Positions 1 to 64,000 of a DNA stretch of 64,000 nucleotides are shown here, piece after piece (position 1 is the first letter of the stretch; every line of letters begins with the position of its first letter). A program made the position numbers and the translations under genes. The DNA comes from a virus. The notes under the pieces are model-generated. The model searched no databases. It was not told the DNA's origin and saw only the letters and a list, made by a program, of their open reading frames with translations. Location: positions 32,001 to 96,000 of the IMG/VR virus record IMGVR_UViG_3300050144_000109; one strand, 5' to 3'.

Positions 1-949
1 TAGCTAGGCCAAAAGAAAGCACAGTCATGATCGCCGCAATGAAACCAACGTATATAGATACCGCCCACATTTCGGCTGTTAAACTTGGCGATGGTAACCG
101 GTGATATTTATCGAGGCCGGTGACAAGCGCCTTCGTGGCGCCCTGCCTCGCTGCAAATTGGTCTGCTAGATATTCATTACTATTCACGTCATAAATACTG
201 TACCCTAGTTCACTCATACTTTTTTCAATTGAATCATCCAGAACAATGACGCTAATTTGTTCCTCAGTCTTGGCTTCCTTTAACGCCTTTGTTCTTTCTT
301 TATTCAAATCCATCTGTTTCGCTACCTTGTCAAAAATAACATACCTCTTATCTTCACCCACACTTTTATCCAAGGCTCTGGTCAAACCAGCAATGACTTG
401 ATTTGTAGAGATACTTCTCGTACAAAACTCCATGGTAGTAAACGCATGTCCTGTCTCATGAAGAAGCATTGCAGCTACTTCATCCGGATTAAAATTAGTG
501 TAATTGTTTTTTCCACAAAACATGTCTTTTGGAACCAACATGTGCAATGGTATTTGTGCAAATACTCCATATACTTTCCCTTCTTTTAAATCAACATGCC
601 CCTGAATCAACTTCAATTTCATAATCTTTAAGATGTTGTTGATATCTGCAGAGTCATCATGTCCTGCTAATTCTTTATATTCAGCAATAGCTTGCCTATC
701 AAAAAGAATATGATTTCCTGTTAACTGTAAATTATAGATGGCGGGACCGCCCTCAGTGATTTCTACAGCCAGATTCGTATACCGTTTAATGATCTCAGTA
801 ATTCCCATCACTGAATCAGACTCAAAGAAGTTCTTCTCCACCAAAGCGCAATCTTTCTTGTTATCCCGCAACTCTTCAACGGCTTTTGTCAGCGCTTTGA
901 AGAACTCCCCATCTTGAAAGTCAATAGACTCCAGTGCCATAATGTTCAT
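1..949 (-). CDS. Virion (head) structural protein with HExxH motif, runs off the window edge
   Basis: Not in the ORF track. Read by hand from ATG 949: MNIMALESIDFQDGEFFK...AAMLLHETGHAFT. The N-terminal ALE resembles a phiKZ prohead-protease cleavage motif. Lies next to the gp82-like gene, as phiKZ virion genes do. Confidence 0.7.
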   Translation of the reverse strand, partial: MNIMALESIDFQDGEFFKALTKAVEELRDNKKDCALVEKNFFESDSVMGITEIIKRYTNLAVEITEGGPAIYNLQLTGNHILFDRQAIAEYKELAGHDDSADINNILKIMKLKLIQGHVDLKEGKVYGVFAQIPLHMLVPKDMFCGKNNYTNFNPDEVAAMLLHETGHAFTTMEFCTRSISTNQVIAGLTRALDKSVGEDKRYVIFDKVAKQMDLNKERTKALKEAKTEEQISVIVLDDSIEKSMSELGYSIYDVNSNEYLADQFAARQGATKALVTGLDKYHRLPSPSLTAEMWAVSIYVGFIAAIMTVLSFGLA

Positions 950-1065
950 GTCAAATCCAATCTATACAAAGAAAACAAAACAACCGATCATCACTTGATC
1001 ACCGCACACACGACGACAATTCAAACTATTTCTACCCTTTTAGTCTACAGGAATCCAGCACTATC

Positions 1066-2511
1066 ATGAGCAAAGCACCAGCCATTGTAGGGTATGAATG
1101 CAGGCATGCTACCTACTCCAGAAATAGAGAACACCAAGACATCCATTTCGTCAAAGAAGTCATTCATTACGATGACGGAACGACCAAACCGAACACACGC
1201 ATCATCAAGAACTTCAAACGCAGTGTTTACGTCACCAAGAAAGGCGCACAGAACCACAAGTCCAAAAAAGAGTGGGAAGACCTCGTCAATCTGAACGAGT
1301 TCAAGTGCACACAAGCCGAGATGCAGAGCACGGTGGCCCGTGCTCTGGGCACTCCTTGGTTCCGTGGCTCGATGAGGCAGCTCCAAGACTCTCCTTATGT
1401 CTACGGCACTGACATTGACTCTACCGCTCTGGTCAAGCAGAAGTACATTGAGAAGTACCCCACACTCAACACGCCGTATACCGTCGCTGTTTTTGACACA
1501 GAAACGGATGTAGTCTCTGGAGACAAGAACAAAGAAATCATCATGGCGACGGTCTCGTTCAAGGACAGGGTTTTCACCTGCGTCAACGAGAACTTCGTCA
1601 AGCGTTATCATGATCCAATCCAAAGAATCAAAGAACTGGCCAAGAAGTATATTGGTGATACCATAGACGCTAGAAAGATCAACTTAGAGATCAAGCTAGT
1701 GCCAAAAGAGATCGACATTGTCATTGCGTGCATGGAGAAAGCACACCAGTGGAAGCCAGACTTCTTGGCTGTTTGGAATGTTGATTTCGACATGACCAAA
1801 ATCCTGGCAGCGTGTGAGCGTGCAGGTGTTGATCCCAAAGACATTTTGAATGATCCTTCTGTCCCAGAAGAGTACAGGTATTTCAATTACAGAAGAGGTC
1901 CCGCTAAGAAGATTACTGCCTCAGGCGTAGTACAGGTCTTTAAACCAGCCCAGCGCTGGCACACAGTCGAGTCCCCAGCATCGTTCTACTGGATCGATGC
2001 CATGTGCGCGTACCGTCAGATCCGTCAGGGCTCCCAAGAAGAGCAAAGCTACGCACTGGACTACCTGCTCAATAAACACCTGAAGATCAGTAAGCTCAAG
2101 TTTACACAAGCAGATGCCTACAGGGGCTTGCAATGGCACCAGTTCATGCAAGCAGAGTACCCACTTGAGTACACAGTTTACAACGTATTTGACTGCGTAT
2201 CAATGGAGCTTCTAGAAGAGAAGACGACTGATCTGTCCATCTCTCTTCCAATGTATTCTGGATGCTCAGACTTCTCTAGGTTCAACTCACAGCCAAGAAG
2301 AACTGTAGATGACTTGCATAACTTCTGCTTAGAGAACGGTAAAGTTATTGCGAGCACCAGCTCCAAGATGAAAGACGATTCGGATGATTTGACTGCTGAG
2401 CTTTCAGACTGGATTGTTATGTTGCCAAGTAACTTGGTGACAGACTCAGGGCTTAAGATCGTAGATGAGAACCCTCATCTCCCAACTGCGATCAGAGCTC
2501 ATACTAGCGAT
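1066..2511 (+). CDS. Split family-B DNA polymerase, exonuclease plus motif A subunit (phiKZ gp82-like), exon 1
   Basis: ExoI AVFDTETD, ExoII WNVDFD, ExoIII YNVFD. Reading ends ...AHTSD at a group I intron 5' splice site. Confidence 0.88.
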
Positions 2512-2874
2512 TAAAAGAAGGTCGCCTGATGCTGTAAAGTATCAGTAAAACATCATTGAACTGACTGGGACCCCCTAAAGAGACTAATCTACCAAGCTGG
2601 TCATCGAAAGAGACCAGTGGCTGAACTAATCACTCAGGTACGGTAAAAAAGATTGGTATTGGGCAATCAGCATCCAAGCTCCTAACGATTCCACAAGAGT
2701 CCATGGAGAAGGTCCAGAGACTAGAGCGAATGCTCGTAGGGCCAAGCGGCTCGAAGTAGTGATCCCCTTTCAAACAGGGTGAAGATATAGTCCGGTCTGC
2801 AATGAAAGTTGCAGCAGTATCAGCCAAAGGCACCTGATACGGGCAGAGTCTTGCGAACTCTGTTGAACAAAACG
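2512..2874 (+). mobile_element. Group I intron (363 nt, no ORF) in DNA polymerase gene
   Basis: Exon ends in U; P1 gcgaU/Gtcgc with U.G pair. P-like aactgactggga, Q-like ggcaatcagcatc, R gtccagagacta, S aagatatagtcc, terminal G 2874. Splicing restores TSD|LDVSAAYP (pol B motif A) in frame. Confidence 0.93.
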
Positions 2875-3153
2875 CTCGATGTAAGCGCAGCATACCCCAC
2901 CACAGAAGTTACACACAACATCTCCAAAGAGACCACCAGAAAAGAAATTATTAAGATCGATGGATGTGAAGAGTTCATCAAGAGAATGAACACCATCAAC
3001 TTCTCAGCAGGTCACGTCAATGCAGTAGAGTTCTGCACTGATTTGTTTGGCATGCCTGAGTTGGATGAGATGCTGGACGCTTTCAACGAGTACAGAAACG
3101 CAAATAAACAAACCTTAGAGCACGCCGAATCAACACACCGTCTGGCAGCATAA
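2875..3153 (+). CDS. Split DNA polymerase gp82-like subunit, exon 2 (spliced product 574 aa)
   Basis: Begins LDVSAAYPTTEV (DxxSxYP-type motif A); 92 codons to the stop. Confidence 0.88.
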   Translation, partial: LDVSAAYPTTEVTHNISKETTRKEIIKIDGCEEFIKRMNTINFSAGHVNAVEFCTDLFGMPELDEMLDAFNEYRNANKQTLEHAESTHRLAA

Positions 3154-3155
3154 GT

Positions 3156-3203
3156 GACTTTACTGACGCACAGCCTCAAAAGGGCCAGTGCGCCAGTAAA
3201 GTC
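3156..3203. terminator. Long stem-loop between convergent genes
   Basis: gactttactgacgcac...gtgcgccagtaaagtc inverted repeat. Confidence 0.65.
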
Positions 3204-3209
3204 CTTGCA

Positions 3210-4022
3210 TCATTGCGTAGATTTTCTAGTTAAGTAAGCATTTGCTAAACGTGTAGCAAAGTTACCAGACTCACAAGAAGCACCATAGTACCTTCTAGAG
3301 AATCCAGTCCAGTCTTTTCTCACCAGTGCTTCATGCAGTGCATTGTTGGATTTGATGTAGTGACAAAGTGCTTTTAATTGTGCTTCTTCAGACAGACTAA
3401 TTGCCTCAAAGAAACTACAAGCATTAAGATGCCCACAGACCTTGTATTTAGAGCCAGGAAGGCTGAAAATCCCATACAGGCCACTCTCTATGGCTTCTTC
3501 ATCAAAGAACGCTCTAGCGTCGTTTAAACGCTGCAGCTCTCGAATCCCACCGATATAACCACCCGGACTACTGGAGCAAATGTCAGGACGTTTCATAGCA
3601 AGCTCGTTCGCCTCTCGTCGAGAAAGCTTACTCACAATGTTCCCGTAAAACAAATGCCTTTCAAACGTAGTAACAATCCCCCCTGTGTTATAAAATCCAA
3701 TCCCATCTGAGAAGACATCAATAACTGCCCAAAGCATCGGAGAGTCGATCAACAACACATTCGCCATCTTCTCCACAGACCGATTTGTTAGAAATCGATC
3801 CTCAATGTATTCACGCAAAGAGTCTTGACTGCTTTCACCGTAGACGACCCCCCAACGATCAGTCTCGGTGCAGCGATTAGAGAGTTGGTATTCCTGCAAC
3901 GCACTTTGAGTGATCTTATCGAAGTTACCGGATACTCGCAAATCCAATTTCTGAATTTCATTGAGCGCACGCTGGAGCCGTTTAATTTCTTCGCCACTGT
4001 GGTTGAGTGAATATGTAGTCAT
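3210..4022 (-). CDS. Endolysin-like protein: peptidoglycan-binding domain plus N-acetylmuramidase (DUF3380-like) domain
   Basis: N-terminal EIKRLQRALN..GNFDKITQSALQEYQ (PG-binding). FERHLFY, GGYIGGIRELQRL and WTGFSRRYYG match DUF3380 muramidase patterns. Start at MTTYSL assumed. Confidence 0.8.
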   Translation of the reverse strand: MTTYSLNHSGEEIKRLQRALNEIQKLDLRVSGNFDKITQSALQEYQLSNRCTETDRWGVVYGESSQDSLREYIEDRFLTNRSVEKMANVLLIDSPMLWAVIDVFSDGIGFYNTGGIVTTFERHLFYGNIVSKLSRREANELAMKRPDICSSSPGGYIGGIRELQRLNDARAFFDEEAIESGLYGIFSLPGSKYKVCGHLNACSFFEAISLSEEAQLKALCHYIKSNNALHEALVRKDWTGFSRRYYGASCESGNFATRLANAYLTRKSTQ

Positions 4023-4172
4023 TTTTAATCGAGTTAAAATAAAGGCTAAGTGTGACAACAAATGAGAAAAGGGTGGGCAAACAAAGAAAAAAGAAAGCTG
4101 TTTTCTCTGTAGCGTATAGTTATCTTACTACACCAAGCAGCAAGATAACTATACGATTAGAGAAGGCTTCGT

Positions 4173-4784
4173 TTAAAAGCCAGCTTTCTGCAAAGCCCTG
4201 AGGGCTTTGAAGCGAGCTCGTAATTGTGGGCTGAGAAGTGCTGCCCACTTGGAGATGAATACGAGGGACTTGTGGCCAAACTTACCGACCTTCGCACCCC
4301 TTTCCACTACCAGTTGTGCAACCTGCTTTTCGATGATCAGGTCAACGGTGAAACGGAGTGCATCCTCCATCACCTTTGCACCGCACTTGCGCGCAGCGTA
4401 GTCGTCCGCCTCAATTTCGAACTCGTCGATATTAAGCACGCCTGCCACGCCAGCGGCCTTTTCTGAGTACAGATGTCCGGCGCGCAGATGTCCAACTTCG
4501 TGTGCGACAACTGCATTCCTAAAAGCAATCGGCGTGTTATCCCAAAACTCTGGGGACAGCATCACCGCGTGTTTCTGAGGTTCAATTCCAGAAGCCTTGA
4601 AAGCGCTGATGACCGCATCACTGCTGGTGTCAAACTTTTGGCAGCAGGCCAACATGGTGTTCGCCATGGCTGACCCGTTTCCGATCACCACGAGGTAACC
4701 TTCTTCTGTCCATTCGAAACGTTCCGCCTTCTCGGCAGACGTTTCGAACAACTTGCCAAACATATTTTCGAAGTTGAATTCCAT
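4173..4784 (-). CDS. Putative zinc metallopeptidase (M48/zincin-like)
   Basis: AVVAHEVGH (HExxH) followed by EIEADDYA. AGGA RBS precedes MEFNFENMF, so the start is later than the track ORF. Confidence 0.65.
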   Translation of the reverse strand: MEFNFENMFGKLFETSAEKAERFEWTEEGYLVVIGNGSAMANTMLACCQKFDTSSDAVISAFKASGIEPQKHAVMLSPEFWDNTPIAFRNAVVAHEVGHLRAGHLYSEKAAGVAGVLNIDEFEIEADDYAARKCGAKVMEDALRFTVDLIIEKQVAQLVVERGAKVGKFGHKSLVFISKWAALLSPQLRARFKALRALQKAGF

Positions 4785-4830
4785 TTTCATTTCCTTCTGC
4801 TCATTGCGAGCGTTGTTTAATTCAAAGTAC

Positions 4831-4871
4831 CGACGACTGCTCTCCCGAAGAAGAGCAGAGAGTCGAGACTC
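4831..4871 (-). repeat. 41-bp hairpin element, copy 1
   Basis: cgacgactgctctcccgaagaagagcagagagtcgagactc, identical to 19060-19100. Confidence 0.9.
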
Positions 4872-5205
4872 AGATAACTTCTGCGTACCAGAAGCCAAAG
4901 CGCTTGTGCATTTGCACAAGCGTGTTATTAGTGAGTTGGTTACCAGTGACAATGTTCAGCTTGGCAAAGCCCTCGGCTTGAAGTTCTGCTTCAATGGTGA
5001 AGGAGGTGAAATTCTCTTGTCCTTCATTTCGGTACTGGCCACGAAGCTGGTCATTTATTTTCTTGATCTCAGGGTTGTTGAACCAGAGATTGGTGTCGTT
5101 CAGTGTCTGCTCGACTCCAGCGACTGCCCTTTCAAGCAAAGCTTTAAAAGCGGTGGCCCAACTGATACCAGTCAGATTGCGGACCTTGGTATTGATTGCG
5201 TTCAT
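4870..5205 (-). CDS. Hypothetical protein (accessory cassette)
   Basis: 111-aa ORF with aagga RBS, downstream of the promoter motif at 5286-5315. Confidence 0.65.
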   Translation of the reverse strand: MNAINTKVRNLTGISWATAFKALLERAVAGVEQTLNDTNLWFNNPEIKKINDQLRGQYRNEGQENFTSFTIEAELQAEGFAKLNIVTGNQLTNNTLVQMHKRFGFWYAEVI

Positions 5206-5285
5206 GGTACTTGTTTCCTTTGCCTAACTAGGCATGATGGTTGAAAAAGCTTTGGACATTGAGAATTCAATGTCCTATTCATCTT

Positions 5286-5315
5286 TACTATATGTGACTG
5301 TAGGAATCTGGAATG
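5286..5315 (-). promoter_or_regulatory. Putative early promoter motif
   Basis: Minus strand cattccagattcctacagtcacatatagta; member of the repeated motif family. Confidence 0.6.
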
Positions 5316-5324
5316 TGATTTGAC

Positions 5325-5663
5325 TCAACAGTATCTCTGTCCAGACAGAGACCAGTACAGATTATCAATACTCAAGTTGCTAGTATTTTTGTCTTTGAAT
5401 TGCATATTCAAACAGCCTAAAGAAACATTTGCGTACTCTTCTGGAATCGGAATGAACACCAAGCCCAGTGCTCTACTTTTCATGATCTCCTTGAGCGCAC
5501 GTGGTCTACCAGTCCTTAATGAGACTCTATGGTAAACCCGACCAGTTTCTTTATCTACAGAACTACTTCCATTTAAAATATTCCCCGTATACTTATTCAT
5601 GAATACACCACACCTGTTCACAACCAACCCATCCATTCCAGGAACGTCTATAAAACAATCCAC
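5325..5663 (-). CDS. Degenerate HNH homing-endonuclease-like protein
   Basis: NMQFKDKNTSNLSIDNLYW aligns by eye to the HNH_3 pattern VNHKDGNKxNNxxxNLEW; the catalytic His position is Phe. Confidence 0.55.
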   Translation of the reverse strand: MDCFIDVPGMDGLVVNRCGVFMNKYTGNILNGSSSVDKETGRVYHRVSLRTGRPRALKEIMKSRALGLVFIPIPEEYANVSLGCLNMQFKDKNTSNLSIDNLYWSLSGQRYC

Positions 5664-5790
5664 AAGTCAATCCTTACATAAACAAAAGAAAACTAAATCC
5701 ACTTTATTTACGTCAGAAATAAACTACTACTTTACCAATGAGGTTAATCCCCATGGTAAAGTAGTAGTCATGTTCTTTAAATCAATTCTC

Positions 5791-6492
5791 TTACACTTGG
5801 TAGTACGTCAGGATGCGCTGCTTACCAGCGTCAGTCAGGCCGTACTGCAGGCTCTTGGTAAAGGAGATGATTTTGCTTGCATCAGACCGGCGATTGACCG
5901 GAGCAGTTTCCTTGAACAGATTCATCAGACGTCGAAATGCTTGCTGGTCCGCAGGCGACATCGTGACGTTCTCAAAGAAGCGGAACAAATACTTGTCATT
6001 GAAGGCACCTTGCACACCAACGTTCTCGTCGATGGTCTTGAGCAGCGCACTGAATACGATAGTGAAGGCGTTGCCAGAGTTCTCGATGATGTTCTTCAAA
6101 CCGCGCAGCAGATCGGCTTGGCGACGAACACCTTCAGCCACACTGATGGTGCGTCCCGGCTTCATGTGTTCGATGTATTCGAACACCTGCATCAGACCCA
6201 CCATGGCGGCAGGGCCATGCGTCGTTTCAATCTTGTTCAGCACATCAGCAAGCGCAGTACTGACATTGATGCTGTAGACCCGCGAGCCTTTTTGCAGAAC
6301 AACTGGTTCTTCGACCACAGGAACTTCTTGAACTTCAACTTCTGTCACAGTCAGTGATTCCGTAGAAGCCTGCTCTTCAACAGCAGCGTCCAGCTTTGTT
6401 TCTTCAATGGCGCTTTGTTCTGCAACAGCGGTAGTGTCGGTCATGGTGCGGGGCTTTCTGATAGAAATGTTGATGCGGTTGGATTTGGACAT
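5791..6492 (-). CDS. Hypothetical protein (acidic N-terminus)
   Basis: 233-aa ORF with biased codon usage, downstream of the vRNAP gp80-like gene. Confidence 0.7.
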   Translation of the reverse strand: MSKSNRINISIRKPRTMTDTTAVAEQSAIEETKLDAAVEEQASTESLTVTEVEVQEVPVVEEPVVLQKGSRVYSINVSTALADVLNKIETTHGPAAMVGLMQVFEYIEHMKPGRTISVAEGVRRQADLLRGLKNIIENSGNAFTIVFSALLKTIDENVGVQGAFNDKYLFRFFENVTMSPADQQAFRRLMNLFKETAPVNRRSDASKIISFTKSLQYGLTDAGKQRILTYYQV

Positions 6493-6553
6493 GAGATACC
6501 TAGTTTCAAAAAAGAGTGAAGTTACGCTCTAAAGGATGTGGTGTGTGGATCAG

Positions 6554-7849
6554 TTAAAACAAAGTGTCTTCAATTTTAAACTTGACAATGCTGAGTGCTT
6601 TACCGTGGTTGGCACTCATGGAGATCATCATGAAGGTAGAACCATACGCACTAACAGCCGTACTCAAAGCAAAGGGAGTTGCTGCTAACCGGTCACCCAC
6701 ACAAGTCTTGCAGAAGTCTGTCTTGTCCAAGCTACAGTACATGGGGCTGCGCACAGTGACTCGCTGACCAATCTTGGTTTTAGCTTGTTCATCACTTTCA
6801 ATCTTCTCCAAACCCTTACCCAATACCAAACTAAATCCAGTCAAGCGTTTGTAGTTTCCTTCTGTGATGAGCTTTTTCACACCCAAGGTACTGCCGCAAT
6901 CGTCCACAGTGACAGCCATGTTCGCAGAAGCCCGCTGAGCCCACTTCACTTCCACACCACCCAACATGGTCTCTGCACCCCGTGCAAAGGAGCCCATGCG
7001 CAGCGTGTTGTTGATAGCAGGAAATGCATTCACATCCCAGCCTTCTTCCAGAGAATTCTTAATCAGCGTCATCTTGGTGGTGTTGCCATCAGGCCCCACT
7101 TCACCGCCATGCATCAAGAACTTCTTCTTGCGCACAATGTTGACAGACTTCCCACTGAGCAAGAAGTTATTCCCAGGATCCCCTTCTCGCCACTGCTTGT
7201 CAAACTCCACCAGCTTGGCATCCATCTCAGCAATGGCCACAGCATCCCCAAGACGGCCAGCATATTCCTCAAACAACTTGTCTTTGAATTCCTTCAGACC
7301 GTCTGGAGGAAGCATGTTCTTCTCCGTATTGCACCAGACACACATCTGCGTGAACCCAGTCAATGCAAAGCAACTCTCGGCAAACTTCAAATACTCACTG
7401 ACGTAAATCTTCTTGTCACTGCGTTGGCTGTCTTGTTCAGGGTCGTCTTCAAATCGCTTAAGGATTTCCCCTTCAATCTGACTGATCTTGATGGTACCAT
7501 TCATGAAACCAATCTTGACTCCGAATGGCTCTACCAGCAATAAGTAATTGGCAATCACATTACCGTAAGTCGTCTCAACACCTTCTGGAGCATTTGGAAT
7601 ATCACCCGCAACCAAACTGATCTTTTCTTTGAAAGAAAGAATCGGCGCACCGACAACGGCGTCATCGATCTTGATAGATTCTCCAGACTCGTCTTTGAAG
7701 AAATGCCCAGCCGGTGTTGAAGTCACGCAGTACGCATAGACGGTGTCCTTAGGCTCGTCTTTGTTCAAACAAAACGCACTGAGTAGCCAGTCCAGGTACT
7801 TGTAGTTCCCAGCCTTCATGGCCTTGACAAAGAAATCACGCTTGTTCAC
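6554..7849 (-). CDS. rpoC: Virion RNA polymerase beta' subunit part (phiKZ gp80-like)
   Basis: DDCGS and VRSPMYC...FCKTCVG (beta' C-terminal zinc site); 431 aa; synteny. Confidence 0.85.
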   Translation of the reverse strand: MNKRDFFVKAMKAGNYKYLDWLLSAFCLNKDEPKDTVYAYCVTSTPAGHFFKDESGESIKIDDAVVGAPILSFKEKISLVAGDIPNAPEGVETTYGNVIANYLLLVEPFGVKIGFMNGTIKISQIEGEILKRFEDDPEQDSQRSDKKIYVSEYLKFAESCFALTGFTQMCVWCNTEKNMLPPDGLKEFKDKLFEEYAGRLGDAVAIAEMDAKLVEFDKQWREGDPGNNFLLSGKSVNIVRKKKFLMHGGEVGPDGNTTKMTLIKNSLEEGWDVNAFPAINNTLRMGSFARGAETMLGGVEVKWAQRASANMAVTVDDCGSTLGVKKLITEGNYKRLTGFSLVLGKGLEKIESDEQAKTKIGQRVTVRSPMYCSLDKTDFCKTCVGDRLAATPFALSTAVSAYGSTFMMISMSANHGKALSIVKFKIEDTLF

Positions 7850-8691
7850 TTGACGTACTCCATCAGCAGCTTACCAATCTCAATGTCTACCTTGGTCGAA
7901 CTCCCAATGTCAGGATAAATCCCAGAGAGCTCCCCGCGGATAATGACCAAGTGGTTATTGAAGCCGTCACAAGACAGACACGCCATGCCAAACAAATCCA
8001 CCGCCACTTGACGATATGTTTCAGGCGTATGTTCTTTCAAATGAACGCCACTCTTGGAATAGATATTCAAGTAGCTCTTGAAATCCAAACCAATTGTAGA
8101 ATTCTGAGATAAAAACCTGTCTGAATAAAGCGACTCCTCTTTCATAATCGCTTTGAATTTCTTATAACTGATGACAATTTTATCCAAGAGCTCAGACGCT
8201 TCCAGGTTGACTTCCGGCTCCTGCATGGCATCCTTCATCATGGCAGTGAAATTAGGAGTGATTGCATCCACCAGATCTAAGACCTTTTCAATTGGAAACC
8301 CACTCACGAAGTTCACCAGTTCTGCATAGATTTCTTCTACTGATTCATCGGTTTCTAAGAACCTATTGATCGTTTGCTTGTCCTCATGTTTGACCATGTC
8401 TGAAGTCGCTGTCGTCAGCGCAATCAAGTCAGAAATCTCAGCTTGTTCGCCTACTACAATACCCTGCACATTCAGCAGCATGCTCAGCATTGTTTTTGTA
8501 TCATCCAACAATAGAAATACCAAGTCGTTTGGATTTGTTTCTTGATTGGTGTCCATGGTTCTGGCATACACATCCATGTATCCCGGAACGTTGTAAAGAT
8601 CAAACACCAAGACGGCATTTTGAACTAGTTCAGCAGTCTCATCACTGCGGGTCAAGCATAAGAAATTCTTCAACTCAGCAAAGCTCAGCAT
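7846..8691 (-). CDS. Conserved phiKZ-like protein (gp79-like, probably virion)
   Basis: 281-aa ORF overlapping the start of the gp80-like gene by 4 bp. Confidence 0.65.
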   Translation of the reverse strand: MLSFAELKNFLCLTRSDETAELVQNAVLVFDLYNVPGYMDVYARTMDTNQETNPNDLVFLLLDDTKTMLSMLLNVQGIVVGEQAEISDLIALTTATSDMVKHEDKQTINRFLETDESVEEIYAELVNFVSGFPIEKVLDLVDAITPNFTAMMKDAMQEPEVNLEASELLDKIVISYKKFKAIMKEESLYSDRFLSQNSTIGLDFKSYLNIYSKSGVHLKEHTPETYRQVAVDLFGMACLSCDGFNNHLVIIRGELSGIYPDIGSSTKVDIEIGKLLMEYVK

Positions 8692-8870
8692 ATTGCCACC
8701 TATTCTTTCAAGAAGTAAATTTTAATTGCTTGGACAATCATGTGTGCATTTCAGCGCGTAGTAAATACTTTCAACTACACGCTGCTTCGCTTATGATGCA
8801 ATCAAAAGATGAATTGTGTTAAATCCCATCTTTCCAACCATTGATCCATTTCCTAGGAGAATATTTCACT

Positions 8871-9392
8871 ATGTCTACCAAGATGCACCAGCGTGTCAAA
8901 GACCGTCAAAATGCCAAGACCAGTGCAGGACGAAACAATCTGTGGGACAGTGCAGAGAGCCATTATGTCAATTCAATCTTTGCGATTGATCAAGCGCAAG
9001 GGTTGGTTGCTCAAGTCCTAGAAGACATTGTTTCAGATCCTGAAAAGTTCAAGCTCATCAAGGACCCGGTCACCCTGAACGAAAATGTGATTCTGTTGAA
9101 CAAGGACATTCAACAGCATGCCGACTTGTTGGCCAACATCCATCAAAAACACGATGGCAAGACTGGTCCCGCTATCACGCAAGATGATTACATGTCTGTT
9201 CTTCAAGTCAACTGCGACTACGCAGAAGCCCTGGAAGTCTTTGATGCCAACATCAGGCCAACAGTGAATCACATTCTGGAGCTCATTGGTGTCTCAGAAG
9301 AGATTGTCAAGGTGAACACACCGCAAGCACTGGCTGAACAAGAACTCATCGACCCGACCGTTGTGTCTGACATCTCTTTCAAAGAAGCTTGA
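8871..9392 (+). CDS. Hypothetical protein
   Basis: aggaga RBS before MSTKMHQ; first gene of a plus-strand operon. Confidence 0.7.
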   Translation: MSTKMHQRVKDRQNAKTSAGRNNLWDSAESHYVNSIFAIDQAQGLVAQVLEDIVSDPEKFKLIKDPVTLNENVILLNKDIQQHADLLANIHQKHDGKTGPAITQDDYMSVLQVNCDYAEALEVFDANIRPTVNHILELIGVSEEIVKVNTPQALAEQELIDPTVVSDISFKEA

Positions 9393-9398
9393 ACTACC

Positions 9399-11045
9399 AT
9401 GCCGAAAATTACTCCTCCTTCGATTGATTTCGACTCCCTTCCCCAAGAGCTCAAGCAAACACTCATCGATATTTCAAATCGTGACAACTCGGCAGAAAGT
9501 GTCAACGCTCAAGTTGCTATTCCAGTAGCTCAAGAGCCTGAAGAGTTTGTGCTGGATGAGCTGCCTGAGCCTGCTAAGAAAGTCGAACAGGAAGTGTCTG
9601 TGCAGCCAGAGGCCCCAGCTGAAGTGGTAATTGAAGAGCCTGCAAAGCCAAAGCTCAACAACTATGTGGTTAAGTATGCATACTCAATCCCACTCAAGAA
9701 TGAGTTCCAGTACACCGATGTAGAAACTGCATTCATGCCTGCCATGACAGCAGCAGAGACCAAAGCCAAGATCGATGGTCTAGTTGAAGACGAGATCACC
9801 ACCGACAAGGCAGGTGCTGAATGGGCAGGTGTCGTCAATGCAGGCATCGAGTTCAATACGTATTCGGAAGGGCTGGTCAAAACGGTCATGGACCCGAATG
9901 CCAAGTTTGTCCAGAGCGTTACTTCGAGCATGGGTGAGTTGACGGCTGGTGCAGTCAAGCAGCGTGTGAAGGAAGGCGTCAAGCTCACTGGCGAGAAAGC
10001 ACGGATTCATATTCGTGACCGCTTGAAGCTGGGTGCCATCATCAACATTCCGCTTTGGCATTCTGGCTTCTGGATTCGCATCAAGGCCCCTGCAGACGGT
10101 GAACTTCTGGAACTCTACCGGGAAATCACTGCAGAGAAAGTCACGCTGGGTCGAGCCACCTATGGCCTGCTGTTCTCGAACAACACGTCCTACTCCTCGC
10201 GTGCACTTCTGGACTTCTGCTTGCAAAACAAGTATGATGCTTCCATCAATCTGCCAGAAGACCAAGATCTTCGTGACCACATCTCAACACTGGATCTCCC
10301 CATTCTTTTCTGGGGACTGGCATGCTCCATCTGGCCGAATGGTTTCCAGTACATGCGCTCGTGCATTTCAGATCCTGAGAAGTGCCAGCATGTGATCAAG
10401 GAGACGCTGAACCTATCCAAGCTTCTGTGGGTCAACAAGGAACAGCTGACCTCCAAGCAGATCATGCACATGACCAAGCGTGACCGCGGCAGCATGTCGA
10501 TGGAATCTGTCAAGAACTATCTGGACGAGTTTGCCAAGGGTCGTCCGTCTATTTCAAAGCTCTCAGAAGACGTGACTGTCACGCTGAAGGTCCCGAGTGC
10601 ACGGGAACACATCGAAGCAGGCTACCGTTGGATTTCTTCTATTGAGGAAAACTACGGCAAGGCGCTGACGTTGGATGAGAAGCGTCGAGACAACTACCTC
10701 ATCACCCAAGGCAAAGCCAGTGTCATGCGTCAGTACGCACACTTTGTCAATCAAGTCGATGTGGATGGCTCTCCCATTGATGACCAGGAAACCATTGAAG
10801 GGGTGTTGACTGACCTGACGTCTTCAGATGAGGTGCGCAATAAGTTCCTCGAAGCAGCAGCCAAGTACATTGACGACTCCTGCATTGCTCTGATTGCTAT
10901 CCCTACCTTTGACTGCCCAAGTTGCGGTGGGGAACAAAAGCCTATCAAGTCAGCACACCGGCACCCTGAGCTGATCCCGATTGATGTCAGCAACGTTTTT
11001 TTCTCCCTGGCCGTGCAGAGAATCAGGAAGATCGAAGCACGGTAA
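9399..11045 (+). CDS. Baseplate hub / tail assembly protein (phiKZ gp77-like)
   Basis: 548 aa with C-x6-C and CPSC zinc-type motifs, TLKVP and a terminal PIDVxxxFF pattern reminiscent of T4 gp26/gp51-like hub assembly proteins. Confidence 0.6.
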   Translation: MPKITPPSIDFDSLPQELKQTLIDISNRDNSAESVNAQVAIPVAQEPEEFVLDELPEPAKKVEQEVSVQPEAPAEVVIEEPAKPKLNNYVVKYAYSIPLKNEFQYTDVETAFMPAMTAAETKAKIDGLVEDEITTDKAGAEWAGVVNAGIEFNTYSEGLVKTVMDPNAKFVQSVTSSMGELTAGAVKQRVKEGVKLTGEKARIHIRDRLKLGAIINIPLWHSGFWIRIKAPADGELLELYREITAEKVTLGRATYGLLFSNNTSYSSRALLDFCLQNKYDASINLPEDQDLRDHISTLDLPILFWGLACSIWPNGFQYMRSCISDPEKCQHVIKETLNLSKLLWVNKEQLTSKQIMHMTKRDRGSMSMESVKNYLDEFAKGRPSISKLSEDVTVTLKVPSAREHIEAGYRWISSIEENYGKALTLDEKRRDNYLITQGKASVMRQYAHFVNQVDVDGSPIDDQETIEGVLTDLTSSDEVRNKFLEAAAKYIDDSCIALIAIPTFDCPSCGGEQKPIKSAHRHPELIPIDVSNVFFSLAVQRIRKIEAR

Positions 11046-11500
11046 TCCATGTTGCTGACCTTGATTTTGCAGTAGAAATTCCAGATGACTCGATTCTGGT
11101 CAGGGTGCTGAGGAACTCAACCAAGACAAACCCAACTGCATCCAAGATGATTCTTCAGCAAGCGTATGAGAATACGTTTGGGATACATGACTACGTCCGA
11201 CAAACGTACAATGAGGCAGCGATCACAGATCCAGGACTGAAAAGACCCCTGTCTTCTGTGGCGTTGCATCCAGCTGAGGATGTTTCTGCAGGATCTAGAA
11301 TCAGAGAACTCATCAAAGTCTTTGCAAAGCTCAAAGTCTACCAGCAGTACGGATTGTCTTTTACTGAATTGCTGGAACTTCCTTTAGAGTACGTGGATGA
11401 CATTCTCAAAGAGTGTTCCAAGCTTTACAAGGAAGAAGAGAAACGTGCACAAGTACTCTCTGAGACTTTGAATCAAGCCACTCAGCAAAAACAAGCGTGA
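11000..11500 (+). CDS. Downstream ORF, likely reached by -1 frameshift from the upstream gene
   Basis: -1 frame is open from 10985 to the stop at 11498-11500; first start codon is GTG 11105; slippery T TTT TTC at 10997-11003. Confidence 0.6.
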   Translation, partial: FLPGRAENQEDRSTVIHVADLDFAVEIPDDSILVRVLRNSTKTNPTASKMILQQAYENTFGIHDYVRQTYNEAAITDPGLKRPLSSVALHPAEDVSAGSRIRELIKVFAKLKVYQQYGLSFTELLELPLEYVDDILKECSKLYKEEEKRAQVLSETLNQATQQKQA

Positions 11501-11504
11501 ATAT

Positions 11505-11548
11505 TAAGAGCTCTACTTCACCCGTCAAAAGGTGAAGTAGAGCTCTTA
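11505..11548. terminator. Stem-loop between convergent genes
   Basis: taagagctctacttcacc...ggtgaagtagagctctta, 18-bp stem. Confidence 0.75.
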
Positions 11549-11560
11549 TGCTGCTAGAGT

Positions 11561-12499
11561 TTAAAAGTCACGAACAATCAAGTTGTCTTCATACCAATCC
11601 CGGTTCAAGGTGTTTCCAGCACCACTGGTCAAGCGGTACCAACCCTTGACAATGTACTTTACACCAGTCATGGCTGCAGGAGCACCCATCCAGTACTGAA
11701 TAGAAGGCAGCGTGTTGTGTACATAATCTCCAGCTCTCCAAACGCCAGCCGTGGGCATGCCACCACTCTTGTATTTCTTCAGATTGGTATCAATGAATGT
11801 AGCCAATGCATTGTCAACATACAGCTTGACAGCCCTGGGAGTCATGTAGCGACTAGGTGAGACTCCTTGTACGCTTTCTTGGTCTGTTGCAGTCTTGAAG
11901 TTGTCTAGATTACCGACACCAGCTTGCTCTTTGTTGGTGTAAAGACCATAGACTTTTGCAGGCGCTGCAGTAGAGTTTGCAATAGCAGTTGCAATCTCAT
12001 CCAGAGAACTTACCACATCAGACATGCCCACCATGTCCACCAGATCCCACGCATGGTCAATTGGTGGGAACAGCTTAGGTACATTGAATACTTGCTCCCA
12101 AGAAGCAGTTCTTGGATTCCTGAGGGTGTCTGAGAGGACAGTGTTGATGGCAGAGGTGTCTACAGTCCATTCTCCACCCAGCGTCTGGTAACGCAATGTC
12201 ACGGTACCAGTCAGAGTCAAATCCATCCAGCAAATGCCACCATAGATAGGCTTGCCGCATGCTCTCGTCGCGCCAATGAATTCAAAACCCAAGTAGTAAT
12301 CGATTCCTTCTACCAGTGTTCTGATTTGGTTGTTGGTACCTCTGAAAGAAATGGACAAGGTATTCCCAAAGAAAGGAGAAGCTTTGGGAACAATGAAGTA
12401 ATAGTTCTGGTTGTTAGAGCCAGTGAGCACCTGCTGCTCACCAGTGACCAAGTTAGCGCCTAAAAGACCAGTAGGGTCCAGTGCATAAGTCGTTGCCAT
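11561..12499 (-). CDS. Virion structural protein (baseplate/tail-fibre related)
   Basis: N-terminal YALDPTG...FIVPKASPFF; KEQAGVGNLDNF and RYMTP tail-fibre-like motifs. Confidence 0.65.
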   Translation of the reverse strand: MATTYALDPTGLLGANLVTGEQQVLTGSNNQNYYFIVPKASPFFGNTLSISFRGTNNQIRTLVEGIDYYLGFEFIGATRACGKPIYGGICWMDLTLTGTVTLRYQTLGGEWTVDTSAINTVLSDTLRNPRTASWEQVFNVPKLFPPIDHAWDLVDMVGMSDVVSSLDEIATAIANSTAAPAKVYGLYTNKEQAGVGNLDNFKTATDQESVQGVSPSRYMTPRAVKLYVDNALATFIDTNLKKYKSGGMPTAGVWRAGDYVHNTLPSIQYWMGAPAAMTGVKYIVKGWYRLTSGAGNTLNRDWYEDNLIVRDF

Positions 12500-12605
12500 A
12501 ACGGAATAGTCCTGTAAAGAAGAAGGGGGTGAAATCCTGTGAGCTCAGGCTAGGAAACACACCTGGCCTGATTAACATTCAAATCATTCTTGAGGCTTCC
12601 CCTAT

Positions 12606-13874
12606 ATGTATTCCGCAGTTGGCGCTATTGGTGTAAAGAAAGGTCTCAACAAACGTTGGGAGCAGATTCGTTTAACAGACTACAAAGTCTCAGAACTTTT
12701 TGATCAGTTCAGAAAAGTCATCCTCACATTGACCCTCAACCAGAGCACAGACAGACTCTATTGTGACCTTCAACAACTAGCTCCCAGATACGCTAGCTAC
12801 AGTCTTAGAGTCTCTGACATGCTGATTGAGTTAGGTTCTGAGTCACTCACATTGCTTGTCAATCCTCCAGTGATCTCTACCAGAACAGCCAAATTCAGAG
12901 ACGCGCATGCCAGCAGGTACACGGTTACGCCAGTGTCTCCTTTGTATGGAATCAATGCAGCAATAGAAAATAGAACAGCCGTGATGCTCACCAGAGAGAA
13001 TCCTGTTACAGATTACCGATACTTCAAAAAGCGATGCATGGTGTCGATCAATGGCTTTTACCACATGATCGACACAGACAACAAGTCTGGTGTTTTAGTC
13101 TATGACGCCATGACCTCTTTGAGAATCTCTAAGCAGAATCAAATTGGTCTGTATAGTTTCTCAGACGTGTGTGACATCGAGTACGTACCCATCGCGCCCA
13201 GTATGGTACATAAGCGCTTGACACCAGACATGGTAGCTGGTCTTAGAGCACCAGAGCCGTATGCTTCTAGTGGTTTCATCAAGCTCAACAAAGACCTTAC
13301 CAACAAAACAGTACTCCTTGTCTTAGGTGGATACTTGCATGTTCCAGAATCTCTACTTTATTCCCAAGTGGGTACTGATGAGTTTAAAATTGATTTCCTT
13401 AATTATCCACTATTTGATCGCATTTATGAAAGCATGAACTATATTGATTTGAGTTCACTAGGACTCACCAATGACATCAGAAACAAAACACAGTTCTCAA
13501 CTCAGCAATTACTCTCAGATGAGGTACTGCTGAAATACATGACGCTGAGCCAGTCTTTCTTTGTCATCTTAGATACGCCAGAAGTCTTTGTTAACCGACA
13601 GTACATCAAGAAGACTGGCATGCCGGGCATGTTCATTTCTTATAATCCACCAATGTATCCAATCGTGGTTGGTAATGGGAGAATGCCTGAGTACTGGTCA
13701 ACGCATGAAGACGGGCAATACTCTTTGACTGTGTATGACAATACAGTACGTCAGAAGACCTATAATCAAGCCAACGCAAAAGCTTTGAATTCTATTTCAG
13801 GATCAGATTTAAGTGTAGACCCTGAATTGATGAGCGGTGCTTATTTCTTAGAACTGGGATGCGATCTAAAATAA
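12606..13874 (+). CDS. Conserved phiKZ-like virion structural protein
   Basis: 422-aa beta-rich ORF (CMVSINGFYH, VLLVLGGYLH). Confidence 0.6.
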   Translation: MYSAVGAIGVKKGLNKRWEQIRLTDYKVSELFDQFRKVILTLTLNQSTDRLYCDLQQLAPRYASYSLRVSDMLIELGSESLTLLVNPPVISTRTAKFRDAHASRYTVTPVSPLYGINAAIENRTAVMLTRENPVTDYRYFKKRCMVSINGFYHMIDTDNKSGVLVYDAMTSLRISKQNQIGLYSFSDVCDIEYVPIAPSMVHKRLTPDMVAGLRAPEPYASSGFIKLNKDLTNKTVLLVLGGYLHVPESLLYSQVGTDEFKIDFLNYPLFDRIYESMNYIDLSSLGLTNDIRNKTQFSTQQLLSDEVLLKYMTLSQSFFVILDTPEVFVNRQYIKKTGMPGMFISYNPPMYPIVVGNGRMPEYWSTHEDGQYSLTVYDNTVRQKTYNQANAKALNSISGSDLSVDPELMSGAYFLELGCDLK

Positions 13875-13889
13875 AAAAAGAAACGTCAT

Positions 13890-13917
13890 AGGAGCAGGGG
13901 AGAAATCCCCTGCTCCT
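13890..13917. terminator. Stem-loop
   Basis: aggagcagggga...tcccctgctcct. Confidence 0.65.
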
Positions 13918-13929
13918 TCTGATGTCTAA

Positions 13930-14436
13930 TCAGCAATCTTCAAACACAAGCCCATTGCGTTCTGCAAGGTCGTTGCTGTACTTGTCGAAATCAATGATCT
14001 TATCGTCTTTATCAAACAACACCCATTCCCCATTGAGCGCGACATTGGCTCCATCTTTTTGTATGGTAACCCACACTCACATCATGACTTCTCCAGAGTC
14101 ACAGCGATAATACTCATGTGGGATGGGTGCACCACCGTGTAGCCCAGTGCCCGATATTCAACTTGACCACCTCGAACACCTGAGCTGCAGATCCCCAAGC
14201 GATCAGGATGTTCTTGAGTCTCGTCCCGAAGAAAGAATCCCAGACAGGATGCTCTGCCACCATTGGATCCAGCAGCTGCTTGATCACGAATCGATCGTAA
14301 CTGATCGGGGTCAGGTCCAGTGCTACTTGAATCTTCTTCTTTCGAGAAGAGCTTTACTCAGCTCTTCGAGAGACCCGTTCCTTTCAATCGCAATGATTGA
14401 TTCGTTGATATCTTTGAGTTTTTGATCCAGCGACAT
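13930..14436 (-). pseudogene. Fragmented reading frames downstream of an early promoter (possible pseudogene or several mini-ORFs)
   Basis: gaagga RBS and MSLDQKLKDINESI... stop after ~37 codons; protein-like text continues in other frames to ...GLVFEDC*. Confidence 0.4.
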
Positions 14437-14497
14437 GACGATTTCCTTCTTCAGATTTAACTTGGGCGAGAGTGTCTAATTGGTTGCACTCTCACAG

Positions 14498-14527
14498 TAG
14501 TAATATATAACTATAAATATTTGCAAT
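14498..14527 (-). promoter_or_regulatory. Putative early promoter
   Basis: Minus strand attgcaaatatttatagttaTATATTAC contains the phiKZ early consensus TATATTAC. Confidence 0.7.
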
Positions 14528-14793
14528 TAAACTCTGAACATTGCTGAGCCAGAGCCAATAATGGTCGCTCCACAAGCAGCCTTGCAGCCAGTTCGAATCA
14601 AACGCCTCCCTAAGTTTGAAGCAGTCCCTTCCCCAGACACAGGGGTGACACCGTGTCCTTTGATTGGACACGCATGCATGGCACCCTCTATGGCCAAGCG
14701 GCCACCCCCAGTACGCACCGAAGACGGTGTAGAAATGATTGTTCCACCATGGTCAGAACGATCCCCTAAAACAGCCAAACGTTTGTCCATCAC
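14527..14793 (-). CDS. PAAR-domain spike tip protein
   Basis: LGDRSDHGG...HACPIKGHG...GCKAACGA; follows the spike gene. Confidence 0.9.
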   Translation of the reverse strand: MMDKRLAVLGDRSDHGGTIISTPSSVRTGGGRLAIEGAMHACPIKGHGVTPVSGEGTASNLGRRLIRTGCKAACGATIIGSGSAMFRV

Positions 14794-14806
14794 TTTCTCC
14801 CAAGAA

Positions 14807-15751
14807 TCAAGAAATCACAGTCGCAGGAGAAGTCACAATGGCACTCGCACCACCTGCCATCAATACAGTCTCACCCACCATGCTGGCGTTGGATCCAGAC
14901 AACTGAAGGTTACTTGAACCAATCACGTTTGTGTTTGGCGAGGACATCTGCGCACTATCACTAGCTGCAATGTTGGAAGACATGGTAGTGACCGCAAAGG
15001 TATTCGTGGCTTTGATATTGCATGTGTTGCTAGCTTCTACGAGGAAATCTTTGGTTACAAACTTGGTCGTGTTCGGTATCGTCACGGTCAAGTTGTCTTG
15101 ACGCATGTCGTAGTGCGAGCCGTCAACATTGTATAACTCAATGCGCCTGTCCATAGAGTCCAGATGTATATAGTTACCAGTATCATCCGTGATCAGCAAC
15201 TTTCCATTCTTTGTATCGAGCTGAATGTCGTACCCGAACGGCTCACCGTCTGCTTTGCATGTGTGCAGTGTAATGTGTTTCTTGTGCGTGCTGACTTCAA
15301 GAAAATACTGCGTGTTTCCGTTGACAGGCTCATCCTCAGTACGTGATGCACTGAACGCATAGATCACAGTCTCTAAGCGCCTGAGTGACTGGCCGTCCAG
15401 CATCTCAGTCCAATAATACTTGTCAGCGTCTGCATACTGAAAGATCATGACCTTCTCGCCACGCCGAACATCTGGTGCAGTGATCCGGTTAGAAGCGCCA
15501 AATTGCAGCCACGTTGCCTGAATAGCCAGTGATGAGTTAGCAGAGGCTGTATAGGCTGCTCCAGAAGCATCAGTGCCTGTAACCGTATTGGTCTCTGGTG
15601 TTGCAGTGACCTCACCATCAATGAACGGAGTCTCCTCCGTAGGGGTCACTTGAATGAGCTTACTACCCAGAGTCTTGTTTTGAGCGACAATCCCCAACGA
15701 ATAGAAACGCAATTTACTCCAGGTGAGATCCGCATTGTCAGAAAGCAACAT
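14807..15751 (-). CDS. Baseplate central spike protein (phiKZ gp164-like)
   Basis: N-terminal domain with RITAPDVRRGEKV, repetitive beta-strand C-terminus, adjacent PAAR gene. Confidence 0.8.
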   Translation of the reverse strand: MLLSDNADLTWSKLRFYSLGIVAQNKTLGSKLIQVTPTEETPFIDGEVTATPETNTVTGTDASGAAYTASANSSLAIQATWLQFGASNRITAPDVRRGEKVMIFQYADADKYYWTEMLDGQSLRRLETVIYAFSASRTEDEPVNGNTQYFLEVSTHKKHITLHTCKADGEPFGYDIQLDTKNGKLLITDDTGNYIHLDSMDRRIELYNVDGSHYDMRQDNLTVTIPNTTKFVTKDFLVEASNTCNIKATNTFAVTTMSSNIAASDSAQMSSPNTNVIGSSNLQLSGSNASMVGETVLMAGGASAIVTSPATVIS

Positions 15752-15837
15752 GATTTCAATTCCTTTTATCGAAAGATTTATAAGACCAACACATCACTTG
15801 AAACAGTCTCTAACTGCAACAAATAAGAAGGTACAAC

Positions 15838-18312
15838 ATGAGAATAACGAAGATTGTCCTGGCTGGCTTTGAGCGATTCAAGACCAACGAAATCAAACAC
15901 TTTAGCCTAGAGATCAAGGAGCCTCTCCTGGTCATCCTGGGGTCTAATGGATCTGGAAAGACGAGTCTGCTCAGGCAACTGACGCCCTATCCTCCTCATC
16001 CATCCGAGTTTGAAAAGACAGGATCCAAAGAAATCTATATTACCCATAACAATAGCCAGTACGTTTTAAAATCTACATTCTCTTCAGGACAGAAGCACTT
16101 CTTCTCTGTAGACGGATTAGTCCTCAATGATTGGGGTACTGTCACAGTACAGAAAGAGCTGGTCTCAACGCACTTCAATGTGAATGCTTCTACCTTGGGT
16201 TTGACGCTTGGTGAAGAGCGTTTCAGCGCCATGAATACATCCAAAAGAAAAGAGTGGCTGGTGCACCTGTGTGAGACAGATTACCTCTACGCCATTCAGG
16301 TGTACAACAAACTCAGAGAAAAGCACAGAGACATCCAGGGTGCACTCAAGATTGCTCAGCGTAGACTCAATGCTGAAACACAAAAGCAACTGGGTACAGA
16401 AGAACAAGCCCTTCTACTGAACCAAGCCAACCTGCTCCACAACTGCCTGAATGATCTACTGGAAGAAAGAAAGCCAGTAGAGAGTGACACCCACACACTT
16501 GGCTTAGAGCAAGAAAAGCTATCCTCACAGATCCTCAGATTCAAGGACAAGCTCAATAAGTTAATGGAGGAAGTATCCAGATACCCTCGTTATACACAGC
16601 AGGGCATCTCCGATCTTTTGGCCAGAGTAGATACCAATACTTCTGCCTGTAGCGCTGTGCTTCAGACCTACTCCCAGCAGCACGCAACACTGGATGAGAA
16701 AGTCACAACACTTCAAAAAGCAGAAGAGCAGACCATCGATTCTCTTCAGCGGTCTATCTTCATGCTGAAGGGTACACAGTCCGCCAAACAAGCCAAGATG
16801 CTCTTCACGGAAGACGACTTCGACGCACAAACTGCACACGATGCCTTTACCAGTATCAAGTCCATTCTGATCGATATCTTTGCTGAGATTCCCTGTAATG
16901 TAGACAGGAAGTATTCCTCAGAGAAACTGAATGAAGCCAAGCAAACCCTACTCAAACTGCAGAACAACAGAAAACTCGTTGGTGCTGAACTTCAGTCTAC
17001 ACATGCAGCCAAGCTGCACATGGAGTCCCACCAATCAAAACCAAATGTGACTTGTGAAAAGTGCAACCACAGATTCAGTCTTCATTTTGATCAAGTCAAA
17101 CTAGACGGACTCAACACCCATTGCACCAATCTAAAGAATAGGCTAGAAGTCCTGGACGCTGAGACTGTTATACTGGAAGCCTATATCCAGCAGTGCAGCC
17201 AGTATGCAAACCTTTACCGACAGTACCACCAACTCACAACCTCTACAAAGACACTCTACCATTACTGGGACTACTTGAGTGCGAGAAGGGTTGTCACAGA
17301 CAAACCAGAGTCTGGAAACAATGCGCTCCTGGTCATTGATCGAGATCTGATACTGCAGATCAGTTACGCACAAGTACAAAAAGAAATCAAAGACAAAGAA
17401 GAACTCCTGCAGTCCATGAAGAAGGTAGGCTCCGGAGACCTCAAAGAACTCGTTACCCAGCGCTCTGAGCTAGAAAACCTGATCGGTATTCAAACCAACA
17501 GACTGGTCAGACTCGGCCAAAAGAAAGCAAAGTACACAATCCTGTCTAATCAGATCAAGCAGCTTGACAATGCAAACCAATACGTCAACAAGATCCTAGA
17601 GGAAAAAGACAAGCTTAATACCGAACAACAAGAAACCATTCGCAGACAGCACTTCAACCAAGCAGTCAAGGAACTGCAAAGTGCATTGGCATCCAAAGAA
17701 CACATCTTGAACCAGAACAAGATGCAGCAAGGTGTCATTAACCACATCCAATTGCAAATCTCAGAACTAGAAAAAGAAGAGAAAGCTTACACGCTGCTGG
17801 TCAAAGCACTTTCTGTGAGCGACGGTTTGATTGCAGAAGGACTCTTCGGATTCATCAATGAACTCATCACCAGAATGAACCACATTGTAGACCAAGTCTG
17901 GCAGTACCCAATGACCATCATGCCGTGCACACTGGACGGTGAGAATGTAGACTTAGACTACAAGTTCCCAGTCAAGATCTCTACCTCTGGCGCCATTAAA
18001 GACGTTGCTGACGGCTCTAAGGGCCAAGTAGACATGATGGACATGGCTTTCTTGATCACCGCCATGTCGTACATGGGGATGACAGACTCCGCATTGATTC
18101 TGGATGAGATGGGCTCCAGCTTCGATACAGAGCACAGAACCGCTTTGATCATCCTCATCAAGTCTCTGGTAGAGCAACAATCCTTCAATCAGATCTTCAT
18201 GGTCTCTCACGACTACCACCAGTGGTCAGCACTGAATGCACAAGTCATCAAGTTGGTCAACAGCACCGAGAAACTCCCTTCCAATTACAACGAACATGTA
18301 CAAATGCAGTAA
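15838..18312 (+). CDS. sbcC: SbcC/Rad50-like SMC ATPase
   Basis: Walker A GSNGSGKTS, coiled coils, zinc hook CEKC, signature GSKGQ, Walker B LILDE, H-loop VSH. Confidence 0.92.
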   Translation: MRITKIVLAGFERFKTNEIKHFSLEIKEPLLVILGSNGSGKTSLLRQLTPYPPHPSEFEKTGSKEIYITHNNSQYVLKSTFSSGQKHFFSVDGLVLNDWGTVTVQKELVSTHFNVNASTLGLTLGEERFSAMNTSKRKEWLVHLCETDYLYAIQVYNKLREKHRDIQGALKIAQRRLNAETQKQLGTEEQALLLNQANLLHNCLNDLLEERKPVESDTHTLGLEQEKLSSQILRFKDKLNKLMEEVSRYPRYTQQGISDLLARVDTNTSACSAVLQTYSQQHATLDEKVTTLQKAEEQTIDSLQRSIFMLKGTQSAKQAKMLFTEDDFDAQTAHDAFTSIKSILIDIFAEIPCNVDRKYSSEKLNEAKQTLLKLQNNRKLVGAELQSTHAAKLHMESHQSKPNVTCEKCNHRFSLHFDQVKLDGLNTHCTNLKNRLEVLDAETVILEAYIQQCSQYANLYRQYHQLTTSTKTLYHYWDYLSARRVVTDKPESGNNALLVIDRDLILQISYAQVQKEIKDKEELLQSMKKVGSGDLKELVTQRSELENLIGIQTNRLVRLGQKKAKYTILSNQIKQLDNANQYVNKILEEKDKLNTEQQETIRRQHFNQAVKELQSALASKEHILNQNKMQQGVINHIQLQISELEKEEKAYTLLVKALSVSDGLIAEGLFGFINELITRMNHIVDQVWQYPMTIMPCTLDGENVDLDYKFPVKISTSGAIKDVADGSKGQVDMMDMAFLITAMSYMGMTDSALILDEMGSSFDTEHRTALIILIKSLVEQQSFNQIFMVSHDYHQWSALNAQVIKLVNSTEKLPSNYNEHVQMQ

Positions 18313-18329
18313 AAAATAAAGAGCACAAG

Positions 18330-18368
18330 CACTACACCGCCCAAGGAATTAACCTGGGCGGTGTAGTG
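18330..18368. terminator. Stem-loop between convergent genes
   Basis: cactacaccgccca...tgggcggtgtagtg. Confidence 0.7.
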
Positions 18369-18379
18369 TTATATGCTGT

Positions 18380-18751
18380 CTATACATAACTGACGGTAAA
18401 ATCAGTATCGTCGACTCTTCTCCAGATCTCTTTGATCTGAACGTGAGCGTGTTCGTCATTGAACCTCTTAGCGGCTTGATATGTAGACTCCCCGCGCTTA
18501 ATTGAAAACCATCCAGGTTGATGTGCAGTGGACTCATCGACAAAGGGTATCCCAGCAAAGAGTTTGATCTCCTTCATGGGACACTGCTTTGAAACCAATG
18601 CACACACCTTGGTCTTCCTGGTCTCACTCGTGTAGACCAGGAAGACATCCTTTTTGGCATGTCCCTTAGAGGACATGACCATGAACTTCTTCGTGCGCAG
18701 TGCTTGTGCCACTGCGCGAGGCGAGTTCGCGGTTGATGCTATTGTGTTCAT
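18380..18751 (-). CDS. Hypothetical protein (accessory cassette)
   Basis: 123-aa ORF overlapping the upstream gene's stop (ATGA). Confidence 0.6.
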   Translation of the reverse strand: MNTIASTANSPRAVAQALRTKKFMVMSSKGHAKKDVFLVYTSETRKTKVCALVSKQCPMKEIKLFAGIPFVDESTAHQPGWFSIKRGESTYQAAKRFNDEHAHVQIKEIWRRVDDTDFTVSYV

Positions 18752-19017
18752 AGCATCGGGATACTAGTTCGCTCGAAACGAGCTTTGAATTTCTTGAGCA
18801 GGCGTTCAACGGGGATGTGCTCATTGAGCTCAGACCAGCGCTTGTAACGACCCTCACAGACTATCTTTTCCATGGGGGACTTCTGACTATGCGAAAAAGC
18901 GGTCATTCTTTCTGCAAAACGGGTTGGGCTTAAACTCAACCCTATTATGGTTACCTTACTGTTCTTCTCTCTGACCATGCTGATGTAAACTTGGCCAAGT
19001 GAATTGATTGCGGTCAT
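18748..19017 (-). CDS. Hypothetical protein, weak GIY-YIG/T5orf172-like N-terminus
   Basis: aaggag RBS; GQVYI...IIGLSLSP pattern. Confidence 0.55.
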   Translation of the reverse strand: MTAINSLGQVYISMVREKNSKVTIIGLSLSPTRFAERMTAFSHSQKSPMEKIVCEGRYKRWSELNEHIPVERLLKKFKARFERTSIPML

Positions 19018-19059
19018 GGTGAAACTCCTTGCCTTTATGGCATTGTGGTTGGGGAATGT

Positions 19060-19100
19060 CGACGACTGCTCTCCCGAAGAAGAGCAGAGAGTCGAGACTC
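19060..19100 (-). repeat. 41-bp hairpin element, copy 2
   Basis: Identical to 4831-4871. Confidence 0.9.
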
Positions 19101-19142
19101 TATATTAGATCAAATGCTCAGGAGACAGCATTGTGACTGTGT

Positions 19143-19418
19143 TTAACCTTCTTCAGCTAAGATCCATCGTTCTCCAGAAAGAATTCTCAATGCCTTTTCT
19201 TTTGCACGATCGATGTAAAAGTCGTCTTCGTACACAGCGTCTTCTTCAGACCCTTTTTTCGGGGTGCTGATCTTCCCATCTTCCCTGACAAGAATTCTTC
19301 CCCAAGGTCCGGAGAAAGAAATTCCCTCTATTAGACACCGTGTACCTTCCCGTATTTCCGTAGTTCGCTCGTAACTGTACTTGTTGGCGGACTCGACAGG
19401 TTGCTGGTTTGTTTTCAT
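19143..19418 (-). CDS. Hypothetical protein (accessory cassette)
   Basis: aaggag RBS before MKTNQQ; promoter motif upstream. Confidence 0.65.
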   Translation of the reverse strand: MKTNQQPVESANKYSYERTTEIREGTRCLIEGISFSGPWGRILVREDGKISTPKKGSEEDAVYEDDFYIDRAKEKALRILSGERWILAEEG

Positions 19419-19469
19419 GGTAATGCTCCTTGTGCTTTGCATAGTGGTTGAGAAATACTTCTTCTCTTT

Positions 19470-19499
19470 TACTATATGTGACTATAAACAACTGCATTC
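19470..19499 (-). promoter_or_regulatory. Putative early promoter
   Basis: Minus strand gaatgcagttgtttatagtcacatatagta. Confidence 0.62.
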
Positions 19500-21024
19500 A
19501 GATCTTCTTACCAGTCATGTGCACAGCTTGTGACCGTGCTCTACCCTGGAAGAGTTCTACCTTATTGCGGTGGTATTCTACAGTCTTCTCGATGTTACTT
19601 GCTACGAAGTAATGCATCACAACGGGATGACCATCAGACAGTTCGCGCAGCCGCCCCATTGTTTGCACGTTGGACTGTTGACTGGCTACCATGTTGGTCA
19701 TGACCACATTGGTGAGGTCGGGAATGTCAATGGCCGTACCCAAGCTACCCAGAGTCGATACACAAATGTCACAGGTGTAGATGTTCTCGTCAGGATCCCC
19801 ACTGACCTTGCGTTTGATCCGGTAGTCAGGGAATACCTTTTTCAGGTAAGCCAAGATCAAGTCTACCATCTCAGTGGTATAAGCGTACACCACCGCTACT
19901 TTCTTCTTCCTCTCCACCCGGTCATAACCAAACTTGACAATCTCTGCAATCATCTCCAGGTAATTCTTACAGATTTTCCCTCTGGCCATGATAGATTCTT
20001 CAAACGCATTGTTACTGAACGTGGTTGCACCACGCTCCATCGTGCGAATGAATTCTGGATTCTCAAAGTCATAGTAGACGGCTATGACATCAATATACTT
20101 CTTCAGTGCAAGCTCTTTTGCCCTGCTCTCAGGCGGAAACATGACACGGTACATCTTCGAGATGAACGGATCCGCATTGAACAGTGTGGCAGACAAACTG
20201 ATAGAAGACTTCACATGGGTGTACAAATCCATCTTGAAACACAAATGGAAATGCATGTGGACTTCATCAATGACGCGTTCACTGGACTTCAAGTGCCGGT
20301 GCAAGTCATGCGGCACACACGCCCAACCCATCTCCAGCGTGTCTTTGCCAAAGAACTCATACTCTTTGATCCAGTTCTGAACTGTGGTATTAGAGATGAT
20401 GGCGCACTTGAATTCAAACGAATCATCAGCTCCTTTGACCAATAATGCTTTCAGCTCCTCACTGCCTCGCACAGTCAGAATGTCTTCTCGCTTTAAGTTG
20501 GTCGTCTTCAGCAGATCATCCACCCACTTCTGAATGAACATGGGTTTGACAATGACCAAGAAACGTTTCTTCTTGTTGACCAGTGCTTGCATAGAGGTAG
20601 CGCCCTTGCCCTGACCCGTCTGCATGCTCAGCAGCTTAGACACAGGCTTCTCGGCAGTGCAATAATCAGAAAAAGGGATCTGATGGTCTCGCATGACCCA
20701 GCCTTTCTTCATCTCTATCTCAATGTCTTTGCCTTCAAACTCACTTTCTTTTTCCATCTGAATGAAGTTAGGGTGGATGTTGACACGTTTTGTCGTCTCC
20801 AGGAATTCATTCAAGCAGTTGATGTGAAACCGAAACTCAGTATTGTCCTTGTTACTGGCAGCATATACCTTGGTCTTGACTCTTACCATCCGACCACGTT
20901 CAGGCTTGAAGCCCCATTGCACCATTTGGTTAGAGTAAATGAAACAAGCGTTCCTTGCTACGTGGTTGAGTCTGTCCACACGAAAATAGTGCGAACAAAC
21001 AGTGATGCGCATGTATGCAGCCAT
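19498..21024 (-). CDS. SF2 (DExH) helicase (phiKZ gp75-like)
   Basis: MQTGQGKG, IDEVH, SLSAT, QTMGRLR. Confidence 0.88.
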   Translation of the reverse strand: MAAYMRITVCSHYFRVDRLNHVARNACFIYSNQMVQWGFKPERGRMVRVKTKVYAASNKDNTEFRFHINCLNEFLETTKRVNIHPNFIQMEKESEFEGKDIEIEMKKGWVMRDHQIPFSDYCTAEKPVSKLLSMQTGQGKGATSMQALVNKKKRFLVIVKPMFIQKWVDDLLKTTNLKREDILTVRGSEELKALLVKGADDSFEFKCAIISNTTVQNWIKEYEFFGKDTLEMGWACVPHDLHRHLKSSERVIDEVHMHFHLCFKMDLYTHVKSSISLSATLFNADPFISKMYRVMFPPESRAKELALKKYIDVIAVYYDFENPEFIRTMERGATTFSNNAFEESIMARGKICKNYLEMIAEIVKFGYDRVERKKKVAVVYAYTTEMVDLILAYLKKVFPDYRIKRKVSGDPDENIYTCDICVSTLGSLGTAIDIPDLTNVVMTNMVASQQSNVQTMGRLRELSDGHPVVMHYFVASNIEKTVEYHRNKVELFQGRARSQAVHMTGKKI

Positions 21025-21198
21025 CGTGTACTTTCGATATCAAAAGGTCTTGATGAACTACCCTTGACCTCACTGGTCCAGAGTAGCATAAAGAACACAA
21101 GTGCGTATTTCTTCAATAGATGGGTCACTTCAATCATATTTCCCCAGCCATAAGTACCTATACCGTCGTACCCATTCCTAGGGCCGACGGTATAGGTA

Positions 21199-21504
21199 CT
21201 AGCTCTGAAGCTTACTTTTGATCTGCGCACTTCTATCCGTTTTGTTCGGGTTGTGTTCGATAGCAGTAGAACCACTTCCATACACCACCGTGCACTTGGC
21301 AAAAATCAAATTGACCAATTCTTCCAACTTGTTCCTCTCTGTAGCATTGTCTAGTTTAGCACGCATGATACCAATCATGTCTTCACGCTCACCGTCTTGT
21401 ACAGAAGCAATGGCTTTCTCTAGCCGGTCAATCTCCTCCAGTGTGGTAATAGGTCCCTTGACTTGGGTGATGAGTTTGGTCAAGTCAGCAGCTGACAACG
21501 GCAT
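21199..21504 (-). CDS. Hypothetical protein
   Basis: gaggg RBS before MPLSAAD; ~101 aa. Confidence 0.55.
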   Translation of the reverse strand: MPLSAADLTKLITQVKGPITTLEEIDRLEKAIASVQDGEREDMIGIMRAKLDNATERNKLEELVNLIFAKCTVVYGSGSTAIEHNPNKTDRSAQIKSKLQS

Positions 21505-21614
21505 GGTAATTAATCCCTCTATAAAAAGAAAACAAGAAAGGGCAGTGAGTTCCAGCAAGACTTTCTGCTAAAACCCACCACCCCCATCCATTCAAATATG
21601 ACTCAATGGATGTG

Positions 21615-23612
21615 TTACTTTCTATGCGATGGATGCGGTGTGGTGCTGTACTTGTAGGCAGACACTTTCCCAGGCATCAGCAACCAATCAAACGGATGGT
21701 CTGGTCGGTTGGTAAGTAGCGCCTGCTCAGAGTTGGTGAGCACTTGCTTGTGTCCTTGGAATGCCATCAGCGCCGACATGCTGCGACCGTTGTACATCTG
21801 CCGCAACGTTCCCTTGCTCATGTTCTCATCCCAAGCTTTCGGGATTCTGAAGTTCTTGGTCTCAGCATCACTGACCATGTTTGCCAACAACACCACTTCC
21901 AGGATAGCCAAGTTCACATTCAGCTTCTTGTTGACAAGGTGGTGGAAGTCAGCCAGCATCACGTCGATGCTTTCCTGCGCATACTTCTCATCACGGTCTT
22001 CTTTTTCCAAGAAGTTCTCGATGTCTTGCTGGTGGTCAGACATGTTGAAGTGACGAATAGGCAGGCTCATCATGGGCTGGGTGTAGTCCCAGTCTTTCAT
22101 GTCCACCAAGAACTGCCCCTGGTTGCTGATGGTCCATCCATTCTTTCGGATGTAGTCCAGCAATTCATGCGTCATGTTGGCTTGGCGCTTGTTCAGTGTC
22201 AGATGCAGGTTGACCGCTTCTTCTACTCCTTTCCTGTCCAAGCACACGATCAACAAGTTCTCAAACACGCCGATGCGCACAGGGTCCAGCTTTCTGACAT
22301 CATCAACCTTCATCAAGTCAGTCAGACTCGGTGCTTGCTCTGGCTTGATGACCAGCTGCAAAGAAGTAAACCGCTTATTGCTCTGGTTCAAGAAGTAAAT
22401 ACTACCTCCCTCTTCAGCCCACAGGTATTTGGCTTCCTTGCCATCCAAGCTGATGCCTTCCACCACAGACGATCCGTCGTAATGTTTGGTAGACAGCACA
22501 TTCTGAGACACTTTCTGCATCTCTGAGACACAGCAATGATGACCAATGTTGGTTCCTGGCAAGATCGTGTCTGCCAAAGCACCAAAGCAAACCCCACAAA
22601 TCCCATAAGGATCAGGGTGCCTACAGCCACCCACCACACTGCGCATCATGATGTTGGTGCCAATCAGCTCTTTGCTGTCAGCAGTCACCACCTTCAACCC
22701 ATCCGACAAGTCATCCCAGTAATACTTCCCAAGGATGGTGTTCAGGCTGGTCACAAACCACTTGATGTATTTCCTAGACCCACAGTCACCCAAGTGCAAG
22801 TTGCGAACGTTCATGCAGATGAGCTGCTGTCGCCGTGAGAAGTACTCACTCTTTTGAAGTGGACTCTCAGAGAACTTCAATGCCTTGGCAGCACTGCGAG
22901 ACTCCATGGCCATGTCAGCAGCCGTTCGAATCCCTTTGGTGAAGTTGGTCAGGATGGGTCTTGGGAACACAGCCGAGTTGATGTCGGTCAAGTACCCCCG
23001 AATCACACAGCACTGCAAGAGCTGTTCCACACGCACCACACCCGCATTGGTAGCCTGCACCAGTGGATTAGCTGCTAGTGCAGGGTCAGACCTGATCGCC
23101 TCTTTAGCGACCTTGTAGACACCGTCAATGCCCTCCTGGGTAGGGAACATCTCCGAAATAGCTTTGACAATCCCCTCATGCTTGGTGATCTGAATGAAAT
23201 CCAAAATGTCAAACGACGTGACAAATTCCTCCAGTTCCTCAGAGAAGTCGCAGTACATGTTGTTGGCAATGATGTATCCCAATCGTGCCAAATCCACCAA
23301 CAGCGATTGCGTGTTCTTCACCTCGAACTTGTACGTGTCATACACATCGAACAAGACATTTCGAATCAAATTCAGATGTGTCTTTGATCCAATCATCCCA
23401 TTCTTGATCACACTGCGCAGAAAGTGTGATTTCAACAACGGTGTCTTCGGATACTTCCTGTGGAACTCCCAAGCATAGTGAGAGAAGATCACATCCTTCT
23501 CATTACTTTCCATTACGCCATCTTCAAACTCAATGAGGAAGTCTGCGTTCAGACGACCCCAAATGGTCTTGATGGGCAGCTTGACAAACTTTCTAGCTTG
23601 AACAGTAATCAA
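21615..23612 (-). CDS. rpoC: Non-virion RNA polymerase beta' C-terminal subunit (phiKZ gp74-like)
   Basis: GDCGS, RSVVGGC...GICGVCFG, QNVLSTKH; follows the beta gene. Confidence 0.9.
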   Translation of the reverse strand: MITVQARKFVKLPIKTIWGRLNADFLIEFEDGVMESNEKDVIFSHYAWEFHRKYPKTPLLKSHFLRSVIKNGMIGSKTHLNLIRNVLFDVYDTYKFEVKNTQSLLVDLARLGYIIANNMYCDFSEELEEFVTSFDILDFIQITKHEGIVKAISEMFPTQEGIDGVYKVAKEAIRSDPALAANPLVQATNAGVVRVEQLLQCCVIRGYLTDINSAVFPRPILTNFTKGIRTAADMAMESRSAAKALKFSESPLQKSEYFSRRQQLICMNVRNLHLGDCGSRKYIKWFVTSLNTILGKYYWDDLSDGLKVVTADSKELIGTNIMMRSVVGGCRHPDPYGICGVCFGALADTILPGTNIGHHCCVSEMQKVSQNVLSTKHYDGSSVVEGISLDGKEAKYLWAEEGGSIYFLNQSNKRFTSLQLVIKPEQAPSLTDLMKVDDVRKLDPVRIGVFENLLIVCLDRKGVEEAVNLHLTLNKRQANMTHELLDYIRKNGWTISNQGQFLVDMKDWDYTQPMMSLPIRHFNMSDHQQDIENFLEKEDRDEKYAQESIDVMLADFHHLVNKKLNVNLAILEVVLLANMVSDAETKNFRIPKAWDENMSKGTLRQMYNGRSMSALMAFQGHKQVLTNSEQALLTNRPDHPFDWLLMPGKVSAYKYSTTPHPSHRK

Positions 23613-23627
23613 GATATCTCCTTGTCT

Positions 23628-25796
23628 TTACTTGGCAACGTAAGGGCTGAACTCAAACTTCCATCCGGCACACTCAGCCATGTGGTTGATGAATTGCATC
23701 GGGCGACTACTGCCCAGTGGGTGCTCCACCCGGTCGATGTTGTAGTCGATGTTGCTTGGCTTGTCAGCAGTCAGGATACTCAGACACACCAACGCATGTG
23801 ACGCTGGCGAGTTGTTTCTGTCAATCACTTCAGCTGCAAACTCCCCTTCATCACAGTTGGCTGCCAGGATACGAATACCTGCTTCGTCAGTACCCCGGAT
23901 AGGATTCTTTCGAGCAGCATCTGCATACTTGCCTTCCTTGGTGATCTGTGCAGGAACGCCGTGTACCTGTGAACGCGGACTGGCCACAGAGTTACCGTCC
24001 CGACCGTCCTTCTCCAGCACCAGGATGTGAAGCTTTCCGAGACGCACTGCTTGTCGCGTAGTGCGATGCTTCCCTGAATTCCCCACATATTGCACAGGTG
24101 CGTAGTTGGGCTTATAGATACTTTCCTCCAAATCGCTCACGACATCCATCAATCCCTTCTGAGCATCTGTAGGCATCCAAAGCGTGATGCCGTGCGACAG
24201 AATGGTCGTCATGTACTTGATTCGATCAGCACCCACTTCCCCAGATTCAATCAATTCACTGACCTCTGGAGTTGCGATCTTGTACATGCCATACAGGTGC
24301 CCAAACAAGGACTCGATACTTTCCTTTGGCAAGCCCAGCAAATGCTGGCGCACATCCTTTTCCCGCATGTTCTTGTGAATGCCTGCCATTTGACAGAGTT
24401 GTTGATGAACAGTATCTGCCATGTCGGTGAGGTACGGCTCGTAAGCACGACCGAGATTCATCCGTGCCAATGTTCCGTTCGGGTCGACAATGATTTCGGC
24501 AACGTGACCGTACTCGTCTTTGGGCATTTCTTCATGCTTCTTGATTTCACAGATAACGCCTTTGCCTCCGTGCAGATCAGTTAGCTTCGATCCAAGGTTT
24601 GCTTGAATCTCATACTCGATGACAAACTCAATCTGAAACAAATCAATCAGCTGCTGCCGGTGGATCAGCTTGACTTTCTGTGCAGGCCGAACATCCCCAC
24701 TACTTCGATTACCGCGTGACTCCCCCACCACAGAAATCGCAGTGACCACTAGAGAAGAGAACTCAGGAGTCAGTCGCAGTGCAGCACCAAAGCGCTTGTT
24801 CAGATCCTTGTGGATACCCAGCACCCGCTCCAAGAACTTCTTTCGTGCGGTGTAATACTTCAGTGCCTGCTTGTCAATGACAGGGGACTTTGAAGTTGCA
24901 TTGATGTCATGGTGAACGATGATGTCAATCACACGGCCACCAGGACCGTCTGCATAGACCTTCTTGTCAAACATGTAGTCTACAGTCTGACAGTCCTTGT
25001 ATGACATCATGACAGGGGCCAGAATGGCAGGCTCATAAGGACGCAAAGCCATCAACAGACCATCGCTGCGAATCGTGTCTCCAATGTCCGGGAATGGTTT
25101 GTAGATGTCATCGTTGCCATACAGGTTCAATGCGAAGTGGTCCTTTCCATAACCAACAGTTCGGGTCTGGTAGGTGTTGTAGCGGAACTTCTTGATGGCT
25201 TGGTCACTCACCACGATCGCATCTTCAGCACCACCGGGCGCTGTGATGAATGCTGTGATGCACTCAGTCCCCAATCGGTAATCCCCCTGATCACTCACAT
25301 TGGGAGAGTCCAGAAACACTGTGTCCTTGGGGATGAAAGCTCCCTTACGGATCATCGTGTGTCCAGCACCCGGTTTGTATTGGAATCCAAAGTACGTGTG
25401 CTTGGAGCAGTAACTTCGCAGAGAGATCATGCCAATCTCCCGCGTATCCCTGTCCTCATAGATCAACACCGTCTCAGGGTTCAGTCGAATGGAATCATAT
25501 CCAATCCCAGATTCATCGTAACGACTCAGTACCTCCAGAATCAGAATGTTGCCAGGTGCACGTTCTCCCAGTGTGTACTTCCTGAACTCAGACTCCACCC
25601 CCGTTTGAATGATCTTGTTGGAAGCCCCTTTGATGACCAGTGCTTGCCCCAATTGAGAAGCCGTCATCTGTGCCCGAGACGAGCTGTCGTGCGCTACAGA
25701 GAAGCTCAGTCCGTTGACAGACAGGATCCGAGGATCCAGCTGTGACTGGTCCGCTGGCGCTAATTCAATGCTTTCTTTCGTGTATGCTTTCACCAT
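23628..25796 (-). CDS. rpoB: Non-virion RNA polymerase beta C-terminal subunit (phiKZ gp71/73-like), uninterrupted
   Basis: HDSSSRAQM, EDAIVVS, GSKLTDLHGGKGVI, DPNGTLARMNLG. Confidence 0.92.
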   Translation of the reverse strand: MVKAYTKESIELAPADQSQLDPRILSVNGLSFSVAHDSSSRAQMTASQLGQALVIKGASNKIIQTGVESEFRKYTLGERAPGNILILEVLSRYDESGIGYDSIRLNPETVLIYEDRDTREIGMISLRSYCSKHTYFGFQYKPGAGHTMIRKGAFIPKDTVFLDSPNVSDQGDYRLGTECITAFITAPGGAEDAIVVSDQAIKKFRYNTYQTRTVGYGKDHFALNLYGNDDIYKPFPDIGDTIRSDGLLMALRPYEPAILAPVMMSYKDCQTVDYMFDKKVYADGPGGRVIDIIVHHDINATSKSPVIDKQALKYYTARKKFLERVLGIHKDLNKRFGAALRLTPEFSSLVVTAISVVGESRGNRSSGDVRPAQKVKLIHRQQLIDLFQIEFVIEYEIQANLGSKLTDLHGGKGVICEIKKHEEMPKDEYGHVAEIIVDPNGTLARMNLGRAYEPYLTDMADTVHQQLCQMAGIHKNMREKDVRQHLLGLPKESIESLFGHLYGMYKIATPEVSELIESGEVGADRIKYMTTILSHGITLWMPTDAQKGLMDVVSDLEESIYKPNYAPVQYVGNSGKHRTTRQAVRLGKLHILVLEKDGRDGNSVASPRSQVHGVPAQITKEGKYADAARKNPIRGTDEAGIRILAANCDEGEFAAEVIDRNNSPASHALVCLSILTADKPSNIDYNIDRVEHPLGSSRPMQFINHMAECAGWKFEFSPYVAK

Positions 25797-25918
25797 GATT
25801 CTTATTTCCTTGGTATTGTTCACTCATCAGGTTAGACACGTACTCCGACAACCGTTGGGTAGTGGGAGTACGAAGGCAAGCAGACACCAAACTGTGTTTT
25901 CACTATTGGTATCTCAAA

Positions 25919-25950
25919 TCAATAATGTGTGGTTATGTTTTTTTCGAATG
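25919..25950 (-). promoter_or_regulatory. Putative early promoter upstream of nvRNAP beta
   Basis: Minus strand cattcgaaaaaaacataaccacacattattg. Confidence 0.5.
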
Positions 25951-25962
25951 AGGAATCGCAGC

Positions 25963-26304
25963 ATGGATGTCGATAAATTAATGATCAGTCCTGGCGCTGA
26001 CTGGCTGTACAGTGAAGAATTCAAAGTCGTGATTGAGAGTCATCTGGGGTTCATCAGACAGTCTTCCAGTACAAAGGTCATGACCATCACGCCAGAGAAC
26101 GTGAGAATCTTCAAAAATGATTTCTATGGATTACTCACCTCAATCAAGATCAAACCTAGAGACTTTTGGATCATCTTGAGAATCAACAACATGCACAATC
26201 CACAAGAATTCGATGAAACCAAGAATGTGGTATTTGTTCCAGACAATCGCACATTACAGCACATCAAGATGGCGCACAAAAGCATCAGTGCCATCACGAC
26301 ATAA
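25963..26304 (+). CDS. Small LysM-like / baseplate wedge-like protein
   Basis: gagga RBS; FWIILRINNMHNPQEF...VFVPD resembles LysM/T4 gp53-type proteins; opposite strand to its neighbours. Confidence 0.55.
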   Translation: MDVDKLMISPGADWLYSEEFKVVIESHLGFIRQSSSTKVMTITPENVRIFKNDFYGLLTSIKIKPRDFWIILRINNMHNPQEFDETKNVVFVPDNRTLQHIKMAHKSISAITT

Positions 26305-26323
26305 AAAAGAAATCAAGAAGAGG

Positions 26324-26366
26324 CTACCAACTACAGCTAGGTAAACACCTTTGCTGTAGTTGGTAG
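26324..26366. terminator. Stem-loop between convergent genes
   Basis: ctaccaactacagc...gctgtagttggtag. Confidence 0.7.
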
Positions 26367-26387
26367 TTTCTTATGACGTCAAGTCTT

Positions 26388-27875
26388 TCAGTAGCCTGTG
26401 CCCTGCATCATTCCACCACCCAGATGACTTTGGCGGACAGGAGTCATCCGCTGCCAGTCACTTGCACTGACGACTGCAGGATTCGTCAGGACTGGCTGCT
26501 GTTGCTGCTGGAATGGCTGCTGCGCTTGTTGGATGTAGGTGTACGTTCCATCCGCCATGCGCACCATGGGTCGTCCATTGGCATCCATAACTGTACCGGG
26601 CGCCACCATTTGGGCTGGCTGAGGCTGCTGGATTGGTTGTGAGAACGCTCCAGCATTGTCCAGCATCCGTGCAGTGGTCGGATTGAGTCGCTGTGGTTGC
26701 TGCGGCTGCATTTGCTGACTCTGCACAGGAATCAGCTGACCATTGATCAGGTAACACGGACGTTGGTACTGATCCATGTAGATCTGCTGTTGCGCCATGC
26801 TAGGGCGCCAAGCCACTGCAGTACGCGCTCCTTGATCCAGCACAGGCGCTGGCTGGACTGAAGGATGATACATCGCTGCAGCCACGGGTGCGGGCACACT
26901 TGGAGGAGGGGGGACGTGCTGCGGAAGCTCCGGGTAAATGACCGGCATGGTGGGTGCAGGCACGTGCGGCTTGGGAATGGGTGCAGGAGCAACAGCCTTT
27001 GTACCTCCTCCATCTTGCATGGGAATGGCACGAATCTCTGCCAACATGGAGTGTGCGTTTTCAAGCTCCTCCATCCAATTAAGATCCGCCTTGACCACAT
27101 CCATGTTTCCAATGAAACGCTCGAATGCATCTGCTGTGTCATTGATCTCTTGCGTGATCTTTGCCACAGCCCGCAGCATACAGTCGAAGCTAGGACCCAC
27201 ATCCGACACACTGCCCATGTTGTACTTGCCAGGTACATCAATGTCAGTGATGACATACTGGTACAGCTTCATCAGCGCATCTTTGTCCTTGTTGCGCAGC
27301 GTCACAGTGCCCAGCTTCTTTCCACCCTCACTGACCATCTTCTTCAGTGCTTCGTACATCGGCCATGACACAATGGCACCACGTGCGTAGGTTCGATCAC
27401 CAATGCGGGCTTGCTTCTTGATGAACAGATGCACGCTGACCAGAGAATCATCCTTGCCAGCTTGTGTGCAGATCTGTAGCCACTTGGAAGCAGTGTCAGC
27501 ATCCACGTCCTTCAGCAGCAGCAGCAAATCAGATTGCTCTGAATTGGTCTTGCTGTGTTCGCCCACATTGACAGCCAGGTTGATGAGCTCACCCATGAGC
27601 GTCGTCAGACGCAAGTGCATGGCTTGCGCCATGACGGTACGCAGCCGCTCCATCACTGCAGTCTCACCGCCCGCAGCAGCTTCCAGGAGAGGATGCACAA
27701 TGGCCAGCTCAGGCCCACGACGCAGATTGTCCTGCGTAGGCAGCGCCATCCGTTTGCCCTTGGTCATGGCATGGTGTTTGCGCTCCCCAAATTGGAAGCT
27801 AATCAGGCAGTCATCTTCGGTAACCAAGTTACCCATGGGCAGCACGCGCTTGTAGAAGTCAATCAGTTTTGACAT
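26388..27875 (-). CDS. Core protein (phiKZ gp70-like) with Pro/Gln-rich tail
   Basis: Synteny between PicA and nvRNAP beta; low-complexity C-terminal ~200 aa. Confidence 0.7.
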   Translation of the reverse strand: MSKLIDFYKRVLPMGNLVTEDDCLISFQFGERKHHAMTKGKRMALPTQDNLRRGPELAIVHPLLEAAAGGETAVMERLRTVMAQAMHLRLTTLMGELINLAVNVGEHSKTNSEQSDLLLLLKDVDADTASKWLQICTQAGKDDSLVSVHLFIKKQARIGDRTYARGAIVSWPMYEALKKMVSEGGKKLGTVTLRNKDKDALMKLYQYVITDIDVPGKYNMGSVSDVGPSFDCMLRAVAKITQEINDTADAFERFIGNMDVVKADLNWMEELENAHSMLAEIRAIPMQDGGGTKAVAPAPIPKPHVPAPTMPVIYPELPQHVPPPPSVPAPVAAAMYHPSVQPAPVLDQGARTAVAWRPSMAQQQIYMDQYQRPCYLINGQLIPVQSQQMQPQQPQRLNPTTARMLDNAGAFSQPIQQPQPAQMVAPGTVMDANGRPMVRMADGTYTYIQQAQQPFQQQQQPVLTNPAVVSASDWQRMTPVRQSHLGGGMMQGTGY

Positions 27876-27891
27876 ATTCGTTTCTCCTTGA

Positions 27892-29289
27892 TCAGTAAAG
27901 GTTACCCAGACCGGACACGCTGCTCAACACAGTGTCCACACTCTGGTACAGGTATTCAACTCCCGACGGATTGCGGGAGATGACAGGTGCGACTAACGAG
28001 TCGCAGAAAGACGGGAACGAATAAGGGATGAACATCCCCACACCGTCCAGACGAAGGTGAATGGTCGTGATGCCGAACAAGTCACAGTTCACCATGGCTT
28101 CGAAGAACATGAAACCACCCACCAGCGTCGGCATCAACTCTTTCTCAATGACAAACTTGAATCCCTGGAACATGTTGGTCATGTCCTGGTGACCTGTCAT
28201 GGAGGCGAAGTCAGAGAGCAACACATCGGTACCCGTCATCATGTTGAATTGCATGCGAGAGAACCCAAACCGATTCAGGTAAGCGGGCACACTCTGGCCG
28301 ATGATGGTGGCCACTTGAGTCGCCATGTCACTGCCAGCCCAGTGCTCGCCTTCAAACCCCAGTACCGAAGTGCTTTCCACGTGCATGACGTTGACCGCGT
28401 TGGGGTCCAGAACACAGAGCTCACCGAACGTGAAACTGTTCGGAGTGAGAACAATCCTGTTCTTGGTCGCCAGCAACGACAAGAAACTGTCACGGGTCAC
28501 AGTCGGGTTCTTGACAGAATGGTAGGCATTGTCCAGCACAGACTCTTGTGCGCCCTGGTATTCCATCGAGTGCTTGCTGCCGAGGTAGTTGCCCACCAAG
28601 TCTCCCAGATAGCCAGATGCTGTGCTGTGCTTGAAGGTACTCTTCACGGGCACCATACCGACGTTCTTGGTGGTGTTCGACTCGAAGCTCAATCCTGCCT
28701 GGTAGTGGGTAGCGTCATTCATGGCTTGCAACGCATCTTGCGGACGCTGCAGGTAGACCCGGTCCTGGCTGGGTGTGTTGTCAAACTGACTGTTGGAAAT
28801 GACGAGTGATCCCTCCTTCATCATTCCAGCGGTAGGCACGCTGGCGTTCGGATTCATGGCCTGAATCTGATTGATGTAGAAACGCAGATTCGGGCTGATG
28901 TGCATGCCGTACGACACATCGAAGTATTCCGTAAATCCGCTGATGATCTCGATGAAGCGCATGCCCATGGTGTCTTGCACTTCCACATGCAGCACCCAGC
29001 GCATGCGTTCTTGCCGCCAGCCGTAAGGAATTACTGCCAGCCCTTCATGCGTAGCAGCAGGGCGAATCATCTTGCCTGCAGCGCCAGCAATCGTGGCTGA
29101 TGTCACGCCCAGATTCTCTTGCACGCTGCTCGTGATCTCATTCATCACCTCGTAGTCCAAGCTCGACTGGAACGGACGCAGAAACACCTCATTCATGGGT
29201 GCGGTCTTTTGCATCAGCAACTTGACAACACGCAGGTTGTTGGTGGCGTACATGGAAGGGGAGGTGGTGTAGCTGATTTGTTGGCTCAT
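27892..29289 (-). CDS. picA: Phage-nucleus protein import factor PicA/Imp1 (phiKZ gp69-like)
   Basis: 465 aa, directly after the gp68-like gene. Assignment mainly by synteny and size. Confidence 0.7.
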   Translation of the reverse strand: MSQQISYTTSPSMYATNNLRVVKLLMQKTAPMNEVFLRPFQSSLDYEVMNEITSSVQENLGVTSATIAGAAGKMIRPAATHEGLAVIPYGWRQERMRWVLHVEVQDTMGMRFIEIISGFTEYFDVSYGMHISPNLRFYINQIQAMNPNASVPTAGMMKEGSLVISNSQFDNTPSQDRVYLQRPQDALQAMNDATHYQAGLSFESNTTKNVGMVPVKSTFKHSTASGYLGDLVGNYLGSKHSMEYQGAQESVLDNAYHSVKNPTVTRDSFLSLLATKNRIVLTPNSFTFGELCVLDPNAVNVMHVESTSVLGFEGEHWAGSDMATQVATIIGQSVPAYLNRFGFSRMQFNMMTGTDVLLSDFASMTGHQDMTNMFQGFKFVIEKELMPTLVGGFMFFEAMVNCDLFGITTIHLRLDGVGMFIPYSFPSFCDSLVAPVISRNPSGVEYLYQSVDTVLSSVSGLGNLY

Positions 29290-29323
29290 GGTACTTTTCT
29301 CTTCAGTGGTTGGATGGATTGGT

Positions 29324-30865
29324 TTACAGGGGCGCCAGCTGAATGATCAGATTAGCAATGATTACTTTGATGTCGTTTGGGCAACTCAGTCGAGTCATGC
29401 CTTCGTACCCAGTGACCAGTTTGATTTTCTCTGGACTCATGCGAAGCGTCCAGTCATTGGCACTGAGTTCCTCATTGAACTTGTCAATGGCTTTGATGAT
29501 GGGATTGATCTGCTTACTCTTGATGCTCGATCCTTGTGGAATAACAGAAATGGGGAATAACTTCTCGATCTCTGCAACGGTTTCAATAGGTAGGCGTACA
29601 CGTGAAGAGTTCCCCCCTACAAATGTCACTTGATCATCCAGCATGGCCACACCACCAACGATGCCTGCCAGCGAATGGTAGTTGTTCTGCCACAGCCATG
29701 TCTGAGCCACTGCAATGGCATTGAGCAACTCTTTCTTCTTGAGCAACACAACGCCCCGAGGAGAGATGACACGCTTCAATACAAACTGAACCAGTGTGAC
29801 TTGGATAGTGGAGATGCGCGCATTCACCAATCCCAAAGCTTGTTGGTAGAACTCATCCAGCAGCCGCATGTCCATCTTCGAGTCTAGCTTAGAGGCCACC
29901 CGGAGAATGTCAGACATGTAGACATTGAACATGGTCTTGTCGCCAATACTGATCGACTGTGAGATCTTGTAGGCTTCCATGTTGCTGGCCTTGTTCTCAT
30001 CAGACCCAGACGAATCAGACGTTGTCTTAGGTTTGACCATGTCCGCATACTTCGTGGGAGCACTACCGTTTTGGTGCTGCTTCACGTAGTAGTACATGGC
30101 CGTGATGACGTTGGATTCTGCACCAACAGGATTCACAGGCGCCATGGCAAACTTACTCACGACCAAGGAAGCCAAAAGCTTCGCAGGATAGTCCTCAGTA
30201 CCCGTGCCATTGATCATCACATTCAGAGAGTTGTCACCCCCCTTGCCAATGGATGCATTGATGTATCGTTCCAGCTTTGCGATCGAGTCCAAGTTGGGCA
30301 CATAACTGTCCTTGAGCAGCATGTAAGCAAAGTATTCCTTGTAGTCGCCAATCTGGCTGGCAGTATGGTGCATGAATTCTGTCCAGATGGGTACCATCAC
30401 CTTGAACAGTACAAGTGAAGCAACCAGCTTGATGTAATCCTCACGAAGATAAGTCTGGTCACGGCTGCCAGGCTTCTCGTCTGAAGAGTCATACTCCGCA
30501 GTGCACTTCTCAGGGATGTGTACGTACGGGTCTAAACTGATCTTCCTTCGCAGTGCTTCGAAATCATGGAGCCCGATCAACTCCGCAACTGGAGTGATCA
30601 GACCCTGGATGAGGTAGTTGATGTCAAACGTGTCTTCAATGACGGCCTTGATTTCAAACATCTTGTTGAAGATGTCGCCTTGCTTTTGGATAGGAAGTTC
30701 TTTCCAGAACTCATTGATGTACCCAAAGATGTCAGTGTCGCTCTGCAGCTTCTTCTCTTGGGAGCGATCCGTGATCCGAAACAACAGATACCGAACATCC
30801 GCGCTCACAGGGTGTGAACAACGAATGTACATGGCGCCTTCATCATGGAGTAAATCCATATGCAT
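29324..30865 (-). CDS. nvRNAP promoter-specificity (sigma-like) subunit (phiKZ gp68-like)
   Basis: 513 aa, QTYLREDYIKL motif, position in the nvRNAP block. Confidence 0.78.
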   Translation of the reverse strand: MHMDLLHDEGAMYIRCSHPVSADVRYLLFRITDRSQEKKLQSDTDIFGYINEFWKELPIQKQGDIFNKMFEIKAVIEDTFDINYLIQGLITPVAELIGLHDFEALRRKISLDPYVHIPEKCTAEYDSSDEKPGSRDQTYLREDYIKLVASLVLFKVMVPIWTEFMHHTASQIGDYKEYFAYMLLKDSYVPNLDSIAKLERYINASIGKGGDNSLNVMINGTGTEDYPAKLLASLVVSKFAMAPVNPVGAESNVITAMYYYVKQHQNGSAPTKYADMVKPKTTSDSSGSDENKASNMEAYKISQSISIGDKTMFNVYMSDILRVASKLDSKMDMRLLDEFYQQALGLVNARISTIQVTLVQFVLKRVISPRGVVLLKKKELLNAIAVAQTWLWQNNYHSLAGIVGGVAMLDDQVTFVGGNSSRVRLPIETVAEIEKLFPISVIPQGSSIKSKQINPIIKAIDKFNEELSANDWTLRMSPEKIKLVTGYEGMTRLSCPNDIKVIIANLIIQLAPL

Positions 30866-30908
30866 TTATGTGCTCCTACAGTAAGAGATTGAGCTTTCTG
30901 GGCTCTAT

Positions 30909-30940
30909 TCAATAATGTGTAATTGTGATTTTTTGCAATC
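30909..30940 (-). promoter_or_regulatory. Putative early promoter
   Basis: Minus strand gattgcaaaaaatcacaattacacattattg. Confidence 0.65.
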
Positions 30941-30950
30941 TTATTAAGCG

Positions 30951-30994
30951 GCCCTCTACCCTACTGCGAGCAGCCGCGCAGTAGGGTAGAGGGC
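30951..30994 (-). terminator. Stem-loop after chmC
   Basis: gccctctaccctactgcg...cgcagtagggtagagggc, 18-bp stem. Confidence 0.7.
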
Positions 30995-31032
30995 ACACTA
31001 GAAGACTATTTGAACAGTCTAAGCTTCTTCAA

Positions 31033-31773
31033 TTAGAACGGAATGTCATCGGACATACTGTCATCAGCTGCTGGCTTTTGGGAGTACCCTCCACCACCTT
31101 GGTTGCCCTTGTTATAGCCACCGCCACCGCCGCCATATTGCTTGTTACCACCGTAGCCACCGCCACCTTTGCCCTTGTTGAAGTCAGGAGCAGGCGGAGG
31201 AACGAATTCATCGACCATGATGATTGAGGCCATTTGCTCCCAAGACATCACAAAACTCTCAGCTGTTAATTGGGAGATCTCAGACTTGCTGAAAGAGCTG
31301 CCATTGCCGTGGAACATCGGATGGTAACGCGTGTCCCGAGGAGCAAAGTTGAACTTGATCACCGGACGGTTGGCGGCGTTCTTTGCCAGAACAGAGATGA
31401 AGATCATGCCTTCATCATCACGACCCACCCACACGTCCGAGATGTGGGAGAGTTCTTGCGCACGCTGACCATTGACACGGTCGTAGTTGTGACATTCGAT
31501 CTTCCACTTCTCAGCCTTGGTGGCTGCGATGGCACGCTTGAGTAAGATGATCAGCATGTTGAACACTTGCGGGTTCAGTGCAGCTTGAATGCGACCATAG
31601 TCGATGCTTTGGTCAGCCGGGTCACCGGTACGCACGACCAGGCGCGGGCTACCGTTGTAGAAGTCCAACAGTAGCGTGGAGAACTTACCCTTGGCGGTGG
31701 GGCAAGGCGCACTGAGTTGCATGTGCGTGCTAGAGAACACAGACTTCTTCTTAGGGGTAACGTTGTCAGACAT
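31033..31773 (-). CDS. chmC: ChmC-like nucleic-acid-binding protein (phiKZ gp67-like) with Gly-rich tail
   Basis: Directly upstream of the gp68-like gene; folded N-domain plus GGGGY-rich tail ending DDIPF; aggag RBS before MSDNV. Confidence 0.7.
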   Translation of the reverse strand: MSDNVTPKKKSVFSSTHMQLSAPCPTAKGKFSTLLLDFYNGSPRLVVRTGDPADQSIDYGRIQAALNPQVFNMLIILLKRAIAATKAEKWKIECHNYDRVNGQRAQELSHISDVWVGRDDEGMIFISVLAKNAANRPVIKFNFAPRDTRYHPMFHGNGSSFSKSEISQLTAESFVMSWEQMASIIMVDEFVPPPAPDFNKGKGGGGYGGNKQYGGGGGGYNKGNQGGGGYSQKPAADDSMSDDIPF

Positions 31774-31875
31774 TTGAAAAGGACTCCTGGATGGAAAAGG
31801 AAAGGTACAATGAGTCAGGCTGCAGATGTTCCTGACTACATGCAATGGTTGCTTTGGGTTTATTTTCCCAACGAA

Positions 31876-32727
31876 TCAAGTCATCTCGCTCAAGATGGAC
31901 CTGTAGAATGGATTGCTAATCATAGACAATCCCAAATGAATGCGGTCTTTGGTGGTGGCGAAACTCCAGTTGTATTTCTCAGCAATGCCCAAGATTTCTT
32001 GCCTCAGCTTTTTGTCGTGTGGGTGGAAGATGGTGGAGTCCCCAAAGACTTGCAGGAATAGCTCGTTGAACGGAATACGCATGCTCTCTTTGTGATCGGA
32101 GAACTTGGTATACCAAAGCGCTTTGGACTTCAGCACGCCTGTGTGGGACTCTAGCAAGTCCAGGCTCTTGAAATCCCTGCTACTGAGCAAGTCATACGCA
32201 TAATGCGTCAGAACCAATCCACGAATCCTTTTGTCTGGATGAATCAGTCCAGAGAAATGTTTCATGGTCTCGGTGACCGGTCTACCTTCATAGAACTTGG
32301 TCAGCACTTTACCAATCAGCTTGGTCGTGCGCATCTGCAATTCAGTGTTGTCTGTCCTGAACCGAGCGTGCTTGTACTTGTGTTTGATGTCGTACACACT
32401 GGTATAGAAGACTATCTTGAGGCCAGCATCCCAAACCCTGAAGACATCCCGAAGAATGTCGACTTCTTCTTCCAGTACAGCAGTCCATTCTTCCACCTTG
32501 ATCTGGTCTAACGTATTCCTTTCTACAGAACCATACAGATTCCTGAACAGTGTCAGCACATTGATCCAGACCTCATCGTAGTTCTTCAAATCAATCCCAC
32601 CAGGAATGACCCGGTCGGGATCAAACACAGGCTTAGGACCCACTGCAATAGACTCCAGCGCAAGCGCAGTGCCAATCGACAATGAGTAAGAGCTCATCGC
32701 TCTGTTTGACAAAGCGCTCACTATCAT
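31876..32727 (-). CDS. Conserved core protein (phiKZ gp66-like)
   Basis: LSIGTALALES, INVLTLFRN, LLESHTG motifs; follows sbcD. Confidence 0.7.
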   Translation of the reverse strand: MIVSALSNRAMSSYSLSIGTALALESIAVGPKPVFDPDRVIPGGIDLKNYDEVWINVLTLFRNLYGSVERNTLDQIKVEEWTAVLEEEVDILRDVFRVWDAGLKIVFYTSVYDIKHKYKHARFRTDNTELQMRTTKLIGKVLTKFYEGRPVTETMKHFSGLIHPDKRIRGLVLTHYAYDLLSSRDFKSLDLLESHTGVLKSKALWYTKFSDHKESMRIPFNELFLQVFGDSTIFHPHDKKLRQEILGIAEKYNWSFATTKDRIHLGLSMISNPFYRSILSEMT

Positions 32728-32728
32728 T

Positions 32729-33865
32729 TCAAATGACCTCCTCAAGTCTCAGCATGGCAGATTCGTACACATCTTTCTCAGCACCAGCGCCCAGCAGCCG
32801 TTCACTGACCAGTTGCATGATCGTGTTCCTGTTGATGATGATGGGTGTGTACGTACTCTTCTCAGTGATGATGGGGCTTGCTTTGACACTGAGTTCTTTG
32901 AACAAAAACCCCCAGTGGATGAAGCTGTTGATTTCCCGAAGTGCCTGTTCAGCACGACTGAGCGCATTCGTTTTCTCAGTCAGAATTCTGACATAGCTGT
33001 CCGCAGGAAGCTTCTTGATTTTGTTAGCCAAGTACAACAAGTTCTGTTCTAGATCCTCACCAAAACAGGTCAGTGTCACATACTTCTTGGCATTCTTATT
33101 TTCAATGAAGTTGCATTGGTAGCTATCGTCCCGGCGCACAATGGCTTTCAAGTAACCCTTGGCTACTTCATCACCATGACACAATCTGTCAAATGAACCT
33201 TGTGCATAAATCCTCTCGAAGTTAGAGTACATGTGTACATGACCAATGAAGATCAGCTGTTTTACAATGCGCATGTAGTCCTGCTCATTGTGCTTGAACC
33301 GGGTATTACTGACTTCAGGTACTTGGTACTGGAACATGCCATGCATGAAGGCGTGGTCGACTTGCGTCAACCCTCTCGCCTCCATCAGCCCCATTACTTC
33401 AGCAAATGTGTCTGCACTGTCATGGTGCCACTCGTCAGGCACATAGAGCACGTCAATGTTCAAAGCCTCGATGTGTTCGATGCTCAGATCAGCCACGTAC
33501 TTCATGTCCAAACCAGGGTAGTCCAAAGACCGCACTGTTTCAAACACCATGCTTTGTTTGCGGTCATGGCTAGGGGTTCCCTCTAGGACCCGCACCACCA
33601 CACCCAACTCCAAACACAGCTTCAGTGTACGCCAAACCCAGCGAATCACCAGATCCACATCCGCATCATGCGCCTGCATGGCATCATCAAACACGTCGCC
33701 TGCAAACACCAAGAGATCCACATCCATCAGTGCTTGCTTATTGGTGAGCACTTCATCCAAGTGTTCGATGATTTCATTCGTCTTTGTCCTTGGGTGGTGC
33801 AAGTGAATGTCACTCACCACCACCATGACATACTCACCAGTCGAATTCAGACTCTTCTTGTACAT
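32729..33865 (-). CDS. sbcD: SbcD/Mre11-like metallophosphoesterase nuclease
   Basis: SDIHL, GDVFD, GTPSHD, HGMF, GHVH motifs; start codon uncertain. Confidence 0.88.
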   Translation of the reverse strand: MYKKSLNSTGEYVMVVVSDIHLHHPRTKTNEIIEHLDEVLTNKQALMDVDLLVFAGDVFDDAMQAHDADVDLVIRWVWRTLKLCLELGVVVRVLEGTPSHDRKQSMVFETVRSLDYPGLDMKYVADLSIEHIEALNIDVLYVPDEWHHDSADTFAEVMGLMEARGLTQVDHAFMHGMFQYQVPEVSNTRFKHNEQDYMRIVKQLIFIGHVHMYSNFERIYAQGSFDRLCHGDEVAKGYLKAIVRRDDSYQCNFIENKNAKKYVTLTCFGEDLEQNLLYLANKIKKLPADSYVRILTEKTNALSRAEQALREINSFIHWGFLFKELSVKASPIITEKSTYTPIIINRNTIMQLVSERLLGAGAEKDVYESAMLRLEEVI

Positions 33866-34403
33866 GCACAGCATCCTTGCTTTGCTGACCAGACCCAATG
33901 AGTGGCTTCTTGTAGTGTGCAAACACCTTGTTCCAAGCTTTGCATGCCTCTTCCGTGGTCGAACCCTGTGTCATGAGTCCGACTTTCTTGTTCAAGTCTT
34001 CTTGGATCATACGCTCACCCAGCGTATGGTGAATGGTCATGCGCTCTTGTGCCAAGCGAATCGTGTAAGCAGTCAAAGACTCCCGGTCCACAATCGGCTT
34101 GAACACACTTGCATCACAGATCCCAGGTACCACCACCACGACAGTGCCCTTCTGATCCACCACGTTCACCTCGCCCCAATTGGTGCCAGCAATGGTGAAC
34201 CAGTTGGAGAGCTTGGTGCGGGTATCCTGCACACTGAGCTTTTCCTCACCACAAAAGAAAGGCAAAAAGTTCTCGACAAACAAATACTCCGGAATGGTTC
34301 GGGTCAGCACACCCCCCATCTTTGCAAAGTCCCGACGACTCTCGTTGATCTTCTTTTGCAACTCGGCTCGGTTGTTCAGTGTGATTGCGTCCATTTCAGC
34401 CAT
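33834..34403 (-). CDS. Conserved hypothetical protein
   Basis: 189-aa ORF in the core block (IPEYLFVENFLPFF). Confidence 0.7.
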   Translation of the reverse strand: MAEMDAITLNNRAELQKKINESRRDFAKMGGVLTRTIPEYLFVENFLPFFCGEEKLSVQDTRTKLSNWFTIAGTNWGEVNVVDQKGTVVVVVPGICDASVFKPIVDRESLTAYTIRLAQERMTIHHTLGERMIQEDLNKKVGLMTQGSTTEEACKAWNKVFAHYKKPLIGSGQQSKDAVHVQEESEFDW

Positions 34404-34511
34404 GGCTTATTCTTCCCAAATTGAAATATGCAGGACATAAGAGGCTCCCCCAATAGAAGCCATCCACTTGTGTCGGCACAGATGATGAATGGCTTTGATC
34501 AATTCTCACAG

Positions 34512-34919
34512 TCACCCGTTGTTCTGGCGGATCACCTCATCAATCTTACCCTCAGAAGTCACTACAATGTCACCAGCCACCCTGTATTTGCCAGCATCAT
34601 TCACCCCTACCACAATCTTCAAAGAAGCTGTCGTAGCGCTTATGTCACTCGCGCTCACCACACTCACCTCCACGTTCACTTTGTCAAAATGCTTGCCCAA
34701 GTAAAGGTGTAAAGCCTCCTCAATCTTAGGAGCCGCCATACTGGCCTTATTACCTACTAGCTGTAAGATCCTAGGCAAACTCACAATTTGCTCAGCATAC
34801 AAGTCAGATTGTTTGTAGTCACTGTAATAGAAGTAACTCAGTAACCTATCCAACTTGTTAGGAACATCCTTCACCCATCCCATCGAATCCATCGTAGGGA
34901 CCACAATCATCACAGTCAT
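34512..34919 (-). CDS. Conserved hypothetical protein (possibly gp25/wedge-like)
   Basis: 135-aa ORF with ggag RBS. Confidence 0.6.
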   Translation of the reverse strand: MTVMIVVPTMDSMGWVKDVPNKLDRLLSYFYYSDYKQSDLYAEQIVSLPRILQLVGNKASMAAPKIEEALHLYLGKHFDKVNVEVSVVSASDISATTASLKIVVGVNDAGKYRVAGDIVVTSEGKIDEVIRQNNG

Positions 34920-35002
34920 TTACCATACTCCAGAAAAGAAAATACATAAAGCCAGTAGAGCCCCATGCAAAAGGGCTCTACTGTGCTTTACTGGTACTTC
35001 AA

Positions 35003-35620
35003 TTACAACATGCCACCAGCAGGATCAGTAGGATCTTCATCCAGTCGAGCCATGATGGTATCCAGACAATGCCAGGACGCCAGAATGTCACGCTGCTCAC
35101 GAATACCCAACTCACGGTCATCCTCAGGAATCATTTCACTGATCTGAGTCAACACATGCCCACCATCCTCGTCTTCAATCAAGACTTCATTCACCACACG
35201 GCGGTAGTCATAGTGTTCCATACCAATCTTCTCCGGTTCATTGTCAATGTAAGTGCTACTCCAACCGTCGCAGCGTTGTTCGTTGCGTAGCTTGCGCAGC
35301 ACAGGGTTTGACATCATCCAACGTTGCATGGCCATACTGGCATTCTGGAAGTCATCACAGAAGTACAGGCCAATCACTTGGCCTGTGTCAATGTGCGTCT
35401 GTGCAAAGCTGTTCGCTGCAATCTGACGTGCATACTCCAGCGCAGCATCAGAAGTGTTGATCTGAAACTGTGTTTGTGCTTGTTCGTAAAACGCTGCTTT
35501 CCGAGCGTCTAGCATGGGTCCCATCTGCTGAAACTGACTCTGCAAATAGGCAATGCTACTGTCGCTTTTTGGTGGGTATAGGAGCGCATCAAAAGCACTC
35601 CTGGCGTTTGCTTGAAACAT
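35003..35620 (-). CDS. Conserved hypothetical protein
   Basis: 205-aa ORF following the beta' gene (MQRWMMSNP, HYDYRRV). Confidence 0.7.
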   Translation of the reverse strand: MFQANARSAFDALLYPPKSDSSIAYLQSQFQQMGPMLDARKAAFYEQAQTQFQINTSDAALEYARQIAANSFAQTHIDTGQVIGLYFCDDFQNASMAMQRWMMSNPVLRKLRNEQRCDGWSSTYIDNEPEKIGMEHYDYRRVVNEVLIEDEDGGHVLTQISEMIPEDDRELGIREQRDILASWHCLDTIMARLDEDPTDPAGGML

Positions 35621-35651
35621 CCTTTTCTTCCTTTTCTTCTTTACTTACTTT

Positions 35652-36002
35652 TCAAGTCAGACTCATCAAGAAATCAATGTTCTCCTGTGTCACGGGTTGA
35701 GTGCGAACAGTACCGTACCACGTCAGCACGGTACTTACCAAGGGCCTAGGTAGGCTGGCAGCATCGCTGAGTTGCCTAGGGTCATTATCAGAGAAGAAGT
35801 TCATGTGGGGTGCCAGGGGCTTCATGGCGTCTGCCATGTAGTTATCCGTGGCAATGAACAAATTCATGGCGTCACCGTCAAAATCAGCATTGAACGTCTT
35901 GACGTCCAGAATAGACATTGTGATCGTGTGATCGTCTGGGTCATCCTTGATGACTGTGATTCGGACCAGTTGACAAGATGCTTTTGTTAAGTTGGGGTTT
36001 CT
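35652..36002 (-). CDS. rpoC: nvRNAP beta' N-terminal catalytic subunit (phiKZ gp55/56.1-like), exon 2
   Basis: RNPNLTKAS...FNADFDGDAMN catalytic motif. Confidence 0.92.
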   Translation of the reverse strand, partial: RNPNLTKASCQLVRITVIKDDPDDHTITMSILDVKTFNADFDGDAMNLFIATDNYMADAMKPLAPHMNFFSDNDPRQLSDAASLPRPLVSTVLTWYGTVRTQPVTQENIDFLMSLT

Positions 36003-36407
36003 CTTATTGTCCGATTGTGGTGGTGAATCACAACCCGGTGTGCTTAGACACCCGCCAACACTTTCATGCTGGAACAGACCATCTCATACTCCTTCCTCAG
36101 ACCTGAGGTTAGGAGCCCTTCTGTTTCGCCTGATTAACCAATCAAGCTACGCTACTGGCTTCCATGCAGAACTTCTCTGCACGTGCTGTCGCTGGCCGTT
36201 GAACTCGCACCATGGATCTTATTCAGACCTGTAGGTGATCAGCTGCGTGGTTACCCAATCCATCATCTTTGTTACCGTACCTGAGTAGTTACTTCAGCCA
36301 CCAATGTCTTTCGAATCACTGGTTTGGTAGATGAGGCCCTATAGGGCTTTCCCGTCAATTAAGAAGGTTTTGCACTGGCTATCTCTAACCAGGGGAACTA
36401 ATCATTA
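36003..36407 (-). mobile_element. Group I intron (405 nt, no ORF) in nvRNAP beta' gene
   Basis: Exon ends in U; P1 ggaaU/Gttcc. P aattgacgggaa, Q ggtaaccacgcagc, R gttcaacggcca, S gagatggtc, terminal G at 36003. Splicing restores GYWN|RNPNL (NRxPxL motif). Confidence 0.92.
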
Positions 36408-37553
36408 ATTCCAGTATCCCCAAAGACACTTGTCGCGTGACTCAGCAAGCAACTCATCAAACACTTCGCGAATCAACTTGTGCCAGCTCACAAGTAGTGG
36501 ATTGTCAGGAGAAGGTTTATACACCACCGCCTGCGTGATCTGTTCAATGTCGTTGATGGTGTAGCCACGCCGCATCAACTTGTTGGCAATGTGCAGCTTC
36601 AAACACGTTACTGCTGCTGCCCAGGGCAGGTGTAACTCGTCGTACTGGTGGCGCTTCGTGTTGGAGGTGATCACAGCACGGATAGAGAACCCATTTCTAG
36701 ATCCAAACACATGCTTGCGGAAAGCTCCTCCCTTACTGGCCAGGAATTCTCCGTAGAAGTCTTCATAGAAACGAAAGCATTGGAAGAGTACCTTGGCTGT
36801 TCGGTTCTCTTTTTGCCTGAGGCTCAAGCCAGACAGCGGGGTATCGATGGATCGCATCGCTTTGATGGCATCAATCATGCCGGCGATATTCCTGTCCACA
36901 TAGACTGCACTTTTGCTTTGCTCCACAATCAGCAGTGCTTTGTTGGGCAGCGGAATGTAGTCAGAGAACAGGTACTGTTTGTTTTTCTGGATGAGTTCAC
37001 GAACTGAGTTACTATCGTTGTTCTTATCCTTGAAGATTTTACAATTAAAGAGAATGTCCATGTACTTGTCAAAGTTATTGACAAAGTTGTTGTAACCTCT
37101 TTGGATGCCTGCATCTGCTAGCAACCCCAAGTCACGTACACGGGTTCCTTTCATGTCGTTGTAGCTGGGATTGCAAATCCATTCCAGGTAGTTGAACTTA
37201 CTCTTGGTGAAGTAAGCGGAGATCATCCCAAGTAAGTCAGGATTGATGAGCTTGGCAACTCCTTCTGGTCGCCTGAACCAAACCAGTGGCTTGAGCTCTT
37301 CGATGATGCCATCGACTACTGGGGTCCTGCAATTTGGACAGATGACACCGATATTGTATTCTCTTGTAGTTTGTCCGCATTCACACGAAGGCTCGATGTT
37401 CATGACATCACCTTCATGCAAGCTGAATGTCATTCTATCGACGCTTCTCTTCTCTTCTTCAGTAACCCCCGGAAGATCGTTGAGGGTGATGGGGTCCTTT
37501 GCCATTGAGTGAAATAACAGATCATGACCAATGTTTTCTTTGTAGGTACCCAT
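36408..37553 (-). CDS. rpoC: nvRNAP beta' N-terminal subunit, exon 1 (spliced product 498 aa)
   Basis: Zinc site CECG...CPNC, KGGAFRKHVFGSR, RAVITS. Confidence 0.92.
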
Positions 37554-37700
37554 TGGGAGTGCTTCCTTTTTCTTCAGTGGTTGGAGAGACTAGGATAGAG
37601 GCGTCATAGTAGCAAGTAGATGGAAGACAAACTCCATCTACTTGCTAGAAGACGAACCCCAATGAACACGGCAGGTACATCCTATTCCTGGTATTCACTA

Positions 37701-37731
37701 AGATGATATACGGTTGTGATTTTTTGCAATC
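37701..37731 (-). promoter_or_regulatory. Putative early promoter for the beta' gene
   Basis: Minus strand gattgcaaaaaatcacaaccgtatatcatct. Confidence 0.68.
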
Positions 37732-37763
37732 ATAAAGTCCCAGGATCCGGACAAAAAAGAAGC

Positions 37764-37807
37764 CGTGTCGTTCTAAGCCAGGCATGACCCCAGCTTAGAA
37801 CGACACG
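37764..37807 (-). terminator. Intrinsic terminator after chimallin
   Basis: cgtgtcgttctaagc...gcttagaacgacacg, followed on the minus strand by a U-run. Confidence 0.8.
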
Positions 37808-37845
37808 AGCAACTAGACTTACTTGTTACTGAACAGAGTCAGCGA

Positions 37846-39687
37846 TCAGTACTGAGCACCACCGAACTGGTTGCGGTAAGGAGCATTGCCCTGACCAGCA
37901 CCACCGATGTTGAACGGGTTGGAGCCCGCTTGGTTCTGCGAGTACAGCAGCGACTGCAGACCGTCGAACTGGACACGACCACCGACATTGTCAGCGAACG
38001 GGTTCTGCGACTGCAGGCTGATGGCCACGCCCATCGATTGCACAGCGCCCAGAAGTGCACGCAGGAAGTCAGGCATCAGGTTGACCATGCGGTCCACGCC
38101 AGTGAAGGTCACCGGGAAGTGGAACTTGTCTTGGATCAGTCGACGCTGTTCTTCCAGACGCACGTGCACTGGCTTGGACGTCGAGTAGGTGCGCGCATTG
38201 CTCCAGCGTGCCAGAGCGCTCGGGTCCTGGATGCCAGCCACGTTGGCCATGGCCAGATAGTCGAAGTCATGGACACTGCGCTTTTGGCCTTCGGTATCGA
38301 TGTAGAAACCAGCCAGCATGCAATCCTGCAGGGTGCCAGTGCTGTCTGCCGTCATCTGCACCGGGTTGGCAGTGCTGTTGTACATGCGCGAGAAGTTGCC
38401 GCCCGTCAGGATGTCAGCGCCAGCCAGAATCTCCTGGATTGCGTTGGCGTCACCGCGAGCTGCTTCTGCCCAGACTGCATTGCCCCAACCTTCAGCCGTG
38501 TGGCGACCGATGACCATGGAGATTGCGATCTCCTGACGGATGAGGCTGCTCATGAACATGTCAGCATCTGCCACGGACCATCCAGCGCCAGTGTCGATCG
38601 GAGCACCGTAGCCGCCTTGCTCGTAGCCAGGCACATTGGGCAGGTTGCCTTCGATGTTCAGCGCACCGATGTTGCGCATGTCGATGCGGCGAGCACCCAT
38701 CTGCGGACGCGGAAGCAGCGCCACACGCCACAGTGACGAACTCTGCAGCGCCAGAACACCAACGATGTTCATGAGCATTGCCGGGATGTCAGTGGCGTAG
38801 TAGTTGTCCATGCTGGTCATGATGAAGCGACCAGTGAACTTGCGGGTGTCTTGCGGCACCATACCGAACCCCATCTGACCGAACTGCTGCTGGGGGGTAG
38901 CGGGACTGTAGATCAGGTCCATGTAGCCAGTGGCACGGGCCAGACGGAACGAATCGCCTTCATTCATGCCGGTCTTGTTGGTGCCTTGCTGGCGCTTCAC
39001 GATCGACGTGTCGACGATGATGTCCGAGCGGAACGGGTGACCATCAGCACCGGTCAGCGAGTCTTGGCCGAAGGTCAGCGACATGTTGATCGCTTCTTCC
39101 GAGACCAGCTGGCTCAGGTTGATCGGCACGTAGTCCGAGCGACCTTGGATGATCGGCGAGTGCATGGCTTGCAGCATGCTGGTCAGCAGCGTGTAGCAGG
39201 CGGCCTCGTCCTTGAAGTTGAAGTCGCGCGGGGCCACCATCGGGTTGATGCCGACCGTGGTGATGCCGTCGTCCAGAATCGACAGCTTCGACTCGACAAA
39301 CCGGTCCACTTTCATCTGGAAGGTGGCGTCGATTGCATCCGCCGGACCACGGGGGACTTCGATCGGGCGGTTGTTGAACTGGATCATCAGCGGCGTCTTG
39401 GGTTCTGCAGAACCTTCGATCAGCAGGACACCACTGGTGCGGATCTTGCTGTTCAGCGAGGCCGGGCTGATGTCAGTGCCCATGAAGACCAGCGCCGAGT
39501 AGGCGACACCGTGCTGCATGTGGTCAAACACCCAGCAGTCGATCTTGATGTCACCAGCGTTGGCGTTGGCTTTGATGATGGCCTGTGCTGCGTCGAACGC
39601 CTCCTGGGTCTGTGCCGACAGGCGGCTGCGGCTCAGAACGTTGGTGGAGCCGTGCGACAGGAAAGACAGATTCTTTGCGAAAGACAT
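37846..39687 (-). CDS. chmA: Chimallin, phage nuclear shell protein (ChmA/PhuN, phiKZ gp54-like)
   Basis: 613 aa, directly upstream of the gp55-like gene; strong codon bias; own promoter and terminator; G/N/Q-rich C-terminal tail. Confidence 0.82.
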   Translation of the reverse strand: MSFAKNLSFLSHGSTNVLSRSRLSAQTQEAFDAAQAIIKANANAGDIKIDCWVFDHMQHGVAYSALVFMGTDISPASLNSKIRTSGVLLIEGSAEPKTPLMIQFNNRPIEVPRGPADAIDATFQMKVDRFVESKLSILDDGITTVGINPMVAPRDFNFKDEAACYTLLTSMLQAMHSPIIQGRSDYVPINLSQLVSEEAINMSLTFGQDSLTGADGHPFRSDIIVDTSIVKRQQGTNKTGMNEGDSFRLARATGYMDLIYSPATPQQQFGQMGFGMVPQDTRKFTGRFIMTSMDNYYATDIPAMLMNIVGVLALQSSSLWRVALLPRPQMGARRIDMRNIGALNIEGNLPNVPGYEQGGYGAPIDTGAGWSVADADMFMSSLIRQEIAISMVIGRHTAEGWGNAVWAEAARGDANAIQEILAGADILTGGNFSRMYNSTANPVQMTADSTGTLQDCMLAGFYIDTEGQKRSVHDFDYLAMANVAGIQDPSALARWSNARTYSTSKPVHVRLEEQRRLIQDKFHFPVTFTGVDRMVNLMPDFLRALLGAVQSMGVAISLQSQNPFADNVGGRVQFDGLQSLLYSQNQAGSNPFNIGGAGQGNAPYRNQFGGAQY

Positions 39688-39800
39688 GGTAAGGTTCCTT
39701 GTGGGACTGTGCCCGTGGTTGGAAAAGAGAGTTCAGGTGAAACAAGAACAACCAGTGTTTCCACTGATTGGGGAGACGATTACGTTGGTAGTCTCTAAAG

Positions 39801-39830
39801 AATGATATCGGATCATAAATTTTTGCAATC
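39801..39830 (-). promoter_or_regulatory. Putative early promoter for chimallin
   Basis: Minus strand gattgcaaaaatttatgatccgatatcatt. Confidence 0.65.
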
Positions 39831-40016
39831 CGATTTTTATACCCATTGAACAAAAGTGGATATCATAACTCTTGTGCACCCAGGCCAACATGTGCCATGG
39901 GTGGACGATCATTCCTTGCAGAATTTCTCATCACAGTATATGTGGTAAATCAATTGAGTGCTGTTACTGGCACAAAAAACATCCAACTGACTTTTTCACC
40001 CATAGGGCCACCCACC

Positions 40017-41132
40017 ATGTCTTTCGCTTTGTTCAGGTCTATTCCTGACATCACAGCCAATGTGCTCATTCCACCACAGTGGAACTACGTCAAAGAGAAC
40101 TTCAACTTAAACATTGACAAGGCGATCAGCTACTACCAGTTTGCACAACTTCCGCTGAAGGCAGGGCACATCTTGGCTCGTCTGATGACCACCATCAATA
40201 TCCCTAAAGGAATGCCCCTAGAGCGCTACTATGACAACGTAGAAGCCATCGCTATTGAGCAGGCTTCTATTCTAGGGTATGCAACCCCGTTTCAGTTTGG
40301 TAGACTTTTCAGTGGCATGTTCTACGACGTAGAATCCCCTGAATACATCATTGCAGTAGATGACTTCTTCAACATTGAAGAGACTACTAGGAACTGGAGG
40401 CAAGCTAGACCGCTTTATCCCATCCTACATCCAAAGTCTGATTTGAACATTCAGTTCTGCAATGCCAAGCATTATTCGAATGAAACAGGGTTGTCTGTAC
40501 TGGTGTTGAATGTACCGATGCTCATGGTGCAATACAGGGCTTATTTAAAAGAAGTCTATGCCAAGAACTACATGGGTATGCGTGGAAACATGTACAACTT
40601 CCTAGGGGGGTTTGTCATTCCGAACATGATGAGACAGCACATGGATTTGTGTTTGTTCAATCGACTCATTCTAAGACACGATGCGCCAGAGGTAGAACCA
40701 GAGAACAAACCCCTACTGAAGCATGCGTTCAACTTGCCCAATATGAATGAATTTGTAGACACCAACATTGATGTCATTCTCAAGAACTTGAAACAGGTCC
40801 CTGGACGCTTTGAATTCTTATTGAATGCCATTCCTAGCTTCAGCAGTGAAAGCGTCTATAAAAGCCTATTGGTGCCCGATGTGATGCCTACGAAACAGAT
40901 TGAGTGGCTCATGTCTTGCTCCAGACTCAAGTACCTAGACTTTCTAATGAGATTATCTGGAACACACGTAGAAGCAAAGAACCAAGTCACGATCAACCAG
41001 TGCGCTAGAACACTCAGACTCTACGACACATTGCTAGAGATCAGAGACCATCTGCCCGGCACGCTCTACGGTGAAATGCATGCCTATATTCAGAACCTTG
41101 ATAGTCACACTACAATTAGCCTAGAGGTATAA
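40017..41132 (+). CDS. Conserved phiKZ-like protein (gp52-like, probably virion)
   Basis: ~371 aa from MSFALF, between the DNA polymerase and chimallin genes on the opposite strand. Confidence 0.65.
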   Translation: MSFALFRSIPDITANVLIPPQWNYVKENFNLNIDKAISYYQFAQLPLKAGHILARLMTTINIPKGMPLERYYDNVEAIAIEQASILGYATPFQFGRLFSGMFYDVESPEYIIAVDDFFNIEETTRNWRQARPLYPILHPKSDLNIQFCNAKHYSNETGLSVLVLNVPMLMVQYRAYLKEVYAKNYMGMRGNMYNFLGGFVIPNMMRQHMDLCLFNRLILRHDAPEVEPENKPLLKHAFNLPNMNEFVDTNIDVILKNLKQVPGRFEFLLNAIPSFSSESVYKSLLVPDVMPTKQIEWLMSCSRLKYLDFLMRLSGTHVEAKNQVTINQCARTLRLYDTLLEIRDHLPGTLYGEMHAYIQNLDSHTTISLEV

Positions 41133-41141
41133 AAAGCCTTT

Positions 41142-41190
41142 CTCACCCACACTACTTTAGCGCATTCAACGCTAAAGTAGTGTGGGTGAG
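41142..41190. terminator. Stem-loop between convergent genes
   Basis: ctcacccacactactttagcg...cgctaaagtagtgtgggtgag, 21-bp stem. Confidence 0.75.
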
Positions 41191-41211
41191 TCTGGCAGTC
41201 TTGCGTCTTAT

Positions 41212-43344
41212 TTACGAATAGTAGTCGGACACGAGTCGTTTGATCTTATCGTCGTTGGTATAGAATCCCAGTGTTTCAAGCACCAAGTAAAAACTCTTGC
41301 ACAGCTCACTGACTAACTTGCGAAAGTCAATGACTTGCTTTACCTCTTCAGGGATGCCCACAGCTTGAAGAATGGGTGCTGGCAGATGGAACGTCGAGAT
41401 AAACATCTTCTCATTCTTGACCATGTACCGTGACAGTCTTTCAGCAAGCTCCCTGTCTTTAAAAGACTCAATCCAAGCGCGAGTCTTTCTAGTGTTGTCA
41501 GTTGTGAGCGAGATTTTCACAGTCCCATAAGGGGGAGGCGCGACTTCTCCGTAGGATTGTGACCAGACTTCCATCCAGAAGTTGTGGTTCTGGTAAGGAC
41601 TTTCCTCTTCTTCTTTGGTGTAACTTTCTTTTTCTTTAATAGAACCAAAGCGAATGTACTTAGATTCTCCTCTGAGCAAACTATCCATGATCTCACGCTC
41701 AATCTCAGCGACAATCTTGAGATACTTCATGATAGAAATCTTCTTACCTGCCTTGACAGTATCCATGATGTCAACCATCATGTCTTTAGATCTAGAGATG
41801 ATTTCCTTATTGATGTTGGAGTTCTTTAAATGCACCCCTTTGATTTCAAGATCGGATGGATCCAATATATTCCCTTCTTGACAACCAATGCCAGCATAGT
41901 AATGTTTACCCAGCTGCGTAGGAACAAACACATCAAAACGAAATTCACTTTTCATGGCAATTCTAAACATGTACTCTTTGTCTACGCCCATGTTGGCGGA
42001 CATGGTAGCCAGGATGTGTACAATGGCTGAAGATGCAATGAACGTCATAGTGGCTTGCATAGCGATGGCACGCTCTGAGAAATTCAACTCCCCTTCATAC
42101 CAAATCACCCAGTCTTGTACTGTGAAGATGGTAGAGTCAGTATCACTCAGGACAGCAGCTCTTCGAATACTTTCAGGGAAATACCCTACGCTGGCTGGGA
42201 TGTTGTCACTGACCATGATGACTTTGATAAAGTCAGCATATTCCTGAACTGTTTGTTGTGCATTTAAGATGGTCAGCGCCAGTGTGTCAATGTCTTCCGG
42301 CTTTCTGACTTTGGAATAATCCTTACCAATGCCTCTAGCTTCTTCTTCACAGATCTGGTGCGCAAGGTTTACATAGGCATCAGGAGCATTTTCAATCACC
42401 TTTTGTGCACTTGGACATACTCCTTTAATTTTATTGCTCAAACGCGTGATAAAGGCACGCATAAAGGATTCATTGAGTAGCAAGACTTGGTACAGATCTC
42501 CCGTATAAACAAATGCCGCTCTTTGGAAACCATTGAGTTTTTCGATGGTGGAACGGATCTTCTGTATCCACAAGTCATTTCTGAAATACAAATCAGTAGA
42601 GTATTTCACACAAGCCAGCGCCTGTTCGATACTGGGGATTACCAAATTGTACTTTTGAATAACGCCAATCAGTGCATCGTAGTCTGTGTGTCCAACAATT
42701 GAAATGATGTTGTTGTTTACAGTGCGCCAATCTCGATAGTGTCTATTCCCACTGAGCAGTTTTTCATTGTCGGCGTTTCCATAACCACTGGTGCTCCTGC
42801 ATACACTGGTGAGCGTGGAGTGTGCTGTCTTATTGAACAGTGGTGTACTGGGGGTGACATGGGCCCCACTCACCGCATTGTTTTTGAGCTTACGATTGGT
42901 TTGTTCAGATTTCTTGAACGTGTACAATTGCGCATCTTTATTAGCCTTTGCAACAAACATCGCTTTCTTAGCTTTATTTCGAAGCGCGATATTGCCATCA
43001 ATGTACTTTGCCAACAGTGATTTCTTTTTCTTGGTATTGATGTACGTTGTGAACGTGGGCGCTATGATGTCACCAGCAGCAATAGACTCATCGATGTACT
43101 GCTTGAGTGTACCTTCTTTCAGTTCACGATCACCAAACTCATTTCTCTCCAAGTACTCTACCTTGGGATCTTTGAACTCAAACACACCGCCTGGACGAAG
43201 TGCTTTTGAGATAAATCCCCTGACCTCTTCTTCGCTGGCACCCGTCATCAACTCCAAATACAACCTACAATCGTGCACGTAGTCGCCCAATGGATTCAAC
43301 TTACGAACATATTCGTCTACTGGCTTAACAAATGGATCTTGCAT
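41212..43344 (-). CDS. Split family-B DNA polymerase, catalytic subunit (phiKZ gp50-like)
   Basis: Motif B QTNRKLKNNAVSG, motif C SDTDS, KHY, EIKG; aagga RBS before MQDPF. Confidence 0.9.
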   Translation of the reverse strand: MQDPFVKPVDEYVRKLNPLGDYVHDCRLYLELMTGASEEEVRGFISKALRPGGVFEFKDPKVEYLERNEFGDRELKEGTLKQYIDESIAAGDIIAPTFTTYINTKKKKSLLAKYIDGNIALRNKAKKAMFVAKANKDAQLYTFKKSEQTNRKLKNNAVSGAHVTPSTPLFNKTAHSTLTSVCRSTSGYGNADNEKLLSGNRHYRDWRTVNNNIISIVGHTDYDALIGVIQKYNLVIPSIEQALACVKYSTDLYFRNDLWIQKIRSTIEKLNGFQRAAFVYTGDLYQVLLLNESFMRAFITRLSNKIKGVCPSAQKVIENAPDAYVNLAHQICEEEARGIGKDYSKVRKPEDIDTLALTILNAQQTVQEYADFIKVIMVSDNIPASVGYFPESIRRAAVLSDTDSTIFTVQDWVIWYEGELNFSERAIAMQATMTFIASSAIVHILATMSANMGVDKEYMFRIAMKSEFRFDVFVPTQLGKHYYAGIGCQEGNILDPSDLEIKGVHLKNSNINKEIISRSKDMMVDIMDTVKAGKKISIMKYLKIVAEIEREIMDSLLRGESKYIRFGSIKEKESYTKEEEESPYQNHNFWMEVWSQSYGEVAPPPYGTVKISLTTDNTRKTRAWIESFKDRELAERLSRYMVKNEKMFISTFHLPAPILQAVGIPEEVKQVIDFRKLVSELCKSFYLVLETLGFYTNDDKIKRLVSDYYS

Positions 43345-43430
43345 GAATAATTCCTTGTTATAGTGAAGCGTATTCTTTCTCGTTAGATATTGGTACATGG
43401 TGCTTTTATACAGAAAATCAAACAGCATAA

Positions 43431-44030
43431 GTGGGGTCGTAGCGCACCGGCAACCGCCAATACGCTACGACCCCACCGGGTGTATAACCAGACAACAATG
43501 ACAGAGAAAAGTCGATATACCGTAAGTGGTCGGATCCACCACCAAGAAGACTACACTCTTCCGAAGGCAATTGACTTCTATTTGCTTTGCCAACGATCCA
43601 AGCTCAAACAAGGGTCTACATTGAGAGGGGTGCCGACGCCTTGGAACCAGTGAATCAAACAACAAGACAGTGTAGAAAATCGATTACCGTCTTCAGAACA
43701 TCTCAGTGTTCAAAATGGATCCGACCACACGACAAGTCGCAAGCAGATAAACCCACCTGCGACAAAAAAAGAAGAGCGTTCGCCTTCCTTGAATGAGAGA
43801 CCAACTGAAAAGAGTAGCAGATGAACAAGCAGAATTCCACCACTGTTGCGGCCTGAAAGACTCGGGAAATCCCACCAAGGGATGAGTCTAGGCTGCTGAC
43901 ATGTGAAAGGTGGACTGCGTTCATGTCCTCAAACCAATTGAAATCTCACTCAAGGAAGGGTACTTACTTTTTTCCAACCACAGGAGCAGCAAATGCCACT
44001 TGCCAAGAAATAGCTTCAATGACCAGTGTG
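43431..44030 (-). ncRNA. Candidate large structured non-coding RNA
   Basis: No convincing ORF; several nested helices whose mismatches mostly become G.U on the minus strand; promoter-like motif upstream and long hairpin at the 3' end. Confidence 0.6.
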
Positions 44031-44036
44031 TTTGCA

Positions 44037-44067
44037 TACTATATGTATATTTTAAGTGCTTGTCATG
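44037..44067 (-). promoter_or_regulatory. Putative early promoter for the structured RNA region
   Basis: Minus strand catgacaagcacttaaaatatacatatagta shares ACATATAGTA with the motifs at 5286 and 19470. Confidence 0.5.
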
Positions 44068-44462
44068 ATGGAAAGATCGAAGTTATTGAAACCACTCCGA
44101 ATCAAGAGGTCTCGAATACTGTTCATGTCAGAAGAAGAAACGCCGTGAATAATCAAGCGCACGGTCTGCGAGTTGACCAGTGTAGGTTGTGTAGCAATCC
44201 ATTCGTGCGCAATGATCCGGTAGTCACCACTACTGGTCTTGATGCGAATGTAGGTGAGGTCCCTGGCATCTCTGGAGATGCCGGTGCCTAGTGTTGGGAA
44301 TACGGTTGCATGGGTCGCTGCAAGGTCGCCTTGAAACTTGACAGCATCGTTGTACATGAGAATGCTGGTGACAGTTGCATTCTCATAACCAATGCCTAAA
44401 ATAGCCACTGCTTTTAAAGTGATATTGTAGGTCTGGTTCAGTTCAATATTGAACAGTCTCAT
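44052..44462 (-). CDS. Conserved hypothetical protein (phiKZ gp49-like)
   Basis: MRLFNIELNQTY..., ATGA overlap with the upstream gene. Confidence 0.65.
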   Translation of the reverse strand: MRLFNIELNQTYNITLKAVAILGIGYENATVTSILMYNDAVKFQGDLAATHATVFPTLGTGISRDARDLTYIRIKTSSGDYRIIAHEWIATQPTLVNSQTVRLIIHGVSSSDMNSIRDLLIRSGFNNFDLSIMTST

Positions 44463-44899
44463 GGTGGATATTGTCCTGTACGTAGCGGATGTGGGGTAGA
44501 ACTGGTGAGATGGATATGCCCGTAGATGACACAGTCGTAAACATACGGGCAATACTTCTCACCGTTCGCTGGGTTGATGGTCATAGGAATGTTTTCCTTT
44601 TGAAACAGTGACAGCAATCTCAGCGCTAGCAAGTTGTACTGGATGATGCGGTTGGAGAAATTGCTTGTCCATTCACCAGAATCACTGAGCATGCTCTCGG
44701 AGCTCAATCTGGGTATCTCGAACTGAACACCAAAGAAACTATTTACTTCCACTTTGTTCGAGACGGATTCATAATCAGACAAAGCTTTCTGTACTGCTTT
44801 TCTAATTAGCTCTTCTACGTCTTTAAAGTCCGGTACTTTAAGACAGGTCAACATCTCGTCCAACATCTCTTCTGTGCGCAGCACAATGATCTTACTCAT
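44459..44899 (-). CDS. Hypothetical protein (small-gene array)
   Basis: 146-aa ORF in a tightly packed operon. Confidence 0.65.
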   Translation of the reverse strand: MSKIIVLRTEEMLDEMLTCLKVPDFKDVEELIRKAVQKALSDYESVSNKVEVNSFFGVQFEIPRLSSESMLSDSGEWTSNFSNRIIQYNLLALRLLSLFQKENIPMTINPANGEKYCPYVYDCVIYGHIHLTSSTPHPLRTGQYPP

Positions 44900-44902
44900 C
44901 TC

Positions 44903-45298
44903 TTAATCATTCCTTTTGAATACCAGACAACCATTAGAAATCCCAATGAGGGTCAATTGAAGTTTGTAGTTCAGGTAATGTCCGCTGGCTTCTAGTTTAT
45001 CCATGCAGATCAAGGCACATGTCGTTAAGTAGTTTACTAAAAGTTCAAACTCATAGCCAAACATTTCAATGGTATTCAGTCGGACATAGAGTTCAGTATA
45101 GGCTGATAGTTTTTCTTGAGACGTTCTTTTGCGGAGAACGGTACTCAAGAAACTGAATAATTTAAGATCATCAAGCAGACCAGTCTCCCAATTCAAGTCT
45201 GCTTCTAAGACTTCCACAGAAGCCTCAGGGATCTTTACAATCACAAGCTTCCAAGGAAACTCATAGGTATCGCTCGAAGTTGAACACGACGGATTCAT
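44903..45298 (-). CDS. Hypothetical protein (small-gene array)
   Basis: 131-aa ORF; start may be at the internal ATG overlapping the upstream stop region. Confidence 0.6.
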   Translation of the reverse strand: MNPSCSTSSDTYEFPWKLVIVKIPEASVEVLEADLNWETGLLDDLKLFSFLSTVLRKRTSQEKLSAYTELYVRLNTIEMFGYEFELLVNYLTTCALICMDKLEASGHYLNYKLQLTLIGISNGCLVFKRND

Positions 45299-45665
45299 TT
45301 TTGCTTATTCCACGGTAAAAGATACCTACGTTATTGTCTTCCACCCTCCATTCAGGCGTCAGTACCGCATACAGCGCTTGCCGCATGCTTTCTATTACAT
45401 AGACGAAATGTTTCAGAATAAGATCTGCGACAAACCCATTGTCACCAGGACCAGAGTAGATGATGTTGTAATCAATCAGGTAGTCCACAATGTCCTCATT
45501 ACAGATCCCACTGTTGCCAAATAATAAGTCTAAAATAACGCTGAGTACAGCGTCTACGTCCATGGTAGGCAAATTCAAGTCTTGCGTGAGTTCTTCGAGG
45601 TGAGGCATAGCGTCATGAATAGGGACCATGAAACCAGCTTTCCCTACTATTTTAGGATAATGCAT
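45261..45665 (-). CDS. Hypothetical protein (small-gene array)
   Basis: 134-aa acidic ORF. Confidence 0.65.
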   Translation of the reverse strand: MHYPKIVGKAGFMVPIHDAMPHLEELTQDLNLPTMDVDAVLSVILDLLFGNSGICNEDIVDYLIDYNIIYSGPGDNGFVADLILKHFVYVIESMRQALYAVLTPEWRVEDNNVGIFYRGISKNESVVFNFERYL

Positions 45666-46083
45666 AGTAAACCACTTGGTTGTAGCTTTGAAACAATGTG
45701 TGTTTCAAGCTGTTTGGTAGAATTTCTGTTGCGGGAACACCTCTTTGCCTCAGAGTCTGGTAGAGTAAGTCCAGACTCTGGTAAAGGAAGCTTGCAAATT
45801 CAGGAGACCAGATTTGATTTGTCAGCGCAGATTCAATTTCGTAGGACCTAGTCCTGGAGATGAACTGGCGTGTATCGTATTCAAATTTGTCAAAGAGTGC
45901 ATCACTTATCTCCTCCAAGCTCATGTGGCCTCTTGTGTACGCTGCGTAGTACAGCACACCTTCATAAATGAGTTTGTACACCCCATCAGGTTCACAATGT
46001 GCAACGACACTGTATTCTCTTTCAAATACTTCACTGAGGTGGTCAAAATCATCCATGCCAATGATGACCAATTGTTTATTCAT
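45652..46083 (-). CDS. Hypothetical protein (small-gene array)
   Basis: 143-aa ORF, ATGA overlap. Confidence 0.65.
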   Translation of the reverse strand: MNKQLVIIGMDDFDHLSEVFEREYSVVAHCEPDGVYKLIYEGVLYYAAYTRGHMSLEEISDALFDKFEYDTRQFISRTRSYEIESALTNQIWSPEFASFLYQSLDLLYQTLRQRGVPATEILPNSLKHTLFQSYNQVVYYALS

Positions 46084-46460
46084 CTTAGTTCCTTGAATCT
46101 TTCGTAATTCATCTGGATGTGTGCTGTGTGTGTATTATTGAATTTTACTTTGCCCCACTCCAAACCAATGCTTCTAGAGTAGAGGCACTGGTTTGGGAAA
46201 GCGAGTTGTATGCTGTACTTGATCTCCTCTGTGACCATGGTTGCAAGATGAGAGTAGACAAAGCCACTCCCATAGTTTTCTTCTAGAAGCCGCAAGCAAA
46301 GCTTTTCACTCTCGATATCCAAGCTGTTCGGACACAAGAAGCAGCGCACAAGCAACTCCAAAACTCTTTGTGTATTGGGAGAAGGTAGATTTGCTTGCGC
46401 TTTAGCTTTGTTTCTCTCTAGAAGATTCTTTGCATTCTCGAAACTAATCAAGACAATCAT
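46080..46460 (-). CDS. Hypothetical protein (small-gene array)
   Basis: 126-aa ORF, ATGA overlap. Confidence 0.65.
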   Translation of the reverse strand: MIVLISFENAKNLLERNKAKAQANLPSPNTQRVLELLVRCFLCPNSLDIESEKLCLRLLEENYGSGFVYSHLATMVTEEIKYSIQLAFPNQCLYSRSIGLEWGKVKFNNTHTAHIQMNYERFKELR

Positions 46461-46834
46461 GATTCCATTTTGAAAATGTAGGAGCCTGTGAGTTGATCCA
46501 TCCCAACCAGCGTTGCAGAGGTCACGTCCGTAAACCCCACAATGTTAGAATGCATTTTGTTGAGGATGAGGGTGGTGAGGAGATCATCCAGTTTGGCAGT
46601 TTCTCGTTGATCCACCATCGCGTTCGAACATAGAACACCCAGAATGTCCCTCCTCATCTGTGCAGAACGATTGTCAAAGATGGAGCGGAGGTAGTCTTCA
46701 AAACAATCATGAAGCTCCTCCATGGTCTCACCATCCTCGCTCAAGTCGCTGGTGTCGATCTCATCGTGCAATGCGTACAGTAAAGCACACATTTCATCAT
46801 GGAAGCTGATGATGAATACCCGTTCCAGTTTCAT
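46457..46834 (-). CDS. Hypothetical protein (small-gene array)
   Basis: 125-aa acidic ORF, gagga RBS. Confidence 0.65.
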   Translation of the reverse strand: MKLERVFIISFHDEMCALLYALHDEIDTSDLSEDGETMEELHDCFEDYLRSIFDNRSAQMRRDILGVLCSNAMVDQRETAKLDDLLTTLILNKMHSNIVGFTDVTSATLVGMDQLTGSYIFKMES

Positions 46835-46835
46835 T

Positions 46836-47672
46836 TCATCCTCTTATTTCATTCATGTATTTCCACGGCATTCCGGGTGCAGGTTGGTTTAGTTCTTTGC
46901 GTTCTTGTTCCACCATCCACAGGTAAGCTCTTTGGTCCACAGACATCTCTACCGTGAGCCGACTTGCAGTGATGCTGACGAAAAACAGATGCCACTCAAA
47001 CCTGGCCATGAATTTCTTCAAGTCCTCCTGCAGTTGCTCTGTGATGCTCTCAATGAACAACACCAAAGGATCCAGATTGGAGTGGTAATCTCCCGTCAGG
47101 TACTCTGGTTTGAAATGGTCAAAGATGTAATCTACAGGCTCTTTGTTACTTCTTGGATAGTTGACTTTCTTGCTGATCAAATCTTCTACGATGGATTCGA
47201 TGATCTTGATACCGCGGTAAGGGAGCATCGGAACACTGGAGAGGAACTTACTCTTACGGTCCACAAAGAACTTAGGTACTGCCACTTCAAGAAGTGGTTG
47301 CCCAGGGATGCGATCGTGAATCCAAGACTGCCTGCCCTTATCGCGATAAACTTTTACCGAGAACACATCCCCTCCACCCAATTCATTCAACTCGGAGACA
47401 CGGACTTCTTGAATAATTCCTGTGGTTTGATCTAACTTCCTCATAAAGTATTCACCATCTTCTTTCATTACTGGCTCTAAGCTAGCAGCTGAGAAAATTC
47501 CCTTTGGTGGCTCCTTCAGGTACTCTCCTACAAACTGCTCGATGGAGCATGCCATGGCTTCAATGTCCATGTGGTACACCTTGCAGATGTCGAGTTGAAT
47601 CTTAGATTTATCACTCACGTGAAAGTCCTTTGGTAGTAGACCTAATGAAGATTTACAGTAGGGAGTAATCAA
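46836..47672 (-). CDS. Conserved hypothetical protein
   Basis: 278-aa ORF, TTG start with gggag RBS. Confidence 0.65.
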   Translation of the reverse strand: MITPYCKSSLGLLPKDFHVSDKSKIQLDICKVYHMDIEAMACSIEQFVGEYLKEPPKGIFSAASLEPVMKEDGEYFMRKLDQTTGIIQEVRVSELNELGGGDVFSVKVYRDKGRQSWIHDRIPGQPLLEVAVPKFFVDRKSKFLSSVPMLPYRGIKIIESIVEDLISKKVNYPRSNKEPVDYIFDHFKPEYLTGDYHSNLDPLVLFIESITEQLQEDLKKFMARFEWHLFFVSITASRLTVEMSVDQRAYLWMVEQERKELNQPAPGMPWKYMNEIRG

Positions 47673-47711
47673 ACTTCATAAACTCCCTACTGTTCCAAAT
47701 CATTAAGCGTA

Positions 47712-48260
47712 CTAGTTATTTTTTACTAGTCTCATCTCCACAACGACATTGCTCTTGAGCTTGATCCCCTTGATCTGGAGGATTGGAGCGTGCGTACAGA
47801 CTGCGAAATTAGGCTGGTGCGTCCCGATGTACTGCGCGAAGAAATCAGGGCCTTCAGAGCCCATGCTGAACCAGAGACGGTCACTGTAGTACCAGTCTTG
47901 CTTGGAGTCAATCTTCGTCAACTCTTTGAACTCCATGATTTCCTTAGAGTTCAAAATGACAGGATCAATGTGTGACCAGAACGCGTACAAGTCGTAAAAC
48001 GAACCCAACTCAGTCTTGGTGACATCTGCCATGAACACCAGTTCTTGCTTAAAGGCACGTGCACTGGTATCGCCACTTTTTTGTAGCTCGCTGAGTAGAC
48101 TTGATTTCTCACTCAAGTCTATTTTGAGGAGTTGCAGCGTTTCCAGCAAACAAAGGTTACCGAACACAGCACCGAACGGTGTTCCACCAAGCGGAGGAGC
48201 ATCGTTGAACATGTCCATGGTGGTCAAGCCCGTAGAAGTAGAACCAACGTAGTTTAACAT
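47712..48260 (-). CDS. Hypothetical protein
   Basis: 182-aa ORF with aagga RBS. Confidence 0.65.
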   Translation of the reverse strand: MLNYVGSTSTGLTTMDMFNDAPPLGGTPFGAVFGNLCLLETLQLLKIDLSEKSSLLSELQKSGDTSARAFKQELVFMADVTKTELGSFYDLYAFWSHIDPVILNSKEIMEFKELTKIDSKQDWYYSDRLWFSMGSEGPDFFAQYIGTHQPNFAVCTHAPILQIKGIKLKSNVVVEMRLVKNN

Positions 48261-48396
48261 TTCAAGCTTCCTTCAGGTCAGTTAAAGGGATGGTGGGGAA
48301 ATGATTTGACTCTAGCGTCATTCCCTAAAGAATGATTCGCTATGCCTATTCGTTTTTATAATGTGTGTTTGTGAAATTTTGGAGAACGTATTTATC

Positions 48397-49230
48397 ATGG
48401 ATGCCATACAGAAAGCCATCAGTGATGTCAAGTTCAAAATCCCAAGGGCTGTACTGGAGAAGACCTTCATCAATCGGATCTCTAACTTTGGAGCAATCAA
48501 CCAGTTCAACTTGGACTCGCAGATTCTAGACTTGGTGGTGAAGCCCAGAGTCTTGACGGATTGCAACATCCTTGGAGGGACTCAGGTCCTCATCTCGATT
48601 GGAGATCTTCCCTACGATCGTCCCGATAACTCTACCACTGTGGTCCGCATTCCAAAGAGCAGGACCGGCGGCAAGAGCATCATCACTGCATTGCATGTCT
48701 CGTTCCTAAGTCCTACACAAGTGGGTGCATGGGGTAGCATGATGGGGGTTGGCACTGGTGTGGGTGGTGGGAACTACGCAGACAACTCTGCGCTAATGAC
48801 CTCTGCTTCAGCCGTCATGGCAGCAGTGGATAAGATTCCTGTCACATCTTCAGCACGGGTCTCCTTGATTGCAGAGAACACCATTGCTGTCAAAGACGTG
48901 ATGAACCTACCTTTAAATTCTTATCTGCGCTGCGTCGTCGGCAATGATGAAAATCTCAACAACATTCAAATCAAATCTCATCTGGCTTTCTCTAAGTTAG
49001 TTGAGCTTGCTGTCAAGTCCTATGTCTACAACACGCTCATCATTGAGATTGACATGGCGGAGCTTCAAGGCGGCTACAACCTAGGCGTCTTCAAGTCCAT
49101 CATTGAGGGCTACTCAGAGGCCGAGCAAAACTACCAAGATTACTTGAAAGACCAATGGCAAGCCATTGCGTTCATGAACGACAATGAAACTTATCGCCGG
49201 TATGTCAAGATGATGATCTCAAACCGTTAA
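48397..49230 (+). CDS. Conserved phiKZ-like virion protein
   Basis: ggag RBS before MDAIQKAI; 277 aa. Confidence 0.65.
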   Translation: MDAIQKAISDVKFKIPRAVLEKTFINRISNFGAINQFNLDSQILDLVVKPRVLTDCNILGGTQVLISIGDLPYDRPDNSTTVVRIPKSRTGGKSIITALHVSFLSPTQVGAWGSMMGVGTGVGGGNYADNSALMTSASAVMAAVDKIPVTSSARVSLIAENTIAVKDVMNLPLNSYLRCVVGNDENLNNIQIKSHLAFSKLVELAVKSYVYNTLIIEIDMAELQGGYNLGVFKSIIEGYSEAEQNYQDYLKDQWQAIAFMNDNETYRRYVKMMISNR

Positions 49231-49283
49231 GAGTCCCCCCCCTTCTTTTTTTTTTCTTTGTCTCACCCAACTCAGGAGTATTT

Positions 49284-49745
49284 ATGTCGACAGAACAAGA
49301 GCAAAAACAAACACCCATCATCGATCTCAGCGAAGGTAAAATGCTGGTGGTGGATGGGTCCCTCAGTTTGAAGTGCACCCAGGCTCTCATGGAGGTCTAC
49401 AAGAAAGAGACTTCTGATGAGGTTGGGTTTGCACTGGAGTCCCAGGCAGAAGACTTGGTCAACCAAGTCGGCATGTGGCAGGCGCTGGCAGTATCCAACA
49501 ACCAACCCAAGGATGCCGACATCGGTATCTTCTATGCCACCAAAGGCAGTGAAACAGGTGTCAGTGATGTGGTCCGAATGCTAGACGCTACACAGGACAT
49601 GAGTCCTGAACAGAAAGCAATTTCTGCCTTGATGATCGACCGGTCTGAAGGCACCAATTACTGGGCCAGTGCACTGGAGAAATTTGCGCTGTCCAAAGAT
49701 ATTCAAGTCATCGGGTCTGTTAAAGACTACTGCGTCGCACTGTAA
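49284..49745 (+). CDS. Hypothetical protein, possible head protein (ALE motif)
   Basis: aggag RBS; GFALESQ resembles a protease cleavage motif. Confidence 0.6.
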   Translation: MSTEQEQKQTPIIDLSEGKMLVVDGSLSLKCTQALMEVYKKETSDEVGFALESQAEDLVNQVGMWQALAVSNNQPKDADIGIFYATKGSETGVSDVVRMLDATQDMSPEQKAISALMIDRSEGTNYWASALEKFALSKDIQVIGSVKDYCVAL

Positions 49746-49757
49746 GGAGCCTGTACC

Positions 49758-50987
49758 ATGCACACGGGCATCCGAGACATTTTTAATGAGGAGTGTGCAC
49801 ACGTTGTTTTTGACAAAGCACTCCTGAAGAAAATCTGTGAGATTGAAGCTGCGTTTGTCAACAAGAAACAAGAACACATCGAGTTCTTTGGTGGCAATAC
49901 CACAGGCGTTCAGGTGGTTCGTTTCACAGACCAAGACCGAGACCGGCTGTTCATCGATCTTTTAGAGGTCGATGAGAAAACACTAGAAGACAGAATCCAT
50001 GATCTTCCAGACATCAATCCAGAGTACAAGGTGTCTAGCAACATCTTCAACATCGCCTGTGTATGGGCCATGTATGGGTTTGAGAACTCTAAACATTTAG
50101 ACAAAGATCAAAAAGAAGAAGGCAAGATCCGAGTCGCACTGTATCTGAATTATAAAGTACTGACCTCAATCCTGTTTCGGTTTTTCAAATACCCAGCGAA
50201 TCCAGAGACTGCACAAGCTACCTATGCACAGCTCTCTTATAGATTCCTACTCAAAGCCAAAGGCTCCTGGTCAGCTACCCTGAGAAGCCGATCAGAAGAC
50301 ATTGTCAAGGCCGAATCAATCTGGTACCATGTCATCAAGAAACTGGATGATGACTATGAAGTAGTCAAGATGCTCAACGACATTCAGGGTCGCATCAAAG
50401 ACATCATTAAAAACATCTATTCTGTGTTCATCAAAGTACATGAGCAGGGCAATAAGATTTCAATGAGTTCTTCTCAAGTAGAAACAGACGGTGAACTCAT
50501 CCTGAAAGACCACACCCGTGGCAAAGGACTTTACCTCAGGTACATCAAAACCATCATCCCTGACAAGAACTCTTTTTTCAAACTAGAGTTGTTCGAGGTG
50601 ATCTGCTCCGTAGTACCCACCTCTCCAGAACACATGCTCAAGAACTCTTTGGCTTGGATGAGTGGGAACTATGCCCACGTCAAAGACAGTTGGCTAGAAG
50701 AGACGGTAGAAGACATCATGGAGCATGCATTGCAATACCTGGCTGAGAACAGAACGCTGCTCAAACACAAAGAAGACATCGGCTCTATCCTTCTGAAGCT
50801 CAGAGGGACTTACACCAGCTCACGGGCCAGTGATGAGAAGCTGATGGTCATCAAGGAGCATGTAGAGAAGATTGTCAAGCTGGCCACCAACAGCAAGAAC
50901 GATTCTGTCGTCGCTGCTGTGAGGACTGCATTTTGCTTGTATATCTTGCTCAGAACGTTCACCATGACTTACTACCAAAACAAATAA
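49758..50987 (+). CDS. Conserved phiKZ-like virion structural protein (gp32-like)
   Basis: 409 aa (EHIEFFGGN, LRGTYTSSR), aaggag RBS. Confidence 0.65.
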   Translation: MHTGIRDIFNEECAHVVFDKALLKKICEIEAAFVNKKQEHIEFFGGNTTGVQVVRFTDQDRDRLFIDLLEVDEKTLEDRIHDLPDINPEYKVSSNIFNIACVWAMYGFENSKHLDKDQKEEGKIRVALYLNYKVLTSILFRFFKYPANPETAQATYAQLSYRFLLKAKGSWSATLRSRSEDIVKAESIWYHVIKKLDDDYEVVKMLNDIQGRIKDIIKNIYSVFIKVHEQGNKISMSSSQVETDGELILKDHTRGKGLYLRYIKTIIPDKNSFFKLELFEVICSVVPTSPEHMLKNSLAWMSGNYAHVKDSWLEETVEDIMEHALQYLAENRTLLKHKEDIGSILLKLRGTYTSSRASDEKLMVIKEHVEKIVKLATNSKNDSVVAAVRTAFCLYILLRTFTMTYYQNK

Positions 50988-51002
50988 GGAATTACCTTCA
51001 TC

Positions 51003-51401
51003 ATGGCTGACCTGACAGACCTCATTGAACTAGGATTGAGTTCCTTGTTCGAATGGATTGAAAAATCCAAAACGACCCGCACCATTGTTCGCCAGCTTGA
51101 TGCTGACAAAACAAGGTATGAAGTCACAACAAATGCGGGCTATGGATTCTTCATCTACTGTGAAGAGCACCGCTTTGCTTATTGGAACGGTAGATCAATG
51201 CGCTCTACTTCCCCAAAGAGCATCTTCCGTGTCTACTGTCATTGCGATGAAAATACACCTGACGTCATTAGAAATAGATTGTCCAAGGTATTGGATTTAC
51301 CATGTCTTGTATCTAACTTTACATCGGTAGATTTCAAGAAAAAAGCAGCCATCAAGGCTTACTTGGATTTGATCCTGTCCGAAATGAAGAACGAACTCTG
51401 A
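51003..51401 (+). CDS. Hypothetical protein
   Basis: 132-aa ORF with aagga RBS. Confidence 0.6.
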   Translation: MADLTDLIELGLSSLFEWIEKSKTTRTIVRQLDADKTRYEVTTNAGYGFFIYCEEHRFAYWNGRSMRSTSPKSIFRVYCHCDENTPDVIRNRLSKVLDLPCLVSNFTSVDFKKKAAIKAYLDLILSEMKNEL

Positions 51402-51414
51402 ACATCATGTAGCT

Positions 51415-51463
51415 CCTCTGTACTCACGTTTAAGCATTAGACGCTTAAACGTGAGTACAGAGG
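51415..51463 (+). terminator. Long stem-loop upstream of terminase
   Basis: cctctgtactcacgtttaagc...gcttaaacgtgagtacagagg, 21-bp stem followed by ctcTTATG. Confidence 0.6.
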
Positions 51464-51512
51464 CTCTTATGCATTCTTTTATTTTCAACCAAACTAGTCA
51501 AGAGAAGCAACT

Positions 51513-53657
51513 ATGTCACTGATTCTATTTCAAGAAGATTGGCAACGCTACCCAAATGCCATCATTGACACTGAGACAAAGAACAGAAGCTGGATAGAGA
51601 AAGCCTACATGTTGAAAGACATGGGGGTTAAGAACCACGCGTTTCCATTGGCACTTCACAATCCAGCGCTTCTAGGCGTGGATCCCCACAGCGATTCGTT
51701 GTCACTCAAGATGATGGCCATGATTGCCGTGGAGTGCAGACAGAACTTCTGGTACACGGTCAGAAACGTCTGGAGGGCTCCAGCCAAGGCAGGTAACAAT
51801 ACCTCCCCCATTGAGGCCAACCGTGCCAACTTGTCGATGTGGTGGTGCTTCTTCAACCACATTACGTACATACTGACGCAACCTCGTCAGACAGGCAAGT
51901 CCTTCTGCACTGACATCCTGATGAATTCTCTCATGAACTTTACTTGTGAAAATACACAGATCAACTTGCTGACCAAAGATGAAACCCTTCGAAATGAAAA
52001 CGTCAAACGCATCAAAGAGATCTATGAGGAACTCCCAGAGTACCTGAACTTCAAGACAAGGAACGATGCCAACAACACAGAAACTGTCACAGTCAACCGG
52101 TTCAACAATACCTACCTCACACACGTCGCACAGGCGTCCTCCAAGCGTGCCAGAAACACCATGCGGGGTCAGACCTCTCCAATTGTGCACATCGACGAAG
52201 CACCCTTCCAAGTCAACATTGATCTATCGTTGGGTGCAGCACTCCCAGCCATGGGCGCAGTCTGTGAGAAAGCAGAACTCAACGGAGAGCCATACGGCGT
52301 CATCTTCACAACAACCTCGGGAAAGAAAGATGAACCCAGTGGCAAGTACATGTACAACTACATCACGGATTCGGCCGTGTGGTCAGAGCGGTTCTACGAT
52401 GCAAAGAATCGGCAAGAGCTTGAAGAGATGGTCAGAAAGAATTCTAGAAAAGGTGCATTGAAAATCTATGGCTGCTTCAATCATAGGCAGCTGGGTAAGA
52501 GTGACGAATGGGTGAAAGCACAGATTGAGCGTTCTGGACAAACACCAGACGAAGCCAATCGCGATTACTTCTGTATTTGGACAGCCGGTACAGAGTCTTC
52601 ACCGCTGAGCTTAGACATTCTAGAAAAGCTCGTCAAGTATAAAACTCCAGAATGCTTCCAACAGATCCATCCAATTGGAAGTTACATTCTGCGTTGGTAC
52701 TTGATTGAAAGTGTGATCAAGAAGTACATGAGCGAAACACCCATTGTGGTGGGTATTGACACTAGTGATGCCTCTGGTGGGGATGATATCTCTATTGTTG
52801 GCACAGACGCTACCAATGGCGCAGTGGTGTTCACAGGCACCTACAATGAAACCAACCTCATCACATTCTCGCAGTGGTTGGTGCACTTGCTGGAGAAGTA
52901 TCCCAACATCACCATGAACATTGAGCGTAGAAGCTCAGGCATCACAATCCTAGACTATCTGTTATTGTTCTTACCCCAAAAGGGAATTGATCCTTTTGCA
53001 CGACTGTTCAACTGGGTCATCAATGACCCCATGGAACACAAAGCGCTCTATGATGAAGTCAGACTGCCTATGCGCAGGCGCAGCGAAGACCTGTACGTCA
53101 GAGCAAAGAAGTATTTCGGATTTGCTACTTCGGGTGGCGGTCAGACGAACCGTGCGGATTTGTATTCAAAGACGCTAGTGAATGCATGCAGGCGTTGTGC
53201 GCACTTGGTGAGAGACCAATACCTGATTGATCAGATCACTGGACTGGTTATTAAGAATGGTCGTGTTGACCATGAGGACGGTAAACATGATGACTTGGTG
53301 ATTGGATTCTTGCTTTGTCACTGGCTGCTCACCATGGGGAAGAATTTAAACTACTACGGTATTTCACCTGCTGAAGTGTTGGTAGAGCACCGCACGCAAG
53401 CTGCAATCAGTGCTGAGAAAGCTTACTCACATTACGAACAGCAAATGATCAGAGAGCGTATGCAGCGTGTCTATGAAGACATGAGTGCAGAGTCTGATGA
53501 AACAATTCTTTACAAGCTAGAGTCTGAGTTGAGGTTTTTGGATTCTAGAAGAGTCATGGAAGACGGGGAAGACTTCTCTGTTGACTCTGCTTTGGAAGAA
53601 CTAAAAAAGAAAAAGAAAACAGCAAAGTCCCAATACGGGTACTACAACTTTAATTAA
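51513..53657 (+). CDS. terL: Terminase large subunit (phiKZ gp25-like)
   Basis: Walker A QPRQTGKS, Walker B HIDEAPF, TTT coupling motif, nuclease VGIDTS...HDDLV. Confidence 0.93.
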   Translation: MSLILFQEDWQRYPNAIIDTETKNRSWIEKAYMLKDMGVKNHAFPLALHNPALLGVDPHSDSLSLKMMAMIAVECRQNFWYTVRNVWRAPAKAGNNTSPIEANRANLSMWWCFFNHITYILTQPRQTGKSFCTDILMNSLMNFTCENTQINLLTKDETLRNENVKRIKEIYEELPEYLNFKTRNDANNTETVTVNRFNNTYLTHVAQASSKRARNTMRGQTSPIVHIDEAPFQVNIDLSLGAALPAMGAVCEKAELNGEPYGVIFTTTSGKKDEPSGKYMYNYITDSAVWSERFYDAKNRQELEEMVRKNSRKGALKIYGCFNHRQLGKSDEWVKAQIERSGQTPDEANRDYFCIWTAGTESSPLSLDILEKLVKYKTPECFQQIHPIGSYILRWYLIESVIKKYMSETPIVVGIDTSDASGGDDISIVGTDATNGAVVFTGTYNETNLITFSQWLVHLLEKYPNITMNIERRSSGITILDYLLLFLPQKGIDPFARLFNWVINDPMEHKALYDEVRLPMRRRSEDLYVRAKKYFGFATSGGGQTNRADLYSKTLVNACRRCAHLVRDQYLIDQITGLVIKNGRVDHEDGKHDDLVIGFLLCHWLLTMGKNLNYYGISPAEVLVEHRTQAAISAEKAYSHYEQQMIRERMQRVYEDMSAESDETILYKLESELRFLDSRRVMEDGEDFSVDSALEELKKKKKTAKSQYGYYNFN

Positions 53658-53671
53658 AAACTAAGCATAGT

Positions 53672-53709
53672 GAGGAGTAGACGGCGCGTTTCTGCGCCGT
53701 CTACTCCTC
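53672..53709. terminator. Stem-loop between convergent genes
   Basis: gaggagtagacggcgc...gcgccgtctactcctc. Confidence 0.72.
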
Positions 53710-53728
53710 CAATCACTGTGACAAAATC

Positions 53729-54301
53729 TTAACTATCAAATCCAAACACAAAACGGATTTCACCATGCGTTTCTTTGAGCCGCTTAACCTCATCAAAGAA
53801 GTATTTGACTCCTTCTTTTAGATTTTCAACCCATTCAATATGAACATCTGTGTAGTCTGGAAACATCTCTTTTTCTACAGCACTATCGTTGATCACTCTG
53901 ATGCCAGGCCCACTGCGACTATAACAATAGTCATCAGGGGGTGTTTTTCCATCCCATGCAATGTAAGCTTTTCTGGAAATAATCCCACACCGCCCGACAG
54001 TAATTTCAGGGCCGTTATACCAGTCCAGCATTTCTTTATCACTTAACCAAGAAAATGAATGATCCCCAAAATCACACATCTCTTCCATTTCCATGATTCT
54101 TTTTTCTTTAGGGAGTCCTTTTGGCTCTGAGATTGGAACTACTGCATCACCAGTGGGTATTCCTGCGAAACCATATCCGTTTCGAACATCTGCCAAAATG
54201 GCAAATAACTGGTAGTGTCGGTTAAATTCAAATTCAGTTTCAACAGTTTCCCACTTGTTATCGATCTTTGCTTGGAAAACGCCATGAATGTCGGTACCCA
54301 T
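53729..54301 (-). CDS. Hypothetical phage protein (accessory)
   Basis: MGTDIH...RHYQLFAILADVRNG...RFVFGFDS; aaggag RBS; own promoter motif. Confidence 0.7.
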   Translation of the reverse strand: MGTDIHGVFQAKIDNKWETVETEFEFNRHYQLFAILADVRNGYGFAGIPTGDAVVPISEPKGLPKEKRIMEMEEMCDFGDHSFSWLSDKEMLDWYNGPEITVGRCGIISRKAYIAWDGKTPPDDYCYSRSGPGIRVINDSAVEKEMFPDYTDVHIEWVENLKEGVKYFFDEVKRLKETHGEIRFVFGFDS

Positions 54302-54353
54302 TTAACTACTCCTTTGTGCTTTTGCACGTGGTTGATAAAGCCATACTTCAGAT

Positions 54354-54384
54354 TAGTGATATGTGACTATGATTTTTTGCAATC
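54354..54384 (-). promoter_or_regulatory. Putative early promoter
   Basis: Minus strand gattgcaaaaaatcatagtcacatatcacta. Confidence 0.7.
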
Positions 54385-54460
54385 TGGTTTGAGATAAAGG
54401 ACATAAAGGACACAGAGCTTCCAGCAACGGAAAGCTCTGTGTCCTTCTGCCGTCTAAAGT

Positions 54461-56179
54461 TTAAACAATCACATTTCCTGACACGTCCACGTAGTAGACT
54501 GGCATGCCTGCAATCGAGAGCTGCAAGTCTTGTGTCGGTGTTCTCTTGATGAACTGTACAAACACAGTCGATGAGTTCGCTACATTCGCACTGATGGTCA
54601 AGTTGTCTGACCATTGTGCAATTGAGTATTCAGTTCTAACACTTCCCACCATCACTACAAAATGTGTAGGTGTCAGCGGACCAGTTTCTGTCGTTGGGTT
54701 GTACAAAGGCTGTGTCTTCAGATAAACCTTGTTCAACCAATCGTTCAAATTAGTTTGCTTGTTTGCTAAATTCAAGCGATACGTGTTTGAGCCGATGAAG
54801 TATGCAGCAGCGTAAGTGTCTTGACCATAACGTGGAGACTGGTCAGGACTGAACCCAATCAGCCAATTGGTCAGTCTTTCAGTACCCTGCCTTGCAATGA
54901 CCACGTCCACAGTTTGTGTGTGGATATAGCTCTTGTAGATGCCGTTGACATCCTTCAAGTTCACCGACACACTCAAGTGTTGCAGCACACCGTAAGCGAT
55001 CGGGTCATACGGCGTGACTGCAGTATTGATGACCACATTCGTTGTCACATCGTAGAAGATATCTCGACTCAGGTTATACATGTACCACTTCAGACGGTAG
55101 CCTGAGACAGAATCAACCCAAACTGGGTACGGGAACAACTTGACTCCGTACGTACCGTCTGCACTGAGCGTCACAGCCTCATAAGCTGCTGAGATGTGTG
55201 TATCTGCGCCAGCAATGGCTGAGTAGTTGTACTCATTTGGAGCCAAAGAATACTTCAGCACCAATTTGATTCTTTGACCAATCACCGTAGCCACATATTG
55301 ATCCAAGCCAAACAACGTGAACTTGGTGCCGTCGACTGGATACTCTTTGACTTCACCATTGGAGTAAGTCACGACTCCAATCAAGTTCAAGCTGTTCAGA
55401 GGAACATTGATCGGATACTGAATCAGCCTAGCGTTGGTGGATGCGATGAAAGGTGACCTCAGCGAGATACCGATGATGTACTTCATGTCCGCATCCGCTG
55501 AGCGAATGTAGGCAGTGTTCTCGACCAGCAATTGCCTCTTAGAGACGACAAAACCAGCCGCATCATAGAAGATTGCTGTAACAAGTTCTCCGTCGTCTAG
55601 GGGGGCTGTGGTATAGGCTGGTGCGACTGTCTTGATGGTCTTGTTGTCCAGCAGTTGAGTCGCTGCAAGCTCCAGCGCAATGTTTTCACTGACCAACTGA
55701 CCACTCGTGTCATACACACGAGAGATCACATTGCCTGTATCTGAAGAAACATCAGAGCCCCTGAAGATCTTACAATAGTTACACATGCTGCCAGCCACCT
55801 TCAGCCTAGCATCCACACTCATGCGGTAAGGGCTTACAGACTGGTCCACATACACCCGGTACGTGTCCGACTGCTGGCCAGGACCCACCCCAATCAAGAC
55901 GTCATCTGGAGTGAAGTATGCATTGGGGGAGTTTACCTCCTCTGCCAAGAACACAGGCACCATGGTACTGGGGTTGATGTCCTTGACAATGAACTTGGCA
56001 ATGTGAACGCCAGTGATCTCAATGACAAGATCCCCGATCTTTGGAACGTATTTGTTTTCTGCAACGTGACCTAAGTAAATTTCACTCATATTCCAGATTT
56101 GCCACTTAGCATCTGGATTGTAAATCGGAGAGATGTTGTCAATGCCGACAACGCCCCCTACGTTCAAAGGAGTTGGCAT
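54461..56179 (-). CDS. Virion structural protein (phiKZ gp26-like)
   Basis: 572-aa beta-rich ORF; size and synteny between terminase and sheath. Confidence 0.72.
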   Translation of the reverse strand: MPTPLNVGGVVGIDNISPIYNPDAKWQIWNMSEIYLGHVAENKYVPKIGDLVIEITGVHIAKFIVKDINPSTMVPVFLAEEVNSPNAYFTPDDVLIGVGPGQQSDTYRVYVDQSVSPYRMSVDARLKVAGSMCNYCKIFRGSDVSSDTGNVISRVYDTSGQLVSENIALELAATQLLDNKTIKTVAPAYTTAPLDDGELVTAIFYDAAGFVVSKRQLLVENTAYIRSADADMKYIIGISLRSPFIASTNARLIQYPINVPLNSLNLIGVVTYSNGEVKEYPVDGTKFTLFGLDQYVATVIGQRIKLVLKYSLAPNEYNYSAIAGADTHISAAYEAVTLSADGTYGVKLFPYPVWVDSVSGYRLKWYMYNLSRDIFYDVTTNVVINTAVTPYDPIAYGVLQHLSVSVNLKDVNGIYKSYIHTQTVDVVIARQGTERLTNWLIGFSPDQSPRYGQDTYAAAYFIGSNTYRLNLANKQTNLNDWLNKVYLKTQPLYNPTTETGPLTPTHFVVMVGSVRTEYSIAQWSDNLTISANVANSSTVFVQFIKRTPTQDLQLSIAGMPVYYVDVSGNVIV

Positions 56180-56215
56180 GGTGTTTGGTCCTAAAGAAGA
56201 AAACAGTTATTCTAA

Positions 56216-58792
56216 TCAAACAATTTTAGCATAGTTGGACAGTTCTGTCAAACCCTTGGCATAAATCAGGATGACTCTGTTCATGAAAGCATACTGTTGA
56301 ATCGTGAGATTGACTTCTGTAGAAAAACAATGTGGGTGAATGATCACGTATTGCTGGTCAGGCAGATTGTCTGCAATGATGGGGTCAAATGACAGGAGGT
56401 AAGTGTATTCTTTCAAGCAATCACTGACTTGTGCGTTCGAATATTGCTTGTTTAAGAAGTCAGGCACTAGGACACCCAACTTCAAATCCATCATGACCTT
56501 GCAAATGAAAGGGGAATAGACTTTGTAGTAATTGACAATCGGCGATAAACCCGTTGGATTGACTGTGCCTAGCTTAGCAGTCATGTAGTTGCCGATGACC
56601 GTATCAATGTCCCTAGAACGTTCTCTGATGGCGTACGAATCTTCTCCAGTGATGTCTTTCAAAGGAACAATCACGTCCTTGATCAGGTATGGTTTACCGT
56701 TGAGTGCGTTCAGTGTAGAGAAGGTACCGGCATCCTCATTGAAAACCAAATCTTCTTTGACTCTGATGCCACCATTGACTTGAATCTTGATGACTTTGTC
56801 ATCACGGATGTCATATTGGTGGTCCACAGAAAGTACACCCCCCATGACAAACCCAAACTCATTGGCATCTGTCAGTTCTAGGGTGCTCTTACAGAGTCCT
56901 TTGAACCGAACAACCACGGTTTGCTTGCCCGTACTTCGAATGTATTCCTTGTTGGTGATGATGACTGCTGGGTACTTGACAAAGTAGTCCAAGTTCTGAA
57001 TCAGGAGTCTACCATTCAGGAAAATATCCAACTCCCCCATGGGGACTTCGAGCACACGCATGGTGTTGACGCCATTGATCAAGCGCCTGCTATACAGGTT
57101 GAACTCCATGAGGCCATCTACCAAGTCAAACTCTTGGGTATAGAGCAGTGCTGCCTTGTTGGTGCGCACTAAAGTCTGACTCATCGAGTTGACAGCCCAG
57201 GTGGCTACACCGTCTACAATGGAGTACTTGCTAAAATCATTGGTAACGTCTGTCCAAGTCTGAGCCTGGGCATTTGAAGTCTTCGGACAGGTATAAAAAC
57301 GGTAATCATAACGATCGTCAATGATGATAGTTCTCACATTGAGGTAGTCATCTAGAATTTCTTTGCATTCGCCACGAATAAACTCCACGTACTTGGCACC
57401 AGGGTTCACACAGTTGTAATAGCTGCCAGCCACATGGTAGCTCCATCCCAAAAGCAGCCCATTCACATCGTATTCAAACCCAGTACAGTCTGTTTGATAG
57501 GCAAATGGCTGTTTGGTGACGACCTGGCCACTGAAAACATACGTCTTCAGAACAGGTTCAGCCACTAGTTTTGCAATAGCATTGTATCCATAAGCACCAG
57601 TCACTAAACTCTTGCTGACATTGAAGTAATTCGACCCCATGAGTCCCACATAAGGACTGGCTTCAAGTGTAGAAGCTTTCCACATGGGTACGGTAGAGTC
57701 AACGCCCAGCATGGCTGACTGGATATTGGTGTCTGCAAGCTTATAGAGTTCTTTGATTCTCAGATTCTCGTCAATAAGAGCACGAGAAAATCCAGAGTTT
57801 CTGAACTTCAACTGAATCACTGCGTTCTGTACCGTCAGTACCGCAGGGTTTGCTTCAATGATGGCTCTGACTTGACTCACTGGGGTCGAGTAGTCACGAT
57901 GTGTGACATTCCTGAGTGTCAGTGGATTGTTCTTGTGGTAATAAACGCCTTCGTTCGTATTCTTATCGATAATGAAGCAGTCAATGTCGTCTTGAAAATC
58001 AATTGTGCCGACATCAGCACCTGGATAATGCAGAAGGTACTTCCCAACGGAATGCACCGATGAGTTGAATGTATTCAAATCCGACACAGTGTAGCGCACG
58101 GTCTTGTACACTGAGGTATCACGCACCATCTCTACAACATCACCTGGCTTGCAAGTCACCAAAGATAGCGTATTGATTTTATAGCCATTCCTGTAGACTG
58201 TTACATCCCCAAGCAAAGCGACTTTCTGGTTATAATCCACCTGCATTGACAGTATGTCTGCAGTCGCTGCAGTCACCATGCCGCGAATATAGATTTCTTG
58301 CGCAGCAGCGTTGCTTCGCACACTGTTAAAGTATGCGTTTCTATATACCCGCATATACACAGGCACTCTGCCAAACTCAATTGTAGAAGCCGTCGTGTTA
58401 TACTTCCCAATCTGACGCAATTCCTTGATTGCAACAATGATGTTTCTCTCTTCTGTCACCATGTAGTACGCTTGTGACAAAGGAAAGCAAACCCCAGTGC
58501 TGGTGTAGAGCTGACACACGACACTCACACGCATGCAAGCGTCACTGAGCTTAGTCCAAGTATACATGCGTGGAAACAAATCCACAATGGCAGGATGCAC
58601 TTGCCCAATTTGAAACAAATGGAACCGGACACCGGGCTCAGGTACCACAAATGAAGTCATCAAAGCCTTCCAGCTTCTAGACACTCCGGAGTACCCGGTG
58701 AGCCTAGCCAACTGGAAGATGATCTGGTTGTCTTGATCAGGCACACACCACACATTCTTCAGTGCATGGTCAACCAAATAGTCTTGACTCAT
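56216..58792 (-). CDS. Virion structural protein (phiKZ gp27-like)
   Basis: 858 aa starting HALKNVWC.P.QD; size and synteny. Confidence 0.75.
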   Translation of the reverse strand: MSQDYLVDHALKNVWCVPDQDNQIIFQLARLTGYSGVSRSWKALMTSFVVPEPGVRFHLFQIGQVHPAIVDLFPRMYTWTKLSDACMRVSVVCQLYTSTGVCFPLSQAYYMVTEERNIIVAIKELRQIGKYNTTASTIEFGRVPVYMRVYRNAYFNSVRSNAAAQEIYIRGMVTAATADILSMQVDYNQKVALLGDVTVYRNGYKINTLSLVTCKPGDVVEMVRDTSVYKTVRYTVSDLNTFNSSVHSVGKYLLHYPGADVGTIDFQDDIDCFIIDKNTNEGVYYHKNNPLTLRNVTHRDYSTPVSQVRAIIEANPAVLTVQNAVIQLKFRNSGFSRALIDENLRIKELYKLADTNIQSAMLGVDSTVPMWKASTLEASPYVGLMGSNYFNVSKSLVTGAYGYNAIAKLVAEPVLKTYVFSGQVVTKQPFAYQTDCTGFEYDVNGLLLGWSYHVAGSYYNCVNPGAKYVEFIRGECKEILDDYLNVRTIIIDDRYDYRFYTCPKTSNAQAQTWTDVTNDFSKYSIVDGVATWAVNSMSQTLVRTNKAALLYTQEFDLVDGLMEFNLYSRRLINGVNTMRVLEVPMGELDIFLNGRLLIQNLDYFVKYPAVIITNKEYIRSTGKQTVVVRFKGLCKSTLELTDANEFGFVMGGVLSVDHQYDIRDDKVIKIQVNGGIRVKEDLVFNEDAGTFSTLNALNGKPYLIKDVIVPLKDITGEDSYAIRERSRDIDTVIGNYMTAKLGTVNPTGLSPIVNYYKVYSPFICKVMMDLKLGVLVPDFLNKQYSNAQVSDCLKEYTYLLSFDPIIADNLPDQQYVIIHPHCFSTEVNLTIQQYAFMNRVILIYAKGLTELSNYAKIV

Positions 58793-58798
58793 AGCGGC

Positions 58799-59788
58799 TT
58801 ACCTCACGTGTTGGGAAGGGTCAAACTCTTGCAGCACACGCTTGGCATCCAGAAGAGACTCCACGCTGCGTGCAAAGGACAGACCAGTACCCCCCTTGGC
58901 ATACCGATCTACCAGCTTGGCAATGATAGATTTCTTGAATGTGGCTTCTGTGATTGATGCATAACAAATCATCAGCCATGTAGGGATGTGTTCTAGTCCC
59001 ACGGAGAGGATTTCCCGTGCATTGGTACCATACCAGTTACCACCCACAATCGCCAGCAGCACGCCATGGTTAAAGTCCTGCAAGCGAACAGATCCAGTGG
59101 CTTGTTTGATGACTTCACAGAAGTGCGTCAAACCTGTGATGACAGGAAGTGCTTCCAGAATGTCCACCACCTTGTTAGCAGGCGCACGTGTCATCTGTGC
59201 GATCTTACCAGCAATCTTCAACTGATGGTCCTTGTCAAACTCCACCTCATCAGTGAACAAGCAGTAGTAGAAATAGATCGATACCATCATAATGATCAGC
59301 TGCTCACCAGGATCAAGTGCATACTTCCTGGAGATAGCTTCACTCATCAAGGACCCATAGACTTGGGCCGGCATTGTGCTCAAGTCCTTGAACAGATCAG
59401 CGCGCTCTGTGATCCATAAATGGTTGAGCACAGACCTCAATACAGCCCAGTTGTACTCTGGGTAGTTTCTCACTACAAAAACGTTTTGAGGAAGAACCAC
59501 TTTGCCATAGTTGCGCACATCAATGTAAGTCGTGACAACACCGTGCGCCCCAGCTTCATCATGTTTCATGAAGACAGGATGGCCAAAGTAAGGAATAGAG
59601 TCTGCAGTATGACTGCCGCCTTCAACAGAAGACACACCGACCGCATAACCGTAGTTCTTGATATCGAAGACATGTTGGTGCAAAGCACCTGTGATCTTGG
59701 CAGCCTTGAGCTTGTCCTCAACTGAGCGCAAGCCAGACTGGTAAGGAGAACCTGCCAGCGTATCGTAAGCGGTATAGAAAATAGTCAC
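58799..59788 (-). CDS. Virion structural protein (phiKZ gp28-like)
   Basis: GTG start with gagggg RBS (IFYTAYDT); synteny. Confidence 0.7.
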   Translation of the reverse strand: MTIFYTAYDTLAGSPYQSGLRSVEDKLKAAKITGALHQHVFDIKNYGYAVGVSSVEGGSHTADSIPYFGHPVFMKHDEAGAHGVVTTYIDVRNYGKVVLPQNVFVVRNYPEYNWAVLRSVLNHLWITERADLFKDLSTMPAQVYGSLMSEAISRKYALDPGEQLIIMMVSIYFYYCLFTDEVEFDKDHQLKIAGKIAQMTRAPANKVVDILEALPVITGLTHFCEVIKQATGSVRLQDFNHGVLLAIVGGNWYGTNAREILSVGLEHIPTWLMICYASITEATFKKSIIAKLVDRYAKGGTGLSFARSVESLLDAKRVLQEFDPSQHVR

Positions 59789-59886
59789 GACAAAAATCCC
59801 CTCAAAAGGAAAGAAACAAAAAAATAAAGAGAAGCTTAGAGGGTGGATGAGCATCGTGCTCATCCACCCTACAGAAGTGCTGTTGT

Positions 59887-60180
59887 TTAGTTCAGAATTT
59901 CCCCAAGCTGCCGGTTCACACTGTACGTAAGTTCAAGCTTGCAAAAATTCCGGACTTTTCGATTTGGAAAAATAGGACGACCTTTCGCCATTCCACTTTT
60001 CTTTGAACGACTTGAGAATTCCAGGAGCCAATCATGGAGCTCCATCAGCTTACCGTGACACGGGTCCGCGATTGAGAAATTAGCTATCATTTCGCTTACA
60101 GCGACTGCAGCCATTTTACCACTTACCGTAAATCCGTATGCCATCATGCGGAATTTCACTTGCTTAGCGCGACGAATCAT
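59887..60180 (-). CDS. Small basic hypothetical protein
   Basis: agga RBS before MIRRAKQ; promoter motif upstream. Confidence 0.45.
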   Translation of the reverse strand: MIRRAKQVKFRMMAYGFTVSGKMAAVAVSEMIANFSIADPCHGKLMELHDWLLEFSSRSKKSGMAKGRPIFPNRKVRNFCKLELTYSVNRQLGEILN

Positions 60181-60252
60181 TTCGATGTTTCCTATTGACT
60201 TGGTTGAGGATTTGATTTGAATTGGACTCAAAGAGATAAGCACAATCCAAAT

Positions 60253-60283
60253 CAGTGATATACGACCATATTAAATTGCATTC
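60253..60283 (-). promoter_or_regulatory. Putative early promoter
   Basis: Minus strand gaatgcaatttaatatggtcgtatatcactg. Confidence 0.6.
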
Positions 60284-60555
60284 TTATTCTGTACTTTTAC
60301 CTCCTTCACAATCGTATGCATAACACCTGCTGGCCTTAAAAAAGCCAGCAGGTGTGACGAGTATACTGGGTGTGTAAAAAAAGATTGTGCAATCAGGTAC
60401 TTTGTATATTCTGAGCATAGTAATCTTTTTTTTACTTATTGTGTTTGGCTTGTGACTTCAGCAACGCTGAGCAGTCAATGAAACTGTACTTTTCTCCAAG
60501 TTCACGTGTAAGTAATATTTGATTTTTCATTTCTCTTTTTCTTGAGGACTTTAAC

Positions 60556-62658
60556 ATGGCATCGACCACGATTTTAAATGCCGCGCCAATGACCATCATG
60601 CGCGGTGTTCAGGACCTGTCTGCCCGTACGCTGAATGCGGACACGGACCAGATCCCGACCCACCTTCCGAAGGTGTACATCTACGCGGAAAAGGGACCTA
60701 CCTCCCCCCAGCTCGTGGCAGGTTCGTCGCGCACCAACATCTACGGCAGCAACACGTTTGATCTGCGCAAGCCCTATGCAAACCACCAGACCGTTCTCTC
60801 GAACGTGCTGGCTGGTGCTGGAAATGCTCAAATGATTGAGCGGATCCTACCCGGTGACGTGGGTCCTCGCTCCAATCTGTTGTTGTCGTTGGATGTGCTG
60901 CCGACTGAGATTGTTCAGTATGAACGCAATGCCAATGGTTCGATCCAGAAGGATCCTGTCACCGGTCTTCCAGTGCCTGTGGTGCCTGCAGCCACCATGC
61001 CCGGTTACAGTGTGAAGTGGGTCATCACGAACATCACGGACATTGCCGATGAAGAAAACTTCGGTAACGCGCAAGTGGGTCCTGGCGACCGTACGACTAC
61101 GGGTGTCGATCCGACGCAATCAACTCGCTACCCGATCCTTGAGCTGCAAGCTTCTAGCTACGGTCAAGCGTTCGACAACAGCGGTATTCGCCTGTCTGCT
61201 CCTACGGAAACTTCAGCTGTCCCGCTGAACGTGCATGCCATGGCTGGCACCACGACGTACCCGTTCCGTCTGAGCGTGATTCGCCGTGCTACTGCCAGCG
61301 ACACGCCGCGTCCGGTGGAAACCCAATTCGCAGAACAGTACATCGACTTCACGTTCAAGCCGGGCACCATCAACCCGATCACGGATGCTCGTTTCACGCT
61401 GTCGGACATCTTCCTCAAGAGCTATCAAAACATCGAAAACAATGGTTATCCGATTGACTTCGGTGACTTTGGCGCCATCAAGGTTTATGAGGACAACATC
61501 GGCGAACTGCTGCAAAGCTTCTACCTGTCAGAGTCCCTGGCTGGAGGAATGAACACTGACTTCTTGGGCGGTGCTGACGAGCAATGGCTGTTCAACTTTG
61601 TTAGTGGTATCTCGTCCAAGGGCGAGCCGTACTACACCTATGAGATCGACACTTCGTCGGAAGATTCAGTTCGTCTGACCGAGTCCACCAACCTGTTCGC
61701 CAAGGGTGGTTTTGATGGCACGATGACCGATGCTGACTTCGCTTCTGCTGTGGCGCAATCGGTGGCCGAATACGCCAACCCGAACAGTCCGCTGCTGAAC
61801 TCGGCTGTCAACGTTGAATCGATCATCTACGACACCGGCTTCCCGCTGGCCACCAAGCGTGAACTGTGCAAGTTCATCTCGGAGCGCAAGGACACCTTTG
61901 TGGTGCTGTCGACCTATGACGTCAACGGTGGCGACATGTCTGCTGCTGATGAGCACTCTGTGGCCATCGCACTGAAGACGTACCTGCAGATGTTCCCGGA
62001 ATCGGACTACTTCGGCACATCGACGATGCGTGGTCTCATCATGGGTCGTTATGGTTCGATGACCAGCTCACAGTACCAGAAGAAGCTTCCCCTGACAATC
62101 GAGCTGGCCTACAAGGCTGCCAAGATGATGGGTTCAAGCGACGGCAAGTGGCGTGAAGGTGCGGTGTTTGACCGTGCTCCGAACAATGAAATCTCGTTGT
62201 TCGAAAAGGTCAACGTCACTTACACTCCGGCTGCTGTGCGCAACAAGGACTGGACGCTGGGCCTGAACTGGGTGCAAGCCTTCAGTCGCTCGGAGCTGTT
62301 CTTCCCGGCTCTGAAGACCGTCTATGACGAGGACACTTCGGTTCTGAACAGCTTCTTTGTGGCTATGTGCTGTGTCGAGCTGCAAAAGGTGGGTGAGCGT
62401 GTCTGGCGTGAATACACGGGTTCAGTTCGTCTGACGAATGCTCAGCTCGTGGACCGGGTGAATAGCTCTGTGCAATCCAAGACCATTGGTCGCTTCTGCG
62501 ACATGTTCAAGGTGGTGCCTGCTGCTTACTTCACGGCTGCTGACACGCTGCGTGGCTACTCGTGGACGCTGCCGATCAAGCTGTACGCCAACAACATGGA
62601 AACGGTCATGACGCTGGATATCCAGACGTATCGCATGGCTGACTTCAATCGCACGTAA
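60556..62658 (+). CDS. Tail sheath protein (phiKZ gp29-like)
   Basis: 700 aa; GVQDLS, PTHLP, YDTGFPL.TK, FFPALKTVY; strong codon bias; followed by the tube gene. Confidence 0.9.
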   Translation: MASTTILNAAPMTIMRGVQDLSARTLNADTDQIPTHLPKVYIYAEKGPTSPQLVAGSSRTNIYGSNTFDLRKPYANHQTVLSNVLAGAGNAQMIERILPGDVGPRSNLLLSLDVLPTEIVQYERNANGSIQKDPVTGLPVPVVPAATMPGYSVKWVITNITDIADEENFGNAQVGPGDRTTTGVDPTQSTRYPILELQASSYGQAFDNSGIRLSAPTETSAVPLNVHAMAGTTTYPFRLSVIRRATASDTPRPVETQFAEQYIDFTFKPGTINPITDARFTLSDIFLKSYQNIENNGYPIDFGDFGAIKVYEDNIGELLQSFYLSESLAGGMNTDFLGGADEQWLFNFVSGISSKGEPYYTYEIDTSSEDSVRLTESTNLFAKGGFDGTMTDADFASAVAQSVAEYANPNSPLLNSAVNVESIIYDTGFPLATKRELCKFISERKDTFVVLSTYDVNGGDMSAADEHSVAIALKTYLQMFPESDYFGTSTMRGLIMGRYGSMTSSQYQKKLPLTIELAYKAAKMMGSSDGKWREGAVFDRAPNNEISLFEKVNVTYTPAAVRNKDWTLGLNWVQAFSRSELFFPALKTVYDEDTSVLNSFFVAMCCVELQKVGERVWREYTGSVRLTNAQLVDRVNSSVQSKTIGRFCDMFKVVPAAYFTAADTLRGYSWTLPIKLYANNMETVMTLDIQTYRMADFNRT

Positions 62659-62748
62659 GACAAAGAAGGGGTTAGAGGAGATAGTCTATTTCTCTAACCC
62701 TTTACTCTTGAATCAGTTTTTCTTCTTTTCGTTTTAAGGATTTTTAAA

Positions 62749-63621
62749 ATGCCTCGTCTTACTGATGCGTTACTGACTGGCCAGGCGCAAAGCCGTGGTC
62801 GTCAAGTGCCGTTGATTGACATCCAGTATGGTGGTCAGAACGGTTATGCGCCGAACATGGGTGAGTGGGCCAGTACCACCCACTACGTCCGTCGCAACTT
62901 GGTGTGTCTGCTGCTGGAAGCCCCCAAGGGTTTCAAGGACATGCCGGATCCCACCTTCTGGGTGTCGGCTCTGAAGTCCATGGTGGAAGTGCACGCCAAG
63001 TCGTGGGATGGTTTCACGTCCGGCCTGACGGTGGATGTCGGTGCTGAAACGGCTGTGGGTGGTGGTGGTGAGAAGTTCCATGACTTCACCAACGTGACCC
63101 GTGCACAGACTGTTCCTGTGGCAACCTTCACGGATTTGTATGGTCGCCCGATTCAGCAATTCCTGCATGACTGGATCACGTACCTGATCGCTGATCCGGA
63201 CACCAAGGTGCCAATGCTTTCGACGGTCTCTGGTAAGGCTCCTACGGACCTGCTGGCGGACATGTACTCGGCAACGATGCTGTTCTATGAGCCGGACCCC
63301 ACCCACACCAAGGTGGCCAAGGCTTGGCTGACCACCAACATGTACCCGAAGACGACCGGTGACATTCTGGGTAAGCGCGACCTGACGGCCGCTGGTGAAG
63401 CGCTGGAGCTGTCGGTGGAGTGGACTGGTCTGACCCAAACGGGCATGGGTGTGGTCAACTTCGCTCAGCAACTGGTGGACAACATCATCCTGACGAATGC
63501 CAATCCGAACCTGCGTCAAGCGTTCATGCAAGCCATTGACTCGGATGTGGACGGTAACTTCGCTGCTGCTTACCACGGTGGCGTGACCACCATTGGTGCT
63601 GAAGCTGTCCAGCCGAGCTGA
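62749..63621 (+). CDS. Tail tube protein (phiKZ gp30-like)
   Basis: 290 aa immediately after the sheath gene; ATMLFYEPDP, AWLTTNMYP. Confidence 0.85.
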   Translation: MPRLTDALLTGQAQSRGRQVPLIDIQYGGQNGYAPNMGEWASTTHYVRRNLVCLLLEAPKGFKDMPDPTFWVSALKSMVEVHAKSWDGFTSGLTVDVGAETAVGGGGEKFHDFTNVTRAQTVPVATFTDLYGRPIQQFLHDWITYLIADPDTKVPMLSTVSGKAPTDLLADMYSATMLFYEPDPTHTKVAKAWLTTNMYPKTTGDILGKRDLTAAGEALELSVEWTGLTQTGMGVVNFAQQLVDNIILTNANPNLRQAFMQAIDSDVDGNFAAAYHGGVTTIGAEAVQPS

Positions 63622-63640
63622 CCTTTGACTTAACGTCATA

Positions 63641-63692
63641 ACTCTCCATCTACTCCTCAAGGGTTTAAAAGCCCTGAAGGAGTAGATGGAGT
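63641..63692. terminator. Stem-loop after the tail tube gene
   Basis: ctccatctactcct...aggagtagatggag, flanked by cataa and ttatg. Confidence 0.7.
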
Positions 63693-63914
63693 CTTTATGA
63701 AGTAAAAAAGAAAGCGGTTACTTTCTTTTGACCATCTGGCCCAGTCGTTCACATAAGTGACCGTAGCTGAGAATGCTGAGTGCAATCCAGTTGACGATGA
63801 CTATTGTGATTTTTTGAGATCGGGAAAGTTGGCACATTTGTTTTGTTCATGTTTGGGTGCAGCTTGCGAATTCCTTTTAAAGTTACTCGCAAGCTGCACT
63901 CATCAAAACAACGT

Positions 63915-64000
63915 TCAGCTGTTGTCCTTGAGGAAGGTTTCTTCTGCCAGCTTGGCCAGGAACTGGTGCGTCGGTGTCATCACACTGGTCGCACCTTTCA
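63915..64000 (-). CDS. 3' end of a gene entering from beyond the window
   Basis: ...KGATSVMTPTHQFLAKLAEETFLKDNS* followed by a hairpin at 63857-63899. Confidence 0.45.
   Translation of the reverse strand, partial: KGATSVMTPTHQFLAKLAEETFLKDNS

Follow-up and report, generated by a model that had tools for sequence, protein, structure and literature searches.

In the genome of an uncultured chimallivirus (a nucleus-forming jumbo phage), a long stretch lacking a credible gene separates the gene for SH3DP, the SH3-fold partner of phage DNA polymerases, from that of a divergent family-B DNA polymerase, and the question arises as to what this interval encodes. The two genes resemble gp49 and gp50 of phiKZ, respectively, and the element discussed here lies between them on the strand that carries both. 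In phiKZ, gp49 is described as a polymerase interactor, and antisense oligomers directed against its mRNA cause a strong defect in plaque formation (PMC12571901). The initial annotation had described the interval as the longest gap in the window, i.e., in the whole 64-kb stretch of DNA that was analyzed; this does not strictly hold, as similar-sized ORF-poor stretches exist at 18752-19497 and 35621-36404. The GC content of the gap is 47% and that of the genome ~46%. On the polymerase side, the boundary was corrected: of the 120 relatives listed for the polymerase, nearly all have a length of 707-716 aa, which places the start of the gene at 43344 (M29) instead of 43428, with the SD sequence AAGGAA at 43356-43351. 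Consequently, the non-coding gap extends from 43345 to 44051.

A protein product finds no support in this interval. Between the window and its sole alignable homologue, locus L007, whose polymerase is 80% identical to that of the window, no conserved reading frame was found and matches switch from frame to frame. In a near-identical pair, all frames look alike and amino-acid identity is lower than nucleotide identity. A Pfam search with the five longest ORFs of the gap gave no match, and a search of PHROGs returned noise only. By these comparisons, the gap encodes no protein.

Known RNA families were likewise not recovered. A cmscan search of the gap against Rfam with E-values up to 10, the check suggested with the initial annotation, identified no family and returned only miRNA and sRNA noise on the terminator hairpin, the best match being a miRNA model that scored 23 bits, where its gathering score is 112. 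None of the Rfam families, including 6S, GOLLD, ROOL, group I and II introns, tmRNA, RNase P, ribozymes and riboswitches, reached its threshold, and Rfam 15 at gathering score gave no match in 16 related loci, introns and ribozymes included. As ARAGORN also predicted no tRNA or tmRNA gene in the whole window, the earlier statement that the element is neither a tRNA, tmRNA or RNase P RNA nor an intron stands. At the level of primary sequence, a blastn search with the gap as query found no match among 50,697 phage records, an exact-word scan of IMG/VR yielded none either, and the same type of scan in the JGI metagenomes gave two chance matches of 21-22 nt that proved unrelated on inspection.

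The predicted fold is far stronger than expected by chance. Folding no better than that of shuffled controls had been raised as an objection from the outset; instead, the minus strand of the whole gap (43431-44035) reaches a minimum free energy (MFE) of -248.6 kcal/mol vs. -183.2 kcal/mol for shuffles (z -9.5), and the plus strand -207.6 kcal/mol (z -7.1). Among 308 minus-strand stretches of 620 nt in the 64-kb window, the one starting at 43430 ranks first (z -4.2 against a GC-regressed background). Each of the helices listed in the initial annotation was found. The 13 nt at 43526-43538 are 100% complementary to 43716-43728 and are part of a 20-bp stem closing a 215-nt rod (rod 2), 43736-43763 forms a hairpin of 12 bp, four of which are G.U on the minus strand, 43783-43807 and 43935-43959 form the base of a 207-nt rod (rod 1) that contains the smaller helices, and 43431-43476 folds into a hairpin of 20-22 bp. 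Neither rod on its own was equaled in stability by any of 200 shuffles (z -6.5 for rod 1, z -4.6 for rod 2). The basal stem of rod 1 consists of CCCUUCCUUG paired with CAAGGAAGG. The apical loop of rod 2, CCCCUCUCAA at 43630-43621, has an unpaired probability of 1.0, and L007 carries ACACCCUCCUUCC at this position. In the junction between the 5' hairpin and rod 1, the unpaired probability of CUCCU is 0.6-0.9 in the window and 0.99 in L007. The parts of the putative RNA and its neighbors are compiled in Table 1.

Table 1. Features of the interval between the SH3DP and DNA polymerase genes, in the direction of the minus strand.
Feature	Position	Strand	Evidence or remark
SH3DP gene, phiKZ gp49-like, upstream of the RNA and outside it	44052..44462	-	Pfam PF20287, E 4e-19
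Promoter-like region: TATG 44038-44035, putative start G44035, ATAC/TTAC 8-12 nt upstream	44035..44066	-	Kept in L007
5' hairpin (nt 1-47 of the RNA)	43989..44035	-	MFE and consensus fold; 2 pairs changed on both sides vs. L007
Junction with mostly unpaired CUCCU	43973..43988	-	In a 35-nt block identical between window and L007
Rod 1, unbranched irregular 207-nt hairpin, conserved core	43766..43972	-	z -6.5
12-bp hairpin with four G.U, between the two rods	43736..43763	-	Pairs kept in L007 on the minus strand only
Rod 2, long 215-nt hairpin, variable interior, conserved 20-bp closing stem	43519..43733	-	z -4.6
Pyrimidine-rich linker with small hairpin, loop UUUUCUCU at 43510-43503	43477..43518	-	Poorly conserved vs. 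L007
Terminator-type hairpin, 20-22 bp, 3' end of the RNA	43431..43476	-	5 both-side changes vs. L007
Polymerase gene's own TATG (43429-43426), 80-nt leader, SD AAGGAA (43356-43351)	43345..43429	-	Word TTTATGCC
Divergent family-B DNA polymerase gene, phiKZ gp50-like	41212..43344	-	Pfam PF20286, E 3e-231

Comparison with L007 reveals that this fold is strand-specific and maintained by selection. All 173 predicted pairs are retained in L007, and on the minus strand each of the 173 consensus pairs is of a standard type in both sequences, which bears out the earlier argument that G.U pairs point to this strand. Twenty-seven pairs differ on both sides, compared with 0-4 when the pairing partners are slid, and 13 of the 27 are located in well-aligned helices; these pair counts lean toward the fold, as the structure was derived from the window and L007 themselves. 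In rod 1, paired columns are 93% identical, with three double and four single pair-preserving changes and no broken pair, and the closing stem of rod 2 exhibits two double and four single compensations. Within the 12-bp hairpin, an A-U pair of the window corresponds to U-G in L007 and G-C pairs are exchanged with G-U. The constraint is not limited to stems: the 5' half is 83-86% identical to L007, vs. 39-50% at the third codon positions of the flanking genes, and ~300 nt at the 5' side, including unpaired stretches, are much better conserved than synonymous sites. Except in their stems, domain 2 and the linker show near-neutral evolution. A third lineage carries a single substitution across 43909-44051 vs. 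~8-10% divergence in the adjoining coding sequence; it is derived from metagenome contigs, and as the identity of 27 of its differences is not available, the covariation counts exclude it. Taken together, the interval very probably harbors a real RNA structure under selection.

Whether this structure is released as an RNA of its own depends on the transcript boundaries. On the upstream side, a TATG of the phiKZ non-virion polymerase type is found 14 nt past the SH3DP stop codon. In phiKZ, TATG constitutes the late promoter of the non-virion RNA polymerase, with +1 at the G (PMC4666361), and its function as a promoter is carried over from there. Among 33 independent relatives, 19 exhibit a TATG no more than 35 nt after the SH3DP stop codon, where 9.5% would be expected (p 8e-12), and it is also present in two held-out loci. 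The promoter-like motif reported earlier to face into the element was recovered as well: ATGACA-17-TATAGT matches the sigma-70 hexamers at 10 of 12 positions and overlaps the recurring TATG; chance alone would yield about one match of this kind. Elsewhere in the window, no repeated promoter word resembling AAAATATACATATAGTATG was found. On the downstream side, hairpin 43431-43476 together with TATG 43429-43426 represents one of 12 hairpin-TATG sites in the window, with stems of 11-22 bp, and can thus be regarded as an ordinary terminator followed by the polymerase gene's own promoter and not as an RNA-specific element. The word TTTATGCC at this second TATG recurs in 20 of 33 related gaps and in none of the coding controls. 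All sequencing runs that contain the sequence are DNA metagenomes, and those with 90-95% variants of it include aquatic and freshwater samples. From the sequence signals and the covariation, we infer a discrete RNA, and an independent transcript appears somewhat probable. Hence, the stand-alone part of the "stand-alone early ncRNA" initially proposed is upheld by a TATG and a terminator hairpin of its own, whereas the early part is not, since TATG is a signature of late phiKZ promoters (PMC4666361).

Related phages frequently exhibit a gap at the same site. About 60 of 80 relatives have one at the SH3DP-polymerase position, and their structured gaps measure 250-750 nt and can be aligned only within sub-clades. 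Across 41 loci, the excess folding energy amounts to -0.058 kcal/nt for gaps vs. -0.012 kcal/nt for coding controls (p 5e-12), the group around Burkholderia phage FLC9 displays 29 compensated pairs, and two held-out loci have the same layout. The window RNA shares with this class the position, excess folding with compensatory changes and a TATG within ~35 nt of the SH3DP stop codon. Similarity searches reach less far. With the single sequence, blastn and nhmmer retrieved L007 only; a profile built from the window and L007 also retrieved only L007 among the related loci and nothing in two new loci. A profile of the FLC9 group reaches other clusters mainly through the terminator and the polymerase-leader part. 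Position is thus the one feature that suggests common descent with the other sub-clades, to which the window RNA cannot be aligned. The phages RP31 and FLC1-1B were rejected as members, as their structured gap is located one small gene further upstream and this gene has no SH3DP match. In the cultured phage FLC9 itself, the gap lies at ~2709-3244 of LC667451 and carries no annotated feature.

The explanation that we favor, with about even confidence in the whole of it, is that the minus strand from ~44035 to 43431 constitutes a gene for a structured non-coding RNA of ~605 nt. In this model, the phage non-virion RNA polymerase would start at the G of the first TATG, transcription would end at the hairpin at 43431-43476, and the polymerase mRNA would begin at the next TATG; such an order of start, stop and restart would make the RNA a separate product. 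Read-through from SH3DP may also carry the RNA. Least certain is its proposed role as a trans-acting regulatory or scaffold RNA. Exposed pyrimidine motifs might pair with SD regions or mimic the 3' end of 16S rRNA, thereby tuning the translation of phage or host messages, and rod 1 might serve as a protein-binding platform, possibly for the neighboring replication proteins.

The pyrimidine motifs are better developed in the relatives than in the window. A hairpin loop with an anti-SD-like motif (UCCU, CUCC or CCUC) is present in 24 of 33 gaps, compared with 13 of 99 shuffles and 3 of 33 opposite strands, and in the FLC9 group and L007 the pyrimidine loops match the ribosome-binding site (RBS) of the polymerase. 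In the window, the motif is weak, as the loop reads CCCCUCUC and not CUCCUU, in addition to CUCCU in the junction. When six exposed or candidate segments were compared with the 217 start regions of the phage, pairing was no better than with coding controls (p at least 0.045). A stem buries UUCCUUG, the only perfect anti-RBS word, and compensation in L007 kept this stem and lost the anti-SD identity. Complementarity of at least 15 nt was not found elsewhere in the 148-kb contig. An action of the anti-SD type is therefore unlikely for this particular member. The general proposal, according to which all phages of the clade would possess a non-coding RNA made by the phage RNA polymerase that either carries SD-binding or 16S-mimicking loops or forms part of a primase-less replication machinery, is tentative and somewhat doubtful. 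If true, loops of this kind would provide these phages with a global, RNA-based handle on translation, e.g., for host shut-off or for the timing of messages after export from the phage nucleus.

No hairpin or terminator is located between the SH3DP stop codon (44052) and the RNA, so that read-through from SH3DP is expected and a long 3' UTR is conceivable. Transcribed only at the end of the SH3DP operon, the element would then act as a structured 3' UTR or as an insulator between cistrons, keeping 3' exonucleases from this mRNA and setting it apart from the polymerase transcript, without any action in trans. Its 3' hairpin would be generic punctuation, and the near-neutral evolution of domain 2 and the linker outside their stems agrees with such a role. 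However, a stabilizer needs the terminal hairpin only, yet 300 nt at the 5' side are strongly conserved. The strong enrichment of TATG right where the gap begins, which extends across sub-clades, also argues against a mere tail, as does the occurrence of a hairpin and TATG directly after gp49 in phiKZ and PhiPA3, where they separate the units. We therefore consider a 3' UTR distinctly unlikely.

The constant location of the RNA directly upstream of the polymerase gene would also suit a cis-acting leader, in which transcripts reading through the hairpin carry the RNA and thereby control translation or processing of the polymerase message. The FLC9 group offers a possible basis for this, as two invariant blocks, UUGUAACGACCUGUA and UGUAGGUCGACAAGGAG, form a helix that spans the terminator and masks the polymerase RBS, to which a conserved loop, UUUCCUCCUUGUUUC, is complementary. 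This bridging helix is, however, not conserved between the window and L007, no exposed segment of the window RNA is complementary to CAAGGAAU, the RBS of the polymerase, and the polymerase leader itself is poorly conserved. Moreover, a strong hairpin terminator and then a second, separate TATG precede the leader, an order that agrees better with a stand-alone unit than with a simple leader of the polymerase gene. Overall, control in cis of the polymerase gene appears improbable.

Chimalliviruses have no recognizable primase and their polymerase possesses an RNase H-clamp subunit, which led to the speculation that RNA-DNA hybrids could start replication (PMC13648687, PMC13648698). On these grounds, the element might be an origin primer RNA that persists as an RNA-DNA hybrid on its template and, once cleaved by the phage RNase H-clamp protein, would prime DNA synthesis in the manner of ColE1 RNA II, which it resembles in its length of ~600 nt, its strong fold and its place between two replisome genes. 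This alternative had already been raised in the initial annotation, and no DNA feature backs it: the gap contains neither iterons nor an AT-rich region that could serve as unwinding element, and the cumulative GC skew of the contig, which is only ~55% complete, is uninformative and shows no extreme at the locus. The RNA ends with a stable terminator hairpin instead of a hybrid-forming tract, and the sequence turns over fast while the stems persist, a pattern indicative of selection acting on the RNA in its free form; a primer is very improbable. A remnant without function, e.g., of a decayed gene, an intron or a mobile element, whose folding would be fortuitous, is hardly credible: the lack of alignable sequence between sub-clades would suit it, but purifying selection on the 5' half well beyond the synonymous rate, compensatory changes with no broken pair, the maintenance of structured gaps in place in ~60 relatives and the missing match to intron and ribozyme models all disfavor it.

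In chimalliviruses, transcription takes place in a protein-walled nucleus apart from translation, no primase is known and regulatory RNAs have hardly been studied. The long structured RNA gene that dozens of lineages maintain between the polymerase and SH3DP genes, with a fold that is kept while the sequence turns over, is a concrete candidate for a component of regulation or replication that is missing so far. In cultured phages, Burkholderia phage FLC9 among them, routine annotation misses what would be a conserved RNA gene of ~0.5 kb. A literature search found no published description of an RNA at the gp49-gp50 gap.

Among known systems, Staphylococcus aureus RNAIII and RNAs of the RsaE/RoxS type are multi-hairpin riboregulators whose C/U-rich loops pair with Shine-Dalgarno sequences. 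The favored non-coding RNA resembles them as a long structured RNA with pyrimidine loops complementary to ribosome-binding sites, a feature enriched in its relatives (24/33). It differs in the lack of Rfam homology and in that the loop CCCCUCUC of the window shows no preference for phage start regions. With GOLLD and ROOL, both Rfam families, it shares a phage-borne location, a length of at least 500 nt, a high degree of structure and the absence of coding capacity. Neither model matches, however, even at an E-value of 10; no tRNA genes adjoin the element (0 in the window), long rods take the place of a multi-branched, ornate core, and evolution is too fast for alignment across sub-clades. The likeness to ColE1 RNA II, a structured replication primer transcript of ~550 nt, is an analogy that concerns the phage without primase and the RNase H module on its polymerase, whereas origin-like DNA features and a hybrid-forming tract were not identified and a terminator is present at the end. 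Rod 1 recalls 6S RNA, a rod-like molecule of ~200 nt with internal loops, but there is no Rfam match at E-values up to 10, no large central bubble lies between the closing stems, and the window RNA comprises several domains, of which the rod is one. In phiKZ and PhiPA3, a mini-unit occupies the space between gp49 and gp50, consisting of a hairpin with TATG, ~80-100 nt with the shared word TGTGAATGTAAKTTGATGTG and a terminator; the window RNA has no sequence similarity to the phiKZ gap. The chimallivirus-encoded RNAs taken for comparison measure 90-200 nt, unlike the window RNA with its ~600 nt and two 200-nt rods, and yet the arrangement is the same, in that they too precede genes and have a phage promoter at one end and a premature or intrinsic terminator at the other.

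The source record, a 148-kb IMG/VR virus contig that is about 55% complete, has phiKZ-like jumbo phages as its closest cultured relatives, namely Burkholderia phage FLC9 and the Ralstonia phages RP12 and RP31 (46-47% identity); PhiPA3 and 201phi2-1 show 35-37% identity. Because of these relatives, and because a chimallin gene is located a few kb off in metagenomic relatives, the phage is assigned by sequence to the chimalliviruses. The large minus-strand ORF at 41212-43428 encodes a divergent family-B DNA polymerase (PF20286, E 3e-231) and the upstream gene (44052-44462, minus strand) an SH3DP protein (PF20287), an SH3-fold partner of phage DNA polymerases; the SH3DP and polymerase genes correspond to phiKZ gp49 and gp50. 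Of the 120 polymerase relatives listed, almost all measure 707-716 aa, and the alignment to the closest one begins at M29, which a good SD (AAGGAA) precedes; the polymerase start is therefore placed at 43344 and the non-coding gap at 43345-44051. The listed ORF begins 28 codons early and its first 84 nt (43344-43428) represent mRNA leader, including a TATG motif.

Both strands of the gap contain ORFs of 38-87 aa. Their matches between the window and L007, the sole alignable relative (polymerase 80% identical), switch frame through 1-2-nt indels, and their amino-acid identity (54-80%) is lower than the nucleotide identity. None of the five longest matched Pfam and PHROG returned only noise for them (E at least 0.05). 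By these criteria the gap is non-coding. It also lies outside known RNA families: Rfam 15 gave only noise for the gap and zero matches at gathering score for 16 related loci, ARAGORN found no tRNA or tmRNA in the whole window, and blastn of the gap against 50,697 phage records returned no match.

The helical structure described in the initial annotation is confirmed. All helices named there were found in the sequence, and the whole gap folds far better than shuffled controls on the minus strand (MFE -248.6 versus -183.2 kcal/mol, z -9.5); the plus strand reaches -207.6 kcal/mol (z -7.1). For the two long rods, none of 200 shuffles was equally stable (rod 1, z -6.5; rod 2, z -4.6), and the 620-nt minus-strand stretch from 43430 ranks first of 308 against the GC-regressed background of the window (z -4.2). 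The background scan also revealed unusually stable folds, on the minus or plus strand, at 18217-18836 (second among 620-nt stretches), 63501-63900, 37601-37900 and 4101-4400, with z -3 to -3.8 for the 300-nt stretches. In the basal stem of rod 1, CCCUUCCUUG is paired to CAAGGAAGG, and the apex of rod 2 reads ACACCCUCCUUCC in L007.

Features of the minus-strand RNA (positions count along that strand from G44035, its putative start), hairpin+TATG sites of the window and the long-range helix of the FLC9 group (L003, phage FLC9)
Feature	Coordinates	Strand	Basis
5' hairpin	44035-43989	-	
Junction, mostly unpaired CUCCU, within 35-nt invariant block	43988-43973	-	
Rod 1, 207-nt unbranched irregular hairpin	43972-43766	-	
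12-bp hairpin	43763-43736	-	
Rod 2, 215 nt, 20-bp closing stem, apical loop CCCCUCUCAA at 43630-43621	43733-43519	-	
Pyrimidine-rich linker	43518-43477	-	
Terminator-type hairpin, 20-22 bp	43476-43431	-	
Hairpin+TATG sites	11547, 18372, 26372, 51468	+	
Hairpin+TATG sites	13890, 34948, 37608, 43429, 53669, 54405, 60322, 63640	-	
Long-range helix formed by invariant blocks UUGUAACGACCUGUA and UGUAGGUCGACAAGGAG	L003 3453-4000		group alignment

Comparison with L007 points to selection on RNA pairing. All 173 pairs of the consensus fold are standard in both sequences, and 27 changed on both sides, versus 0-4 when 3' partners were slid by 1-3 columns, though the fold was derived from the same two sequences and the counts lean toward it. 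Thirteen of the 27 lie in well-aligned helices (5' hairpin, two; rod 1, three; 12-bp hairpin, one; rod 2 closing stem, two; 3' hairpin, five). Several changes are G-C/G-U swaps or A-U to U-G and are paired on the minus strand only, which upholds the G.U argument for that strand. Identity to L007 is 83% over the 5' hairpin, rod 1 and 12-bp hairpin combined (rod 1 alone 86%, and 93% in its paired columns), compared with 39% at third codon positions of SH3DP and 50% at those of the polymerase gene; the rod 2 interior and polymerase leader drift nearly freely (54-58%). A third lineage, from aquatic and freshwater metagenome contigs, shows one substitution and one 1-nt deletion across 43909-44051; in its adjoining SH3DP coding sequence about 8-10% of positions differ, mostly at every third base. 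Among runs X1-X24, DNA near-identical to 43300-44500 occurs in many leaf-litter metagenomes of 2025 and a 90-95% identical lineage in aquatic and freshwater metagenomes; contigs of the latter break within 43660-43920.

Sequence signals and this covariation support the preferred reading, a stand-alone ncRNA; the "early" expression assigned to it initially was not supported. Its strongest rival is a long 3' UTR that would protect the SH3DP operon's transcript. At the 5' end, a second TATG (44038-44035, minus strand), kept in L007, is located 14 nt past the SH3DP stop. Of 33 independent relatives, 19 have such a TATG within 35 nt of this stop, where 9.5% would be expected (binomial p 8e-12); the extended pattern is A-T-W-R-TATG-Y-R-R-A, and in some members TTAC/ATAC, 8-12 nt upstream, recalls the phiKZ middle-promoter word AAanTTACc. 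Two held-out loci, L098 and L099, exhibit the same layout without sequence similarity to any other gap: each opens with TATG, carries UUCCUUU in a mid-gap hairpin loop and closes with a terminal hairpin followed by TTTATGCC. The promoter-like motif noted initially is present as a sigma-70-like ATGACA-17-TATAGT (10/12) overlapping the 5' TATG, although chance alone would yield one match of this kind. Phages of the phiKZ type are independent of the host polymerase.

The second rival is a cis-acting leader of the polymerase gene. At the 3' end, TATG (43429-43426, minus strand) directly follows the 43431-43476 hairpin. A long stem (11-22 bp) and then TATG, often TATG(A/C)(C/T)G, was found at 12 intergenic window sites; this arrangement is not special to the RNA and looks like genome-wide terminator-plus-promoter punctuation of the phiKZ non-virion RNA polymerase type. 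The late-promoter consensus of that polymerase in phiKZ is TATG, with transcription starting at the G (PMC4666361). Variants of TTTATGCC(G) are the only widely shared words (20 of 33 independent related gaps, no coding controls) and always lie just 3' of the terminal hairpin. Given the recurrent sites, the phiKZ consensus and this position, the hairpin is best read as the putative terminator of the upstream transcript and the adjacent TATG as the polymerase gene's own promoter.

The gap forms a positional class, being 250-750 nt long in about 60 of 80 IMG/VR relatives. All 41 representative gaps are more stable than their own shuffles, with a mean folding excess of -0.058 kcal/nt versus -0.012 in same-length polymerase coding controls (Wilcoxon p 5e-12); the window gap (-0.105 kcal/nt) is among the largest of the 41 loci. 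Alignment was possible only within sub-clades, the best sampled being FLC9 and eight metagenomic sequences (68-88% identity), whose consensus fold has 29 pairs changed on both sides. In this group the polymerase RBS, ACAAGGAG, has its complement in a conserved loop, UUUCCUCCUUGUUUC, and is covered by an invariant long-range helix across the terminator and TATG that could silence read-through transcripts or provide an RNase III site.

On the preferred reading, the window RNA would be a stand-alone regulatory or scaffold RNA transcribed by the phage polymerase; the conserved 5' core would be its working part, and its pyrimidine motifs would probably make contact with ribosome-binding sites or with ribosomes. 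In MFE folds, a hairpin loop with a pyrimidine run (UCCU, CUCC or CCUC) occurs in 24 of 33 independent gaps; dinucleotide shuffles show it in 13 of 99 cases and reverse complements in 3 of 33. This feature is weak in the window RNA: the apical loop reads CCCCUCUC, against an RBS consensus of CAAGGA(A/G) for the phage, and of six candidate segments none showed a pairing preference for the 217 start regions over coding controls (p at least 0.045). UUCCUUG, a perfect anti-RBS word, sits buried within rod 1's basal stem, and a compensated change in L007 kept this stem, not the anti-SD sequence. The junction CUCCU, invariant and exposed though only 5 nt long, is the best local candidate. The RNA showed no long complementarity to other parts of the contig. 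A third rival is a primer RNA serving a replisome that lacks a primase (PMC13648687, PMC13648698); no origin-like DNA features were found.

In the Ralstonia phages RP31 (L005 2022-2458) and FLC1-1B (L006 1809-2234), a structured gap of 430 nt (z -5.6 to -5.9), closed by a hairpin and UUAUGCCGC, is situated one small gene, without SH3DP match, further upstream of the polymerase gene. In 201phi2-1, the gap is instead occupied by a plus-strand ORF (L093 1135-1458, gp81-gp83 gap; unannotated, 107 aa, good SD GGAGTG, no Pfam match); the record annotates minus-strand gp82 on the same DNA, a strand that looks doubtful. Our literature search brought up neither an RNA at the gp49-gp50 position nor this 0.5-kb class; known candidate ncRNAs of phiKZ measure 90-200 nt (PMC8545117, PMC10914365). 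phiKZ and PhiPA3 carry a short version between gp49 and gp50 (L091 16378-16578; L092 1305-1488), of which no published description was found: a mini transcription unit in which a hairpin+TATG is followed by about 80-100 nt containing the shared word TGTGAATGTAAKTTGATGTG and by an intrinsic terminator.
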